A stretch of 64,000 nucleotides of DNA from an uncultured Armatimonadetes bacterium (GCA_963717145.1 OY970325.1:2176001-2240000), one strand, 5' to 3'. Shown: positions 1 to 64,000, counted from the stretch's first letter. Notes: generated by a model from the sequence alone, not told the origin. A program made the numbers and translations.

Positions 1-508
1 ACGACCGCCGGCGGTAGAGGCATGGAATACTGAGAAACACGCCAAGGCCGTCGAGTTCACTTTGCCGCCAGACCAGGAGGCGAACCACGTTCTGCTCGAC
101 AAGCGCCGCAACCGGTTGTACATCGTTACTGTCGGGCAGATGAGGACCGTCGACGCAGCAAGCATGAAGGAGATCGGCAGAGTCAGCCTCCCGGACAGAG
201 TCTACCGATCCGCATGCGTCAACGAGGCGACCGGGCGGGTGTTTCTGCTGCCGGGCAGCATCCCTCAGCAGTCGGACCGAGCCAAAGAGTACACCTACCC
301 GCCAAGCGTGCTGCGAATCTACGATCCCACATCCGACAAGATGGAGTCGGCACAGATGCCCTCGGACTCCCGGCCGCCGAATCCCAAGCTGTTCACTGCC
401 ACTGAGTCCGGAACGATGGCTGCAGATGCGCGGAAGTCGGAGGTGTACATCCTGTCGACCTGGAACGCCGGACTGCTGATCTACGTTGACCGACAGAAGT
501 CCAGGTAG
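1..508 (+). CDS. C-terminal part of a YncE-like beta-propeller protein, probably starting before the window
   Basis: The frame appears open from the window edge. Blade-like segments (NRLYIV, GRVFLL, SEVYIL). Confidence 0.5.
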   Translation, partial: RPPAVEAWNTEKHAKAVEFTLPPDQEANHVLLDKRRNRLYIVTVGQMRTVDAASMKEIGRVSLPDRVYRSACVNEATGRVFLLPGSIPQQSDRAKEYTYPPSVLRIYDPTSDKMESAQMPSDSRPPNPKLFTATESGTMAADARKSEVYILSTWNAGLLIYVDRQKSR

Positions 509-511
509 CAG

Positions 512-2305
512 CTAGTCCTCGACGAGGGCCTCGGGGGCGATCTCCTGGAACTGCATGTCGTGGAGTCTCTTGTAGACACCTTCACGCGCCAGGAGTTCGT
601 CATGCGTGCCCTGCTCGACGAGCCGGCCGCCGTCGATCACGAGGATCAAGTCGGCTTCGGTGATCGTCGAAAGCCGGTGCGCGATCACGAATGAGGTCCG
701 GCCCTTGAGAAGCTTCCTGAGCGCGTCCTGGATGATGACCTCGGTCTGCGTGTCAACGCTCGATGTCGCCTCGTCGAGGATCAGTATCCGCGGATCGGCA
801 AGCAGCGCGCGCGCGAAGGAGACCAACTGCTTCTGACCGGAGGAGAGCTTGGAGCCGCCCTCACGCACGTCGGTGTCATATCCCGCCGGCAACTCGCTGA
901 TGAACTCGTCCAGACCGACCGTCGTGGCAGCGCTCACTACCTCCTGATCCGTCGCATCGAGCCGCCCGTACCTGATGTTCTCCTTGATGCTACCCGGGAA
1001 GAGGAACGCATCCTGCAGGACGACACCCATCTGGCTGCGGAGGGAGCGCATCGTCACGTCGCGGACGTCGTGCCCGTCGATGGTGATGCTGCCTGACCGG
1101 ATGTCGTATTGCCGGCCAAGCAGGCTGGCGATCGTCGTCTTTCCGGCGCCGGTCGGTCCGACGAGCGCGACAGTCTGCCCCGCCTCGACATGGAAGTTCA
1201 CGTCGCGGAGGATCGGCGTTTCGTCGTAGGCAAAATCGACGTCCTTGAACTCGACCTCACCGTCGATCTGAGGGAGGACTTCAGCGCCCTCCTTGTCCTT
1301 GATCGCCTGCTCGGTGTCGAGGATGTCGAAGATGCGTTCAGCGCCGGCCATCGCGCCCTGCATCGTCTGATAAAGCGTGCTCATGTCCCGGATCGGCGCG
1401 TAGAAGCTGTTCAGATATGCGGTGAACTCCACAAGGATGCCGAGGGTGAGCGCCCCGGCGAGGACTCTCAAGCCGCCATACCAATAAACCGCGCAGACAC
1501 CGCAGGCGGTCATCACCCCGATGAGCGGCACGAATATCGCCTCGATTCTCGTGGCGTACAACACTGCCTGCCGATTGTCGAGGTTGACCTCCTTGAACCG
1601 TCGGAGGTTCTCCCCCTCGCGAGAGAAAGACTTGACGACGCGGACGCCCGACACATTCTCCGCGACTGTGGCGGTGACCGTAGCGACCTTCCTGCGGACG
1701 TCCCTGTAGGCGAGTCTCATCTTTGCACGGAAGAACGAGGTCACGATGGCCATAACGGGAACCAACGCCACTGTGATGAGTGCGAGCTGGACATTCTCCC
1801 TCAGCAGAATGACGATGATGGCGAAGACCATCGCCACATCGGAAACGATGGAGAGCGTGCCCGACGTAAGCAGGTCGTTCACCGCATCGACGTCGCTCGT
1901 GAGGCGCGCGATTATGCGCCCGATCTCGCGCTTATCGAAGAAGCTGAGGGACAGGTTCTGGAGGTGTGAGAAGACCTTGTGCCGGATGTCATAGAGAACG
2001 CTCTGGCCGAGCCTCTGGACGACGATCGTCTGGCACACCTGCGCGACCCACCGAAGGAGGTAGACGATGATATAGGCGAGCGCGACTTTGGTCAGCACCC
2101 CGCCGTTCGACTTGGTGATGCCTTCGTCGATCGCGAACTTCCAGAGCTTCGGCGAGATCAGACCGATGCCGGACGTGGCAAGGACCGTGGCGATCGAGAG
2201 CGCCAAGAGCCGTTTGTACGGCTTGATGAAGACGATGGCCTTCTTCGTCAGCTCCGGGTCAAACGCTTTTCCCAGTAGTTCGTCGTCGTATACGTACTTG
2301 CGCAT
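512..2305 (-). CDS. ABC exporter, fused permease/ATPase (heterodimer subunit with catalytic Glu)
   Basis: TM domain, Walker A GPTGAGKT, signature LSSGQKQ, Walker B ILILDEAT, H-switch IAHR. Confidence 0.95.
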   Translation of the reverse strand: MRKYVYDDELLGKAFDPELTKKAIVFIKPYKRLLALSIATVLATSGIGLISPKLWKFAIDEGITKSNGGVLTKVALAYIIVYLLRWVAQVCQTIVVQRLGQSVLYDIRHKVFSHLQNLSLSFFDKREIGRIIARLTSDVDAVNDLLTSGTLSIVSDVAMVFAIIVILLRENVQLALITVALVPVMAIVTSFFRAKMRLAYRDVRRKVATVTATVAENVSGVRVVKSFSREGENLRRFKEVNLDNRQAVLYATRIEAIFVPLIGVMTACGVCAVYWYGGLRVLAGALTLGILVEFTAYLNSFYAPIRDMSTLYQTMQGAMAGAERIFDILDTEQAIKDKEGAEVLPQIDGEVEFKDVDFAYDETPILRDVNFHVEAGQTVALVGPTGAGKTTIASLLGRQYDIRSGSITIDGHDVRDVTMRSLRSQMGVVLQDAFLFPGSIKENIRYGRLDATDQEVVSAATTVGLDEFISELPAGYDTDVREGGSKLSSGQKQLVSFARALLADPRILILDEATSSVDTQTEVIIQDALRKLLKGRTSFVIAHRLSTITEADLILVIDGGRLVEQGTHDELLAREGVYKRLHDMQFQEIAPEALVED

Positions 2306-2315
2306 GAATGCTCCA

Positions 2316-2391
2316 GATGGCTGATGGTCGATGGTTGATGGCTGATGCGGAGCCGGTCCCCATCAACCATTAACCATAAGCCATCAGCCAT
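2316..2391. repeat. Inverted pair of short tandem heptamer repeats (gNtgatg / catcaNc)
   Basis: gctgatg-gtcgatg-gttgatg-gctgatg followed by catcaac-cattaac-cataagc-catcagc. Same family at 51099-51175. Confidence 0.8.
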
Positions 2392-4117
2392 TCTCTTCCC
2401 CTCCGAACTGGAGGCGGTAGATTTCCTTGTAGATCCCGCCCTTTGCGAGCAATTCTCTGTGCGTCCCCTCTTCGACGATGCGCCCCTTATCGAGCACGAT
2501 GATCTTGTCGGCGCGCTGGACCGTCGAGATCCTCTGGGCGATCACGAACGTCGTGCGGGACTCTGTCAGCGACACGAGCGCCTTCTGGATCAGCATCTCG
2601 GTCTCGGTATCGACGCTCGATGTAGAGTCGTCCAGGACGAGGATCGGCGGGTTCATCAGAAGCGCCCGGGCTATCGAGAACCTCTGCTTCTGGCCGCCGG
2701 AGAGGTTGACTCCCCTCTCGCCGATCGGAGTCTCGTATCCCTCAGGCAGGCCATCGATGAAATCGTGGATATTCGCCGATCTCGCTGCCTCGATGACCTC
2801 CTCCAGCTCGGCATCCGGCTTCCCGTAAGCGATGTTCTCCCGTGCCGAATCGCCAAAGAGGAATGTCTCCTGCGCGACGATCCCGATGTTCTTCCTGAGC
2901 GACTTCAGCCGATACTCCCTGATGTCCACGCCGTCGATCACGATCGCCCCGTCGGTCACGTCGTAGAACCTTGGGATTAGATTGATGATCGTGCTCTTGC
3001 CGGACCCCGTTGCGCCGACAAACGCGACCATTTCGCCCGGCTGAACCTGCAGGTTGATGTTGCTGAGCACCTTGCTTCCATCGTTATAGGCAAACGACAC
3101 ATTCTGAAACTCGACGCATCCCGTGCAGTTCGACAGCACCTTTGCGCCTTCTTTGACGTGAACCTCCGGATGGGTGTCGAGTATCTCGAAGATGCGATCC
3201 GCGGCGGCGACTGCGTTCTGCGTCATGTTGACGATCCAACCGGTCATGCGCACGGAACCGATCAGCCGTGCCAGGTACGAGTTGAACGCCAGCAGCGCGC
3301 CGAGGGTCAGTGCACCGCTGACCACCTGCATGCCGCCGTACCAGAGGATCAAGGTCGTCGCGCCCGCCGCCATGAAGTCCATGAAGGGCATGTACTTCGC
3401 TGAGACGACGGCGGTTTCCATATTGCGCTCGAGGAGGCCGTAGGACTGCTTGTCGAACTTCTCGATCTCGTGGTCCTCACGGGCAAATGCCTTGACGACG
3501 CGAATGCCCATCAGGTTCTGCTGGATGGCGGTCGTCATGTCGCCACGCTGATCCTGAGCAGCCGTATAGAGCGGACGAATCTTCGTGCCGAACCGTATCA
3601 CCGCATACAGGAGAAGCGGCGAGGTAGAGAGCGAGATGAGCGCCAGCTTCCAGTTCATCATCAGGCAGATGATGAGGACGCCGGTGAAGATCAGGGAGTC
3701 GGTCACCAGGTGCGTGATGCCGTGCCCGAGGAATCTGCTGAGCGCCTGCACATCGGAGGTTGCTCGCGAGATGAGCTGCCCGGTCTCGGCCTCGTCATGA
3801 TAGCTGAACGAGAGCCGCTGCACGTGATCGAAGAGCCTGTTCCTGATGTCATAGATCGTGCGCTGGGCCATGCACTGGGTGAAGTACTGCTGGCCGAAGC
3901 GGAAGAACCCGGCGACAATCGCGAGGCCGACGAGTCCCAGGCAGTAATAAGGGAGCTGGCGCGCGTTGCCGGCCTTCAGCCCGTCGTCGACGATGAGCCT
4001 GATGAGCTGTTGGGGCAGAAGATCGAGGGCGGCGACGGTGATCAGGCATACGGTTGTCAGAAGCAACCACTGCCAGTGTCTACTGGCAAAGGCAAGCAAT
4101 CTTCTGACGGTACGCAT
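2384..4117 (-). CDS. ABC exporter, fused permease/ATPase (heterodimer subunit with degenerate site)
   Basis: Walker A GATGSGKS, signature LSGGQKQ, Walker B LDDST (E to D), switch IAQR (H to Q). Confidence 0.95.
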   Translation of the reverse strand: MRTVRRLLAFASRHWQWLLLTTVCLITVAALDLLPQQLIRLIVDDGLKAGNARQLPYYCLGLVGLAIVAGFFRFGQQYFTQCMAQRTIYDIRNRLFDHVQRLSFSYHDEAETGQLISRATSDVQALSRFLGHGITHLVTDSLIFTGVLIICLMMNWKLALISLSTSPLLLYAVIRFGTKIRPLYTAAQDQRGDMTTAIQQNLMGIRVVKAFAREDHEIEKFDKQSYGLLERNMETAVVSAKYMPFMDFMAAGATTLILWYGGMQVVSGALTLGALLAFNSYLARLIGSVRMTGWIVNMTQNAVAAADRIFEILDTHPEVHVKEGAKVLSNCTGCVEFQNVSFAYNDGSKVLSNINLQVQPGEMVAFVGATGSGKSTIINLIPRFYDVTDGAIVIDGVDIREYRLKSLRKNIGIVAQETFLFGDSARENIAYGKPDAELEEVIEAARSANIHDFIDGLPEGYETPIGERGVNLSGGQKQRFSIARALLMNPPILVLDDSTSSVDTETEMLIQKALVSLTESRTTFVIAQRISTVQRADKIIVLDKGRIVEEGTHRELLAKGGIYKEIYRLQFGGEENG

Positions 4118-4139
4118 GGCTGAACTCCGGTGTATCTAT

Positions 4140-4233
4140 GTAGGAGGGGTTTTCCGGGATGACTGTGCCCGGTAACCCCGAACAGCCGCGTTCGGGGTTA
4201 CCGGGCACAGTCATCCCGGAAAACCCCTCCTAC
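4140..4233. repeat. REPIN/MITE-like perfect hairpin, 44-bp arms, GTAG...CTAC ends
   Basis: gtaggaggggttttccgggatgactgtgcccggtaaccccgaac, loop agccgc, then the exact reverse complement. Confidence 0.9.
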
Positions 4234-4332
4234 GACAGTCTGGCCTCAAAGTCTTCTCTCTACACCTGTTCAGCGCGCGGACGGAATCTCCCTCCCCTTT
4301 TTTCGCAACTAGTTATCCAATGGGAACTCCCT

Positions 4333-6348
4333 TCAGAGATCGCCGACCGCCTGATCCTGTCGGCCGGGGATGCCCATGTCGGGCAGGGAGAGCCCATCCT
4401 CGACGAGCGCGTCGATGAGCTTGCGAGCATCGTCCTTGAGGGTCACCTTCCACCTCAGCCCGTCGTCGATGAACTCCGGATCCACCAGCCGGTGCTCGAT
4501 GTACACGAGCCTGAGCCCCTCCGCCTTGCCCTTCTCAGTATCCCCCGCGATGAAAGCCGCCACCGCGAGGCCGAACTCCGCCGCAAGGTCGTGCTCCCTG
4601 CCGGACACGGCGAGAACCCTCTGCCAATCTTCCGCGGCCGCGTCGTGCCGGCCGATCTCCCAGTTGCAGATCGCACGCGCAAGGCAATAATCGCCTGTGC
4701 ATTCCGGGCAGTGCGCAAGGGCCTCATCGAAGTAGAGCTTCGACAGGTTGTAGGTCTTGTCCCAGAACATGTCCCATGCATATTCCTCAATGAGGTCGGT
4801 CGCAGCGTTGGCCTTTGCACCCTCAATCGACAGCGCAGCCTCTTCCTCGGCGCGCTGCTGGTTACCGAGTTTGGCATATGCCCTCGCCAGCAGTTCGTGC
4901 GCCTCAGGGAACGGACCTGCGAACTGCTTCAGCGCGGCCTTGAGATGGGTCACCGCTTCCTTGTCGAAGCCGTTGTGAACGAGCCTGTCTATGAGCCACT
5001 TTCGTCCATCCCAGTTGCCATCGTCCAGGGTGGCCTTCATCGCTCGGGCGACCAGGGACTTCTGCTTCTTCGACCTCTGCGGATCACCGGACCACACGTC
5101 CTCCTGCATCTGGATCGCGGTCGCATATGCGCGGGAATTGTTGGGGTCGATCGCCAGCGCCTCCTCGAAGGCCTGCTCCGACTTCCTGTCCTGGCTCGTT
5201 GCCATGTAATGCCACTGCAGCGTCGTCCAGGCGTAGACGTACTTCGGGTCGTGCGCGACAGCCTTCTCCCCCGCGTAGATGACCTTGCCGTAGAGGTCCG
5301 ATACCCTGCTCGCCTCCACCGCTGACTGCTCTTCCCAGTACCGGCCCTCCCTGATGTCGGACGCCTGGCTTTCGGAGGATTCGGCGACCAGCATCCAGGA
5401 GACAGCGGCTTTGGGATAGAGTCTCGCCATCTCCTCCGCGACTCTGAGTTGCCCGCCGAAATCCTCCTGCTTGTTCCGGAGTCTGTACCTGCTGAAGAGC
5501 AGGCGGAAGTTGCCCGGATACCGGTGGAGGCCCTCATCTATGACCGCGTCCGCCTCTTTCAGCTTGCCGGCGCTCGCGAGATACGATCCGAGCAGCAGAC
5601 GAGGGGTCACGAACTCGGGGTATCTCTCCCCGATTCCCTGAACAATCGTCACCGCCTTTTCCGCGCCGGCGAAATCGGCCTGCTGGACCGCGACCACGGG
5701 ATCAATGGACGACAGTTGCTTCAACTTCGCCACGGCGGACTTTGGGACCGCTCTGGCGGCCGAGGTCGAGGCCTCACCGAGGACAGTCAGCGTCCCCTTT
5801 GAGGGCAGCGTGATCGCTTCATAGGCCTTCCTCTGCGCCGGGGTGAGCGCGATGCCCAGTCGATCCACGATCTGGAAGAGCAGCGGCTTCATGCGCTGGG
5901 AAAGCTCGGCCTGGCTCCCGCTCGATACAATCGGCGCTCCGACGGCCTTGCCCGTCGAGGCATCCCAGACCTGGAGTGACAGGGTATGCCTGCCCGACAC
6001 GGTCTTCACGGTCCCGCAGAGAGCATGGTCGAGGCCGAGCACCCTCGCCACCTCGACAGCGGTTGGGCCGGTCATCGCCAAGCCGTTCTTCAGGTGACGG
6101 TCATTGATCGCGCGGGTCACATGCATGCCGGATAGGTTCGCGGGAAGCTGGGGCAATCCGGCGACATAGAAATAGATGTAGTCGCGATACCCGACCCAGA
6201 ACGGCTCTGGAGCCCCGGAACCGCTCACCGGAACGCTGATCAGCACGCCTGCGGCCTTCTTGATCTGCTTCGTCGCAATGTGCGCGCCGAGGTCAAAGGT
6301 AGCGAGCATCAGCGCGGTAAGTGTGAATGCAAAGAGCTTGGTTCTCAT
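4333..6348 (-). CDS. Exported TPR-repeat protein
   Basis: N-terminal signal peptide, TolB-N-like segment, multiple TPR motifs (AFEEALAIDPNN, AHELLARAY). Confidence 0.8.
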   Translation of the reverse strand: MRTKLFAFTLTALMLATFDLGAHIATKQIKKAAGVLISVPVSGSGAPEPFWVGYRDYIYFYVAGLPQLPANLSGMHVTRAINDRHLKNGLAMTGPTAVEVARVLGLDHALCGTVKTVSGRHTLSLQVWDASTGKAVGAPIVSSGSQAELSQRMKPLLFQIVDRLGIALTPAQRKAYEAITLPSKGTLTVLGEASTSAARAVPKSAVAKLKQLSSIDPVVAVQQADFAGAEKAVTIVQGIGERYPEFVTPRLLLGSYLASAGKLKEADAVIDEGLHRYPGNFRLLFSRYRLRNKQEDFGGQLRVAEEMARLYPKAAVSWMLVAESSESQASDIREGRYWEEQSAVEASRVSDLYGKVIYAGEKAVAHDPKYVYAWTTLQWHYMATSQDRKSEQAFEEALAIDPNNSRAYATAIQMQEDVWSGDPQRSKKQKSLVARAMKATLDDGNWDGRKWLIDRLVHNGFDKEAVTHLKAALKQFAGPFPEAHELLARAYAKLGNQQRAEEEAALSIEGAKANAATDLIEEYAWDMFWDKTYNLSKLYFDEALAHCPECTGDYCLARAICNWEIGRHDAAAEDWQRVLAVSGREHDLAAEFGLAVAAFIAGDTEKGKAEGLRLVYIEHRLVDPEFIDDGLRWKVTLKDDARKLIDALVEDGLSLPDMGIPGRQDQAVGDL

Positions 6349-6812
6349 ACGTCCTCCTCCTGTTCTAGACTGCCCTCATCGCCATCGGGCCGGCGATCGC
6401 TGGTTTCGCGTGATATGTCTCGATGGGGACGATCCCAGGTCCCCTGTTCTGACTCGCGGCGCATCGTATGCCCTCTCCACAGACCAAGGGCCAAGACAGC
6501 GATCCAGTACAATACCACCTTCCAGGGAGCACTGAAGACGCGCTGCCAGAACGAGCCTGATAGCACATCACTCACGACAAGTAGCGCGATCATACCAAAT
6601 CCAAAGTACTTCAAGTTCCCACGCCCGCATGTCAAGACGACTCCAGCGTAGAGAAGCATCACCGACATTGAAGTGAAGGTGCTGTCGTCCACCGGGCCCA
6701 TCCGTTTCTTGGGCGCCATCACTGCAATGCCAGCCAGTGTCAGGAACACCACGACCTGAGTGATCCAGGTCAATGTGAAATAGCGCCGAATGCCACGTGA
6801 CCGATGATTCAT
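6345..6812 (-). CDS. Hypothetical multi-pass membrane protein
   Basis: About 4 hydrophobic segments, SD aggaga, stop overlaps the next ATG. Confidence 0.65.
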   Translation of the reverse strand: MNHRSRGIRRYFTLTWITQVVVFLTLAGIAVMAPKKRMGPVDDSTFTSMSVMLLYAGVVLTCGRGNLKYFGFGMIALLVVSDVLSGSFWQRVFSAPWKVVLYWIAVLALGLWRGHTMRRESEQGTWDRPHRDISRETSDRRPDGDEGSLEQEEDV

Positions 6813-6827
6813 ATCTCTCCTCTACGC

Positions 6828-7007
6828 TCAACTTCCGGGTGGACGCATTTTATACAGTAACACAGATGATAGAACTAAGCCCGCCAATGCTGCTACCAGG
6901 ATCCTTAGCCATGGGTTGGCAATCTCCCCGCTGAGGCTGAAAAGTAAGGCAAACAGGATAGCGCCTGCAATAAGAACTATTCTGTGCTTTGTGCGCGGCT
7001 GATCCAT
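6828..7007 (-). CDS. Small 59-aa two-TM protein (MDQPRTKHRIVLIAG...)
   Basis: Purine-rich SD (aaggagtggagaag) before ATG at 7007. Two hydrophobic helices. Confidence 0.55.
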   Translation of the reverse strand: MDQPRTKHRIVLIAGAILFALLFSLSGEIANPWLRILVAALAGLVLSSVLLYKMRPPGS

Positions 7008-7090
7008 CTTCTCCACTCCTTTGTTTGATACTAGTAGGAAGCAGGCATCACAGCCCGCGTCCCAGCACGCTTGCTGCGCTGGCTCTTTGA

Positions 7091-7525
7091 TCAACCAGCC
7101 AATGGCGGGAAGGGGTCGGATGGCTTGGCCCGATATCGCTTCTCCACCCAGAGCGCGACCAATCCCACGCCGAAGCCCCCCAATGCGAAGCACAACACAC
7201 TGAGCAGCGCACTTCTGTCGAAGTTGCGCCCTAGATCCTGGAAAAGACCCGGTGTCATTGGGATCAGGATCTCTTCCACGACCGTCGACAAGGGGAAGCC
7301 GATGAGAAGAACCCAATACCACCACTTCCGGTCGCGAGAGAAGATAAGCAGCGCCAGGCTAATACAAAACCCCATTGCCGCGAGGTTGACGCTCTGCAGA
7401 TTCACCCAGTGCAGGCGAGTACTCGCCTCAAAGCCAGAGGTCACCTGCCACAGCACTAGGAATGAAAGAGCCAGCGCTGCGGTCCCAACGGTGGACCAGA
7501 AGAGTTTTCTCGATGTGCAGACCAT
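7091..7525 (-). CDS. Hypothetical multi-pass membrane protein
   Basis: About 4 hydrophobic segments, SD aaggagg. Confidence 0.65.
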   Translation of the reverse strand: MVCTSRKLFWSTVGTAALALSFLVLWQVTSGFEASTRLHWVNLQSVNLAAMGFCISLALLIFSRDRKWWYWVLLIGFPLSTVVEEILIPMTPGLFQDLGRNFDRSALLSVLCFALGGFGVGLVALWVEKRYRAKPSDPFPPLAG

Positions 7526-7615
7526 AGTAAGGCCTCCTTAACTGCATCTGTGTGTGACGGTTCTGATGCCGCCCATTCCAACTCGACACATGCGGCGGCT
7601 GTTTAAGCATGAGGA

Positions 7616-8029
7616 CTACCTCGTATCGACCTGACACATGCCTTGGCGGGTCACCCAATCGCCAAGCATCGCAGACACCAGCTCCAATCCAATAACAAGC
7701 AGTCCCTCCATCGTCGGCGCGACCATCCGGAAGGAGTCGTTGCTTACCCACCACATGCCAATCTCCTGATCTGCAAAGCTCAGAATGACTATCAGGGCCA
7801 ATCCGGTCACGGCAGCAGCCACCACCGGCTTCGCTCCGAGCCTCGATACTGCGTAGCCTGCCCCGAAGAACAGACCCATGCGCAGGACTACGAACAGCCA
7901 GTGCTGCACAGTGAAGTTGCTGAACCCGGATAGGCCGCTCGCGAGAAACAGCAACCCAGGCCCGATGAGCGCGTATACCAGAACACTCATCAGCACGACC
8001 GCAGATACGGCTAACAGACTTCGTCTCAT
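7616..8029 (-). CDS. Hypothetical multi-pass membrane protein
   Basis: About 4 hydrophobic segments, ATGA overlap with the sigma-TPR gene. Confidence 0.65.
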   Translation of the reverse strand: MRRSLLAVSAVVLMSVLVYALIGPGLLFLASGLSGFSNFTVQHWLFVVLRMGLFFGAGYAVSRLGAKPVVAAAVTGLALIVILSFADQEIGMWWVSNDSFRMVAPTMEGLLVIGLELVSAMLGDWVTRQGMCQVDTR

Positions 8030-9849
8030 GTGTCTATCCTCAAATCCTCGAGCGCCTTGTTCGCCTCATCGTTCTCGGGATCAAGCTTCAGGGCCACCTC
8101 GATGTCCTTTCGGGCTTCGTCATCCCGGCCGAGCGCCCGAAGTATCTTCGCGCGCAGAACCCACGGGTCGCACTCCTCGGGCTCCAACTCGATCGCGATG
8201 GTGGCCTCGCTGAGCGCTTCATCGAGTTCGCCTGTCCGCAGAAGCACCTGTGCCAGTTTGCCGTGAAAGCAGATGTGGGTCGGCCCAAACTCCATGCCTT
8301 CACGGCAGATCCGCATAATGCGCTCCGGATCCCCTTCCTTTTTGAGCAGAGCCGATGACAGATTGCACCTCGCATGGATATGGTCGAATTGCAGCTCGAT
8401 CGCCAACTCCGCCTCCCTGATCGTGTCGTCGATCCTGCCATCCCCCAACGCCGCCGACGCCAGGTTCGAATGGATCAGCGCCTTCTCCCAGTCAGTTGCG
8501 GCGAGAACGAGCCCCTCATTCAATATCTCGACCGCCTCGTCATACCGCTTGAGACTCAGATAGATACAGCCCAGCAGGTTCAGTTTCCAGTGGGTCTTCC
8601 CAATGGCGATCGAGCGCTTCAGGTAATCGACCGCTTTCTCCGATCGCCCGGCAGAGTAGTGGACGTAGCCGGACTGATTGAGTATGTGCGCATCATCCTG
8701 TGAAGCCTCGGCCGCAGTACTGGCCGCATCAGCAGCCTCGTCCGGCATATTCTGCCTGAGGTAAGCCGTCGCCAGGGAGATCCTGGCCTTCGCGAGATCG
8801 GGGTTCAGACCGATCGCCTGTTGGAAGTGTGCGGCCGCATCTCGCCAACTCGGCTCGATGACCGGCAGGACCTTCAAGTTGCTCGCAGGCCCGAGCCTGA
8901 GCGCTTCCTGTATCTCCGCCTGGCGGGAGTACGCCCTTCCGGCGGCGTAATGAGCATCGGGGCTTGATGGCTCTAGCTCCACAGCCAATCGGGAGTGCGC
9001 GAGGCCCTCATCCAGATCGCCGATATCGAGGTAGAGCAGCCCGAGCTTTGCGTGGAGGTCACCGTCTCGCACCTGCGCCGCCGCCTGCTCCAGGGTCTCG
9101 ACCGCCCTGTCGGGTTTGCTCATCTTCACATACTGCTGAGCGGAGTCGAGATACGCATCCAGGAAAGTCGGAGCAGCCAACTGAGCCTTGCCCCATTCCT
9201 GCAAGGCGGCTTGTATCAAGCCTTTCCTCAGATACAGGGACCCGAGCCTGTGGTATATCTGCGCGGCCGCCTTGTCGGGCACGGGCAGGGAACCGAGAGG
9301 TACGTGCTCCACGGGCTCTCCCTGAATTGCGTGGCGGAGGTTCGCAAACGCGACCGCCGAATGAAGCTTTGCGAGCGCGGTCCGGAGCCTCTGTCGGACA
9401 GTCTCGACAGGCGCGTCGGTCACCTCGGCGATCTCCGGGAGTGTCAACTGGTCCGAGAACCTCAGTGTCAACACAACCAGTTGGTCCGGGGAGAGTGCGC
9501 GCAGAGCTTCCCGGAGGGTCTGCACCTGCTCCTCGTGCGCCAGGTAGTCGACCAGATCCTGCATCGGCGGGGAGCAGAGCATTACATCAACATCGGGCGA
9601 CTCCCGCTCGCTGCGCCTGGCCCGGCTTCGAGCGGCGTCTATGCAGACATTCGTCGCAATCCGATGCAGCCAGGTGTTGATGCTCGACTCGCCGCGAAAC
9701 CGGCTGAACGCGCCGTACGCACGAACGAACACCTCCTGAGTCAGGTCCAGAACATCCTCCGGGTTGTCCGCGTGGCGCGCTATGAGGCGCTGCACCTGCT
9801 TCAGATGCGCCTGGAACACCTCTTCGAAGCTGTTGCTCTCTGATCCCAT
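8026..9849 (-). CDS. ECF sigma-70 factor fused to a long C-terminal TPR array
   Basis: Sigma region 2 (DLTQEVFVRAY...TWLHRIATNVCID), region 4 (LTLPEIAEVT...TVRQRL), then about 420 aa of TPR repeats. Confidence 0.88.
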   Translation of the reverse strand: MGSESNSFEEVFQAHLKQVQRLIARHADNPEDVLDLTQEVFVRAYGAFSRFRGESSINTWLHRIATNVCIDAARSRARRSERESPDVDVMLCSPPMQDLVDYLAHEEQVQTLREALRALSPDQLVVLTLRFSDQLTLPEIAEVTDAPVETVRQRLRTALAKLHSAVAFANLRHAIQGEPVEHVPLGSLPVPDKAAAQIYHRLGSLYLRKGLIQAALQEWGKAQLAAPTFLDAYLDSAQQYVKMSKPDRAVETLEQAAAQVRDGDLHAKLGLLYLDIGDLDEGLAHSRLAVELEPSSPDAHYAAGRAYSRQAEIQEALRLGPASNLKVLPVIEPSWRDAAAHFQQAIGLNPDLAKARISLATAYLRQNMPDEAADAASTAAEASQDDAHILNQSGYVHYSAGRSEKAVDYLKRSIAIGKTHWKLNLLGCIYLSLKRYDEAVEILNEGLVLAATDWEKALIHSNLASAALGDGRIDDTIREAELAIELQFDHIHARCNLSSALLKKEGDPERIMRICREGMEFGPTHICFHGKLAQVLLRTGELDEALSEATIAIELEPEECDPWVLRAKILRALGRDDEARKDIEVALKLDPENDEANKALEDLRIDT

Positions 9850-10002
9850 CTTCCGCAGCCCCTTGCCGTCATCGTGCTTCCCGTTCCGCTAGGTTAGACG
9901 GCAGAGTGATTCTGAATGGGTGTAGGATTCTCCGGGGAAAGAGCTGCGACGGGATGGCAAGAGGGCCGCCCGAGTCGTGACGGCCCCTGTGACTTGGTCG
10001 CC

Positions 10003-11787
10003 CTATTTCGCGGTCGCCGGCGAGAGTTCGATCTTGTCGGCGGCGAGTTCGGCTGCTCTTTCGGTGGCGAGGGTTCGGCGCGCTGTCTCATCGAAGGGCT
10101 GCAATCGACCGCTCAGAGCCACATTCCGATGTGTGCCGTCCGGGAGCACGAGCGTGAACTTCAAGTTCGTCTCTGGATCGCCTGTTATCTCGAGCAGGAT
10201 CGTGCTCTTCAGCAGTCCCTCCTGCGTCTCCTTGATGCCCATGACTCCCGCCCAGTCTGCGAGCCGGCTGAACTGGTCCGCATCGAGCTTCGAGACAGGC
10301 AGGCCTTTCGGAGTCCGTGCTTCATCCTCCAGGATAGAGCCCAGCATCCGCACGAGCCTCGCCGTCCGCGGGAACAAACGGGCCTGCTGTGCCTGGGGGA
10401 TGAACCGGAACCCTCCCCAGAAGGTCTGCTGGTCCGGCAGGCACGCGATGTCGAGAAGGTCATCAAGCGTCAGCGCCCCGTTATCCGTGATGTGCTGCCA
10501 CAGAGACTCCTGGAACTTGGATGGCGGCTCATCCTGCAGCGGCTGGAGATACCACTTGTTGCACCTGAAGCGTAGGGTGCCCTTCTCCACCTGACAGGTG
10601 TAGCCCATCTTCAAGCAGAATTCCGGCACGAGCTTGTCGAGCCGTTCGTCTGTGCAGGCGGCCACCTCGGCCTCCTGGAAGTAGTAGTCGGCGACGACGT
10701 TGAGCTTCGCCTGCTCCGCTATCGCCGCGAGCGCGTCCTGGAGGAGGATCGCGCCGTAGTGGAGCACCTCGTGCTTCTTCTCGATGGTGATCTTGGCGTC
10801 CGGCACTGGATCGCCGATGACCTGTCCCGGAGGCGCCTCGGGCATGGTGAGCAGATCAGGCTCTCCTTCATCCCATGCCGGCCATCCGCACATCGCCCTC
10901 ATACCGCCGGTGCCGTCTTCTCTGGGGGGCACTGCCACCACGAGCATCACGTGCGGCGGAGTGAAGAGGGACATCCGCCACCGCTTTAGCTGCACGATCC
11001 CTGACTGCATCTGCTCGGCTGTCAACGGAGTGAACGTCGGGTCGCGATCGATATACTCGCAGTTGATGGCCTTGATGACGCCCGACCGCATCTCGGCGGA
11101 CATATCCTTGAAGTCCTGTGTCATCCCGGCATCGTTCAGGAAACCGCGGATTGTATCTCTGTCCATGAGCTTGATAAACTTCAGAAGCTCTGTCTTCCCG
11201 GGGCTCGCGCCCGTTCTGTAGAGTCGCTCATTGCTCTTACTCAGTCGTTCGAGCCCGGCATCGCTCTTGAGCGCCTCGGAGGCCTGGTCGATGCAGTCGA
11301 GAAGCGCTTCGACCTGCGCTGACTCCCTGGCATCCCGCACCTGATCCCTTCGCTTGGCGTGGACACGGTCCTCGAATAGCTCGTAAGTCCAAGCGTCCTT
11401 CCGCCCCTTGGTGAGCCAGTAATAGCCGAAGAGGCCCGATATCTCGACCATCACGTCGCGCAGGGGCTTGTCGTGGAAGAAGACGATCGGCCGCTCGCCG
11501 GAGAGCTCCTTCGCGACGACGACGCTCACTCCGGTCTGCTTGCGCACCTCGGCGAAGAGGTCCTTCATGTTCCTGCTCTTGACGGAGATGGTGACCTTCT
11601 TGTCCAGGCGCTTGTCCGAGAGGATTTCCGCCGGGATCTTCGGCTTCTTCTCATCGAACGGCGAGTAGATCTTAGGACTCGTCGACGCCGCTGCCTCATC
11701 CGCCGAGAGACACGCAATTGAGGTCACGAGAAACAGGCACAATGCGGCGGCGATGTACAGAGGGCTCGATGGTCCGCGAAAAGACAT
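10003..11787 (-). CDS. Exported hypothetical protein with secretin/TonB short N-terminal (STN)-like segments
   Basis: Signal peptide. RLDKKVTISVKS...DLFAEVRKQTGV and LQDALAAIAEQAKLNVVADYY resemble STN/N0 repeats. Confidence 0.6.
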   Translation of the reverse strand: MSFRGPSSPLYIAAALCLFLVTSIACLSADEAAASTSPKIYSPFDEKKPKIPAEILSDKRLDKKVTISVKSRNMKDLFAEVRKQTGVSVVVAKELSGERPIVFFHDKPLRDVMVEISGLFGYYWLTKGRKDAWTYELFEDRVHAKRRDQVRDARESAQVEALLDCIDQASEALKSDAGLERLSKSNERLYRTGASPGKTELLKFIKLMDRDTIRGFLNDAGMTQDFKDMSAEMRSGVIKAINCEYIDRDPTFTPLTAEQMQSGIVQLKRWRMSLFTPPHVMLVVAVPPREDGTGGMRAMCGWPAWDEGEPDLLTMPEAPPGQVIGDPVPDAKITIEKKHEVLHYGAILLQDALAAIAEQAKLNVVADYYFQEAEVAACTDERLDKLVPEFCLKMGYTCQVEKGTLRFRCNKWYLQPLQDEPPSKFQESLWQHITDNGALTLDDLLDIACLPDQQTFWGGFRFIPQAQQARLFPRTARLVRMLGSILEDEARTPKGLPVSKLDADQFSRLADWAGVMGIKETQEGLLKSTILLEITGDPETNLKFTLVLPDGTHRNVALSGRLQPFDETARRTLATERAAELAADKIELSPATAK

Positions 11788-11919
11788 GGATGGTTACCCC
11801 TTTCCTACCCGACATCAAGGCTGACTTCGAGTGAACGCATGCTTACCCGCCCATTATACACCGATCGGCGCAAATGCGACATGCCCGTGCAGTCGTCTCT
11901 TGCGGGCGCATTCGAGTTC

Positions 11920-12052
11920 AGTGGGTCAGCCTCTCGTTATGCCACCAGAGTGGCTACTCGAGGAGAACGGTTGTGGGCCATGGACTCACGGCAGCCCACA
12001 ACCGTTCTCCTCGAGTAGCCACTCTGGTGGCATAACGAGAGGCTGACCCACT
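11920..12052. repeat. Perfect 59-bp inverted repeat with 15-nt loop (MITE/REPIN-like)
   Basis: Arm 11920-11978 is the exact reverse complement of 11994-12052. Confidence 0.9.
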
Positions 12053-12083
12053 CTGCGGAAATGCACCCTTTCTTGCGCATGCG

Positions 12084-12112
12084 TTGACATCAGGCGCTCG
12101 GTGTGGTACCAT
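12084..12112 (+). promoter_or_regulatory. Sigma70-type promoter of tyrS
   Basis: TTGACA-N17-TACCAT with TG extension. Confidence 0.65.
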
Positions 12113-12163
12113 TCCTTCCGGTCTTCCCAGGTTATCTCAGCTTTCTCAAGGATGTGCAATCCA

Positions 12164-13396
12164 TTGGCTTCTCAACTATCGATCGAACAACAGATTGAGC
12201 TTATCAGGCGCGGGACTCTCGAGATCGTGCCCGAGGATGAACTTCGCGCGAAACTGAAGAAATCGCAGGCGTCGGGCAAGCCCCTCAAGCTCAAGCTCGG
12301 CCTCGATCCCACAGCGCCGGACATCCATATCGGCCACTCGGTCGTCCTTCGCAAGATGCGGCAGTTCCAGGACCTCGGACATGAAGTGACGGTCATCATC
12401 GGCGACTTCACGGCGCTGATCGGCGATCCATCGGGCCGCTCGGCAACTCGACCCGTCCTGACGCAGGAGGAGATCGCCGTCAACGCGAAGACCTACGCCG
12501 AGCAGTACTGCATGATCCTCGACCCCGAGAAGACGACCGTGCGGTTCAACAGCGAGTGGCTCGGTCCGCTCACCTTCGCCGACGTCATACGGATAAGCTC
12601 GAAGGTCACGGTCGCCCGCATGCTCGAGCGCGATGACTTCGAGACGCGCCTGGCGGAGGGACGACCGATCGGCGTTCACGAGTTGCTCTACCCGGTCGCG
12701 CAGGCGTATGACTCGGTTGCGCTCGAAGCCGACGTGGAGCTTGGCGGGCTCGATCAGAAGTTCAACATCCTTCAGGGACGCGATCTCCAGCGCGAGTTCG
12801 GACAGGAGCCGCAGGTCGCAATCTTCATGCCGATACTCGTGGGCCTCGACGGCGTGCAGAAGATGAGCAAGTCGCTCGGGAACTACGTAGGCGTCACCGA
12901 GCCGCCGAACGAGATGTTCGGGAAGCTGATGTCGATCCCCGACGCGGTAATGATCGACTACTTCACGCTGGTGACCGACGTGCCGATGTCCGAGGTCAAA
13001 GAGATCGAGGAGGGACTGAAGGCCGGCACGCTTCATCCCATGGACGTGAAGAAGCGGCTGGGTCGCGAGATCGTGACGATCTACCACAACGCGGAGGCGG
13101 CGTCCCAGGCGCAGGCCGAGTTCGAGCACGTCTTCAGCGACCGGGAGATCCCGACGGACATCCCTGAGATCGATATCCCTGAGGACGCGATCAAGGACGG
13201 CAAGGTCTGGGTCGTCAAGCTGCTCAGCATCGCCGGATTCGCTCCGACCAACAGTGAGGCGAGGCGACTCGTCCAGCAGGGCGCGGTCACACTCGATGGC
13301 GAAAAGATCAGTGATGCGAGCGCGGAGCTAGCGCTAGAGGACGGCCAGATCCTCAAGGTCGGGAAGCTCAAGTTCGGGAAGATCGTCCTGCCATAA
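12164..13396 (+). CDS. tyrS: Tyrosine-tRNA ligase
   Basis: [13 protein letters not shown] (HIGH), KMSKS, C-terminal S4 domain. Likely TTG start at 12164, downstream of the promoter. Confidence 0.97.
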
Positions 13397-13413
13397 CCGA
13401 CTTTGGAGCAGTT

Positions 13414-13466
13414 TTGTGAATTCTTGCACTAAAGACTTGACGCCTTGTTTGGTCTTCCGATATAAT
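13414..13466 (+). promoter_or_regulatory. Rex-like (or CRP/FNR-like) box plus sigma70 promoter of the nuo operon
   Basis: TTGTGAA-ttct-TGCACTA (13414-13431), then TTGACG-N18-TATAAT (13437-13466). Confidence 0.55.
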
Positions 13467-13592
13467 GCATAGGTCAGCTCCGCTTACGGCGGGGCTGAAA
13501 ATTCGTGAAGCGCGGTCGGAAGATCGATGCTTCGGCAGCGGCACGTCGTTCTGCTACCGAAGCATCGGCCTTTCGGCTTTGGACTTTCGACT

Positions 13593-14648
13593 ATGACTTG
13601 GACTTTGACCAGCATCATCGAGAAAGTGTTCGAGTGGCTGCACATACCGCAGAGCCTCGTGCCGTTTGCGGTGATGCTCGTCGCATCTCTCGTGATCCTC
13701 GGCTTCATCCTTTTCACCGTCCTGTACCTCATCTATGGCCTGCGAAAGATCATGGGCTGGATCCAATCGCGGATCGGGCCGAACCGCGTGGGGCCATATG
13801 GACTCGCGCAGACGATCGCCGACGCGCTCAAGCTTCTCACCAAGCAGGACATCATCCCGGCATGCGTCGACAAGTGGGTGTTCGTCATCGCTCCGATAGT
13901 CGTGTTCGTCCCTGCCTACATGGTCTACCTCGTGATCCCATTCGGCAAGGGGGACGGCTGGATCGCGCAGGATCTGAACATCGGAGTCCTTTACATCGCG
14001 GCGGTCACCACGATCCCGATCCTCGGCATCATCATGGCGGGCTGGGCGTCGAACAACAAGTGGTCGCTGCTGGGCGCATATCGTGCGGCCGCTCAGGCGG
14101 TCAGTTACGAGGTGCCGCTCGTGCTGGCGATGGTCCCGCCGGTGATGCTGGCAGGATCGCTCAGCATGCAGGGAATCGTCGGCGCGCAGGCGGGGACGTT
14201 TTTCCACGTGATACCGAAGTGGTTCATCGTGAGCCAGATCGTCGGGTTCGCGGTATATATGGCGGCGGCATTGGCAGAGGCGAACCTCGTCCCGTTCGAT
14301 ATCATGGAAGCCGAGTCGGAACTCGTCGCGGGGTTCAACACTGAGTACAGCGGCATGAAGTTCGCGTTCTTCTTCCTGGCGGAGTTCGCCGGGACGTTCA
14401 CGATCGCGGCAATCGCGACAACGCTCTTCCTCGGCGGTTGGCTTCCGATCCATCCGGCGCTGTCGTTCATCCCGCCGGTGCTGTGGTTCTTCGGTAAGGC
14501 GGCGTTCCTCGTGTTCGTCCTGATGTGGATTCGATCGACACTGCCAAGAGTGCGCGTCGATCAGATGATGAGTTTCGGCTGGAAGGTGCTGATTCCAATC
14601 GCGCTGCTGAACATAGTCTGGACCGGCGCGGTTGTCTTGCTTTCCTAA
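13593..14648 (+). CDS. nuoH: NADH-quinone oxidoreductase subunit H
   Basis: RIGPNRVGPYG...ADALKLLTK, EAESELVAGF. Exact start uncertain. Confidence 0.96.
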   Translation: MTWTLTSIIEKVFEWLHIPQSLVPFAVMLVASLVILGFILFTVLYLIYGLRKIMGWIQSRIGPNRVGPYGLAQTIADALKLLTKQDIIPACVDKWVFVIAPIVVFVPAYMVYLVIPFGKGDGWIAQDLNIGVLYIAAVTTIPILGIIMAGWASNNKWSLLGAYRAAAQAVSYEVPLVLAMVPPVMLAGSLSMQGIVGAQAGTFFHVIPKWFIVSQIVGFAVYMAAALAEANLVPFDIMEAESELVAGFNTEYSGMKFAFFFLAEFAGTFTIAAIATTLFLGGWLPIHPALSFIPPVLWFFGKAAFLVFVLMWIRSTLPRVRVDQMMSFGWKVLIPIALLNIVWTGAVVLLS

Positions 14649-14662
14649 CTTCGAGTGTGAGT

Positions 14663-15181
14663 ATGAGCAATCCGAAAACGATACCTGAATACGTCAAAGA
14701 GGGCTGGTACACGATCACCAGCATCTGGAAGGGACATGTCGTCACCCTCATCAACCTCTTCCGCAAGAAGGTCACGCTCCAGTATCCCGAGGTCAAGTGG
14801 GACCTCCCCGAGGGGTACCGCGGGCTGATCACACTGCCTTTGGACTGCAAGACCGGGCAGGACAAGTGCATCGGCTGCATGGCGTGCGTCAAGGCCTGCC
14901 CGACTCAGGTGATCGACATCGAGACCCATCAGGGCGAGGACAAGAAGCGGGTCGTGGACAAGTGGAACGCGGATATCGGCAAGTGCATGTTCTGTAAGCT
15001 CTGCGTGGAGGCCTGCCCGACCAAGGCAATCGTCATGGGCAAGGAATTCGAGCTGGCTTCCTTCTCGAAGGACGATCTGATCTACGACCGAAAGAAGCTG
15101 AACAAACTCGGCGGATGCTTCCCCGAAGAGCCCGAGACGCCCGAGGAAGAGCCGGTCGCAGCCACGAAGGAGGGCGAATAG
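14663..15181 (+). CDS. nuoI: NADH-quinone oxidoreductase subunit I
   Basis: Two CxxCxxCxxxCP 4Fe-4S motifs, VTLQYPE. Confidence 0.95.
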   Translation: MSNPKTIPEYVKEGWYTITSIWKGHVVTLINLFRKKVTLQYPEVKWDLPEGYRGLITLPLDCKTGQDKCIGCMACVKACPTQVIDIETHQGEDKKRVVDKWNADIGKCMFCKLCVEACPTKAIVMGKEFELASFSKDDLIYDRKKLNKLGGCFPEEPETPEEEPVAATKEGE

Positions 15182-15697
15182 ATGCCCCCGACCATCGAAC
15201 AGATCGGATTCGGCATAATGGCGCTGATCGTCATCGGATCGGCGCTCGCGGTGGTCACCCTGCGCAACATCTTCCACTCGGCGCTTTTTCTCGCGCTGGC
15301 GTTCCTGGGGATCGCGGGGATCTACCTGTTTCTTGCAGCCGATTTCATCGCAGTCGCGCAGGTGCTGATCTACGTGGGCGCGATCATGATACTCATCATG
15401 TTCGCCCTGATGCTGACTCACCGCGTGATGACGACCGACCTCCGTCAGACACTGGGAAACTGGTTCATGGGGCTGGCGGTCTCCTCATGGATCCTGGTCA
15501 TTCTGTTCCGGCTGTTCGTTTTGCATCCCTGGGGCATGCAGACGCTCCCCAGCAAGGCGCCGACGACCGCCATCATCGGCATGGAGCTTCTCACGAAGTA
15601 TGTGCTGCCATTCGAGCTTGCGTCCATCGTGCTCCTGGTGGCGATGGTAGGCGCGATCATCCTGGCAAAGGAGGACAAGCCCGATGATTCCGCTTGA
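15182..15697 (+). CDS. nuoJ: NADH-quinone oxidoreductase subunit J
   Basis: QVLIYVGAIMIL, YVLPFELAS. Confidence 0.95.
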   Translation: MPPTIEQIGFGIMALIVIGSALAVVTLRNIFHSALFLALAFLGIAGIYLFLAADFIAVAQVLIYVGAIMILIMFALMLTHRVMTTDLRQTLGNWFMGLAVSSWILVILFRLFVLHPWGMQTLPSKAPTTAIIGMELLTKYVLPFELASIVLLVAMVGAIILAKEDKPDDSA

Positions 15698-15992
15698 ATG
15701 GTATCTCGGACTCAGCGCAGTCCTCTTCTGCATCGGGCTGTACGGCGTCCTGAGCCGGAGGAACGCGATCAGCATCCTGATGGGCATCGAATTGATGCTG
15801 AACGCCTCGAACATCAACCTCGTGGCGTTCGGGCGATTCCTCCAGCCACAGGTGCTCTCGGGGCACATTTTCACAGTTTTCGTCATCACGATAGCCGCCG
15901 CTGAAGCAGCGGTCGGCCTTGCGATCGTGATCTCGGTCTACCGAAACTCGTCGCAGATCAACGTCGACGAGGTCAATACGATGAAGTGGTAG
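15684..15992 (+). CDS. nuoK: NADH-quinone oxidoreductase subunit K
   Basis: IELMLNA, IAAAEAAVGLAI. Confidence 0.95.
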   Translation: MIPLEWYLGLSAVLFCIGLYGVLSRRNAISILMGIELMLNASNINLVAFGRFLQPQVLSGHIFTVFVITIAAAEAAVGLAIVISVYRNSSQINVDEVNTMKW

Positions 15993-16003
15993 CGGGGAAA
16001 ACA

Positions 16004-16062
16004 GGTGATCGGTGATCGGTCCTGGGTTTCACTGATAACTGACTACTGATAACTGATTACTG
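16004..16062. repeat. Short tandem heptamer repeats (ggtgatc / actgata)
   Basis: ggtgatcggtgatcgg and actgataactgactactgataactgattactg. Related tract at 18191-18215. Confidence 0.7.
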
Positions 16063-16072
16063 GATTGAACGC

Positions 16073-18070
16073 ATGGAAAGCATCCTTAACCTAACCTGGC
16101 TGATACCGATCCTGCCGCTCGCGGCGTTCGGGCTGATTCTGCTGACCGGCAGACGCGGCCCGGGCAAGGGCGCATACATCGCCATCGCGGGGATAGCGGC
16201 GTCGTTCGTCCTGGCGCTCATCATCTCGACGGTGACGGTCAAGCACGCGTTCCTCAGCCACGAATTCGAGCCGTTCACCAGGAGCGCGCTCTGGGTCACG
16301 CTCGGGGACTTGCCGATCAGGATGGGCTTCATGGTCGATCAACTCACCGCCATGATGCTCGTCGTCGTGACCCTCGTCGCGATGCTCGTGCAGATCTACT
16401 CGATCGGTTACATGCACGGCGACCAGCGATATCCGAGGTTCTTCGGCTACCTCTCGCTCTTCAGCGCGGCGATGCTCGGGCTCGTGATCGCGGACAACCT
16501 GCTGCTGTTCTTCGTCTGCTGGGAGTTGGTCGGCCTGACATCCTATCTGCTGATCGGATTCTGGTTCGAGCGGCCCTCCGCGATGCGAGCGGCGAAGAAG
16601 GCATTCATCGTCACCCGAGTCGGCGACGTCGGGCTGTTCCTTGGCATCATCCTGCTCTACAGCCGGACCGGGAGCATCAACTTCCACGACGTGTTCGCGC
16701 AGATACCGAACCTTCTGAACGCGACCTTGAGCATCGGCACACTCTCGATCCCGATTCTCCCGCTCGCGGGACTGCTCCTCTTCGCGGGCGCAGTCGGAAA
16801 GTCGGCGCAGTTCCCGCTCCACGTCTGGCTGCCGGACGCAATGGAAGGCCCCACCCCGGTCAGCGCATTGATCCATGCGGCGACGATGGTTGCGGCGGGC
16901 GTATATCTGGTCGGCAGGACCTATCCCGTCTTCGCCTACCAGGAGCATTCGGTTACGCTGATGGTCGTTGCGATCATCGGGGCGATCACGGCGCTGATGG
17001 CGGCGACAATTGCGACGGTCGTGAACGACATCAAGCGCGTGCTGGCCTACTCGACGATCAGCCAGCTCGGATACATGATTATGGCGCTCGGCCTCGGACC
17101 GATCGGCTACACCGCGGGCCTCTTCCACCTGATGACCCACGCGTTCTTCAAGGCGAATCTCTTCCTCGGCTCGGGGAGCGTGATCCATGGCACCGGAACG
17201 CAGGACATGCGCGAGATGGGCGGCCTGGCGAAGAAGATGCCGCGGACCTACTGGACGTTCCTGATCGGCACTGCCGCGCTCGCAGGCGTTCCCGGATTCG
17301 CGGGATTCTTCAGCAAGGACGAGATCCTGCTCGGGGCATGGCATGCCAACACGTGGCTCTTCGCCGTGGGACTCACCGCCGCGTTCCTGACGGCATTCTA
17401 CATGACCCGCTTGATGGCCCTGACGTTCTGGGGCGAGCCTCGGACCCACGAGATCCACGCGCACGAGAGCCCTCACGTGATGACCACGCCGCTGATCGTG
17501 CTGGCGTTCCTGTCCATCGTCGCCGGATGGGTCGGCTTCCCGGGACGCAATCTGTTCCATCACTTCATCCACTTCGGCGAGGTCGAGGCAGAGGGCATCA
17601 ACTGGCTGGTGATGTCGATGGCGACCGGATCGGCCTTCGCGGGCATCTTCCTGGGATGGCTGGTCTTCGTCAAGAAGGCCATTCCGTCGTCGATCTTCCG
17701 GCAGAAACTGGCATGGGCGCACACCCTGCTGTCGAACAAGTACTACTTCGATGAGATCTACTGGGCGATCCTGGTCGTGCCGATGTTCTTCGTATCCAAC
17801 ATGCTCTCTCTGTTCGACCAGAAGATCGTCGACGGCCTGGTGAACGGCGTCGGGTACGTGACGGTGGGGCTCTCGATCGTTTGGGCCTGGTTCGACAAGT
17901 GGGTCGTCGACGGCCTGGTGAACCTGATCGGCGGCGTGACGAAGCTGACGGGCCGCGTCCTGAGATACAGCCAGACCGGCATCGCGCAGAACTATGTCAT
18001 GGTCTCGGCGGTCGGCCTGTTCGGCATCCTGGTGGTTTTCCTGTTCTTGTACGACATGTTCGCCGGCTAG
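16073..18070 (+). CDS. nuoL: NADH-quinone oxidoreductase subunit L
   Basis: GKSAQFPLHVWLPDAMEGPTPVSALIHAATMV. Confidence 0.97.
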   Translation: MESILNLTWLIPILPLAAFGLILLTGRRGPGKGAYIAIAGIAASFVLALIISTVTVKHAFLSHEFEPFTRSALWVTLGDLPIRMGFMVDQLTAMMLVVVTLVAMLVQIYSIGYMHGDQRYPRFFGYLSLFSAAMLGLVIADNLLLFFVCWELVGLTSYLLIGFWFERPSAMRAAKKAFIVTRVGDVGLFLGIILLYSRTGSINFHDVFAQIPNLLNATLSIGTLSIPILPLAGLLLFAGAVGKSAQFPLHVWLPDAMEGPTPVSALIHAATMVAAGVYLVGRTYPVFAYQEHSVTLMVVAIIGAITALMAATIATVVNDIKRVLAYSTISQLGYMIMALGLGPIGYTAGLFHLMTHAFFKANLFLGSGSVIHGTGTQDMREMGGLAKKMPRTYWTFLIGTAALAGVPGFAGFFSKDEILLGAWHANTWLFAVGLTAAFLTAFYMTRLMALTFWGEPRTHEIHAHESPHVMTTPLIVLAFLSIVAGWVGFPGRNLFHHFIHFGEVEAEGINWLVMSMATGSAFAGIFLGWLVFVKKAIPSSIFRQKLAWAHTLLSNKYYFDEIYWAILVVPMFFVSNMLSLFDQKIVDGLVNGVGYVTVGLSIVWAWFDKWVVDGLVNLIGGVTKLTGRVLRYSQTGIAQNYVMVSAVGLFGILVVFLFLYDMFAG

Positions 18071-18098
18071 ACCTTAGACTCTGGACTTTCGGCGCACC

Positions 18099-18186
18099 AG
18101 GTCACCGGAGTACAACTCCGGTGACAACACAGCGCGAGGTTGACAACAAAAAGTGGCGTTGTCACCGGAGTTGTACTCCAGTGACC
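18099..18186. repeat. REPIN-like doublet of two inverted palindromic units
   Basis: ggtcaccggagtacaactccggtgacaac ... gttgtcaccggagttgtactccagtgacc, one mismatch. Confidence 0.8.
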
Positions 18187-18215
18187 CGCCACTGATAACT
18201 GAGGACTGATGACTC

Positions 18216-19728
<1,513 letters not shown>

Positions 19729-19732
19729 TGTC

Positions 19733-21220
19733 GTGAACTTCGATCTCTTCAGCATATCCCCGGAGTTGATACTCGCGCTAGGCGGGATACTGGTCCTCGT
19801 AGTCGGGCTGTTCGGACGGAACCGCAGGCCGGGACCGGTCGGCATTTTCTCGCCTGAGACGATCAGCCTCGCGGTTCTGATCGCCGCGCTCGTGCCTTCG
19901 GTCATGCTGATGGTCAGAGTGCTCTCCGGCCAGCGTCCGGAAGCATACCAGTTCGGCGGGCTGTTCGCGGTCGACGGCCTGGCGCTCTTCTTCAAGCCGA
20001 TCGCCATCATCTCGACGGGGATCGTCATTCTGCTCGCGATCGACTATTTCAAGCGCATCGACTTCCATCGCGGGGAGTTCTACGCGCTCCTCGTTTTCGC
20101 GACCCTGGCGATCACGTCGCTCGCGGCCTCGACCGACCTGATCATGATCTACCTGTCGCTCGAGTTCCTGAGCCTGACGTCGTACATCCTGGTCGGATAC
20201 CTCAAGCGCGACCCGAAGTCGAGCGAGGCGGCGATCAAGTACTTCCTCTTTGGCGCGGTATCGGCGGCGGTGATGCTCTACGGCATGTCGATCCTCTACG
20301 GGCTGACGGGCGGCACGAGCATATCGGGCATCACGTCGGCATTCAGGGGAGCGCATGTGCCATATCCCCTGCTCTTCCTGGCGACGGCCTTCGTGATTGT
20401 GGGATTCGGCTTCAAGACCGCGATGGTCCCGTTCCATCAGTGGGCGCCGGACGCGTATGAGGGGGCGCCGACACCGATCACAGCGTTCCTCTCGGTCGGA
20501 TCGAAGGCCGCGGGATTCGCGGTGCTCCTCCGCATCCTCGCGACGGGGCTCGCGCCGGACATCATCAACTGGACGCCGATGATCATCGGCTTGTGCGCGA
20601 TCACAATGACGGTCGGCAACCTGATCGCCATTCCGCAAACGAACATCAAGAGGATGCTTGCATATTCGAGCATCGCACAGGCCGGCTACCTGCTCCTCGG
20701 TATCGCCGCGATGCCCTACAGCCCTCTGGCGGTGACCTCCGTGCTGCTCTATGTGCTGGCGTACCTGTTCATGAACCTGGGCGCATTCGCGGTGGTGACA
20801 ATGCTGTCGGCAAGACTGGGTTCAGACCAGATTGACGATTTTGCCGGGCTCATCAAGCGCGCGCCGGTCGCCGCGGTCTGCATGGCGGTGTTCATGCTCT
20901 CGCTGGCGGGGATTCCGCCGACCGCCGGATTCATCGGGAAGCTTTACCTGTTCCTGGCCCTGTTGCAGGCGAACAACACCGCTCTGCTCTGGCTGGCGGC
21001 GATCGCGGGCGTGAACACGATCATCGCGGTCTACTACTATTTCAACGTCGTGCGCGTGATGTTCTTCGTGAGGGCTGAGGATGAGACACCCCTGAGATCA
21101 TCCCCATCGATCAGCTTCGTGCTCGCACTGACGACGGCGGTGACATTCATCGTCCTTTTCTACCCCCAGCCCTTCATCAAGTTGGCGCAGCTGTCGGCCA
21201 GCATGCTGACCGGAATGTAG
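19733..21220 (+). CDS. nuoN: NADH-quinone oxidoreductase subunit N
   Basis: FKTAMVPFHQWAPDAYEGAPTP, NIKRMLAYSSIAQAGY. Confidence 0.96.
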   Translation: MNFDLFSISPELILALGGILVLVVGLFGRNRRPGPVGIFSPETISLAVLIAALVPSVMLMVRVLSGQRPEAYQFGGLFAVDGLALFFKPIAIISTGIVILLAIDYFKRIDFHRGEFYALLVFATLAITSLAASTDLIMIYLSLEFLSLTSYILVGYLKRDPKSSEAAIKYFLFGAVSAAVMLYGMSILYGLTGGTSISGITSAFRGAHVPYPLLFLATAFVIVGFGFKTAMVPFHQWAPDAYEGAPTPITAFLSVGSKAAGFAVLLRILATGLAPDIINWTPMIIGLCAITMTVGNLIAIPQTNIKRMLAYSSIAQAGYLLLGIAAMPYSPLAVTSVLLYVLAYLFMNLGAFAVVTMLSARLGSDQIDDFAGLIKRAPVAAVCMAVFMLSLAGIPPTAGFIGKLYLFLALLQANNTALLWLAAIAGVNTIIAVYYYFNVVRVMFFVRAEDETPLRSSPSISFVLALTTAVTFIVLFYPQPFIKLAQLSASMLTGM

Positions 21221-21224
21221 ATCG

Positions 21225-21284
21225 AGTATGGGGGTATGGGAGTGTGGGAGTACTCAGAACGTCCATACTCCCACACTCCCATAC
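21225..21284. repeat. Inverted short tandem octamer repeats (gtatggga / tcccatac)
   Basis: gagtatgggggtatgggagtgtgggagta ... ccatactcccacactcccatac. Confidence 0.75.
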
Positions 21285-21300
21285 GGCTTGGACTTCCGTC

Positions 21301-22173
21301 ATGGTTCAGAGCCCGAAAGAGAAATACGTTCGCGAGATGTTCGCGTCGATCGCGCCGAGATATGACCTGCTGAACTCGCTGCTCAGCTTCAACCGGCATC
21401 GGTACTGGCGACGGTTCGCGGTCGAGAAGTGCGAGTTGCGTCCCGGGGATTCGGCGCTCGACGTGGGAGTCGGGACCGGCGATCTGGCAATCGAGTTGGC
21501 GAGGGCAGTCAGTTCCCCCACGATGTTGGGGAGGGAGTTGGACTCCCTCCCCGGTAACAGGCCTGGGGGAGGGAGTCCAACTCCCTCCCCAACATCGTGG
21601 GGGAAGAGCACCTCGGGTACGTTATGCGGTCGTGTCGTCGGGGTCGACTTCTGTCATCCGATGCTCGATCTCGCCGCGCAGAAGCTGAACCGGCGGGGAA
21701 TCGCGAACGTCATACTACTCGAGGGCAATGCGGAGGCGCTCCCTGTGCCGTCCAACTCGTTCCGGGCGGCAACTACGGGGTTCACTTTGCGCAATGTGGG
21801 GAACATCGAGATAGCGCTCGCCGAGATGACACGCGCCGTCGAGCCGGGCGGACGAGTGGTCGTCCTGGAACTCGCCGAGCCGACCGGTCCGGTCTTCCGG
21901 CGGATCTATCATACGTATTTTCGCCGTTTGCTGCCCCTCATCGGAGGGGTCATATCGGGAGGGCGAGGCTCCGTCCGAGCCACGGCACCCGGCTCGGACG
22001 GGGCCTCGCCCTCCCAAAACGGTGGGCCGTATGACTACCTCCCGGCGTCGGTCGCCTCTTTCGCTTCGAGAGAGGAACTGAAAGCCGTGATGGAGAAAGT
22101 GGGACTGGCCGACGTGAAGGTCTATGACCTGACCGCCGGCATTGTAGCAATACACGTAGGTATCAAGGAATGA
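21301..22173 (+). CDS. menG: Demethylmenaquinone/ubiquinone methyltransferase with two in-frame palindromic insertions
   Basis: MFASIAPRYDLLNSLLSF, LDVGVGTGD, GFTLRNV, YDYLPAS. Sits between nuoN and a polyprenyl synthase. Confidence 0.9.
   Translation: MVQSPKEKYVREMFASIAPRYDLLNSLLSFNRHRYWRRFAVEKCELRPGDSALDVGVGTGDLAIELARAVSSPTMLGRELDSLPGNRPGGGSPTPSPTSWGKSTSGTLCGRVVGVDFCHPMLDLAAQKLNRRGIANVILLEGNAEALPVPSNSFRAATTGFTLRNVGNIEIALAEMTRAVEPGGRVVVLELAEPTGPVFRRIYHTYFRRLLPLIGGVISGGRGSVRATAPGSDGASPSQNGGPYDYLPASVASFASREELKAVMEKVGLADVKVYDLTAGIVAIHVGIKE
21513..21605. repeat. Intragenic REPIN-like palindrome (perfect 40-bp arms) inside menG
   Basis: ttcccccacgatgttggggagggagttggactccctcccc and its exact reverse complement at 21566-21605. 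Relative at 54499-54531. Confidence 0.9.
21957..22015. repeat. Intragenic REP-like palindrome (25-bp arms) inside menG
   Basis: gggagggcgaggctccgtccgagcc ... ggctcggacggggcctcgccctccc. Intergenic copy at 62688-62782. Confidence 0.9.
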
Positions 22174-23180
22174 GCTTGACCGCACAAGATAGAAGCCATA
22201 GCGCACCGATGCCGGACTACCGGTCGCCGATCGCCGATGAACTCCGCCAGGTGGATGAGACCCTCGCCTCGGAACTGGAATCCGGCGTCGCAATGGTGTG
22301 CGCCGTCACGAGCCATATCGTCGAAGCCGGTGGGAAGCGCACTCGGCCGGCCCTTGTGATCCTCTCGGCCAGGAGCTGCTCCCCGGAGTCCGACGACCAC
22401 GTAGTCCGAGTCGCGGCGGCCGCCGAACTGATCCACATGGCGACCCTCATGCACGATGACGTGATCGACGACGCCGAGCGCCGCCGTGGACGCATCTCTG
22501 CGAACCGATCCTGGGGCAACCAGGTCTCCGTCCTCACCGGCGACTACATGCTCGCGCGGGCGTTTGCGATGCTCTCGCGCGACGGCGACGTTCCCGTGAT
22601 GCGCGCTATCTCGAAGGCGACGATCGCGATGGCTGAAGGTGAGATCCGCCAGATCGAGCTTCTCGGAGACATCGAGGGTCTGTCGCGCGAATACCTCGGG
22701 ATCATTGCCGGGAAGACTGCAGCGCTCATGTCGACTTGCTGCCGATCGGGCGCGATATGCTCAGGCGCACCGGCCGATGTCGAGAACGCGCTGGCGGAGT
22801 ACGGGTTCAACGTCGGCCTCGCGTTCCAGATCACCGACGACCTGCTCGATATGATCGGCGATCCGGCGCTCACCGGCAAACCGATCGGCGGCGACATCCG
22901 CGAGGGGAAGGTGACACTTCCGGTGATACTCGCGCTTCAGAGTGTCGCTCCGGACGACCGCACGCTGATTGAGCGGATTCTCTCATCGGGCGAGACAACG
23001 CCCGCCAACCTGGAGTTCGTGCGTAGGGCGGTCGAGGAAACCGGCTCGATCGAAGCCACCCGTGAGTCGGCATCCGAGTACATCGAACGCGCCCTCGAAA
23101 ACATCAGTCCCCTACCCCCGTCGCCCTACCGCGACTCGCTCGAGCTCCTGGCAGAGGGCATCCTCTCACGTAGGAAGTAG
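22170..23180 (+). CDS. Polyprenyl (hepta/octaprenyl) diphosphate synthase
   Basis: GGKRTRP, first Asp-rich motif HDDVID, second motif FQITDDLLD. Confidence 0.95.
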   Translation: MSLTAQDRSHSAPMPDYRSPIADELRQVDETLASELESGVAMVCAVTSHIVEAGGKRTRPALVILSARSCSPESDDHVVRVAAAAELIHMATLMHDDVIDDAERRRGRISANRSWGNQVSVLTGDYMLARAFAMLSRDGDVPVMRAISKATIAMAEGEIRQIELLGDIEGLSREYLGIIAGKTAALMSTCCRSGAICSGAPADVENALAEYGFNVGLAFQITDDLLDMIGDPALTGKPIGGDIREGKVTLPVILALQSVAPDDRTLIERILSSGETTPANLEFVRRAVEETGSIEATRESASEYIERALENISPLPPSPYRDSLELLAEGILSRRK

Positions 23181-23233
23181 ACGTGGGGCAACACGGCGGC
23201 TTTCACTCCGTGTGAGTGGTCTCTGGAAGGCGA

Positions 23234-23266
23234 TCCCGGTTGTGGGAGACGCCTCCCACAACCGGA
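23234..23266. terminator. Hairpin between convergent genes
   Basis: ccggttgtgggag-acgc-ctcccacaaccgg. Confidence 0.5.
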
Positions 23267-23277
23267 AGAAGATGGAA

Positions 23278-23940
23278 TCAGGACACGTGGGAGCGGACTC
23301 TGACGCGGTTGTGCAGATCCTGGACTCCGGGCACGGCTGATGCGCGCTCTGTGATGAGGTCGAACTCCCTGTCGGTTTCGACTTCGCCGGCGATTGTGAC
23401 CCGGCCATCCTCCGCCCTGACCTCCAGGTCGATGACCTCGATTTCCGTTTCGTCCGAGATCCGCTCTGCCACATCGTCCGCCAGCTTGAGGTCGTCGATC
23501 GGCTGACCCGCGGCGATCTCGAGGTTGCTGACGACCTGTCGGATGCCCGGCACTCCACTGACGACCTGGATCGCCCGATCCTCGACCGACATGCTCGGAA
23601 CCTTGCCTTCGAGGAATGCCGTGCCGGCGCTCACCCTGGCTCCGACCCCGGCGAGGTCGGGATAGGCGCTCAACTCGGTGTTGGCATCGTCGGCCATCTC
23701 GAGATCGGAGACTTCGCGGTTGGCGCTGACGGTCAGGCCGTTCTCAACGCCGATCACACCTGCAATCTCTGAGGTGATCCGCTCGGCCTCGTTCCGCTCC
23801 TCCAAAGTGCCCACTATGCCTGCGAGTCGCACCTGGCAGTCCTTGGTGCTAGCGACCACTTCAGTCGCGCGGACATTCGGGCTCGCCGCGAGGGCGGCGA
23901 TCACATCACCTGTTATCTGTTCGTCGGTCTTGGTAGTCAT
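23278..23940 (-). CDS. BON-domain (OsmY-like) protein, three BON repeats
   Basis: Repeated VxLxG...AxxVxGVxxVxNxL motifs. Confidence 0.88.
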   Translation of the reverse strand: MTTKTDEQITGDVIAALAASPNVRATEVVASTKDCQVRLAGIVGTLEERNEAERITSEIAGVIGVENGLTVSANREVSDLEMADDANTELSAYPDLAGVGARVSAGTAFLEGKVPSMSVEDRAIQVVSGVPGIRQVVSNLEIAAGQPIDDLKLADDVAERISDETEIEVIDLEVRAEDGRVTIAGEVETDREFDLITERASAVPGVQDLHNRVRVRSHVS

Positions 23941-23961
23941 TCTGCACATCCTTCCGCTTTG

Positions 23962-26387
23962 TCAGGCAGCTTTCTTCGCCCGTTTCTTCTCGGGTTCGAA
24001 CGCCAGCTTGAAGACCTCATCGACGCTTTCAACGAACTGGAACTTCATCTCTTTACGGACCTCATCCGGAACGTTCTCGTCAACATCCTTGCGGTTGTCC
24101 TGAGACAGGACAATGGTCTTGACGCCCGCTCGATGTGCTGCGAGCACCTTCTCCTTGATCCCGCCGACCGGGAGCACTCGTCCCGTGAGTGTAATCTCGC
24201 CGGTCATCGCCAGCTCTGGCTTGACGTGTTTGCCGGTCATCAGTGAAGCCAGAGCGGTCGCTATGGTGATCCCTGCCGACGGCCCATCCTTCGGAACCGC
24301 GCCCGCCGGCACGTGCAAATGAATATCGCTCTCGGCGAATGCGTTCTGGTCTATTCCCAGATCCACGGCGTGCGACCGAATGTATGAGAGAGCGGCCATC
24401 GCCGATTCCTTCATCACGTCGCCGAGCATGCCAGTGAGGATCAACTCCTTGCGGCCGGGCATCTTGGCGGCCTCGACGAACATCACCTCGCCACCAACCG
24501 GGGTCCATGCGAGTGCGGTTGCCACGCCCGGCACTCTGAGTCCGATGGCGGAGTTCCTCATGCTGGTATCTCGGCGCTCCCAGGTACTCCTGCAAACGCT
24601 CGGGCGTCACGTGCGCGGTCTGCGTCCGCCCTTCGGCAAACTGCCTGGTGACCTTCCTGCAGACGGCCGCGACCTCGCGTTCGAGATTGCGTACCCCGGC
24701 CTCACGCGTGTAACCGCGAGCCAGCGTCCGGATCGCCTCGTCGTCCCAGATGATGTTGTTCTCTGTGAGGCCGTGCTCCGTCATTTGCTTCGGGATCAGG
24801 TGCCGTTTGGCGATCGCTAGCTTTTCCTCTTCCGTGTAGCCGGCAATCTCGAGGACCTCCATGCGGTCCTTGAGCGGCGGAAGTATCGGGTCGAGGAGAT
24901 TGGCGGTCGTGATGAAGAGCACCGTGCCCAGATCGAACGGCACCTCCATGTAGTGGTCGCGAAACTGATCGTTCTGCTCCGGGTCGAGGATCTCCAGGAG
25001 CGCGGCCGACGGATCGCCTCGGAAGTCCGCCCCGACCTTGTCCACTTCGTCCATCATGAAGACCGGATTATTGGATCCTGCTCGTCTGATGCCCTGAACG
25101 ATCTGTCCCGGGAGCGCGCCGACGTAAGTCCTCCGATGTCCCCTCATCTCGGCCTCGTCGCGAATCCCTCCGAGCGACATTCGCACGAACTTCCGCCCGA
25201 GTGCGCGGGCGATGGACATGCCCGAGCGACGTCTTGCCAACGCCCGGCGGACCGACGAAGCAGAGGATCGGCTGGCGGACATCGCCGCTCTCCTTAAACT
25301 TCCGGACCGAAAGATATTCGAGGATGCGCTCCTTGACCTTATCGAGGCCGTAGTGGTCCTCGTCGAGTATGCGCTTGACGTGCGCTATGTCGAGATTATC
25401 GACCGTGGGTACGCACCATGGGAGGTTCACGAGCCAGTCGATGTAGGTCCGGGCGACAGAGTATTCGGGCATCGCGGCCGGCATCCTTTGCAGGCGGTCG
25501 AGTTCGCGAACCGCCGCCTTCTCGGCCTCCTCCGGCATCTTGGCCGCCTCGATCTGCTGCTTCAGCTCGTCCATCTCGGCCGTGCGCTCGTCGCCCTCGC
25601 CGAGTTCGCGCTGGATGGCCTTGAGCTGCTCCCGCAGGTAGTACTCGCGCTGGGTCTTCGACATCTCGGTCTGGATCTGCGACTGTATTCTACTGCCCAG
25701 CTCCAGGACCTCCACCTCGCGGGCGAGGATTGCCACCAGCCTGCGCAGGCGGTCACGCACGTCGGTGAGTTCCAGGAGTTCCTGTTTTTCAGGAATCGGA
25801 ATGGGCAGATTCGTGGCTATGGTATCGGTCAGCAGGGCGGGACGCGTGATGTTCTCGGGCAGGGCCTGAAGCTCGTCCGGGAGGTTCGGGGAGAGAGTGA
25901 CCACACGCTGGAATAGAGAGCCGACATTCCTGCGCAGCGCCTCGATCTCCGTCGTCTCCTCGGGCGTGAAATCGGTTCTCTCCGGGAGCACCTCGATTTT
26001 TGCCTTCAAATAAGGTTCGCCCTGAGTCTGTTCGACTATGCGGACTCTCTGAATCCCCTGAACTATCAACCTGATGTGATCCGGCAGACGCATCATCGTG
26101 TGAATGACGATGGCGATGCCGATGGGATAGACATCCTGCAGCGTCGGCTGCTCGATGCTCAGATCCTTCAGCGTGGCGACACCGATGATTCGATTGCCCG
26201 TCGTGACGGCGTCGTCGATGAGCTTGATCGAGGCCTCGCGGCTGACACTCAACGGACTCACGACGAGGGGAAATAAGACGGTATCTCTCAGCGGGAGAAG
26301 GCTCAGTTCCCCTGGGACTTCCAGCTTGGCCTCGTCGCCGCCGCCCTCCATTATGCTGTCTACCACTCCTGCGACTTGCTCGTCCAT
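23962..26387 (-). CDS. lon: Lon ATP-dependent protease, split by two +1 frameshifts (near 25222 and 24540; probable sequencing errors)
   Basis: LON N-domain ([10 protein letters not shown]), [22 protein letters not shown] and PKDGPSAG lie in three consecutive frames. Confidence 0.93.
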
Positions 26388-26397
26388 AGGTGAACCT

Positions 26398-26868
26398 CTA
26401 CCTGACCCTTTCTATCTCCTCGATGGTAATCGACCGCGATGTCGGGTATTCGGAGGTCTTGGGCAGGGTCACCACCAGGAACCCGTCACGATAAGTCGCG
26501 CTCAGGCTGTCCCTGTCTACCGGCACATTGGGAGGGAGAAGCACATCTCGCTCGAACGAACCGAAATAGACCTCGAGCTGGTAATATCGGACTTTCTGTC
26601 GCTCGTCGATAAAGCGCTCGGACCGCGTGCCCTTGATGCTCAACACTCGGTCGTCCGCCGACAGCGAAACGTGAAACGATTCTTTGCGAACTCCCGCCAC
26701 CTCGACTCGGACGACAAGCGCGTCCGGGGTTTCATAGACATCGGTCTTGGGCAGCCAGAACTCGCGTACATCCGGGGGTAGCTCGAGCAACCGCCTCATG
26801 GCTTCCGCCGAGCAGCGTTGCATCTCGAACTCCATCTGCTTGATCAGGTCCTCATACTCCTTGAACAT
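26398..26868 (-). CDS. Small heat-shock protein, Hsp20/alpha-crystallin family
   Basis: PKTDVYET, YFGSFER, ATYRDGFLVVTLPK. Confidence 0.92.
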   Translation of the reverse strand: MFKEYEDLIKQMEFEMQRCSAEAMRRLLELPPDVREFWLPKTDVYETPDALVVRVEVAGVRKESFHVSLSADDRVLSIKGTRSERFIDERQKVRYYQLEVYFGSFERDVLLPPNVPVDRDSLSATYRDGFLVVTLPKTSEYPTSRSITIEEIERVR

Positions 26869-26906
26869 GGAAGCGCCTCTCAGGTCTCGGTTGAAACACC
26901 CTGTAT

Positions 26907-26931
26907 ATACCCGGACTCGATGCTCCTAAAC
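26907..26931 (-). promoter_or_regulatory. SigB/SigF-like general-stress promoter
   Basis: GTTTAG-N13-GGGTAT on the minus strand upstream of hsp20-lon. Confidence 0.5.
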
Positions 26932-27013
26932 TCGGGAGCAGACGATTGCCTGCACTTTCGGTCATCGCTATGGAGTGTCGGGGGACGGGAAGACTCGTTG
27001 ACAGGGTGCGTTG

Positions 27014-27706
27014 TTACGCCGAACGCCTTGCAAGTCGCCTCACCGCTTCAGGCAGTTCACCCACTGAATGTACTTCGACATCAGGCAACTCATCCGGCGT
27101 TCTTGCCTCTTGAGTCGTATGCAGGCCGATCCTGACGCGGATGGTCCGCATCCCGACTGCCTTCGCGGGGATGATATCCTTGTCGATCCGGTCACCTGTC
27201 ATGATGCTGCGTTCGGCCGCTCGCCCGACTTTGGCGAGGATCTGCTCATAGTATCGCGGATCGGGCTTGGTGATAGTGAAGTCGTCCTGCGTGAGGTTGC
27301 TGCTCCGGTACCTGAGGAGATCGTGGTGCTGTAGAAGATCGAGCAGGCTGCGTCCGTACTGCCCGGCGATCACCAGGCTGAAGTCTGCGGAGAGATCGGC
27401 CAGAACGCGCTCGATGCCCGGCATCAGCGTGTGGCCGGGATTGCGTTCTGTCCAGAGCGTCAGGTACCTGGCCCAGAGAGCGTCGAAGGCGGTCACGTCG
27501 TGCCCGCACTGCTTCCAGATGACGTATCGGTAGACGCTTGGTGCGTGGCAACCGACCGCCTCGCGCACGTCCGCCCAGTAGCGCTCCGTGTCGTATCCGG
27601 GCACAATCGGCGCGAGCACCTCGACTGCGATCTCGGCTCTGACTCGCTCGAACTCCGACTCGTCGAGGATCACGCCGCCGGCATCGAGCAGGACCGTGTC
27701 GATCAT
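27014..27706 (-). CDS. HAD-family hydrolase
   Basis: LLDAGGVI, TKPDPRYY, TGDRIDKDI. Confidence 0.88.
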   Translation of the reverse strand: MIDTVLLDAGGVILDESEFERVRAEIAVEVLAPIVPGYDTERYWADVREAVGCHAPSVYRYVIWKQCGHDVTAFDALWARYLTLWTERNPGHTLMPGIERVLADLSADFSLVIAGQYGRSLLDLLQHHDLLRYRSSNLTQDDFTITKPDPRYYEQILAKVGRAAERSIMTGDRIDKDIIPAKAVGMRTIRVRIGLHTTQEARTPDELPDVEVHSVGELPEAVRRLARRSA

Positions 27707-27707
27707 G

Positions 27708-29193
27708 TCACTTGCCCTCCGGTCGCTTGGCTGTCGGGTCGTACTGCGGATTCGGTTTCGGCAGCACGGCATTTGTGTCTCTGAGGAACCGGTCGATCAG
27801 TGCATCGAGCTCCTTGACCTTGTCAGGCATCTCGGCTGAGATATCCTTCGTCTCGCCGATATCGACTTTCAGGTTGTACAACTCGTACACATGAGCGCCG
27901 TCATCACCCTGATGGAACAGCCGGATCAGCTTCCAGTCGCCTCTGCGGACGTAGACCGACGGAACTGCCCCGGTCACGGGGATCTCGTGGGGGAAGTAGC
28001 AGAAGATCGCCTCCCTGCCGAGCTTGCCGGTCTGCTTCAGGGCGGGCACGACGCTGATGCCGTCGAACTTCTGGTCGGGCCTCGGCTTCAGTCTGAGCAT
28101 ATCGAGCACGGTCGGGTAGAAGTCGGTGCTCTGGACGATCTCGTCTGACTTCGAGCCGGGCTTGACGACGCCCGGCCAAACGACGATGCAGTCCTCGCGC
28201 GTGCCTCCCTCGTAGATCGTCGCCTTTCCGCCTCGAAGAGGGGCGTTGCTGGTGACGACATCACCGTTCTGGTCCTTGAAGGTCACGCCGCCGTTGTCCG
28301 AGAAGAAGACGATGATCGTATTGTCGGAGAGCTTCAGGTCGTCGAGCGTCTTGATCAAGCCGCCCCACATTCTCGTCGAGGCTTTGGACCATCGCAGCGT
28401 AGAGCGGGTTGTGCTGCGGGTTCTTCGGGTCGGCCTTCTTGCGATACTTCTCGATCAGTTCCGGCTTGGCGCTCCAGGGCGAATGCACGGAGAAGCACCA
28501 GTAGTTCAGGAAGAACGGATGATCCGCATTCCCCCTGATGAAGTCGATCGCTTCGTCCGCCATTCGGTCCTCGATGTGCTCACCCGGCTTGCCGGTGAAC
28601 TTGAGGGCTTCCGGGAACTTCCACGGAGCGACGTAGCTCCCCGCCGGACCGGGACCGGCCAGTGCGGCTTGTCCACGTCGAAGCCCTGGTGAAGCGGATC
28701 GTACGGTTCGTGGCCGAGATGCCACTTGCCAAAGTGACCGGTCCTGTAGCCGGCCTCCTTCAGGGCCTCCGCCAGGGTGAAGTACTCCTTCTTCAGTCGC
28801 GTGGCGCTGGTGCATGAAATGACCTTGTTCCACGGCTGCGCCTTCTCCGGGCAGCGACGCGCTGAACACCTCATCGGGGTGGTGGCACTGGGGCGCTGTG
28901 ATACCGATCCGCGCAGGGAACTGGCCGGTCATGATGCTTGCGCGAGTGGGGGAGCAGAGTGGATTCGCGGCATATGCCTGGGTGAACATCATGCCTCGCC
29001 TGGCCAACGAGTCGATATGCGGCGTCTCGTAGAACTTGCTGCCGTAGAGCGAGGTATCCATCCAGCCGAGGTCGTCTGCCAGGATGAAGACGACATTCGG
29101 ACGCTTCTCTCCTGCAAAGCCTGGAAAACCCAGGAGGCTTGCACATGCCGCGCCTCCGAGCATCCTGAGCACGCTGCGTCTCGAATGAGCCAT
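27708..29193 (-). CDS. Tat-exported sulfatase (formylglycine type) with three frameshifts (near 28850, 28655, 28353)
   Basis: SRRSVL Tat motif, [25 protein letters not shown] and FFSDNGG are spread over shifted frames. Confidence 0.88.
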
Positions 29194-29195
29194 AC

Positions 29196-31082
29196 CTACT
29201 CCTTGAACTCAATGGTGAACTCGCCGATCCCGATCTCCGAGAGCCAGATATGCGGCTGGCCGGGGCCGTTCGAGGTCGTCGCGCCATAGAGGGCGTGGAA
29301 CCTGCCCCCGCCAAGGTGCTCCATCCTGCCCGTGCCGTCGATCGTCGACATCCCGAGGAAGAAAACATCCCTGTTGTCCTTCTCGTCGGCGCTTCCGGCG
29401 AGGAGCAACGTCCCATCCTTTGTCTGGGCGGACTCCCAGTTCAGGCCGTCCCTCGATAGCTGGAGTGTCGGCACTCTCCTGCCCTCCGGGTTGCCGGTGA
29501 ACGTGATGCGGACGAACACTCGGCCGCCGGGCGCTTCCTCCGCATAGCCCGTCTGATTGCCAATCTGCGCCATGCCGTTGACCGGCTCGCGCTTCGTCCA
29601 ATCGAACGTCGTCGGGTCGCTCGACCTCATGCGGACATGTCCTGCGGGGCTGCCCTTCATGAAGTGGAACGTGTAGAGCCACCAAGGCTTGCCATCGGGA
29701 TCGTCGGGGACGTAGATCGCCTCGTGGTGGTCGAGATTGGTGACCGCCGGCTCGGTGATGTTGATGACGACTCCCTGATCGGTCTTCCGCGTCCAGTTGA
29801 TGCCGTCCTTGGAGGTCGAGAGCCCGATCCGGTCGCACTGGTTGATCGCCTTTTCGCCGGTGTCGGTTATGTGTCCGGGGTCGATCTCGACCTGCCAGAA
29901 CATGTAGTATGTCCCGCCGACCTTGAGGACTTCGGGTTCGAGGTAATTGTTCTCATACCAACTGTCAGGCATGCCCTCTTCGAAGCCTTTCAGGAACATC
30001 GGACCGTCGATCTTGCGGAACCACCTGTGCCCGTCCGGCGACCAGGCGTACATCGCATGATCGCCGTCCCAGCCGGGCATCGAGTTGCCGCTCTCATCGA
30101 GAGTGCGCCACCGCCCGCCGTGCCACATCTTGTACTTGTCGCCGTCCTTCACCAGATGGACCGAGTAGTCGTATGCCGGATCGCCGGATGCGAGCCGGAT
30201 CATCACCCGCCCGACGGACGGCATATACAGCCCGATGTCCGGCGTTCCGTCAGCGTCGATCTGCCCGGCAAGCGGGATCGCCTCCACCTGCTCCGGCCAG
30301 TCGAACTTCCCCATGAGATGCGTCGCACGGTGATCGGTTGCCTTCAACTCGGCCTCCGTCGGACCGAACATGCTGTCGCCGCGTCCGAACCAGAAGGTGA
30401 ACGCCTTGCCGTCGTAGATTGCGACGTCGCAGTAGTTGTCGCCGTTGAAGTCGGCAGCGACCAGGTATCCGCCGATCTCGCCGGGCTTCCACGGTGATGT
30501 TTTGGCCGCGCCGAATCCTCCTTCGGCCTTGGCATAGAGGATGCTGAGCGAACCTGACTTGTACGCGCAGATGTCAGCCCGGCCGTCGCCATCGAAGTCA
30601 CCCGCCGCCAGTTGTCCGCTGAGTCCCTTCGCAGGATACAGACTTACCGGACCCGGCCCACTGGCCCTGCCCTCAGAGATGTACAGATCCTTGCCCTTGA
30701 CCACCGACAGATCGGTTCGGCCGTCGCCGGTGAAGTCTGCGGCGAGCATGACGCCATCCGTGGTCATGCTCGCGCGTCCGGGGTGTGTCGTGTCGAAGCT
30801 GCTGTCACCCTTGCCGATGGCCCACGTGACTCGTCCGGTCTTCGGACTGTAGGCGACGAGATCCGCCAGCCCGTCGGCATTCATATCGGCCAGAACAACC
30901 TGCATGTCCTTCCAGCCGACGGATTGGGGCACAGGATCGGCGAAGGCCCTCCCGTAGTTGGTGAAGTCCCGGTTCTCGCCGGTCTGGTGGCCGAAGAATG
31001 TGCTCTCGACCGAGGCGACCTCGGGCACGGAAGCGGCTGATACAGACGCGAGCAGGCAGACGATGATGACATATCTCAGCAT
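29196..31082 (-). CDS. Secreted protein with FG-GAP/VCBS repeats and a C-terminal glycoside-hydrolase-like five-bladed propeller
   Basis: Repeated ADFNGDG motifs, then EPEVLKVGGTYYMFW and IGLSTSKDGINWTR (Asp-box-like). Confidence 0.7.
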   Translation of the reverse strand: MLRYVIIVCLLASVSAASVPEVASVESTFFGHQTGENRDFTNYGRAFADPVPQSVGWKDMQVVLADMNADGLADLVAYSPKTGRVTWAIGKGDSSFDTTHPGRASMTTDGVMLAADFTGDGRTDLSVVKGKDLYISEGRASGPGPVSLYPAKGLSGQLAAGDFDGDGRADICAYKSGSLSILYAKAEGGFGAAKTSPWKPGEIGGYLVAADFNGDNYCDVAIYDGKAFTFWFGRGDSMFGPTEAELKATDHRATHLMGKFDWPEQVEAIPLAGQIDADGTPDIGLYMPSVGRVMIRLASGDPAYDYSVHLVKDGDKYKMWHGGRWRTLDESGNSMPGWDGDHAMYAWSPDGHRWFRKIDGPMFLKGFEEGMPDSWYENNYLEPEVLKVGGTYYMFWQVEIDPGHITDTGEKAINQCDRIGLSTSKDGINWTRKTDQGVVINITEPAVTNLDHHEAIYVPDDPDGKPWWLYTFHFMKGSPAGHVRMRSSDPTTFDWTKREPVNGMAQIGNQTGYAEEAPGGRVFVRITFTGNPEGRRVPTLQLSRDGLNWESAQTKDGTLLLAGSADEKDNRDVFFLGMSTIDGTGRMEHLGGGRFHALYGATTSNGPGQPHIWLSEIGIGEFTIEFKE

Positions 31083-31120
31083 ATTGATCTCCTATTCCTT
31101 TCACAATGATCACTACCGTC

Positions 31121-31223
31121 AGTCCTGAGTGCGCCGGTGAATGACGGCGTGTAACGAAGGACGGCCTTGCTGCACCGAGCCGTCCTTCGTTACACGCCGT
31201 CATTCACCGGCGCACTCAGGACT
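31121..31223. repeat. Perfect 45-bp inverted repeat (MITE/REPIN-like)
   Basis: Arm 31121-31165 is the reverse complement of 31179-31223. Confidence 0.9.
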
Positions 31224-31238
31224 AGCGGTGGGATGCTT

Positions 31239-32966
31239 CTAGTCTAGGTAGAACGCGTAGAGGCGGACCTTTTCCGCGCCCCAGGTGGAGTCGACGGTGA
31301 TGCGGACGCCGGTCGCGGGAGTGCCGATGCTGATCCGCACGAACCGCTGGTGGTTGCCCCTGACCTTCTTCCAGAGCCGCCACCCGTCGGGCGTCTCGAT
31401 CTCGACGCGGAACTCCTTGACCAGTTCCGCGGGCGGATGGGTAAGCTGGCTGTCCTTCTGATGGTAGCTCATCTGGATGATCTTGGCGAGCGCGCTGTCG
31501 AAGATGAACGTCGCGCTCGATACCACCTGCGCTCCGTCCCACGCGTACTCGATGGTATCGCCGATCTTGCCGTCCCAGGCGTGCTGGTCGTCCTTGACCG
31601 GGCGGTTGATCCCGTCACGGAGCGGCTCGGGATCGCCGGAAGTCGCGGTGAGCCTCGCCTTGAGCGTCAGGTCCGAGAACTCCTGCTTCACCCAGGGCAG
31701 ATACGCGTCCTGGCGAAGGAGGGACTGCTGCATCTCGTGCACGCGCTTCTTCCCGACCTCGCGAGGCGTCAGGCCCTCCCTGACCGCAATCGCCGCCGCC
31801 GTCCCGACCGCATGGCCCATGGAGCATCCCGTGCCCTGGAGGCGAGTCGAACTCATGGCGGCATGGGAGGCGCTGATGCATCGGCCGGCGAACATCAGGT
31901 TCTCGATGTCCCTGGAGTACAAGCAGCGGTACGAGATCCCAAAGGGCGATGGGGCGGGGTGGAAGATCGTCGGTTTGCCCTTCCATCTGAACCCGCCGGG
32001 ATGGTGGTCGTCCATCGTCCATCCGCCGTATGCCACCAGGTCCGGGAAGCGCCCCTCGGCCTCGACGTCGTTCTGAGTCAGCACGTGGTCGCCGATATAT
32101 CGCACGCTCTCCCGCTTGCCCGGCACGAACTGGATCCAGTCGATCGCCCAGTTCTCCGCGCCGTGATCGCCATGGTTCTTGAGATGGTCCCACATTCCGT
32201 AGACGATCTTCAGAAGCTCGTCCCGTATCTCCTCGGAATCATGGATGCTGTCATCCTCGCCGCCGAGTTCGAGCCACCAGTAGCCCATCTCGAGCCAGCG
32301 GTGGTTGCGGAAGGGGAGGTCCTCCTCGGTCGGGAAGTCGTATGCCCACGAGGGCGGCTCGAACGGCTGGGGCGTGCCCATGTTCTTTGCCTGGAAGAGG
32401 ACCGTCATGCCCATCGTCTTGTTGTCCGCGACCTCGGGCTCGATCGACTCGTTGTACTCGCTCCGGGCTTCGCGTCCGATGCGGTACTTCGCGCCGCTCA
32501 ATGGAGCGAGGATGGCATCGCCCGAGCAGTCGGCGAAGACCTTCGCCTCGATGGTGTGCCAGGTGTAGGTGGAAAGCTGCCAGCCGGTGATCGACTTGAT
32601 GAGGTCTCCATCCATCTCGGCGTCGGTGCAGGCGCAGTTCAGGAAATGGGTGATGTTCGGCTCGAGCATCACCTTCTCGTAGATCACCGTGTCCCAGATA
32701 TAGAAGCTTTTCTGCGGGTTGCGGTGGAGGTTTTCGAGCCTGATCTCCTCCAGGATGCCGGTCTCCCGCATGTTGGGGATCTGCCCGTGCCGATCTGCGC
32801 CGCAGACATGGACCCTGCACTCGCTCGATGCATTGCCGCCGAACATCGGCCGGTTCTGCACGATGGCGACCTTCGCGCCCTCCCGAGCGGCGGCGATGGC
32901 GGCGCACACACCTGCCATCCCTCCACCCACAACACAGAAATCAAACTTGTGTGACAATCTCTTCAT
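31239..32966 (-). CDS. FAD-dependent oxidoreductase
   Basis: VVGGGMAGVCAA, GGNASSE, ADCSGD. SD gggagg before ATG at 32966. Confidence 0.88.
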   Translation of the reverse strand: MKRLSHKFDFCVVGGGMAGVCAAIAAAREGAKVAIVQNRPMFGGNASSECRVHVCGADRHGQIPNMRETGILEEIRLENLHRNPQKSFYIWDTVIYEKVMLEPNITHFLNCACTDAEMDGDLIKSITGWQLSTYTWHTIEAKVFADCSGDAILAPLSGAKYRIGREARSEYNESIEPEVADNKTMGMTVLFQAKNMGTPQPFEPPSWAYDFPTEEDLPFRNHRWLEMGYWWLELGGEDDSIHDSEEIRDELLKIVYGMWDHLKNHGDHGAENWAIDWIQFVPGKRESVRYIGDHVLTQNDVEAEGRFPDLVAYGGWTMDDHHPGGFRWKGKPTIFHPAPSPFGISYRCLYSRDIENLMFAGRCISASHAAMSSTRLQGTGCSMGHAVGTAAAIAVREGLTPREVGKKRVHEMQQSLLRQDAYLPWVKQEFSDLTLKARLTATSGDPEPLRDGINRPVKDDQHAWDGKIGDTIEYAWDGAQVVSSATFIFDSALAKIIQMSYHQKDSQLTHPPAELVKEFRVEIETPDGWRLWKKVRGNHQRFVRISIGTPATGVRITVDSTWGAEKVRLYAFYLD

Positions 32967-32991
32967 TGCTGACCTCCCGCCTACACCTTGA

Positions 32992-33020
32992 AGTATATAC
33001 GGCTGCTTGCACGAGGTCAA
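32992..33020 (-). promoter_or_regulatory. Sigma70 promoter whose -35 box lies in the IS target duplication
   Basis: TTGACC (33015-33020)-N17-TATACT (32992-32997) on the minus strand. Confidence 0.7.
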
Positions 33021-33021
33021 G

Positions 33022-34488
33022 GTAACAGTTCACGCTTGGGGATAACGAGTTTGATCAGGCAGGGAAGAGGACAGACTTGCCTGCGAGCAGTTGCCTGCAT
33101 GATTCGAGCATGTCCAGACCCCTGACGTGCCATGTGCCAAACAGACTCATGAGCGTCATCTTTGTCTCGGAACCCTTCGCGCTTCGTGTGCCTCCGCATA
33201 CCTTGCGGGCGATCACACACGGCCTCAGCGCTCGTTCTGCGCCATTGTTGTCCGACGGTACTTCCGGGTACTCTACGAACATGAACAACTCGTGCAAGCG
33301 ATCTATGAATCTCTTTGCCAGCGTCTGCTGTGGAGCATCTGAGCCGACATACGGACCTGAGAGCGCCTCTACCTCTTCCTCGAAGAGTACTCGCTTCCAC
33401 TTGCGAACCTCCGCCTTCTTGCTCCGGAACTCCTTTGCCCGATCGTAAACACCCTTCACCGCATCCGCCCATGCGATGACGCCCGTGTCGTCCGCGTTCC
33501 TCTCCTTCAGTTTGTGCAGATCCCTGGCCAGATGTGCCCAGCATATCTGGCGGTCTGCAACTACCGGGTTGTATCCGGCATAGCAATCCGTTACCACTAC
33601 CCCTTCGTAGTCGCCGCCTATCGTTTCCTTCGGGATCTCTCCACTCCGACTCCGCCGGTAGATGAAGTATCGCACGTTCTTAGTGGAGAAGGTCCAGATG
33701 TATCCGTTCAGCCCATCCTCTCTCCAGCCCGTCTCGTCTGCGTTTATGTATGGGCTTCCACGTACAAGCGAGAGTAGCCGCTCTTTCTCTTTTTTGCCAC
33801 AGTCTGCCACCGTGTGCAATATCTCGCTTATCTCTCCCACAGAGAGCTGAAGACCATACAGAGCCTTCAGCAATCCCTGTATCGTCCGCTTTGTCATGCG
33901 ACCTACCGTCGAAAGATACGATATCAGGCTCATCAGGTTCACGCCTACCCGATGCTTGCCTACAACCTGGCCGGAAAGGTCAACCTTCGGCACATGACTC
34001 TTGCCACAGTATCCGCATCTTCTGGCGATGAACCTGTGCTCGACTACGTCCACAGGCACGATGGGGATGTCGATGACTTGGCGGAGTCTCTTTACCGTGC
34101 CCCCTGTGAGCGCTCGGCCGCAGTCCGGACACTTCGAGTGCGCGTGCTCGACTACACGGGTGGGTGTCTCCCGCCTGCGCACGAACGACTTCTTGCGCTT
34201 CTTTCGTTCAGCTGCCCGGCGCTCTTTGCGGTTCGGCTTCACCCAGTCAGGCACGGATGGGGAACTGCCATCACCGCCGGAAAGCCTGGCGCGAAGGTCT
34301 TCGTTCTCCTTCTCCAGGTCGCCGATACGCGCCACGAGTTGGGGAACTAGACCTTCCAACTGGCTGACCCTGGCCTCAAGCTCCTCGTATGTCGGCTTGG
34401 ATTGCTCGCTCACACTCCTTGGTTCGAGACGCTCCCAGCAGGTTCCTTCTTCTTACAGACAAAATAATCCCTAAGCCTGAACTGTTAC
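33022..34488 (-). mobile_element. IS66-family insertion sequence, single-ORF (ISBst12-like), copy A
   Basis: Terminal IRs gtaacagttca...tgaactgttac, flanked by 8-bp AGGTCAAG at 33014-33021 and 34489-34496. Confidence 0.93.
33055..34413 (-). CDS. IS66-family DDE transposase
   Basis: Coiled coil, CPDCG...CGYCG zinc finger, NADETGW, QICWAHL, DNNGAERALR. Confidence 0.95.
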   Translation of the reverse strand: MSEQSKPTYEELEARVSQLEGLVPQLVARIGDLEKENEDLRARLSGGDGSSPSVPDWVKPNRKERRAAERKKRKKSFVRRRETPTRVVEHAHSKCPDCGRALTGGTVKRLRQVIDIPIVPVDVVEHRFIARRCGYCGKSHVPKVDLSGQVVGKHRVGVNLMSLISYLSTVGRMTKRTIQGLLKALYGLQLSVGEISEILHTVADCGKKEKERLLSLVRGSPYINADETGWREDGLNGYIWTFSTKNVRYFIYRRSRSGEIPKETIGGDYEGVVVTDCYAGYNPVVADRQICWAHLARDLHKLKERNADDTGVIAWADAVKGVYDRAKEFRSKKAEVRKWKRVLFEEEVEALSGPYVGSDAPQQTLAKRFIDRLHELFMFVEYPEVPSDNNGAERALRPCVIARKVCGGTRSAKGSETKMTLMSLFGTWHVRGLDMLESCRQLLAGKSVLFPA

Positions 34489-34496
34489 AGGTCAAG

Positions 34497-35972
34497 GTAA
34501 CAGTTCACGCTTGGGGATAACGAGTTTGATCAGGCGGGGAAGAGGACAGACTTGCCTGCGAGCAGTTGCCTGCAGGACTCGAGCATGTCCAGCCCTCGGA
34601 CGTGCCATGTGCCAAACAGACTCATGAGCGTCATCTTTGTCTCGGAACCCTTCGCGCTTCGTGTGCCTCCGCATACCTTGCGGGCGATCACACACGGCCT
34701 CAGCGCTCGTTCTGCGCCATTGTTGTCCGACGGTACTTCCGGGTACTCTACGAACATGAACAACTCATGCAAGCGATCCGTCAATCTCTTTGCCAGCACC
34801 TGCTGTGGAACCTCTAAGCCGACATACGGACCTGAGAGCGTCTCTACCTCTTCCTCGAAGAGCACTCGCTTCCACTTGCGAACCTCCGCCTTCTTGCTCC
34901 GGAACTTCTTTGCCTGATCGTAAACACCCTTCACCGCATCCGCCCATGATATGACGTCCGGGTTATCGGCGTTCTTCTCCTTCAGTTTGTGCAGTTCCCT
35001 GGCCAGATGTGCCCAGCATATCTGACGGTCTGCAACTACGGGGTTGTATCCGGCGTAGCAATCCGTTACCACCACCCCTTCGTAGTCGCCGCCTATCGTT
35101 TCCTTAGGTATCTCTCCGCTCCGACTCCGCCGGTAGATGAAGTATCGCACGTTCTTAGTGGAGAAGGTCCAGATGTATCCGTTGAGCCCGTCCTCTCTCC
35201 AGCCCGTCTCGTCTGCGTTTATGTATGGACTTCCGCGTACAAGCGATAGAAGTCCCTTCATCTCGCCTCTGCCACAGCCTGCCACCGTGTGCAATATCTC
35301 GCTTATCTCTCCCACAGAGAGATGAAGACGATACAGAGCCTTCAGCAACCCCTGTATCGTTCGCTTTGTCATACGGCCTACTGTCGAAAGATACGATATC
35401 AGGCTCATCAGGTTCACGCCTACTCGATGCTTGCCTACAACCTGGCTCGACAGGTCAACCTTCGGCACATGCGCCTTGCCACAGTATCCGCATCTTCTGG
35501 CGATGAATCTGTGCTCGACTATGTCCACAGGCACGATCGGTATATCAATAACCTGGCGGACTCTCTTTACCGTGCCCTCCGTGAGTGCCCGACCGCAGTC
35601 CGGACACTTCGAGTGCGCATGCTCGACTACACGGGTGGGGGTCTCCCGCCTGCGAACGAACGACTTCTGGCGCTTCTTTCGTTCGGCTGCCCGGCGCTCT
35701 TTGCGGTTCGGCTTGACCCAGTCAGGTATGGGGGTGGAACTGCCGCCACCCGAGAGCTTTGCCTTGAGATCCTCCAGTTCCTTGACGAGACGCTGGATCA
35801 TCTCCCGCTGCTCCAGGACAATGCCCACCAATTCTTCTCTTGTCAGACCGTCGAACTCTTCCACACAGGCATGTTCCACCCGCCCGGCCAAGGGTCCTTC
35901 CTATTGCAAGCCGACAATGTCGGAAAAACTCTCACTGCTCTCGCAAAATGATCCACAAGCCTGAACTGTTAC
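34497..35972 (-). mobile_element. IS66-family insertion sequence, single-ORF, copy B (diverged from A)
   Basis: Same terminal IRs, AGGTCAAG at 34489-34496 and 35973-35980. Confidence 0.93.
34530..35891 (-). CDS. IS66-family DDE transposase
   Basis: Same motifs as copy A, different N-terminal ~45 aa. Confidence 0.95.
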   Translation of the reverse strand: MAGRVEHACVEEFDGLTREELVGIVLEQREMIQRLVKELEDLKAKLSGGGSSTPIPDWVKPNRKERRAAERKKRQKSFVRRRETPTRVVEHAHSKCPDCGRALTEGTVKRVRQVIDIPIVPVDIVEHRFIARRCGYCGKAHVPKVDLSSQVVGKHRVGVNLMSLISYLSTVGRMTKRTIQGLLKALYRLHLSVGEISEILHTVAGCGRGEMKGLLSLVRGSPYINADETGWREDGLNGYIWTFSTKNVRYFIYRRSRSGEIPKETIGGDYEGVVVTDCYAGYNPVVADRQICWAHLARELHKLKEKNADNPDVISWADAVKGVYDQAKKFRSKKAEVRKWKRVLFEEEVETLSGPYVGLEVPQQVLAKRLTDRLHELFMFVEYPEVPSDNNGAERALRPCVIARKVCGGTRSAKGSETKMTLMSLFGTWHVRGLDMLESCRQLLAGKSVLFPA

Positions 35973-35987
35973 AGGTCAAGGCGCAAA

Positions 35988-36021
35988 CAAAACAGCACAG
36001 GCATCTGCCTGTGCTGTTTTG
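35988..36021 (-). terminator. Rho-independent terminator-like hairpin downstream of sod
   Basis: caaaacagcacaggca-tc-tgcctgtgctgttttg. Confidence 0.6.
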
Positions 36022-36096
36022 GATCACCGTAGTCGGTGTTTCGGAATTTGAGTGAGTCTGTGAACGGAAATCCCGAAACACCGAACTGCTTACCGT

Positions 36097-36696
36097 TCAC
36101 TTCTTGACCCACCCGTACATCTCGGCGACCGAGTCCCAGTTCACGAGGTTGTCCATGAACGCCTTGGTCCAGTCCGGTCGCTTGTTCTGGTACTGGAGGT
36201 AGTACGCATGCTCCCAGACATCGAGGACGAGGAGCGGCTTGGCGCCCCACTGAGTCCGGTCCTCATGGTTCTCCGCGCCAAGGACGACGAGTGCATCATC
36301 CTTGTAGCGGTAGGCCAATACGCCCCATCCTGAGCCCTGGATTGCGTTTGATGTTGCGAGGAACAGGCCCTTGAAAGCATCGAAGCTGCCGAAGCTCTTG
36401 TTGATCGCCTCGGCCAACTCGCCGGAGGGTGCTCCTCCTCCTCCGGGCTTCATATCCTTCCAAAACATCGAGTGGAGCAGATGGCCCGATCCGTGGAACG
36501 CCAGATCCTTCGCGAGTGAGTTCGCGGCGGCGAAGTCGCCGGACTTGAGCGCGGCCTGGACCTTCTCCTCGGCGGCATTGAGTCCCGTCACATAGGCGGC
36601 ATGATGCTTGTCGTGGTGCAGGTGGAGCGTCTCCTCGCTCAGGTACGGTTCGAGGGCATTGTACTCGTAGGGAAGCGGTGGCAGTTCGTGCGCCAT
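36097..36696 (-). CDS. sodA: Fe/Mn superoxide dismutase
   Basis: LPPLPYEYNALEP, HHDKHH, DVWEHAYY. Metal specificity not determined. Confidence 0.93.
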   Translation of the reverse strand: MAHELPPLPYEYNALEPYLSEETLHLHHDKHHAAYVTGLNAAEEKVQAALKSGDFAAANSLAKDLAFHGSGHLLHSMFWKDMKPGGGGAPSGELAEAINKSFGSFDAFKGLFLATSNAIQGSGWGVLAYRYKDDALVVLGAENHEDRTQWGAKPLLVLDVWEHAYYLQYQNKRPDWTKAFMDNLVNWDSVAEMYGWVKK

Positions 36697-36729
36697 GGCG
36701 GATCCTCCTTGGGAACGTTATGCTTGCTT

Positions 36730-36755
36730 ATACCGCCAACTCTTCCGTATCAAAC
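36730..36755 (-). promoter_or_regulatory. SigB-like promoter of sod
   Basis: GTTTGA-N14-CGGTAT on the minus strand. Confidence 0.4.
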
Positions 36756-36770
36756 CACGGACAAAAGGAG

Positions 36771-36799
36771 TTGACAAATCCGGGAAACTTGGGTAAGAT
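36771..36799 (+). promoter_or_regulatory. Sigma70 promoter of the RHH gene
   Basis: TTGACA-N17-TAAGAT. Confidence 0.6.
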
Positions 36800-36831
36800 A
36801 TATGCAGTATTTAGTTAAGGAGTGGTCTGCC

Positions 36832-37071
36832 ATGAGTGCCAAGGTCATCAACATATCGCTTCCCGAGGATCTTCTTCGCGAGATCGATGAGGCAGCACGT
36901 TCCGACAGCCGAACGAGGAGCGAGTTCTTCCGTGAAGCGGCACGAATCTACATGGAGAGCCGTCGTTGGCGGAGGATCCGCAGTTGGGGCTCGAAGACCG
37001 CACAGGAACTCGGACTGACCGAGGACGACATTGAGCGGATAGTTCACGAGTACCGCAAAGGCGGGGTCTGA
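36832..37071 (+). CDS. CopG/ribbon-helix-helix protein, antitoxin-like
   Basis: VINISLPEDLLREIDEAA...RTRSEFFREA, SD aaggag. Confidence 0.85.
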   Translation: MSAKVINISLPEDLLREIDEAARSDSRTRSEFFREAARIYMESRRWRRIRSWGSKTAQELGLTEDDIERIVHEYRKGGV

Positions 37072-37106
37072 AATGCATTCCCTTGGCGTTCTTGGCGTCT
37101 TGGCGG

Positions 37107-37994
37107 TTAGGCCCGGGGGTGCGATTCGCGGTAGACTTCCTTGAGGTGCTCGCGGGAGACGTGGGTGTAGATCTGCGTGGTGGCGATGTCCGCGTGGCCG
37201 AGCATCTCCTGGATCGAGCGGAGGTCCGCGCCGCCCTGCAGCAGGTGGGTCGCGAATGAGTGCCTCAGCGTATGTGGAGTGATGTTCCTGGTGATCCCTG
37301 CCCTGGCGGCATGCCTCTTGATGAGCTTCCAGAAGCCGACCCTCGACATCTTCCGCCCGCGGATCGTCAGGAACAGATACTCCGAGCTTCCCGATCGAGC
37401 ATATGCCGGCCTCGACTCCGCCATGTACCGCTCCACGTAACCAATCGCGACCTTCCCGAGCGGGACAATGCGCTCCTTCGATCCCTTCCCGAAGCATCGC
37501 AGGAAGCCGACCGAGAGGTTCAGATCGCTCAGCCGTAGGTTGATCAGCTCTGAGACGCGGAGACCCGAGGCATAGAGCGTCTCAAGCATCGCCTTGTCGC
37601 GAAGGCCGCCTTCCGTGCTCATGTCCGGCTGGTTCAGGAGCGCGGCGACCTCCTCCACATTGAGCACGCTGGGCAGCCTCTTCGCGCCCTTCATGCCTTC
37701 GATATCTGCCGTGAAGTCGGTATCGCTGAACCCCTCGCGGCAGGAGAACTTGCAGAACGTCTTGATCGCCGAGAGCTTCCGGCTGATGCTGTTCGGGGAC
37801 ATCGCCGCCTCACGCAGGCCGTAGAGGAACCCCTCGACGGTGCGCTCCGTGACCTCGCCGACCGACGATGCGCCGTGCTCGCCCGCATAGGTCGCGAACT
37901 GGGCGAGGTCGTGCGCATAGGCGGCCACCGTGTTGGATGACAGCCCTCGCTCGACGGTCAGATAGTCGATGAATGCCTGGATAGTCTCATCCAC
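37107..37994 (-). CDS. xerD: Site-specific tyrosine recombinase XerD
   Basis: LYASGLRVSEL, GKGSKERIVP, TPHTLRHSFATHLL, LGHADIATTQIYTHV. GTG start overlaps the upstream stop. Confidence 0.9.
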   Translation of the reverse strand: MDETIQAFIDYLTVERGLSSNTVAAYAHDLAQFATYAGEHGASSVGEVTERTVEGFLYGLREAAMSPNSISRKLSAIKTFCKFSCREGFSDTDFTADIEGMKGAKRLPSVLNVEEVAALLNQPDMSTEGGLRDKAMLETLYASGLRVSELINLRLSDLNLSVGFLRCFGKGSKERIVPLGKVAIGYVERYMAESRPAYARSGSSEYLFLTIRGRKMSRVGFWKLIKRHAARAGITRNITPHTLRHSFATHLLQGGADLRSIQEMLGHADIATTQIYTHVSREHLKEVYRESHPRA

Positions 37995-39696
37995 CGGCCG
38001 GCACGCTCCTTGCGAAGATGAGAATGTCCGGGCTAGCGTAGGACATGTCGTGAGGCAGGTCCCACTGCATCGGGAATCGGACGCCGAACAGCTCGGGCCT
38101 GCGGACGAACTGCTTCTCGATGCGATAGTCGCGCTTGAGAACCGCCATGTACCTCTCATAGTCGGGATCGTGAAGCCGCTTCCGATCCACGTACTCGAAC
38201 TCGGACAAGATGGCGTAGTCGGGCGCGGCCTGCTCGAAGAACTCGGCATTCCACTCCTTCCGTCCATCGACCGCGAAGATGTAGCCGGTCGATTCTTCCG
38301 CAGACGCCAGCCGGTCCATGGGGTCCACGCTCCCGAAGTCCGGGAGCAGTGGAGGCGTGTAGAACCAGGGCGTCGTCGGGAGCCCGATGGAGCTTCCGTC
38401 GGGCGTGTTCGACTTCACCCATGCCGCCGCCTGGTCGCGCGTGTCCTGTCGGACGAACAACGTGTCCAGGGACGCTGCATAAGCCGCTGTGTACCCGATC
38501 GCGAGCGCGGCGACCAAGCCGATGATGACTCCCGCCGCCTTCCCTCTCTCGCCACATTCAACCACAATCCTGGCGCCGAGGAGCAAGATCACCGGCAGCA
38601 GAGGAATGACGTATCGGGCAAAGCGCACCTCCGCGAGTCCGATCAGCACGTAGTATGCGGCGACAAAGACGATCAGCATCCAGTCCCGCGCGCCGGTCTC
38701 AGACATCGGCGTTTGGACCCGCCATGAAAGCAGCAACCGGGCGATCCCATTTCCCGTCGACCGCCTGAAGAGCGCATGGAGCACCCCGAGGATTCCGAGG
38801 ACCAGCAGCGCCGGACCGAGTCCCGGCAGGAGTGAGTGCATCAGGTGATAGAGAAACCCCGATCCCGTCCCGGTGAAGACCAACCCGTGGCCCGTGTCGA
38901 CATGAAGCACCTCGAACCTGAAGTCACGGACGAACGCCTGGGTGTTGATCAGCGCGCCCGGGCATCCGATCAGGAATCCCGCGATGGCGGACCCGATGCC
39001 TGAGAGCAACTTCGGCTGGAATGCCTGAAACATCGGCCTCCCCTGTGCGCTCGCAAGGTGGACTGCAATCAGTGACAGCAGGACGAGCCCGGCGTTGTAC
39101 TTCGTCGCCGCCGCGAAACCGGCGAACAACCCGGCGAGGATGTAGTTCCTCCACCGGCTGTCTTCAGGGATCCGGGCCGCATAGAGGAGCGATAGGACCA
39201 GGAAGAACGTCGCCGGCACATCGACGGCCATGAACTTCGAGTGCATGGCGTGGAGTGGAGCAATCGCCAATAATGCCGCCGCCAGCAGCCCGACACGCCT
39301 GCCGTACATACGCCGTCCGAGCGCGTACAGCAGGTAGACGGTCAGGATACCGAGTGCGACCGCGATGATCCGTCCCGTCATGTAGACCTTGGCGAACTCG
39401 TTGATGTGCGCCATCAGATCGCCGCTGAGGTCGATCGCACCGGCCATCATTGCCACGTTGATGCCGATATTCACGAGGTAGATGTACAGCGAGCCGTAGT
39501 TGTAGAAGCCGGGATCGAACTGCCCGCTGAGGATGTCCACGTTGGTCGCGGCGTTGAGGACGAGAGTCTCGTCGGGGTGGTACGAAAAGAAGTGCGAGAT
39601 GGTCGGCAGTCCCCAATGGAGACCCCAGATACGGAGTCCCGCTGCGACCGCCAGGATGATCAGTATGAATGCGAGCGTGCTACCTGATCTTCTCAA
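37987..39696 (-). CDS. GT-C fold (ArnT/PMT, GT39-like) membrane glycosyltransferase
   Basis: YHPDE motif, many TM helices, AAATKYNAG. Confidence 0.85.
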   Translation of the reverse strand: MRRSGSTLAFILIILAVAAGLRIWGLHWGLPTISHFFSYHPDETLVLNAATNVDILSGQFDPGFYNYGSLYIYLVNIGINVAMMAGAIDLSGDLMAHINEFAKVYMTGRIIAVALGILTVYLLYALGRRMYGRRVGLLAAALLAIAPLHAMHSKFMAVDVPATFFLVLSLLYAARIPEDSRWRNYILAGLFAGFAAATKYNAGLVLLSLIAVHLASAQGRPMFQAFQPKLLSGIGSAIAGFLIGCPGALINTQAFVRDFRFEVLHVDTGHGLVFTGTGSGFLYHLMHSLLPGLGPALLVLGILGVLHALFRRSTGNGIARLLLSWRVQTPMSETGARDWMLIVFVAAYYVLIGLAEVRFARYVIPLLPVILLLGARIVVECGERGKAAGVIIGLVAALAIGYTAAYAASLDTLFVRQDTRDQAAAWVKSNTPDGSSIGLPTTPWFYTPPLLPDFGSVDPMDRLASAEESTGYIFAVDGRKEWNAEFFEQAAPDYAILSEFEYVDRKRLHDPDYERYMAVLKRDYRIEKQFVRRPELFGVRFPMQWDLPHDMSYASPDILIFARSVPAGG

Positions 39697-40249
39697 CCTG
39701 CGCTCCCGGAGATGGCATGCACATATACCTCTGGATCAGCAGGAATATCCCGATCGCGAGCAGGACGTCCCCGATGCTGAGGACCGTGGTAAGTCTCGGA
39801 ATCGCGATGGGAATAATATCCGTCAAGGGTTTCAGCCGTGTTTCCGGCGTCATTATAGCATGACGGGCAGCATCTATGCGCTCGAGGTAGTCCAGCATCC
39901 CGGCAGTCTTCGCCGCCCATCGGCTTACGGGCATCGTTCCGCCGTTCACCGTGAGCGCCAGGAAGTTGAGGAACGAGCCGATGCCCAGGAGTTTCATCTC
40001 GCGAATGTGCAGATTGACGGCGATCACCCCGAGAAGCACAACGTACAGAAGGACGTTCAGAGTGCGCACCACCGTTCGGATGAGATCCTCATTGTGAGTA
40101 CGGTAAGTCAGGATCGTCGCGGCGGCGAAGAATATCAACGGGATGGCGAACACATAGGCGCCGCGGAAGGGGATGCGGCCCAGGTTGGCCAGTCTGCCCT
40201 TCCTGACAAGCCCCACGATAACGGCGAGCAGCGCAGCCTCAACGTTCAT
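39680..40249 (-). CDS. DUF5317-family membrane protein (signal peptidase II-like motifs)
   Basis: GLVRKGRLANL, NFLALTVNGGTMPV, LTDII, SIGDVLL. Confidence 0.75.
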   Translation of the reverse strand: MNVEAALLAVIVGLVRKGRLANLGRIPFRGAYVFAIPLIFFAAATILTYRTHNEDLIRTVVRTLNVLLYVVLLGVIAVNLHIREMKLLGIGSFLNFLALTVNGGTMPVSRWAAKTAGMLDYLERIDAARHAIMTPETRLKPLTDIIPIAIPRLTTVLSIGDVLLAIGIFLLIQRYMCMPSPGAQVEKIR

Positions 40250-40935
40250 GACGCCTCCGCGTCCAATCTGTGACGCTTCTGCAGCACTCTCAGGAACGCC
40301 TCGACGACCTCCGGGTCGAATTTCTCCCCGGCCGATTTCTTGAGTTCGGCTACTGCGCGTTCCTCATCCATCCGTTCGTGATAAGAGCGCTCTGACGTCA
40401 TGGCGTCATATGCCGTGGCGACGGCGAGTATCCGAGCGCCGAGCGGAATCTCGTTTCCCGCCAATCCGTCGGGATAGCCGGATCCATCCCATGCCTCGTG
40501 ATGATGGCGGATGAACGGTGAGATCTCTCTGAGGAAGGCTACCTGCTTGACGATCTCCTCTCCGATGGCCGAGTGCGTCTGTAACTCACTCATCTCTTCG
40601 GAAGTAAGTCTCTCCGGCTTGTTCAGTATGGAGTGAGGCACGCGGATGTTGCCCACGTCCTGAAGGAACGAAGCGTATTCGAGGTCCTTGCCCATCTTCT
40701 TCGGCAGCCCCATATGCCCGGCGATCGCGGCGGCATACTCGGCCACTCGCTCACCATGTCCCACGGCCTTCAGGTCCTTGGTCTCGACCGCCCGCGCGAG
40801 GGTGAGCAGACTCCTGCGATACGCCCGTCCCATCCTACGAGGCAAGTGGACGTAGGAATACAGCGCGGCAACTACGGTTGCGGCTAATGCTATCGCAAAG
40901 GCGGGCGATTTCAGCAGTTCCAGGAAGCTACCCAT
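40246..40935 (-). CDS. Membrane-anchored HD-GYP protein with degenerate HD (QD)
   Basis: One N-terminal TM, GHGERVA, FLQDVGN in place of LLHDIGK, HHEAWDGSGYPDGL. Confidence 0.88.
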   Translation of the reverse strand: MGSFLELLKSPAFAIALAATVVAALYSYVHLPRRMGRAYRRSLLTLARAVETKDLKAVGHGERVAEYAAAIAGHMGLPKKMGKDLEYASFLQDVGNIRVPHSILNKPERLTSEEMSELQTHSAIGEEIVKQVAFLREISPFIRHHHEAWDGSGYPDGLAGNEIPLGARILAVATAYDAMTSERSYHERMDEERAVAELKKSAGEKFDPEVVEAFLRVLQKRHRLDAEAS

Positions 40936-42286
40936 TGTCGCTCTCCTGTTTCGCCGCCATGACGGTGAGGAATGCCTTGACGACGCGTGGATCGAACTGG
41001 GTGCCGGCGCCGTACCGCAGTTGATCTATGCCGTCGTCGATGCTCTTGGGCTTCCTGTCCTTGTTGTATTCGCGCATTTCACCTGTCATCGCATCGAATG
41101 CATCAGCGGCGGCAATGACTGCTGCTTCGATAGGTATCTGCTTCTCCGAGAGCGCATCCGGATATCCCCTGCCATCCGGACGCTCGTGATGCCCCCTGAC
41201 CCATGGCACTATGCACTCCAGGTACTGCATCTGGGTAAGGATCTCCGCTCCGCGCGCCGGATGCTGCCTGATCATCTCCCAGTCGTCGGGGGACAACTGG
41301 CCGCTCTTGTCGAGTACCACCTCGTCGACTCCGACTTTCCCGATGTCGTGAAGCAGGCCGGCATCCTTGATGTACATCAGCGACTGCACGGGAAGCTGCA
41401 TCTGCCTCGCGATCCGCTCAGACAGGTCGGCAACCCGCTCCAGATGACCCTTGGTGTACAGGTGATGGTGCTGAATGTATGTGCCGAGCGCGGTGATCGT
41501 CTCTCGGTACGTGTTCACGTATGTGACGTGCAGGTTCAATGCCTGTCGGGCAACGAAGAACGGGATGATCAGCAGCAGTATCCCCCACGGACCATATCGT
41601 ATGTAGAGCGAGACGAACAGCGTCGCGAACGGCACGCTTACGAACAGGTCGGGGAACGACCACTTGAGGTTACGCTGGGCCGAGACCCTCCAGGGCTCAT
41701 TCTCGCCGAGACTTGTTCCAGTGGCACAAAGCAGTGCGGTTGTGACGCTGTATATCCCGGCCCAGAGCAGCAAGTACAACACGAGTTGGATGTCCGGACC
41801 CGAACTGGTGAGCGCCGGACTGAGGAACGGCCCCCCGGCAACGACGTACACCAGCGAGGCAGCCGCCAGCGCGATCACGTGGTTCGCGTCATTGTAGAGG
41901 ACCAGCGGAGCCAACCATCTGAACGGCGTTCCCCACTGCGTGATGAACGGTGCGATCAGAATGGGAATCGTGCTGACGACGATCGTGGCCGCTGAATGAT
42001 GGCTCAGGAACATGCCCAGGACGACGGGAACGGTGACAGTGACCTCGATGTTGACATCCGGGAGTTTGGTGGGGAAAAGCTCGGTGAGGAAGATGACGCC
42101 CAGGAAGAAAAGCCATTCCCATACGAACGAGCGGTCGCGAAGGAGGAAGTACACCGCGACAAAGAACATCCCCGCTCCGATGACGGAAACCACGCGAGAA
42201 TAGACTGCGAATCTCGACGAAAATCTTCGCAATGGAGAATGCCTTGAACTTATTAGGCCGGAATCGGCAGCAAGCTCTCCAGTCAA
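40928..42286 (-). CDS. Multi-TM sensor HD-GYP cyclic-dinucleotide phosphodiesterase
   Basis: About 7-8 TM N-terminal domain, LLHDIGK, HHERPDGRGYP. Start uncertain. Confidence 0.9.
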   Translation of the reverse strand: MTGELAADSGLISSRHSPLRRFSSRFAVYSRVVSVIGAGMFFVAVYFLLRDRSFVWEWLFFLGVIFLTELFPTKLPDVNIEVTVTVPVVLGMFLSHHSAATIVVSTIPILIAPFITQWGTPFRWLAPLVLYNDANHVIALAAASLVYVVAGGPFLSPALTSSGPDIQLVLYLLLWAGIYSVTTALLCATGTSLGENEPWRVSAQRNLKWSFPDLFVSVPFATLFVSLYIRYGPWGILLLIIPFFVARQALNLHVTYVNTYRETITALGTYIQHHHLYTKGHLERVADLSERIARQMQLPVQSLMYIKDAGLLHDIGKVGVDEVVLDKSGQLSPDDWEMIRQHPARGAEILTQMQYLECIVPWVRGHHERPDGRGYPDALSEKQIPIEAAVIAAADAFDAMTGEMREYNKDRKPKSIDDGIDQLRYGAGTQFDPRVVKAFLTVMAAKQESDNG

Positions 42287-42322
42287 AACCGGAGAGCGGC
42301 CGTCCTAGGTCGCTCTAGGCGC

Positions 42323-42409
42323 CTATGGGGGCGGCCAGTACTTCGGGAACGCACCTGAGCTGAGTACTAACGCAGCCAGGGCTAGCAGCACTTTGACTAA
42401 GGTCTTCAT
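42323..42409 (-). CDS. 28-aa putative signalling-peptide precursor MKTLVKVLLALAALVLSSGAFPKYWPPP
   Basis: Translated by hand. SD gaaagggg 9 nt before ATG, basic n-region, hydrophobic h-region, short aromatic/Pro tail, TAG stop. Confidence 0.75.
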   Translation of the reverse strand: MKTLVKVLLALAALVLSSGAFPKYWPPP

Positions 42410-42557
42410 TTAGGTCAACCCCTTTCGTGTGGTGAGAATAATGCCCGTCGTCGCTAAAAGACAGACAATTTCACCGCTCCGCTCGGGTTGTTTGGATTCG
42501 CTTGTGTTTCGCGGATGCGACCCCTCAGCTGCTGCCGATCGCCGGCCTAAATTGTGT

Positions 42558-43214
42558 TTACTCTTCGATCGCCATACCGAGTCGTCGGTTAATGGCGTCT
42601 AGTGTAGCATTCACCACCGCTTTCCATAAATCCTGCTTTACGATTGCTGTGCCGGCAAGATAGTCCTCGCCCCTCGCAGTTATCATGTTCACGAGCACGA
42701 CCACAATGCTTCTACCGGACAGGGTTACCGAGGTATCCAGGTCCTCCAGGACGAGCATTCCGTCGGATCCCTGGCAGTTTTCGAGAGCGCGCAGAGTGGC
42801 GGTTGCAATCAGGCGCAACTGGTTATGGGACGAGCTGTGACCGGCTGCGCTGCCCGTGTAGATGTCCTCACCACGGATCAGTCGGACCATGGCTTCGGCT
42901 TTGGTTCCGTTGAGGGAGATGTGCACGTCCGAAAACTTGAGCCGCGAATCGCTGAACCGAAACTGCTTGCCGTTCTGCGTCTGAGCGACGCTGACGATCT
43001 TGTGGTCCAGCTCGAAGCCGTACTGGGCCATGAGCGCGGATTCGACATCCCGCACGACCTGCTTGGGGACTCTGCCCCCATCCGCCAGTACGTGCAGCTC
43101 TTCAAGCTCTCCGTCCTTGCCGGCTACGGCACACACGGAGATGACGCCTCTGAGAGAGCGGATGACCGCCTCAACCTCCATGGCTGATACTCGTCTGGGT
43201 GCTTCCATGTCCAT
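42558..43214 (-). CDS. Conserved hypothetical cytoplasmic protein (HVLA...PKQxxRDxES motif)
   Basis: ELHVLADGGRVPKQVVRDVES. The C-terminal AVVNATLDAINRRL resembles the end of a LeuA-type regulatory domain. Confidence 0.7.
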   Translation of the reverse strand: MDMEAPRRVSAMEVEAVIRSLRGVISVCAVAGKDGELEELHVLADGGRVPKQVVRDVESALMAQYGFELDHKIVSVAQTQNGKQFRFSDSRLKFSDVHISLNGTKAEAMVRLIRGEDIYTGSAAGHSSSHNQLRLIATATLRALENCQGSDGMLVLEDLDTSVTLSGRSIVVVLVNMITARGEDYLAGTAIVKQDLWKAVVNATLDAINRRLGMAIEE

Positions 43215-43222
43215 TCCTCTCG

Positions 43223-45250
43223 CTAACGGAACGATGCCGCCAGGTTCTTGACCAGGTAATCCCTGATCTGACCCATGCGTTCGTCTACCTCTTCGTCTCG
43301 AAGAGTCCGCTCCCGCGAACGGAAGATGATGCTGAAGGCCAAGCTCTTTTGTCCGGCAGGAAGAGGCTGGCCCTGGTAGTAATCGAACAGGCTGGCGCTT
43401 TCAAGTAAATCGCCGGCTCCGTTGACGATCGCCTCGTGTACACACTGGTATGGAAGGCTATCCGGCACCACGACAGCGAGGTCTCTCGAACTCGCCGGGT
43501 ACCGTGAAATAGCTCTGTATTTCTTATCGGCGCGAGTCGCGTCCATCAAGAAATTGATATTCAGTTCGAACGCAGATACTCTTGAGGCTAAGTCCAGCGA
43601 TTTGGTCCGGGCGGCGCTGATCTCGCCTATGACACCAAGCTCGGTATCTCCCAAGACTATCTTTGCACCCCTTGAGGGATGAAAACCGGGTATCGAGTCG
43701 GAGCGGAGGGTCACATCCGTGATGCCGATCCGCTCGAGGAGCGCCTCCAGGATGCCCTTGAGGAGGAAGAAGTCCGCCTGCAGGGAACCCTTGTCGACGT
43801 TCCATGCCTTGTCCCACGCGTTGCCCGTGATGGCGACGGCGACGTTGCCGTTCTCGATGATGGTTCCTTGGTCGTCGGGCTGAAACACCTGCCCGATCTC
43901 GAAGACTCCGAGGTCTCTGACGCCTCTTCCTGCGTTATATGATAATACCGCCAAAAGGCTTGGTGTTAAACCGCTTCTTAGGTAACCAAGCTCCTCGCTG
44001 AGAGAATTCCTCAGCGGAGTCTGGGCCGAATGCTCGTCGGGCGGTGTCATTGTGCTCGTGACGACTTCCTGCAGGCCGCATGAAATCAGCAGCTCGGTGA
44101 TCTCTCGGTCGAGTCTGACGTGATCGCTGTCGTGTCCCTGCATGCTCTCACCACATGGGAGAGTCTCGGGTATGTTCTCGTAGCCGTGTATGCGACCGAC
44201 TTCCTCGATGAGGTCCACCTCGCGCTCGATGTCGGCACGGAAGGTCGGAACCTGCACCCTGATCTGACCGTTGCGGCTGACTTCCATCCCGAGCCGGGAG
44301 AGGTAATCCGCCACCTGCTCGTCACTGAGATCCATGCCCAGCAGCATCCTGGTGCGCTCCGGTCGGATGGTGAGCGCGATGGGCTCGATCTTCTTAGGAT
44401 AGACGTCGATGACGCCGCGAGCGATCGTGCCGCCTCCCGTCTCCTGGATGAGCTGGGACACCCGGTCGAGTGCCTGGATCGTGAGGTTCGGATCCACACC
44501 CCGCTCGAATCGGTATGAGGCCTCGGTGGACATCCCCAGTTTGCGGGCGGTGCGACGGATCGAGAGCCGGTTGAAGTGAGCCGACTCGATCAGGACATTC
44601 TTCGTGCGGGAATTGACTTCGGAATCGGAGCCACCCATGACCCCGGCGATCGCGACCGCATGTCTCGGGTCGGCGATGACGAGCATATCGGGGTCGAGTG
44701 TCCGCTCCTCGCCGTCGATCGTGGTGATCTTCTCGCCGGCCGCCGCCTGTCTCACGATGATGTGATGGTCGGCCAGGAGATCGGAGTCGAAGGCGTGAAG
44801 CGGCTGGCCGAGTTCCAGGAGGACATAGTTGGTGGCGTCGACCACATTGTTGATCGGGCGCATCCCGGCGGCCAGGAGTCTCTTCTGCATCCATCCAGGC
44901 GAATCGGTGATGGTGGTGCCCGTGATGACTCGCGCGGAGTACCTGGGGCAGTTCACGGGGCTGGTGATCTCGACCTTCGCGAGGCTCTCGGCAGCCGGTT
45001 CACCCTCGACGAGCGATATCTTCGGCTCGCCCAGAGGGATGTTCAGGAGCGCCGATGTTTCCCGTGCGACGCCGACCATGGAAAGCAGGTCCGATCGGTT
45101 AGGCGTCACGTAGGTGACGAAGACGGATTCTCCTTCCAGTTGGCGTATCTCTTCGACTTCCAGCCCTGCCATGGTAAGGCGATCGGCAAGCGCTTGGTCA
45201 GCAAGCGTGAAATCGCTATATTCTCTTAGCCATGCCACAGGCACGAGCAT
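43223..45250 (-). CDS. pheT: Phenylalanine-tRNA ligase beta subunit (short form)
   Basis: TPNRSDLLS, RPINNVVDATNY, GQPLHAFD, C-terminal FDX-ACB domain. Confidence 0.96.
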   Translation of the reverse strand: MLVPVAWLREYSDFTLADQALADRLTMAGLEVEEIRQLEGESVFVTYVTPNRSDLLSMVGVARETSALLNIPLGEPKISLVEGEPAAESLAKVEITSPVNCPRYSARVITGTTITDSPGWMQKRLLAAGMRPINNVVDATNYVLLELGQPLHAFDSDLLADHHIIVRQAAAGEKITTIDGEERTLDPDMLVIADPRHAVAIAGVMGGSDSEVNSRTKNVLIESAHFNRLSIRRTARKLGMSTEASYRFERGVDPNLTIQALDRVSQLIQETGGGTIARGVIDVYPKKIEPIALTIRPERTRMLLGMDLSDEQVADYLSRLGMEVSRNGQIRVQVPTFRADIEREVDLIEEVGRIHGYENIPETLPCGESMQGHDSDHVRLDREITELLISCGLQEVVTSTMTPPDEHSAQTPLRNSLSEELGYLRSGLTPSLLAVLSYNAGRGVRDLGVFEIGQVFQPDDQGTIIENGNVAVAITGNAWDKAWNVDKGSLQADFFLLKGILEALLERIGITDVTLRSDSIPGFHPSRGAKIVLGDTELGVIGEISAARTKSLDLASRVSAFELNINFLMDATRADKKYRAISRYPASSRDLAVVVPDSLPYQCVHEAIVNGAGDLLESASLFDYYQGQPLPAGQKSLAFSIIFRSRERTLRDEEVDERMGQIRDYLVKNLAASFR

Positions 45251-45271
45251 CAGGGGTTCCTCACTGGACGG

Positions 45272-46321
45272 CTAGAACTGTCTAAGGAAACGAACGTCGT
45301 TCTCAAGGAACAGACGCAGATCGTCGATCGCGTACCGAAGCATCGGCATTCGTTCGATGCCGAGGCCGAACGCGAAGCCTGTGTACTTCTCCGAATCATA
45401 GCCGAACCGCTCCAGTATGTTCGGATGGATCAAACCGGCTCCGCCGAGTTCCAACCAGCCGCTCGACTTGCAGATGGCACAACCTGCGCCCCTGCACATC
45501 ACGCAGCTTATGGCGACCTCGGCTCCCGGCTCGACGAACGGGAAGAAGTCCGGGCGGAACCGCACTCGAGTGTCGTCGCCGAACATCAACCGCGCGAAGT
45601 TGGCCAGGGTGCCCTTCAGGTCGGCCATGCTGATGCCTTCGTCGACTGTGAAGCAGTCGACTTGGTGGAACGTATGCGAATGCGTTGCGTCCACTGCCTC
45701 GTATCGGAAGCAGCGGCCAACGGTGGCGATCCTCAACGGCGGCTGGCGCGTCTCGAAGACACGGCCCTGAAGCGCCGTAGTCTGCGTCCTGAGCAGAAGG
45801 TCGTCGGTTACGTAGAACGACATCTGCTCGTCCATAGCGGGATGGTCTTCCGGGTAGTTGAGCGCTTCGAAGTTGTAGCGATACTGCTCCAACTCCGGGC
45901 TCTCCATGATCTCGTAGCCCAGCCCGACGAAGATCTCTTTGACGCGGTCGATCGTGGTCGTAAGGAGGTGCCGCCTGCCGGTTCTGAACAACCGGCCGGG
46001 CAGAGTCACGTCGACCGCCTCCTGCGTGAGGCGGCGGCCGTCCTCCTGTGCCTGGATGTCCTCGATCTTGGTCTCGAGCCTTGCCTCCAGGTGGTTCTTG
46101 AGTTCGTTTGTGAGGCGGCCGAACTCGGGCCTCAGATCGCGGGGTAACTCTCCTACGGATCGCGAGAGTTCTGTTACCTTGCCCTTGCGCCCGAGATACT
46201 TGACGTCGACGTCTTTCAGATCGGTGGAGGAAGCGGCCTGGTCGATGGCCTGCTCCACCTCAATCCGCAGGGCGTCCAGTTGCTCCTGCACCGATCCAAT
46301 ATCTTGTAACCTCTCAGGCAT
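45272..46321 (-). CDS. pheS: Phenylalanine-tRNA ligase alpha subunit
   Basis: DATHSHTFHQ, FFPFVEPG, GFAFGLGIER. Confidence 0.97.
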   Translation of the reverse strand: MPERLQDIGSVQEQLDALRIEVEQAIDQAASSTDLKDVDVKYLGRKGKVTELSRSVGELPRDLRPEFGRLTNELKNHLEARLETKIEDIQAQEDGRRLTQEAVDVTLPGRLFRTGRRHLLTTTIDRVKEIFVGLGYEIMESPELEQYRYNFEALNYPEDHPAMDEQMSFYVTDDLLLRTQTTALQGRVFETRQPPLRIATVGRCFRYEAVDATHSHTFHQVDCFTVDEGISMADLKGTLANFARLMFGDDTRVRFRPDFFPFVEPGAEVAISCVMCRGAGCAICKSSGWLELGGAGLIHPNILERFGYDSEKYTGFAFGLGIERMPMLRYAIDDLRLFLENDVRFLRQF

Positions 46322-46345
46322 GGTGTTGCTTCTTTAGTGATTGGT

Positions 46346-46717
46346 TCAGGCGCTCGCCGTTGCCGCCGCCTGCTCTGATACCCTCTGAACCAGCGCCGAG
46401 AATCCGGCCTGGTCGTGGACCGCCATGTCGGCAAGCACCTTGCGGTCGATCTGAATTCCGGCCTTGGTCAGGCCTTCTATGAATCGGCTGTACTGCATAC
46501 CTTCCTGGCGGGTCGCCGCGTTGATGCGGGTGATCCAGAGCCGCCGGAAGTCGCGCTTGCGGACTCGGCGGTCGCGGTATGCATACTGAAGCGCGTGCGC
46601 GACGGCCTCATTTGCAGTCTTGAAATTATGGCTTCTATTGCCCCAATAACCCTTAGCGCGGTCAACGACTTTCTTGTGCCGCTTGTGGGTCATCATTCCA
46701 CGTTTCACACGTGCCAT
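46346..46717 (-). CDS. rplT: 50S ribosomal protein L20
   Basis: [31 protein letters not shown]. Confidence 0.98.
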
Positions 46718-46746
46718 TCAGACTATCTCCTTTCGGTAAGGGTTTC

Positions 46747-46950
46747 CTAGGCGCTGATGCCGGGCATCATTCGCCGGACTCTGCGCCTGTCCCCGGTCGG
46801 GATTGTGGACTCGACATCCAGCCTGCGCCTTCGAGCCGCACTCTTCTTCATCATGAGGTGGCCCTTACCGGTGTTGTTGTGCATGATCTTTCCGGTGCCG
46901 GTAACTGTGAACCGCTTTGCAGCGGACTTCTTCGTTCTGATCTTCGGCAT
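46747..46950 (-). CDS. rpmI: 50S ribosomal protein L35
   Basis: MPKIRTKKSAAKRFTVTGTGK. Confidence 0.97.
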   Translation of the reverse strand: MPKIRTKKSAAKRFTVTGTGKIMHNNTGKGHLMMKKSAARRRRLDVESTIPTGDRRRVRRMMPGISA

Positions 46951-46985
46951 TCGCGTTCCTTTCAAGACGAACTTTGCCACAATGC

Positions 46986-47081
46986 TCCACCCTCCTCCTT
47001 CGTAGTGGCCGTGCCTCTGTGCCGGCCAGCAACGTTGTAGGCCGGCACAGAGGCACGGCCACTACGAAGGAGGAGGGTGGA
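46986..47081. repeat. REPIN-like hairpin, GTAGTGGCCGTGCC family (42-bp arms)
   Basis: Perfect inverted arms. Further copies at 61172-61236 and 63864-63928. Confidence 0.9.
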
Positions 47082-47227
47082 TGGCCCGTGGCAAGGTCTA
47101 CTTCCATAGCCAACGTCCATTCCCCGATGGGAATGATCCTTCGGTAGCACGATGCAGTGACGCTGCCGAAGCACGAAACTCTCGATGCGTCGGTAGCACA
47201 ACGCAGTGGCGCTGCCGATGCATCGAC

Positions 47228-47737
47228 TCAGGTCTTGGGAGTGAGGATCATCGTCATCGTTCGACCTTCGAGCCCCGGCGGTTTCTCGATCGCGGCGATC
47301 TCGGCGGTCGCTTCGGCAATTCGGTCGAGAGCACGTCTGGCGAACTCGGGGTGAGTTATCTCCCGGCTCTTGAACTGCACGGTGACTTTGACCTTGTCGC
47401 CATCCTTGAGAAACTCCACGGCATGCTTGAGCTTGAACTGGAAGTCATGCTCATCCGTCGCCGGACGCATCTTGATGATCTTGAGTTCCGAGATGTGATG
47501 TTTCTTGCGGGCATCTCGGTCGCGCTTCCCCTGCTCGTACTTGTACTTGCCGTAGTCCATGATCTTGCAGACGGGAGGAACGGCCGTGGGCGAAACCTCG
47601 ATGAGGTCTAACCCCTTCTCCCGTGCCATTGCAAGTGCTTCGCGAACGGACAATATACCGAGCTGTCCGCCATCATCATCGACCAGCCTGCATTCGCGAG
47701 CCCGGATGCGCTCATTTAGCCTGAAATCTCTGTTTAT
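47228..47737 (-). CDS. infC: Translation initiation factor IF-3 (likely AUA start)
   Basis: PPVCKIMDYGKYKYE, GDKVKVTVQF. SD gaggtg 7 nt before an in-frame ATA. Confidence 0.96.
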   Translation of the reverse strand: MNRDFRLNERIRARECRLVDDDGGQLGILSVREALAMAREKGLDLIEVSPTAVPPVCKIMDYGKYKYEQGKRDRDARKKHHISELKIIKMRPATDEHDFQFKLKHAVEFLKDGDKVKVTVQFKSREITHPEFARRALDRIAEATAEIAAIEKPPGLEGRTMTMILTPKT

Positions 47738-47805
47738 GTGCAATCACCTCATGAAAAGACTGACCGCAGCGTGCTGAGGTCACATGTTTCCACTTTCTGA
47801 GACAG

Positions 47806-47834
47806 AGTATACCAGAGTGTGTTCAGTCTGTCAA
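47806..47834 (-). promoter_or_regulatory. Sigma70 promoter of infC overlapping the thrS 3' end
   Basis: TTGACA-N17-TATACT with TG extension. Confidence 0.75.
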
Positions 47835-49532
47835 CTCCTTGCTTATGCGTGCAAGAAAGTCGTCCACCGGCATCGGACCAAGGTCACCCTCTTCTCGCTG
47901 TCTCACCGACACGGCAAGCGATTCCGCCTCCCTGTCGCCGATCACGAGCATGTACGGAACCTTCTGCATCTGGGCCTCACGGATCTTGAAACCCGTCTTT
48001 TCGTTCCGCGCGTCTACCGTCGCCCTGACGCCGATCGCCCCGAGCCTCGAAACGATGCCCTGCGCGTATTCGTGATGCCGGTCCGCAATAGGAAGGATCA
48101 CCACCTGCATCGGCGCGAGCCACAACGGGAATGCGCCTGCGTACTCCTCGATGATGATACCCATGAACCGCTCGATCGAGCCGAGCGCCGCGCGGTGGAT
48201 CATCACGGGCCGATGAGCCTTCCCGTCGTCGCCGATGTACTCGCACTCGAACCGCTCGGGCATCGAGAAGTCGAGCTGGATCGTGCCGAGCTGCCACGAG
48301 CGCTTCATCGAGTCGGTCACGTGGAAGTCGATCTTCGGTCCGTAGAACGCGCCGTCGCCGGGGTTGATCGCATACTCGATCCCCATCGACTTGAGCGCCT
48401 CGTGGAGCGACTTCTCAGCGGTCTCCCACATCTCGTCCGTGCCGATCGACTTTTCGGGCCGGGTGCTCAGCTCGATGCGGTATTCCGTGAACCCGAACTT
48501 GGCATAGATCGTCTGAATCAGGTCGATGACATTGATGATCTCGTCCTGGATCTGGTCCGGCGTGCAGAAGACGTGCGCATCGTCCTGGGTGAACGCGCGG
48601 ACCCGGAACAGCCCGTGCAGGACGCCCGACTTTTCGTGCCGGTGGACGTGCCCCAGTTCGGCGAATTTCATCGGCAAGTCGCGGTACGAGCGCAGGTCGT
48701 CCTTGTAGATCAGGATCACGCCCGGGCAGTTCATCGGCTTGACGGCGTAGACCTGCTCGTCGATATCGACGAAATACATGTTCTCGCGGTACGTATCCCA
48801 GTGGCCGCTCTGATGCCAGAGCGCCTCGCTGAGGATCATCGGCGTGCGGACCTCCGAGTACCCGCGCTCGCGGTGCATCCGTCGCCAGTAGTCGAGCAGT
48901 TCGTTGAGGACGACCATGCCCTTGGGATGCCAGAACGGGAAGCCGGGGCCTTCCTCCTGGAAGCTGAAGAGATCGAGGTCGCGCCCGATCTTCCGGTGAT
49001 CGCGCTTCCGAGCCTCTTCGAGCTGGGCGAGATGCACCTCGAGTTCGTCCCTGGTGGGGAACGCCGTGCCGTAGATGCGTTGGAGCATCGGGTTCTTCTC
49101 GCTGCCCCGCCAGTATGCGCCCGCAATGCTCAGCAGCTTGAACGCCTTGACCTTGCTGGTATAGTTGACGTGCGGTCCACGGCAGAGGTCGACGAAATCG
49201 CCCTCCTGATAGACGGTGATGGTCTCGTCCTCGATCTCGCGGATCAGCTCGAGCTTATACGGCTGATCGGCGAAGATCTGCTCGGCCTCTTCCCTGGTGA
49301 CCTCCTTGCGGACAAGCGGAAGGTTCGCCTTGACGATCTCCTTCATCCGCGCCTCGATCTTCTCCAGGTCCTCGGGCGCGAACCCGACGGGCAGATCGAA
49401 GTCGTAGTAGAACCCATCCTCGATCGCCGGACCGATTCCGAGCTTGACCCCCGGATAGAGGTCGGTCACCGCCTGCGCCATCACGTGCGAGGCGCTGTGT
49501 CTGAGCGTCATGATATCGGCATCTTCCACCAC
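47823..49532 (-). CDS. thrS: Threonine-tRNA ligase (no N-terminal TGS domain)
   Basis: LRHSASHVMA, DLCRGPH, KPMNCPG, GAFYGPKID. SD aaggag 6 nt before GTG. Confidence 0.97.
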   Translation of the reverse strand: MVEDADIMTLRHSASHVMAQAVTDLYPGVKLGIGPAIEDGFYYDFDLPVGFAPEDLEKIEARMKEIVKANLPLVRKEVTREEAEQIFADQPYKLELIREIEDETITVYQEGDFVDLCRGPHVNYTSKVKAFKLLSIAGAYWRGSEKNPMLQRIYGTAFPTRDELEVHLAQLEEARKRDHRKIGRDLDLFSFQEEGPGFPFWHPKGMVVLNELLDYWRRMHRERGYSEVRTPMILSEALWHQSGHWDTYRENMYFVDIDEQVYAVKPMNCPGVILIYKDDLRSYRDLPMKFAELGHVHRHEKSGVLHGLFRVRAFTQDDAHVFCTPDQIQDEIINVIDLIQTIYAKFGFTEYRIELSTRPEKSIGTDEMWETAEKSLHEALKSMGIEYAINPGDGAFYGPKIDFHVTDSMKRSWQLGTIQLDFSMPERFECEYIGDDGKAHRPVMIHRAALGSIERFMGIIIEEYAGAFPLWLAPMQVVILPIADRHHEYAQGIVSRLGAIGVRATVDARNEKTGFKIREAQMQKVPYMLVIGDREAESLAVSVRQREEGDLGPMPVDDFLARISKELTD

Positions 49533-49601
49533 GGTCGTCTCCTTCGTTGCTTCGTGAACCAACGCCCCATCATACAGGATTTGTGCACGCTTTGGCAAAC
49601 C

Positions 49602-49630
49602 TTGGAGTGCGGCGGCTCGACGCCGCTTTG
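49602..49630. repeat. REP-like unit ttggagtgcggcggctcgacgccgctttg
   Basis: Short GC-rich palindrome in the thrS/lysC divergent region. Single copy in this window. Confidence 0.45.
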
Positions 49631-49862
49631 ACGCGGGCGGCTCGACACCCTCCCAAGGCCACGGCCTGGCAAAGCGATGTCGAGCCATCGCCTTCCGAAG
49701 CCACGCGCGAAGCGATTCGTCCCACGCAGGCAATCCAATCTGGACAACAGACGGCCGATTCTGATATAGTAGTGCAGTTTCCAGGATCGGCCGGACTCGG
49801 CTGGTCTCGCAACAGGGATTCACACATCCCGCACGAGCGATGCAGAAAGGGTTGTTGGAATA

Positions 49863-51089
49863 GTGATCACTGTTCAGAAATATGGTGGCAGCTCGGTGGC
49901 GACCACCGAGAAGATATGCAATGTGGCGAAGCGGATCAAGAAGGCGGCGGACAGCAGCCAGGTCGTGGTCGTCATCTCCGCGATGGGCGACGCTACGGAC
50001 GAGTTGATCGCGATGGCGAAGGCCATAAGCAAGATCCCCGACGAACGCGAGATGGACAAGCTGCTTGCGACCGGCGAGCAGGCCAGCAGCGCGCTCCTGA
50101 CCATGGCGATCCACGAACTCGGCGTCTCTGCCGTATCGTTGACAGGCGGGCAGGCGGGGATTATCACCGAGAACACGCCCGGCAAGGCCAGAATCCTGCA
50201 GGTCAACCCCGAGAGGATCCAGCAGGAGTTGAGCGACGGCAAGATCGTTGTCGTGGCGGGCTTCCAGGGAATCACGGACGATCCGAGCTGGTCGGACATC
50301 ACGACGCTCGGTCGCGGCGGATCAGATACCACCGCAGTGGCTCTCGCGGCTGCTCTGAAGGCGGACAAGTGCGAGATCTACACCGATGTGGACGGCGTAT
50401 TCACCGCCGATCCGCGAGTGGTGCTCAATGCGCGCAAACTCGATGATATCTCATACGAGGAGATGCTCGAACTCGCAGGACAGGGCGCCAAGGTCATGCA
50501 CTCCAGAGCAGTCGAACTCGGCGAACTCTACGGCGTCAATATCATGGTGGCCCACAGCGTCCGTGAAGTGCCCGGAACGATTATCACAAAGGAGGAGAAT
50601 CTAGTGGAGGCCAAAAACCCCGTTCGTGGCATCGCTCATGACACGGATGTTGCGAAGATAACCGTTGTGGGGGTGCCGGACCGACCCGGTATCTCTTATC
50701 AGATTTTCCATGCCCTGGCGGAAGCCAATATCAACGTCGACATCATCGTCCAGAATGTGAGCATCCTTGGAGTCACCGATCTGTCATTCACCGTCAACCT
50801 GGCCGATCTGGTCAAGGCGGAGAAGGTCCTCGAACCGGTCATGCGCAACATCGGCGCGAAGGACATGACGACATCGGTCGATCTGGCGAAGGTGTCGATC
50901 GTCGGGACAGGGATACGCAGTCATCCGGGCTATGCGGACAAGATGTTCGGAGCGATGGCTCGCGAGGGGATCAACATCGTGTCGATCACAACGAGCGAAA
51001 TTCGTATCACATGCCTGATCGACAAGGCCGACGTCCAGAAGGCGGTTCAGGCGCTCCACTCGGCATTCGAACTCGAAAAGCCGGAATAG
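49863..51089 (+). CDS. lysC: Aspartate kinase
   Basis: [20 protein letters not shown], two ACT domains. Confidence 0.96.
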
Positions 51090-51098
51090 GCCGTGGGG

Positions 51099-51175
51099 AA
51101 TGGTTGATGGTTGATGGTTCATGGTCAATGGGGATTCGTCCGCCATCGACCATCAGCCATTAACCATCAACCATT
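51099..51175. repeat. Inverted short tandem heptamer repeats
   Basis: tggttgatggttgatggttcatggtcaatgg ... ccatcgaccatcagccattaaccatcaaccat. Confidence 0.8.
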
Positions 51176-51201
51176 CCCCCGGGCGTGCCCACCCTGCCCT
51201 G

Positions 51202-51447
51202 TTACGAGCAGGAGCCAAGCTCGTACTTCTCGACAAACTCATCGTTGTTCAGCGAGTAGAGGTCTTTCTGCATCTGCTCTTCGATCATCTGCATGGAGCT
51301 GATGTCGGCGCTGCTCGCCTTGATGAAAGTCCGACCGGATTCCTTCTTGTTCCTGAGGACGACCACGCAGAACGGAGACATCATGCTCCCTCCGATCCGG
51401 CGATCGACCTCCCAGTAAGTGGACGCGGATTCGTCAACAAACGGCAC
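51202..51447 (-). CDS. Small hypothetical protein
   Basis: 81-aa ORF co-oriented with the serine hydrolase, GC-biased codons. Confidence 0.45.
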   Translation of the reverse strand: MPFVDESASTYWEVDRRIGGSMMSPFCVVVLRNKKESGRTFIKASSADISSMQMIEEQMQKDLYSLNNDEFVEKYELGSCS

Positions 51448-51492
51448 TGTTTCGCACCCCGCTTTCGAGTCCGACCTTCCACTCCCCGATAC

Positions 51493-52272
51493 TCAGGCCC
51501 GCGTGAAGTGATCGTACAACGCTCGGGAGACCTCTGCAATCGCACGCGCGGCCCGAGGCGCCTCGTCCACATCGCCCGCCAGCGCACACAAGACATACGG
51601 ACCATCCGGCGTGTAGACAACCCCTACATCGTGAGTCACACCCGTGATCGAACCCGTCTTGTTTGCCACTCTGGTGTCTTCGGGGAGAAGAAGCGGAATT
51701 TTGTCCCTGCACTGTTGTCTTGCCATGATCCCGATGATCTCCTCACTGGTAGATTTGCTCGAAATCCGGCCTTCCGCTATCCACCTGAGCAGGAGCATCA
51801 TCTCATGGGCGCTGATCAGGTTCTCATTTCCGAGCTTCTGCTGCTCCCAGTCGTACATCTTGCGCGCGAGTGTGATTGAGGTCAGCCCGAGCCCACGCAT
51901 GCGCTCGTTGACGGCATCCATCCCGATCCGGTCGATGATCATATTGGTCGCTGTGTTGTCGCTGACGGTGATCATCAGAACGGCGAGGTCGCGGAGGGTC
52001 AACTGCATGCCGTCATGGAGATCCATGAGTACCCCCGAGCCGGGTACCTTCTCGGACTCGCGAAGGGTAAACACCTCGTCCAGCGACAAACGCCCTTCAT
52101 CTCGCTGACACATGATCTCCACGAGAATCGGAACCTTGATGACGCTCGCGGAAGGAAAGACCTCATGCTCGTTGATGAGAACGGTATCCGCGCGGGAGAG
52201 ATGGCATGCGGCAATGCCAAATCTGCCAGGCGCGCTGACGAGGATCGCCTCCACTGTATCTCTAAGTGACAT
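51493..52272 (-). CDS. Class A beta-lactamase-like serine hydrolase
   Basis: SxxK (ASVIK), SDN and KTG motifs. No signal peptide. Confidence 0.9.
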   Translation of the reverse strand: MSLRDTVEAILVSAPGRFGIAACHLSRADTVLINEHEVFPSASVIKVPILVEIMCQRDEGRLSLDEVFTLRESEKVPGSGVLMDLHDGMQLTLRDLAVLMITVSDNTATNMIIDRIGMDAVNERMRGLGLTSITLARKMYDWEQQKLGNENLISAHEMMLLLRWIAEGRISSKSTSEEIIGIMARQQCRDKIPLLLPEDTRVANKTGSITGVTHDVGVVYTPDGPYVLCALAGDVDEAPRAARAIAEVSRALYDHFTRA

Positions 52273-52511
52273 GGATCAACCCCGATTGCTTCTATGGAAT
52301 GAATGCCGGCAATGGCTGGTGATATTGCCGTCTGCTGCCATAATTCTAGGTAAGCAGCGTCTGTTTGTCAATGACGCAGGGTATAATGGACAAAATGACG
52401 AAAAACAATCGAGGTGGGCTGCGCATCGGCAGGGGAGCGGAAGGGGTTCTCGCCCGCATACCGGGTGACGAACTCGCCAAAGCCTTGTACTGGTTGCGGC
52501 ACAATCTGAAT

Positions 52512-53315
52512 ATGAGCACAATTAAGCAGGTAATCAAGGGGCTTGTGATCGGCGGCGCGTGCGGCATGGGACTCTGTGCCCTCGCCACGAAGGCCAAGTT
52601 GTCGGATCGCATCTCGAGCCTCGCACAGAACGTCGAGGGGGTTCCATTTCCCGGCACGCGTCTGTACGCATTCCTCGCATCACGGCAGCTTCGCTCGCTG
52701 TACCGCGAGATTGCGGACGAGATAGCAGATTCCGGTATTGAGGGCAGAATCCTCGATCTGGGAACGGACCTGGGTTACGTCCCCATCGAGCTGGCGAAGA
52801 AGAAACCCTCGCTGACGGTCATGGGGGTCGATACATCCGGCGACATGGTGCAGATCGCAGAGGCCAACGCTCGCTCGGAAGGAGTCAACGGCAAGCCGGA
52901 CTTCAGCGTCGGCGATCCGACAAACCTCCCGTTCCCGGGCCGGTACTTCGATCTTGTGGTAAGCGTGAACCTCCTGCACCAATGGACGGAACCCCAGGCG
53001 GTGTTCACGGAAGTGAACTACATCCTGAACCCTGGTGGCGAGTTCTGGATCTATGGCTACAAGAAAGACATCCCCAGGGAGTTGTGGTCAGAGCTTGCCC
53101 AGGATTTACCGCCGCACCAGCGCGTGCTGTTCCAAGTGGGACCGGCTGTTTCCTCCAAGGCCGCGCTCAGCGAGGATGAGATCGTACGGCTCGCGGAAGA
53201 GGCGCACTTCGAGGTGGTATCCGTTGAGGATAAGTGCCTTACCATGTTCCACGAGTGCATGCCTGTGTTCGTGAAGATCCGTCTCAGGAAACCCGATCTG
53301 GTCCGTGGGCAGTAG
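52512..53315 (+). CDS. Class I SAM-dependent methyltransferase
   Basis: RILDLGTDLG (atypical motif I), LPFPGRYFDLVVS, LNPGG. Confidence 0.8.
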   Translation: MSTIKQVIKGLVIGGACGMGLCALATKAKLSDRISSLAQNVEGVPFPGTRLYAFLASRQLRSLYREIADEIADSGIEGRILDLGTDLGYVPIELAKKKPSLTVMGVDTSGDMVQIAEANARSEGVNGKPDFSVGDPTNLPFPGRYFDLVVSVNLLHQWTEPQAVFTEVNYILNPGGEFWIYGYKKDIPRELWSELAQDLPPHQRVLFQVGPAVSSKAALSEDEIVRLAEEAHFEVVSVEDKCLTMFHECMPVFVKIRLRKPDLVRGQ

Positions 53316-53317
53316 CT

Positions 53318-54085
53318 CTACAACTGGCCCATTATCCTGTGGCACTGAGGGATCACCCGGACGTCGTCCACATGCTCGGCACAGATCGACTGCCAGGCGA
53401 GTACCTGATCGGGCGAAGGTGGGCGCACCCCTCCGCGCTCCGTTACCGGTTGCAGCACCACCGAAATCCGGCGGTCGATCTCGCCCACGATCCGCGACGC
53501 GGCCTCTATCTCGTCAGCCCGCGTCGCAGAGCACACCACCATCTTCACGTATAGTCGCTTCCCGGAGGCATTCGCCATGAACTCCCGGTGCCGCTCGATC
53601 AGGTCCTCACCACCGGCGGCAGAGGTAAGCTTCACGTCCATGCTTATGATGTCGATGAGTGGCAGAATCGGGCCGAGGTTCTCAGGAAGCGAGCCATTCG
53701 TCTCGATCATGACCTGCATGCCGGACTCCTTGACCGCGCGAGCGATTTCGACGGCCCAATCGAGGTCGAGCAGCGGCTCTCCGCCGGTCAAGACGACGGA
53801 ATGATGCAGCCCCCGCTGCGAGTTCAACCCACTCACGCATTCGATGACGCGGTCGAGGCTGACCGGATTCGGGACCTGTGCAAAATCGCGCCGGCCCGGC
53901 GTCCGTTCGAGGCAGCAAACAGGCGGGACCGACCGGGAATCCGATGTGTCGCAGTAGTCGCAGTCGAGGTTGCACCCGCACAGGCGGATGAAGATCTGCC
54001 GATACCCGACGCAGATTCCTTCGCCCTGAATGCCGGAGAAGACCTCGGTCAGATCGCCGTGAATGGGCGGGACATCACGCATCAT
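53318..54085 (-). CDS. queE: 7-carboxy-7-deazaguanine synthase (radical SAM)
   Basis: FSGIQGEG, CNLDCDYCD, LTGGEP, IETNG. ATGA overlap with queD. Confidence 0.93.
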   Translation of the reverse strand: MMRDVPPIHGDLTEVFSGIQGEGICVGYRQIFIRLCGCNLDCDYCDTSDSRSVPPVCCLERTPGRRDFAQVPNPVSLDRVIECVSGLNSQRGLHHSVVLTGGEPLLDLDWAVEIARAVKESGMQVMIETNGSLPENLGPILPLIDIISMDVKLTSAAGGEDLIERHREFMANASGKRLYVKMVVCSATRADEIEAASRIVGEIDRRISVVLQPVTERGGVRPPSPDQVLAWQSICAEHVDDVRVIPQCHRIMGQL

Positions 54086-54441
54086 TCCCAGTAGCTCGCG
54101 GCGGATGTCGCGGTCTCCCAGACCGTCGCCTTCCGGATGCCGTCGCCCACGCGCCTGCGCATCTCCTCGAAGACGAACTTGGCGAGGTGCTCGGCGGTCG
54201 GATTCTCCTCGCGGAAATGGGGCAGGTCGTTCAGATACTGATGATCGAGTTGTGAGATAATCTCCCCGAGTTCCCGTTTGAGCCGCTTGAAGTCCACCAG
54301 CATGCCAAGATGATCGAGTTCTGAACCCTGATAGGCGACCATGACGCGGTATGTGTGGCCGTGCAGGTTCTCGCACGCGCCCTCATATCCGCGCAGACAG
54401 TGGGCGGAATCGAAATGTGCTTCGACGGTTAGTTCGTACAT
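54082..54441 (-). CDS. queD: 6-carboxytetrahydropterin synthase
   Basis: FDSAHCL, CENLHGHTY, LDHQYLN, NPTAE, VWET. Confidence 0.95.
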   Translation of the reverse strand: MYELTVEAHFDSAHCLRGYEGACENLHGHTYRVMVAYQGSELDHLGMLVDFKRLKRELGEIISQLDHQYLNDLPHFREENPTAEHLAKFVFEEMRRRVGDGIRKATVWETATSAASYWE

Positions 54442-54498
54442 GTGGACATTATAGCGGGGAATCGGCCTCAGGTTCAAGGCCGCCAATGCGCGCGACGG

Positions 54499-54620
54499 CG
54501 TTGGGGATGGAGTTGGACTCCTTCCCCAACGGCATTCAGAGACGTAGGGAACGTGCCGCCGTGCCGTTCCGTCTTGGCCCGCGCGCAGGATAGCGGAACG
54601 GCACGGCGGCACGTTCCCTA
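54499..54620. repeat. Two adjacent REP elements
   Basis: cgttggggatggagttggactccttccccaacg, then gtagggaacgtgccgccgtgccgttccg...cggaacggcacggcggcacgttccctac. Confidence 0.88.
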
Positions 54621-54626
54621 CTTGGA

Positions 54627-55892
54627 TCATCCCAGGTTCGCGCCCTGGGAGCGAAGGGTGCTCTTGAGGAGCGGGATGTCGAGCGCGCGCGGGGCTGTTC
54701 CCTGCTTGATGGAGAGGGCCGCGGCGGCCCCGGCGGACTGCCCGATCGCAAGGCAGATCGGCATGATCCTGAGCGACGAGTGCGCCTCGTGCGTAGCCGA
54801 GATCGGTCGCCCGGCGATCAGGAGGTTATCGAGCCCGAGCGGCGTCAGGCATCGGTACGGGATGTCGTACGATTCGCCCGGTTTCAGGCGCTTGATGACG
54901 GTTCCTGCGCCGGTCGGGCTGTGGATATCGATCGAGTACGAACCGCGCGCGATGCAGTCGTCGAACTTCCGCGCGCCGAGGACGTCTTCCTCCGTCAGAA
55001 TGTAGTCGCCGATCACGCGCCTGCTCTCCCGGACGCCGATCTGCGGTCCGCTCATGAGGATCTCGGCGTTCTCGAAGCCGGTGACATCCCCGTGCAGGAA
55101 CGCGAGGAACTGCCACATCTGCCTGCGGGCCTCGATCTCGGCCTTGGTCAGGTCCTCGGCGGATGTGCCGTCGGCATAGTTCACGCGCGTCTGGTTGAAG
55201 TGCATCTCGCCCTTGCGGGTCGTGCAGAACATCAGGACGTTCTCGCGCGGGCAGTCGAGTTGTCCCTCGGCCTTGGCGCGGTCGTAGAGCTGATTGAACT
55301 CCTCCCTCGGCGGGATTCGATCCTGATCGACCTGGCCGACCCGGAAGTTGAGGGTCATCGGCTGCGCAAGGCCGTCCGCGTCGCGGCCCTTTTCGCACCT
55401 TGCGCCGGCGAGGAATGCCAGGTCGGCGTCACCGGTGCCATCGATGTAGACCGTCGCCTCGATGCGCGACTTGCCCGACTTGTTGGCAATCTCGACCGAA
55501 GTGATCTCGGCGCCGGAGGTCGACGCGTCGGTGAGCATCGTGTGGAAGAGGAGTCGAACGCCGGCCTCCTGCGCCATCTGATCGCAGACGTACTTGTAAG
55601 CCTCGGGGTCGAATGCGGTGCGGCTGCCCTTGCCGTATGCGCCAAGCGCGGTGAGCCGCTCGGTCATCTCATTCAGGACGCCGCCTATGATCTGCTCGTC
55701 GCCCGCCCAATAGGTCATGAACGGGTTGACGAGGCCCATGGTGGCCATCCCGCCCAGGAATCCGTATTGCTCGATGAGAAGCGTATCCGCACCGTTCCGC
55801 GCGGCGCTGATCGCGGCGGCGAACCCACCAGGGCCTCCTCCCGCGACGAAGACATCGCACTTCCCAGTTTCTGATGTGTTGCTCATGTCCAT
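54627..55892 (-). CDS. FAD-dependent oxidoreductase
   Basis: VAGGGPGG, LGGMATMGLV, IDGTGDAD, GVRESRR. Confidence 0.88.
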   Translation of the reverse strand: MDMSNTSETGKCDVFVAGGGPGGFAAAISAARNGADTLLIEQYGFLGGMATMGLVNPFMTYWAGDEQIIGGVLNEMTERLTALGAYGKGSRTAFDPEAYKYVCDQMAQEAGVRLLFHTMLTDASTSGAEITSVEIANKSGKSRIEATVYIDGTGDADLAFLAGARCEKGRDADGLAQPMTLNFRVGQVDQDRIPPREEFNQLYDRAKAEGQLDCPRENVLMFCTTRKGEMHFNQTRVNYADGTSAEDLTKAEIEARRQMWQFLAFLHGDVTGFENAEILMSGPQIGVRESRRVIGDYILTEEDVLGARKFDDCIARGSYSIDIHSPTGAGTVIKRLKPGESYDIPYRCLTPLGLDNLLIAGRPISATHEAHSSLRIMPICLAIGQSAGAAAALSIKQGTAPRALDIPLLKSTLRSQGANLG

Positions 55893-56915
55893 TCACCTTT
55901 CCTTGCGCGGTATGATGAGATCAGCGATCAGAGGCCGGTGGTCTGATCCCACCACGTCAAGTACGAAACAGCGCCGCGCGGCTACATCGGCATCCGCGAA
56001 GATGTAATCTATGCGCATGAGAGGATGCCCCGCCGGATATGTGTAGCCCAGTCCGGAGCCTTCCCGCTTGAACACGTCCCGGTACCGCGATACGATCCGA
56101 CCGTAGCACAATCCCCTCGGCGGCGTGTTGAAGTCGCCCACCATCACGGCCTCGCCCACCGCTGTGGATGCCACCTTCTCCAGATCGCGAATCTGATCCA
56201 TCCGAACCTGAGCGGTATGGCGCAGGTATGCCGGCATCTCCCGCAGGCCGCCACTTCCGAGCGACCTGCCCGTGAGAGCAACATTAAGGTGTACGTTGTA
56301 GACAGTCAGCCACTGCCCATCAACATCCACGACCGTTTCGAGAGCGATGCGCCCACTCCCAGGCATGAGGCGATGCACTCTCTCCGTCGCGATTGGATAG
56401 TGCGAGAAGGTCGCCACATCCCCGAACGCCGAGGTATTCCAGCCCGCAAACTCCTTGCGCAGTGCCGGGAGGACGGAAGTATTCCAGTGGCCGTCATTCG
56501 CCTCCTGGAAGCATACAATGTCAGGATGCTCTCTCCTCACTGCCGCTATCACGTTGTCCACACCGCCGAACGCGCTGTGGACGTTCCAGGTCATCAGCCG
56601 TACATTTGCAGCATTGTCGGAGAGAATCGGCCGGTTGCCAAACGGGATCGCTGGTCCGAGCAGAGCGAAGTAGAAGATGCACAGTGCCGGCACGACCAAT
56701 CCAACAGGCAACCATGCCCGACGAATGAGCGCCCAGATGAGCAGCAGGGCCGAGGGTACACCGACCCACTGCTGCGGGGAATACGTGATCAGCGTCGTCA
56801 ACCAGTGCCGCTCGGCGATGAACGTCTCCAGCAGCCACACAACTGCCAGGAACGCGAGGTTGGCGACTGCCAGTACAACGAGACGACGGCCTTGTCTTCC
56901 CACTTGTCCTTCCAA
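55893..56915 (-). CDS. Membrane-anchored endonuclease/exonuclease/phosphatase family protein
   Basis: MTWNV, CFQE, GDFN, RIDYIF, SDHRP. Confidence 0.9.
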   Translation of the reverse strand: MEGQVGRQGRRLVVLAVANLAFLAVVWLLETFIAERHWLTTLITYSPQQWVGVPSALLLIWALIRRAWLPVGLVVPALCIFYFALLGPAIPFGNRPILSDNAANVRLMTWNVHSAFGGVDNVIAAVRREHPDIVCFQEANDGHWNTSVLPALRKEFAGWNTSAFGDVATFSHYPIATERVHRLMPGSGRIALETVVDVDGQWLTVYNVHLNVALTGRSLGSGGLREMPAYLRHTAQVRMDQIRDLEKVASTAVGEAVMVGDFNTPPRGLCYGRIVSRYRDVFKREGSGLGYTYPAGHPLMRIDYIFADADVAARRCFVLDVVGSDHRPLIADLIIPRKER

Positions 56916-56937
56916 GAACTGATGAGTGAGGGCAGCC

Positions 56938-58386
56938 CTACCTCTTCATCGACTCGGCGAGGCGGTCGCGGAGGATTTTGTTCACCGCGCCGGGATTGGC
57001 TCGGCCCTGCGTGTACTTCATCACCTGGCCGACGAGGAAGCCCATCGCCCTCTCGTCACCCGCGGCGATCTTCGCCACGACATCGGCGTTCTCGGCGAGC
57101 ACCTTATCGACGACGGGGTAGATCTCCGCGTCGCTGCTGATCTGAGTGAGTCCCTTCTTCTTGACGACATCGTCGGCCGACGCGCCGGTCTCGAACATCT
57201 CCTCGAAGACGGATTTCGCGATCTTGCCACTGATCGTGCCGTCCGCAATCAACCTGAGCATCGCGGCGAGATCGGCGGGCTTGACCTTCGACTCGCTGAT
57301 GTCGATGCCGGCCGAGTTGAGCGCCTTGGTGAAGTCGCCCGTCATCCAGTTGCTGATCGTCTTCGGCTCGTTGTAAGCCTTGACTGTATCCTCGAAGTAA
57401 TCAGCGAACGCGCGGGTGTTCGTCAGCGCCTCGGCATCGTATTCCGAGAGGCCGTACTGGTCCACGAAGCGGCACTTCTTCTCCTCGGGCAACTCCGGGA
57501 GCGCCTTCCGCTGCGCCTCGACGTACTCCTGAGTGAACTCCATCGGGACGAGGTCCGGCTCAGGGAAGTAGCGGTACTCCTGTTCGAACTCCTTGGTCCT
57601 CATCATCACGGTCACACCGTTGGCATCGTCCCACCGACGGGTTTCATGGATGATCTTTCCGCCGTCCTGGAGCACCTTCGACTGCCGGGCGATCTCGTAG
57701 TCCGAGCCCCGATAGACCGCGCGGAAGGAGTTGAGGTTCTTCAACTCGGTCCGAGTGCCGAGCATGTGCGTCCCCTTCTCGCGGACCGAGATGTTCGGCT
57801 CACACCGAAGGCTCCCCTCCTCCATCTTGCCGTCGTTGACGCCGAGGTAGGTGACGATCGCGCGGAGACGGACGAGGTACTCGCGCGCTTCCTCCGCGGA
57901 GTGGATGTCGGCCTCGCTGACGATCTCCATGAGCGGCACGGTGCTGCGGTTGAAGTCGATCAAGCTCTCGTCACTCCCGGGCGCGTGGATCAGCTTGCCG
58001 GTGTCCTCTTCGAGGTGAACGCGCCGGATGCGGATGCGCCGGGTCTCATCGCCGACGGTGATGTCGATCCAGCCGTTCACTCCGATCGGTGTGTCGCCGT
58101 ACTGAGAAATCTGGTAGTTCTTCGGCAGGTCGGGATAGAAGTAGTTCTTCCGGTGGAAGATGCTGTGCCGGGATACCTCGCAGTTCAGGGCGAGCGCGGT
58201 TCGGACGACGTATTCGACGGCCTTACGGTTCGCGACGGGGAGAGCGCCAGGAAGCCCGAGGCACACAGGGCACGTCCGCGAGTTCGGCGCGCCGCCAAAC
58301 TCCGCGCTGCAGTCGCAGAACATCTTGCTCTCGGTGAGCAGTTCCGCGTGTACTTCCATCCCGATGACGCCTTCGTATTCAGTCAT
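56938..58386 (-). CDS. gatB: Asp/Glu-tRNA amidotransferase subunit B
   Basis: [29 protein letters not shown]. Confidence 0.97.
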
Positions 58387-59840
58387 AGCTTCGGTCTCTC
58401 CCGATGGTAATCCGTGTTCTGCTCGAAGGCAAACGCCGTTCGGAGGATGGTCTCCTCGTCGAAGGGCTTGCCCATGATCTGCATGCCGATCGGGAGGCCG
58501 CCGATGAACCCGCAGTTGATCGAGATCGCCGGGATGCCCGCCATGTTGACCGGGATCGTGCAGACATCCGCGAGCTTCATCGCCAGCGGGTCGTCGGAGC
58601 GCTCGCCGATCCCGAATGCGGGCACAGGCGATGTGGGGCTGATCAGCACGTCGAACTCGCTGAACGCTTCGTCGTAGGCCTTGCGGACGAGCGTGCGGAC
58701 CTTCTGCGCCTTGAGGTAGTATGCATCGTAGTACCCCGCGCTCAGGGCATACGTGCCGATCATGATCCGCTGCTTGACCTCAGCGCCAAAGCCTTCGTCG
58801 CGGGTCTTGCTGAGCATTGAGAGGGTATCGGTCGCGTGGGCGGTTCGATGGCCGTACTTGACGCCGTCATATCGAGCCAGATTCGAACTCGCTTCGGCCG
58901 GCGCGAGGATGTAGTAGGTCGGAAGAGTGTATTCCATGATCGGCATGGAAAGCTCCCGGCACTCCGCACCGAGTTCGCAAAGTTTCTCGACCGCCTTCAT
59001 GACCATATCCGCGATCTCCGGGCTGACTCCCTGCGCGAAGAACTCCTTCGGGACGCCGATCTTGAGCCCCTTCACGTCATTCCTGAGAGCCGCGCGGTAG
59101 TCCGGCACGGGCAGATCGACAGAGGTGGAGTCGAGCGGATCCTTGCCCGCGATCGCCTGCAGCAGAATCGCGCAGTCGGTGACGTCCTTGGTGAGCGGCC
59201 CGATCTGATCGAGCGAGGAAGCAAACGCCACCAGACCGTACCGCGAGACACGGCCGTAAGTCGGTTTCATCCCGACAACGCCGCAGAATGACGCGGGCTG
59301 ACGGATCGACCCGCCGGTATCCGATCCCAGAGCGAGGATGCATTCATCCGCCGCGACCGCCGCCGCCGATCCACCGCTCGATCCGCCGGGAACTTTCGAG
59401 AGGTCCCAGGGATTATGGGTGACGAAGAAGGCGGAGTTCTCGGTGGATGAACCCATCGCGAACTCATCGAGATTCGACTTGCCAACCATGATCGTGCCCG
59501 CAGCGGCGAGCTTCTCGACGACCGTGGCGTCGTATGGCGGGACGAAATCCTGGAGGATCTTCGAAGAGCAGGTCGTCTTCGTTCCCCTCGTACACATGTT
59601 GTCCTTGATCGCGACTGGAATCCCTGCGAGTGGGCCGATCGGGTTGCCAAGGCCGATGCGCTCGTCGATCTCAGTCGCAGCCTGGAGAGCGATCTCAGGG
59701 GTGAGGGTCACATACGATCGAACCTGGGCCTCCACCGCATCGACCCGATCGAGGACCGCCTGAGTCACTTCACGCGCGCTGACCTCGCGGGCCCGGATCA
59801 TGTCGTGGAGTTCGTGTGCCGTTAGTCTGCTCAGTTCCAT
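58383..59840 (-). CDS. gatA: Asp/Glu-tRNA amidotransferase subunit A
   Basis: [20 protein letters not shown]. Confidence 0.97.
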
Positions 59841-60143
59841 CTACATCTCCACAACCTGGGGCACGACAAAGTAGAAGTCGTGCTCCTCGGGGGCATTCGA
59901 GACGGCCTCCTCCTGGGTGAACGAGGGGCCGGCGACGTCCTCGCGGAAGACGTTCTTCATCGGGATGGAGTGGGAAGTCGGCTCGACATCGGCCGTGTCG
60001 AGTTCCTCGAGGCTCGCGAAGTGCTCCATGATCTGGTTGAGGTGGACCGTCAGCCGGTCCTTTTCGGCCTCGGACAGCTCCAACCTGGCGAGCCAGGCGG
60101 TGTGCTCGACTTCATCTCTGCTTAGTCTCAAGGTAGATACCAT
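59841..60143 (-). CDS. gatC: Asp/Glu-tRNA amidotransferase subunit C
   Basis: EVEHTAWLARL, NVFRED, FVVPQV. Confidence 0.95.
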   Translation of the reverse strand: MVSTLRLSRDEVEHTAWLARLELSEAEKDRLTVHLNQIMEHFASLEELDTADVEPTSHSIPMKNVFREDVAGPSFTQEEAVSNAPEEHDFYFVVPQVVEM

Positions 60144-60159
60144 CCTCTCTCACAGCAGG

Positions 60160-60238
60160 CCGTAGCCTAGCCCCTTGTGGGCGTTCGTAGATGCTGCTTA
60201 CCGTGCTCTTCGAACGCCCACAAGGGGCTAGGCTACGG
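60160..60238. repeat. GTAG-type REPIN hairpin
   Basis: ccgtagcctagccccttgtgggcgttcg ... cgaacgcccacaaggggctaggctacgg. Confidence 0.88.
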
Positions 60239-60259
60239 CCCTGGATCCCCCCACGTCAG

Positions 60260-61157
60260 CTACACCCCGGCGATGATCTTGTCCATGCGGGCTGCAACAT
60301 CCTTCAGATATGCCGCATCGCCGCCACCGAGTTCGGCGGTCATGTAGCCGCTGTAGCCGACTTCCTCGATCGCCTTGCGGACCTCTTTCCAGTTGACGCT
60401 GCCATCCAGGAGATTCGTCCACTGGCGGCCGTCGAGCTTGAAGTCCTTCACGTGGAGCCGCCTGATCCGAGGTGCCCAGCGTGCGGATCCAGTCCTGCGA
60501 GATGCCGAACGCGCCGATGACGTTGCCGACATCGAAGTAGGCGCGCACCCACGGGCTCTTGAACTCGTCGACGTAACGGGCGAACTCCATTGGGCTGAGG
60601 AGGAAACCGTTCCAGACGTTCTCGACGGCGATAACGACGCCGAGCTTCTCAGCGGTCGGGATGATCTTCTTGATGCTGGCCTGGGAGCGCTCGTAGACAT
60701 CCTTGTAGCGCGTCTCTTCCGTAACTCGGCCGGGGACCAGGAGCAGCGTGTCGGCGCCCATCGCCTTCGCGCCCTTCAGGCCGTCGATCGCGGCCTGCTC
60801 TCCCTCAGCGCGATCCTTCGGGTCCGCGGCGGAGAGCGGCTTGCCCCATCCGCCGTAGATCACGGAATGGATATCGACGCCCGCCTTGGCGGCGGCCTTC
60901 CGCATCGCCTCGCACTCCTTGAGATCGGTGATGGGAGGGGCTTCGACGCCGTCGAACCCGCAGTCGGCGGCGAGCTTGAATCGCGCCTCCATGCTCTGGT
61001 CGCCGGGCAGCATCGAGTATACCACGGCCTTCTTCAGCTTGGTCTTGAACACCGGACTTACCTCCTTGGCAACGGCTTCAGTTTGCAGCAAACCGGGAGC
61101 GACGCCCGCCAGCGCGATTGTCGTGGCGGCGCGTCCCAGGAATTCGCGTCTGTTCAT
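60260..61157 (-). CDS. Tat-exported sugar-phosphate isomerase/epimerase (TIM barrel), +1 frameshift near 60470
   Basis: NRREFL, VENVWN, YFDVGN. The C-terminus LHVKDF...MTAE is in the adjacent frame. Confidence 0.87.
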
Positions 61158-61171
61158 ATTGTACCTCGCAT

Positions 61172-61236
61172 GTAGTGGCCGTGCCTCAGTGCCGGCCTGG
61201 CCACATTGCTGGCCGGCACGGAGGCGCGGCCACTAC
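61172..61236. repeat. REPIN, GTAGTGGCCGTGCC family
   Basis: gtagtggccgtgcctcagtgccggcc ... ggccggcacggaggcgcggccactac. Confidence 0.88.
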
Positions 61237-61241
61237 GTGAT

Positions 61242-62579
61242 CTAGACTTTCGGGGCCTTCCAGGGCTTCCGATACTTAGGCTTGGCCAACTCGTTGGCGT
61301 CCCTGTCGCCGATGACCTGGCACTTCTCCGCATCCCAGTGAATCCGACTTCCGGAATTCAGCGCGACGTGGCCGAGATTGAGCGACACCGCGAGCGGCAG
61401 ATGATAGTCGAAGTTGCAGAGCGGCTGCTCCCGGGTCTTGATCGCGTCCAGGAACTCGCGATCGTGTCCCGGCGATGACGGAATGCTCGGCTCGGGCAGA
61501 GGGACGCCCTCGAGCCTGTTGCCCTCGGAGATGATCTTGTGCGATCCATAGTCGCCCAGCAGCGTGCCCTTCGTGCCGTGGAACATGACGCCGAGCCTGC
61601 GACCTCCATCGGGAGGCCCGCCGAAATCGAAGTTGAAGCTGTTGCCGCACATGTTCATCCACGTCATCGTGAAGTCCTCGAACTCCCAGAGGACGTCGAC
61701 GGTATCCGGGATGTCGCTGATGTCGTCGGCAACGAACCGCCCGCCGGTGGCCATGACGGACTTCGGCTGGCCGGGATCCATCGCCCAGAATGCGAGGTCC
61801 ACGATATGCGGACCGAGTTCGTTCAGCCAGCTTCCGACGTAATCCTTGAAATACCGGTGCACGGTGAACCGCGCCGGGTTGAACGGGACGAGCGGCGCGG
61901 GTCCGCACCACGTATCCCAGTCGAGGCCTGCGGGAGGCTTCGTGTCGGCGGGCTTCCCGCAGCCGCCGGGATACTCATTCAGAGTGCAGATGATGCGCAC
62001 ATTCATGATCTTGCCGAGCATGCCTGACCGGACGATCTCCACGCAGCGGCGGAAGTTGTCGAGCGAGTGGATCTGCGTGCCGACCTGAGTGACCCGCTTG
62101 TTCTCGCGGGCGGCTTTCGCCATCGCGAACGCCTCGGCCGGATAGCGGGAGATCGGCTTTTCGCAGTAGACATCCTTGCCCGCCTCGCAAGCCGCGATCG
62201 AGATCAGCGGGTGCCAGTGCGGCGGCGTGGTCACTATGACCGCGTCGATGTCCTTCTGCTTGAGCAGCTTGCGGTAGTCCTTGTACGTCTTGGCCTTCCC
62301 ACCGGCTGCCTCTTTTCCGGCCGCGAGGTGCCCGTCATCGAGATCGCAGACCGCGCCGATCACGACGTCGGGGTATCTCATGAAACCGTGCATCACTCCC
62401 ATGCCTCGGCCTCCGAGACCGATCACGCCCAGCACGATCTTCTCGCTGGCCGAGACTTCCTGCGCCTGTGCAGTTTTGGTTGCCATACCGATGCCTCCTA
62501 TTCCAACAGCGACCGCCGCCGCCGAGGTAGTCTTTAGAAAGTCGCGTCTGCTCCACTGTCGGGCTTCTTCGCCGCTCAT
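61242..62579 (-). CDS. Tat-exported Gfo/Idh/MocA oxidoreductase
   Basis: SRRDFLK, IGLGGRG, GKDVYCEKP. Confidence 0.92.
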   Translation of the reverse strand: MSGEEARQWSRRDFLKTTSAAAVAVGIGGIGMATKTAQAQEVSASEKIVLGVIGLGGRGMGVMHGFMRYPDVVIGAVCDLDDGHLAAGKEAAGGKAKTYKDYRKLLKQKDIDAVIVTTPPHWHPLISIAACEAGKDVYCEKPISRYPAEAFAMAKAARENKRVTQVGTQIHSLDNFRRCVEIVRSGMLGKIMNVRIICTLNEYPGGCGKPADTKPPAGLDWDTWCGPAPLVPFNPARFTVHRYFKDYVGSWLNELGPHIVDLAFWAMDPGQPKSVMATGGRFVADDISDIPDTVDVLWEFEDFTMTWMNMCGNSFNFDFGGPPDGGRRLGVMFHGTKGTLLGDYGSHKIISEGNRLEGVPLPEPSIPSSPGHDREFLDAIKTREQPLCNFDYHLPLAVSLNLGHVALNSGSRIHWDAEKCQVIGDRDANELAKPKYRKPWKAPKV

Positions 62580-62687
62580 CGTGTCATGCCTCCCCGGTCA
62601 GCGTGCCATCGAACGTTTCGTCGTGCCGACCGGACAATCCTCGTGTGCTCCATTGTACCTGTTTTGCGCATCCGTTTACAACCTGCG

Positions 62688-62782
62688 GGGAACGGGAGGG
62701 CGAGGCTCCGTCCGAGCCGTGGATGGGGCCGTACGCCTTGCAACCGCCCACGGCTCGGACGGAGCCTCGCCCTCCCGTTCCC
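62688..62782. repeat. REP hairpin, GGGAGGGCGAGGCTCC family (35-bp arms)
   Basis: Perfect inverted arms. Same core as the menG insertion at 21957-22015. Confidence 0.9.
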
Positions 62783-62789
62783 CAATGCC

Positions 62790-63845
62790 CTACGTCCAGC
62801 CGTACTCGTAGCCCGCCTCGTACAGCGCCACAACGTTCTCCGGCGGGCCGATCGCCTGGATGTTGTGGCACGGCGCGATGATGTATCCCCCACCCGCGCC
62901 GAGAATGCGTATGTTGTCCTGAACCTCCTGCCGAACCTCCTCCACCGTTCCGAATGGTATGGTGTACTGGTTGTCCACCGCTCCGTGGAAGATCAGCCTG
63001 TCGCCGAAGTCGCGCTTCAGGCCCTCGCGCTCCATCCCGGGGCAGCGCCACTGGACCGGGTTCAGCACCTCGATGCCCATCTCGATCAGGTCGGGCAGAA
63101 TCTCCCTCGCCGCTCCGTCGGTGTGGTGGAAGACGTGCGAGCCGTGCTGCTTCGTCAGGTCCACCATGCGCTTCATGCGAGGGATCAGGAACTTGCGAAT
63201 GTGCGCGGGCGAGTACATCAGCGCAGTCTGACCGCCGAGGTCCTCGGCCACGTAGGTCGCCATCACGGCGCCGGGGATGGTCTCGAATATGCGAAGTGTG
63301 CTCTGGTACGCCAGCTCGAACAGCTTGTCGAGGCAGTAGTTGACGATCTCCGGGTTCTCGATCAGGTCCATGAACGCCTGCTCCTCGCCTCGGAGCGCCT
63401 TGTAGATGAGGAACGGCTCCGAGCCACCGCCCCGGATCGGACGGTGCTCCTTGCCCTCGATCTCCTGAGGGAGGTGCGAGTAGTCCCACCAGTCGGGACT
63501 CGGCCAGGTGTAGTCGGCCTCGATCTCCTCGACCGAGGAGTATTGTGCCAGCGGGGCGTAGACCGATTCGCTGTAGACGCCGGTCCCGTACTCGACCGTT
63601 CGGCGTCTGATGCCGAACACATCGCTGTCCTCGGGGATCGGAGGTCCGACGTACCGGCCGCCCACAGCCACCAACGTGTCGATGTGCAGACGCCGCAACA
63701 TTTCGTCGTAGTCGCAGCCGAGGTGTCGGAGCAGCTTCTCGTTGGCCTCGCCGGTCGCCCAGTAGTCCATCGGGATGCGATCGGGCTTCTCGCGATTCAG
63801 CACCGCCAGCCATCGCTCGCGCGGCGTCATGGTTTCCTTGGGCAT
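62790..63845 (-). CDS. Uroporphyrinogen decarboxylase-like family protein
   Basis: MTPRER...PDRIP, HHTDG, LNPVQ, GGGYIIAPCHNIQ. Confidence 0.85.
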   Translation of the reverse strand: MPKETMTPRERWLAVLNREKPDRIPMDYWATGEANEKLLRHLGCDYDEMLRRLHIDTLVAVGGRYVGPPIPEDSDVFGIRRRTVEYGTGVYSESVYAPLAQYSSVEEIEADYTWPSPDWWDYSHLPQEIEGKEHRPIRGGGSEPFLIYKALRGEEQAFMDLIENPEIVNYCLDKLFELAYQSTLRIFETIPGAVMATYVAEDLGGQTALMYSPAHIRKFLIPRMKRMVDLTKQHGSHVFHHTDGAAREILPDLIEMGIEVLNPVQWRCPGMEREGLKRDFGDRLIFHGAVDNQYTIPFGTVEEVRQEVQDNIRILGAGGGYIIAPCHNIQAIGPPENVVALYEAGYEYGWT

Positions 63846-63863
63846 ACACGTTCCCTCACACAT

Positions 63864-63928
63864 GTAGTGGCCGTGCCTCAGTGCCGGCCAAGGGCGTTGG
63901 ATGGCCGGCACTGAGGCACGGCCACTAC
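63864..63928. repeat. REPIN, GTAGTGGCCGTGCC family
   Basis: gtagtggccgtgcctcagtgccggcca ... tggccggcactgaggcacggccactac. Confidence 0.88.
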
Positions 63929-63935
63929 GTGATGG

Positions 63936-64000
63936 TTACTTGTTTCCGGCGGCCAGGCCGTTCTGGATGAGATACCTGTAGCTATCCTTGACCGCACCGA
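63936..64000 (-). CDS. 3' end of a gene continuing beyond the window (...GAVKDSYRYLIQNGLAAGNK*)
   Basis: Open frame with GC-biased codons ending in TAA. Confidence 0.5.
   Translation of the reverse strand, partial: GAVKDSYRYLIQNGLAAGNK

Follow-up and report, generated by a model that had tools for sequence, protein, structure and literature searches.

A conserved micro-ORF predicted to lie within a folded RNA beside cyclic-di-GMP signalling genes in several bacterial phyla

Comparative sequence analysis indicates that a 28-codon ORF in DNA of an uncultured Armatimonadetes bacterium is a real, unannotated protein-coding gene under purifying selection, that it is enclosed by a new, covarying RNA structure predicted to mask its Shine-Dalgarno (SD) sequence, and that this micro-ORF in its conserved folded RNA lies beside cyclic-di-GMP signalling genes in several bacterial phyla. 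The ORF was examined within a window of 64 000 nucleotides, the window being the whole stretch of DNA that was analysed. We propose, as a reading whose chances we regard as evenly balanced, that the product is a single-pass membrane microprotein that would work with HD-GYP and DUF5317 membrane proteins and whose translation would be gated by the leader.

The micro-ORF and its product

The ORF is read on the minus strand from an ATG at 42409-42407 to a TAG at 42325-42323 (minus-strand text ...cgaaaggggttgacctaaATG AAG ACC ... CCC CCA TAG), in the following context.

45272-46321, minus strand: pheS (gene context)
43223-45250, minus strand: pheT (gene context)
42558..43214, minus strand: p218, 218 aa, no hydrophobic segment, C-domain with the LeuA/citramalate-synthase regulatory fold (AlphaFold2, Foldseek)
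42419..42426, minus strand: SD sequence gaaagggg, within the conserved block CGAAAGGGGTTGA
42323..42409, minus strand: micro-ORF, 28 codons plus TAG, product MKTLVKVLLALAALVLSSGAFPKYWPPP (sequence, and conservation in 28/28 relatives)
40928..42232, minus strand: membrane HD-GYP protein, about seven hydrophobic segments plus HD_5 (domain search, hydropathy)
40246..40935, minus strand: second HD-GYP (HD_5) protein (domain search)
39680..40249, minus strand: DUF5317 membrane protein, three hydrophobic segments (domain search, hydropathy)

The SD sequence and the ATG are 9 nt apart (ttgacctaa), and an earlier note on this DNA, which had reported a 28-aa ORF with an ATG and gaaagggg at that spacing, was exact by sequence and translation. 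The product has a basic N-terminus (K2, K6), a hydrophobic helix at approximately residues 4-21 and a conserved small-residue cluster, S-S-G-A, followed by an aromatic, basic and Pro-rich end. Its hydropathy reaches 2.36 in 15-residue windows, and its uncharged run of approximately 15 residues, or 18 if K6 is counted, is short for a transmembrane (TM) helix. Together with the adjoining gene for a polytopic membrane HD-GYP protein, this hydropathy agrees with what defines the single-TM-helix class of small membrane-protein regulators. By inspection, the layout is also that of a Sec signal peptide, MKTLVK / VLLALAALVL / SSGA (basic n-region, h-region, small residues at -3 and -1). The division into basic, hydrophobic and small-residue regions that had been proposed for the product is well founded, the n-, h- and c-region shape being textbook and no position of the family being better conserved than the Ala that matches A20 of the window peptide (at least 90%, alignment A6). 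The resemblance of LSSGA to a lipobox without a Cys had also been described correctly: S is there in the window peptide, which has no lipobox because it has no Cys. A lipoprotein reading was rejected, a Cys at +1 occurring only in families f2 and f3, with S in f1 and A in f4. No Pfam profile matched the window peptide, the only NCBIfam match was at chance level (11.9 bits against a cut-off of 31), and the exact peptide does not occur among the 15 billion predicted proteins of a large collection.

Evidence for a protein-coding gene

When 41 related genomes were searched with p218, matches were obtained in 33 and full-length orthologues in 28. All 28 orthologue loci, from five families of the class, carry a homologous ORF of 27-30 aa on the same strand and at the same position, starting 65-269 nt downstream of p218 with an ATG (a GTG in one case) that is preceded by an SD sequence; frame conservation in related genomes, which had been suggested as a check, is thus complete in these loci. 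The two paralogue loci retrieved, L029 and L030, hold no homologue of the micro-ORF. The consensus reads M-[KS]-[TR]-L-x-K-V-L-x-[AG]-L-A-x-L-x-x-[ST]-x-G-A-x-x-x-x-W-P-P-[PR].

A bias towards synonymous substitutions, the second check suggested, was found in two separate groups. Among eight sequences of family f1, pN/pS lay between 0.08 and 0.52 in all 28 pairs (Nei-Gojobori; pS up to 0.88), and an independent, Desulfosporosinus-type clade of Bacillota gave a pN/pS of 0.30 when 120 pairs among 16 ORFs, each of 24 aa, were summed. Variation is concentrated at the third codon position (entropy 22.3, 14.3 and 33.6 at positions 1, 2 and 3, respectively), and synonymous change is saturated while the peptide is preserved. 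A profile search of 1.84e9 representative proteins returned 15 matches at E<=1e-3, of which the 13 that were fetched are all members of the peptide family (27-73 aa, some with over-extended N-termini); the remaining two, of 1662 and 133 aa, are multi-stretch matches and stand outside the family count.

p218 and the conserved gene module

The gene order on the minus strand is pheS, pheT, p218, micro-ORF, membrane HD-GYP, second HD_5, DUF5317 and a PMT_2 glycosyltransferase. The membrane HD-GYP gene is likely to start at the TTG at 42232 rather than at 42286, because the conserved N-terminus reads M-R-R-x-S-K-A-F. Among the 28 loci of the class, pheT precedes p218 in every case and a membrane HD-GYP gene lies downstream of the peptide in 24, two of the four exceptions being truncated loci. 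A wider set was drawn from the p218 relatives in one-genome-per-species contigs, which number at least 578 and of which the best 80 were examined as further loci; here an HD-GYP gene lies downstream in 69/80, followed by DUF5317 in 37/80, and pheT adjoins in only 7/80. The interval from the peptide stop codon to the HD-GYP start is approximately 10-140 nt in most loci. Judged by this conserved order, p218, the RNA with its micro-ORF, the membrane HD-GYP gene (with the second HD-GYP gene in Armatimonadota) and DUF5317 form a stable module. No Rgg, RRNPP, Opp or exporter genes occur in the module or flanking the micro-ORF. A promoter scan gave no sigma-70-like site, and the sole terminator-like site lies inside the HD-GYP gene. 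A Phe-sensing leader peptide, an idea prompted by the upstream pheST genes, was rejected on the grounds that the peptide has no runs of Phe and that pheT is adjacent in so few of the further loci.

The p218 of the window matches no Pfam or NCBIfam family, its exact 218-aa form is absent from the protein collection, and a PDB sequence search with it gave nothing meaningful. Its homologues are labelled 'hypothetical protein', or, in a few JGI records, 'predicted nucleic-acid-binding protein', and one of them carries PF08502, LeuA_dimer. An AlphaFold2 model built from a 23-sequence alignment has a pLDDT of 85.6. In this model residues 93-215 form a beta-beta-beta-alpha unit twice, for which Foldseek returned LeuA (1sr9, E 6e-6) and citramalate synthase (3f6h, TMt 0.61), with weaker matches to dsRNA-binding domains. 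The C-terminal half of p218 is therefore predicted to share the fold of the PF08502 regulatory domain of LeuA and citramalate synthase, but p218 lacks the catalytic domain of these enzymes and has an extra N-terminal alpha/beta domain. The same C-domain is also found at the end of a CBS-CBS-GGDEF paralogue encoded at another place in the genome.

Distribution and variation of the peptide family

By their record titles, the best 80 p218 loci belong to Armatimonadota (Fimbriimonadales, Chthonomonadia, Capsulimonadaceae), many Bacillota (among them Desulfosporosinus, Thermincola, Symbiobacterium, Syntrophomonadaceae, Alkaliphilus and Geosporobacter), Candidatus Sumerlaeota and a few others. The peptide profile matched a downstream, same-strand ORF in 49/80 of them (37 at E<=0.1), an unbiased scan for short hydrophobic ORFs added 24 loci with such an ORF in the same place, and a further two, L098 (MTKMLSYMLSLVAVVTAQSAVPWEWPPP*) and L108, which is truncated, were reached through the RNA model presented in the next section, giving a total of approximately 75/80. 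In five of the 80 no micro-ORF was found; one of these, L061, has no downstream sequence.

The core of the family is a basic N-terminus, a single hydrophobic helix, a cluster of small residues with Ala as its last, and an aromatic/basic end; in 73 of 91 distinct peptides two K/R fall within the first eight residues. The hydrophobic core is conserved as much as the tail, at the level of the neighbouring proteins, and the most variable positions in the window's clade are 21-24. Bacillota and Sumerlaeota peptides are mostly of 24-29 aa and stop 4-5 residues past the conserved G-A (examples are MSKLFKVITVLVTLVLAGGASYRI and MKTIAKVVMALVALVLAGGANWKW, and the ends ...LVLAGGASYRI* and ...AGGANWKW*), Chthonomonadia peptides are of 39 aa, and Fimbriimonadales peptides (MKRWLILMAMVVAMMSVASAKRVYYPHRWDDP...) are of 43-47 aa with a tail of 23-27 aa. 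The C-terminal end is WPPR in f4, WPKWP in f2 and ...FKW* in others, and WPPP is confined to f1, f3 and a few others. On these comparisons the WPPP tail is a clade-specific addition, since f4, f2 and the Fimbriimonadales all end differently, and this weakens both the reading of an 8-residue pheromone and that of polyproline stalling. The FPKYWPPP product whose release had been postulated in the earlier note is not conserved, as most Bacillota and Sumerlaeota peptides end so soon after G-A. Across phyla the tail keeps an aromatic-basic-aromatic character.

Structured RNA around the micro-ORF

The predicted RNA consists of a closing helix (P1), a helix that masks the SD sequence (P2) and a hairpin (P3), together with conserved single-stranded motifs.

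42253..42550, minus strand: whole structured RNA unit enclosing the micro-ORF, approximately 298 nt (fold energy, covariation)
42531..42550, minus strand: P1 5' strand, TTAGGCCGG cg ATCGGCAGC (covariation, fold)
42485..42490, minus strand: P2 anti-SD strand CAACCC (pairs with GGGTTG at 42416-42421)
42474..42484, minus strand: tandem motif GAGCGGAGCGG, in which GAGCG-R-AGC (42484-42476) is invariant (alignments A7, A8)
42437..42470, minus strand: P3 hairpin, loop UUUUAGCGAC, in which AGCG at 42452-42455 is invariant (covariation, MFE fold)
42416..42421, minus strand: P2 SD-side strand GGGTTG, overlapping the SD sequence (covariation, fold)
42274..42297, minus strand: 10-bp hairpin between the micro-ORF stop codon and the P1 3' strand (fold)
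42253..42271, minus strand: P1 3' strand, GCTGCCGAT t CCGGCCTAA (covariation, fold)

The 5' strand of P1 begins a few nt past the p218 stop codon and its 3' strand 52 nt past that of the micro-ORF; across loci, the distance from the peptide stop codon to P1 or to the next gene is 1 to 95 nt. P1 is rewritten clade by clade with its complementarity kept (for example, TTGGGCCGACGG/CCGTCGGCCCAA, TGAGCCAACGGCG/CGCCGTTGGCTCA, CAGGCAAGGCAAGC/GCTTGCCTTGCCTG, TGACCGACAGTGTA/TACACTGTCGGTCA). The block CGAAAGGGGTTGA, which includes the SD sequence, is kept in nearly all 28 related loci and is conserved beyond the needs of an SD sequence because of the P2 pairing of CAACCC with GGGUUG. P2 itself covaries, family f2 having a compensating ACCTTC:GAAGGT, and the window has an additional helix, P2b (GGUGA/UCACC). 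The tandem motif is also present in Bacillota leaders, with further RAGCG copies upstream in many clades, and in some Clostridia the SD-masking strand is found on the 3' side of the tandem motif (GATATAGCC / GGCTATATC). SD masking is thus predicted to recur across clades in varying construction, so that gating may not follow one logic in all clades. A hairpin of different sequence occupies the place after the stop codon in L002, L003 and L008. Blocks of the spacer between p218 and the ORF are far more conserved than the coding neighbours, in alignments that include the ORF and downstream flank as well as in those of the leader alone.

When RNAalifold was applied to a plain MAFFT alignment, P1, part of P2 and P3 were predicted unaided, and no covarying helix was predicted within the micro-ORF except for two invariant G-C pairs. 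For P1, P2 and P3 together, 89.3% of 617 cells are standard pairs, compared with 77.5 +/- 0.8% in column shuffles (0/500 reach the observed value) and 27-47% in a slid-partner control, and 20/25 pairs show both-sided changes. Taken separately, P1 has 95.3% of cells paired and both-sided changes in 10/12 pairs, and P3 has both-sided changes in 6/6 tested pairs. The window RNA alone folds into the same helices with an MFE of -139.2 kcal/mol, shuffled sequences giving -102.3 +/- 5.6 (z -6.6, 0/100). In a scan of 99 loci for P1, the best ungapped complementary flank segment had a median of 35.5 against 22.5 for non-cognate flanks; only 62/99 loci exceeded the 95th percentile of this control, but the helix sequence is common to relatives and so inflates the control.

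When the element was compared with Rfam 15, no family matched, either at E<=10 for the window or at E<=1 for 12 loci drawn from several phyla. A covariance model, R1, was built from the Armatimonadota leaders of the window's class alone; its automatic structure kept 4 base pairs, so that it is mostly a sequence model. R1 matched the leader in 50/80 further loci, ending exactly at the micro-ORF start, and the 28 matches at E<=0.01 include Thermoanaerobacterales, Syntrophomonadaceae and Sumerlaeota records. Fimbriimonadales leaders were not detected by R1, though P1 and GAGCG repeats are present there. One copy of the element is present in the genome from which the window comes (E 4e-15, with E 0.07 for the next match), and the element tracks p218, being found in 28/28 genomes with p218 and in 0/5 without (completeness 96-100%, nothing better than E 0.04).

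Three metatranscriptome runs from three studies each hold one contig that lies wholly within the RNA unit, with 0-1 differences: 42318-42538 (222 nt), 42285-42521 (240 nt) and 42329-42542 (214 nt), the strand not being given by the contigs. At approximately 96% identity, a soil DNA run spans all of the 1.4 kb, past the ends of the RNA contigs. Two of the RNA-run contigs, ending at 42538 and 42542, stop 4 nt apart within the P1 5' strand and leave no loose end. They hint weakly at an RNA end there, such as a cut in P1; the contigs do not prove transcription. No contig on p218 or the HD-GYP gene was present in the three runs, apart from a 33-nt piece in X5; such missing cover is no measure of the abundance of the micro-ORF RNA relative to its neighbours.

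Proposed function and alternative explanations

In the reading that we favour, the microprotein would stay in the cytoplasmic membrane with its N-terminus inside and its C-terminus outside, and would serve the 7-TM HD-GYP phosphodiesterase-type protein, DUF5317 or both as a subunit or regulator. Membrane residence is suggested by the hydropathy, the charge distribution, the conservation of the core and tails that in most clades are too short to make up a product, and we infer from the gene neighbourhood that the peptide acts on the membrane proteins encoded alongside it, its predicted partners. When a complex of the peptide, the TM domain of the HD-GYP protein and DUF5317 was modelled, the score was 0.34, with 0.29 for a control, a result that tells neither for nor against binding. 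On the RNA side, P1 would close a unit of approximately 300 nt, which suggests a processing or stability stem, P2 would sequester the ribosome-binding site of the micro-ORF, and the single-stranded GAGCG-R-AGC and AGCG would be candidate ligand or protein sites, for which p218 is the obvious candidate. With the SD sequence sequestered by P2 and invariant candidate binding motifs close by, translation of the microprotein would be gated, presumably in response to a ligand or protein of which p218 is the prime candidate.

A fuller scheme, possible if rather unlikely as a whole, is that of a riboregulatory module in which p218 or a small ligand would bind RAGCG and switch the anti-SD helix, thereby setting the level of the microprotein, which in turn would switch the HD-GYP/DUF5317 complex. 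In such a module p218 would be cytoplasmic and use its predicted fold, like that of the amino-acid-binding LeuA regulatory domain, and the microprotein (24-47 aa) would act on a 7-TM HD-GYP cyclic-di-GMP phosphodiesterase together with DUF5317. If true, this would amount to an RNA-plus-microprotein control layer on second-messenger signalling that extends from Armatimonadota to Bacillota.

The peptide might also be cleaved, because signal peptidase I recognizes n/h/c layouts of this type, in which Ala occupies -1 and a small residue -3. The corresponding explanation, that of an exported pre-peptide with a 20-residue Sec signal, cut by signal peptidase I after G-A to release FPKYWPPP, which the adjacent 7-TM HD-GYP protein would sense, is one that we consider unlikely. 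The canonical layout speaks for it, as do the Ala at the putative -1 position, which is the most conserved residue, the peak of variability in the window's clade at positions 21-24, just past the putative cut, the Fimbriimonadales peptides (MKRWLILMAMVVAMMSVASA|KRVYYPHRWDDP...) with their conserved tail of 23-27 aa, and the adjoining gene for a receptor-like membrane protein. However, only 4-5 residues follow G-A in most Bacillota and Sumerlaeota homologues, and the character of the tail is alike across phyla rather than diversifying. Moreover, the conservation of the hydrophobic core equals that of the tail, which is unusual for a mere export signal, and is at the level of the neighbouring proteins, and the module is without exporter, Rgg/RRNPP or Opp genes.

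The membrane microprotein that we propose shares with type I toxins a small hydrophobic peptide encoded on a fold-back mRNA with a masked SD sequence. A toxin-like element would be silenced by 5'-3' pairing and SD sequestration and activated by RNA processing, and both the long-range 5'-3' helix together with the anti-SD helix and the short contigs of the RNA unit alone in RNA libraries are in keeping with this. Nevertheless, we hold such a function to be very unlikely, since the element is single-copy in the genome rather than patchy or multi-copy, its synteny with p218 and HD-GYP is fixed in approximately 100 loci of several phyla, it has been under purifying selection over deep time, and its presence follows that of p218 without exception in the genomes compared.

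Alternatively, translation itself might matter and the peptide have no role, for instance if a stall at WPPP-stop remodelled the RNA and so controlled the HD-GYP gene. Polyproline and a Pro residue before a stop codon would be expected to make WPPP-stop slow to translate and terminate; in addition, the structured RNA that holds the micro-ORF immediately precedes the HD-GYP gene, with a hairpin and the P1 3' strand between the micro-ORF stop codon and the next start. Such a cis-acting leader peptide is nonetheless highly improbable, as the amino acid sequence is under selection along its whole length, PPP is absent from f4, f2 and most Bacillota, and the variable distance from the stop codon to P1 or the next gene fits poorly. 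Force sensing of the SecM/MifM type is implausible because a nascent chain of 24-28 residues is still inside the exit tunnel. Indeed, the features of known arrest peptides (SecM, MifM, VemP, PPP) are wanting, there being no conserved C-terminal motif and the length being mostly 24-30 aa. Finally, that the structured RNA alone is conserved and the ORF incidental has a practically negligible chance: the structure is strongly conserved and its invariant motifs lie outside the ORF, but third-position variation and saturated synonymous change with the peptide preserved, the retention of start codon, SD sequence and frame in approximately 100 loci with a length constant within clades, and the scarcity of pairing inside the ORF (two invariant G-C pairs and no covarying helix) all argue against it.

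Relation to known systems

MgrB-PhoQ, AcrZ-AcrB, KdpF-KdpABC, CydX-CydAB and YohP are examples of small single-pass membrane proteins bound to larger membrane proteins. The micro-ORF product resembles these proteins in being of the same kind of size (24-50 aa), with one hydrophobic helix and a basic N-terminus, in being encoded beside a polytopic membrane protein and in having been overlooked by annotation. It differs from them in having no sequence relation (no Pfam or NCBIfam match), in its putative partner, 7-TM HD-GYP or DUF5317, and in the embedding of its gene in a structured RNA. The RNA can be compared with the type I toxin mRNAs of hok/Sok and aapA1/IsoA1, which show fold-back inhibition: like hok and aapA1 mRNAs, it has an ORF for a hydrophobic peptide, a long-distance 5'-3' helix and an upstream anti-SD strand that would mask the SD sequence, yet unlike them it is single-copy and vertically conserved across phyla in synteny with signalling genes. 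We know of no antitoxin RNA for the element, in contrast to hok/Sok and aapA1/IsoA1, and to our knowledge hok and aapA1 mRNAs are without invariant GAGCG/AGCG motifs.

Phr and SHP/ComS are short exported pheromone precursors. The micro-ORF peptide has the n/h/c layout, small -3 residue and Ala at -1 of Sec signals and pheromone precursors and a length like that of SHP (approximately 20-25 aa), whereas its putative mature part is of 4-8 residues and alike across phyla, its core is conserved, and no cognate RRNPP/Rgg receptor or exporter is encoded nearby. Repeated short protein-binding motifs are known in leaders from the (G/U)AG repeats of TRAP and the GGA loops of CsrA. With 2-5 copies of single-stranded RAGCG(R), one in a hairpin loop and one beside the SD-sequestering helix, the leader is like the targets of TRAP and CsrA and like SD-sequestering riboswitch platforms, but its motif and architecture match no Rfam 15 family.

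Microproteins and structured leaders, as kinds, are already known, but there appears to be no earlier description of this peptide family, of the RNA or of the association of both with HD-GYP/DUF5317. In the literature covered, with subscription journals and supplements outside its scope, nothing was found on DUF5317 or on such an RNA motif. By title and the start of the abstract, papers on HD-GYP with small membrane proteins gave nothing relevant, and matches for HD-GYP with candidate structured RNAs concern the GEMM riboswitch. The locus ties a microprotein to an RNA without an Rfam family and to three families without an assigned role (p218, 7-TM HD-GYP and DUF5317), and so offers a testable handle on how membrane HD-GYP proteins, a widespread class, are controlled; the invariant nucleotides of the RNA, a new candidate motif, also suit ligand or protein screening. 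Experiments are feasible because several carriers are cultured species. Microproteins of <30 aa are systematically missed: six Bacillota versions taken from public genome records, including those of 24-25 aa from Desulfosporosinus and Symbiobacterium, are absent from the 15-billion-protein collection, in which three peptides of the family are present without a name.

Gene starts in the module

The start of p218, the gene upstream of the 28-codon micro-ORF (42558-43214), is uncertain, because the version in the protein collection has 207 aa and thus begins at M12, and orthologue alignments favour a start at about M3. For the membrane HD-GYP gene of the same module, two TTG codons of the minus strand are relevant:

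42286, minus strand, TTG, start of the longest ORF, within the 3' hairpin of the RNA unit that encloses the micro-ORF
42232, minus strand, TTG, beginning of the conserved N-terminus of the protein

No in-frame start is present at the position of TTG 42286 in the orthologues.

Variation in the RNA unit

Between the micro-ORF stop and the 3' hairpin, members of the window's family (f1) carry a short conserved block, (C)CTAGGACGG (seen at 42299-42310 in the window and in relatives L002 and L004-L006), which pairs locally in the fold of the window sequence. In another relative (L013:2164-2500), CCCATGA-type repeats flanking both sides lengthen the closing helix, P1, to approximately 37 bp; duplexes of this length are unusual in the flanks of an mRNA.

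Related proteins and neighbouring RNA elements

A p218-like C-terminal domain also occurs in a 460 aa CBS-CBS-GGDEF paralogue (G000:C1:726787-727125; locus L111:1279-2661, minus strand), which gives this domain a second link to c-di-GMP signalling. Most relatives have similar proteins, 440-510 aa in length.

The cspA thermoregulator model gives matches approximately 1-2 kb upstream of p218 in several loci from Bacillota and Sumerlaeota, so that the module may often have a cold-shock gene as its neighbour in these groups. The matches are:

L074:1144-1541, match scoring above the gathering score
L093:1175-1601, match not above the gathering score
L060:124-471, match not above the gathering score
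L063:605-979, match not above the gathering score
L085:1262-1578, match not above the gathering score

In an Anaerosolibacter record, a full-length raiA RNA (174 bits; L078:396-632) precedes the module by approximately 2 kb.
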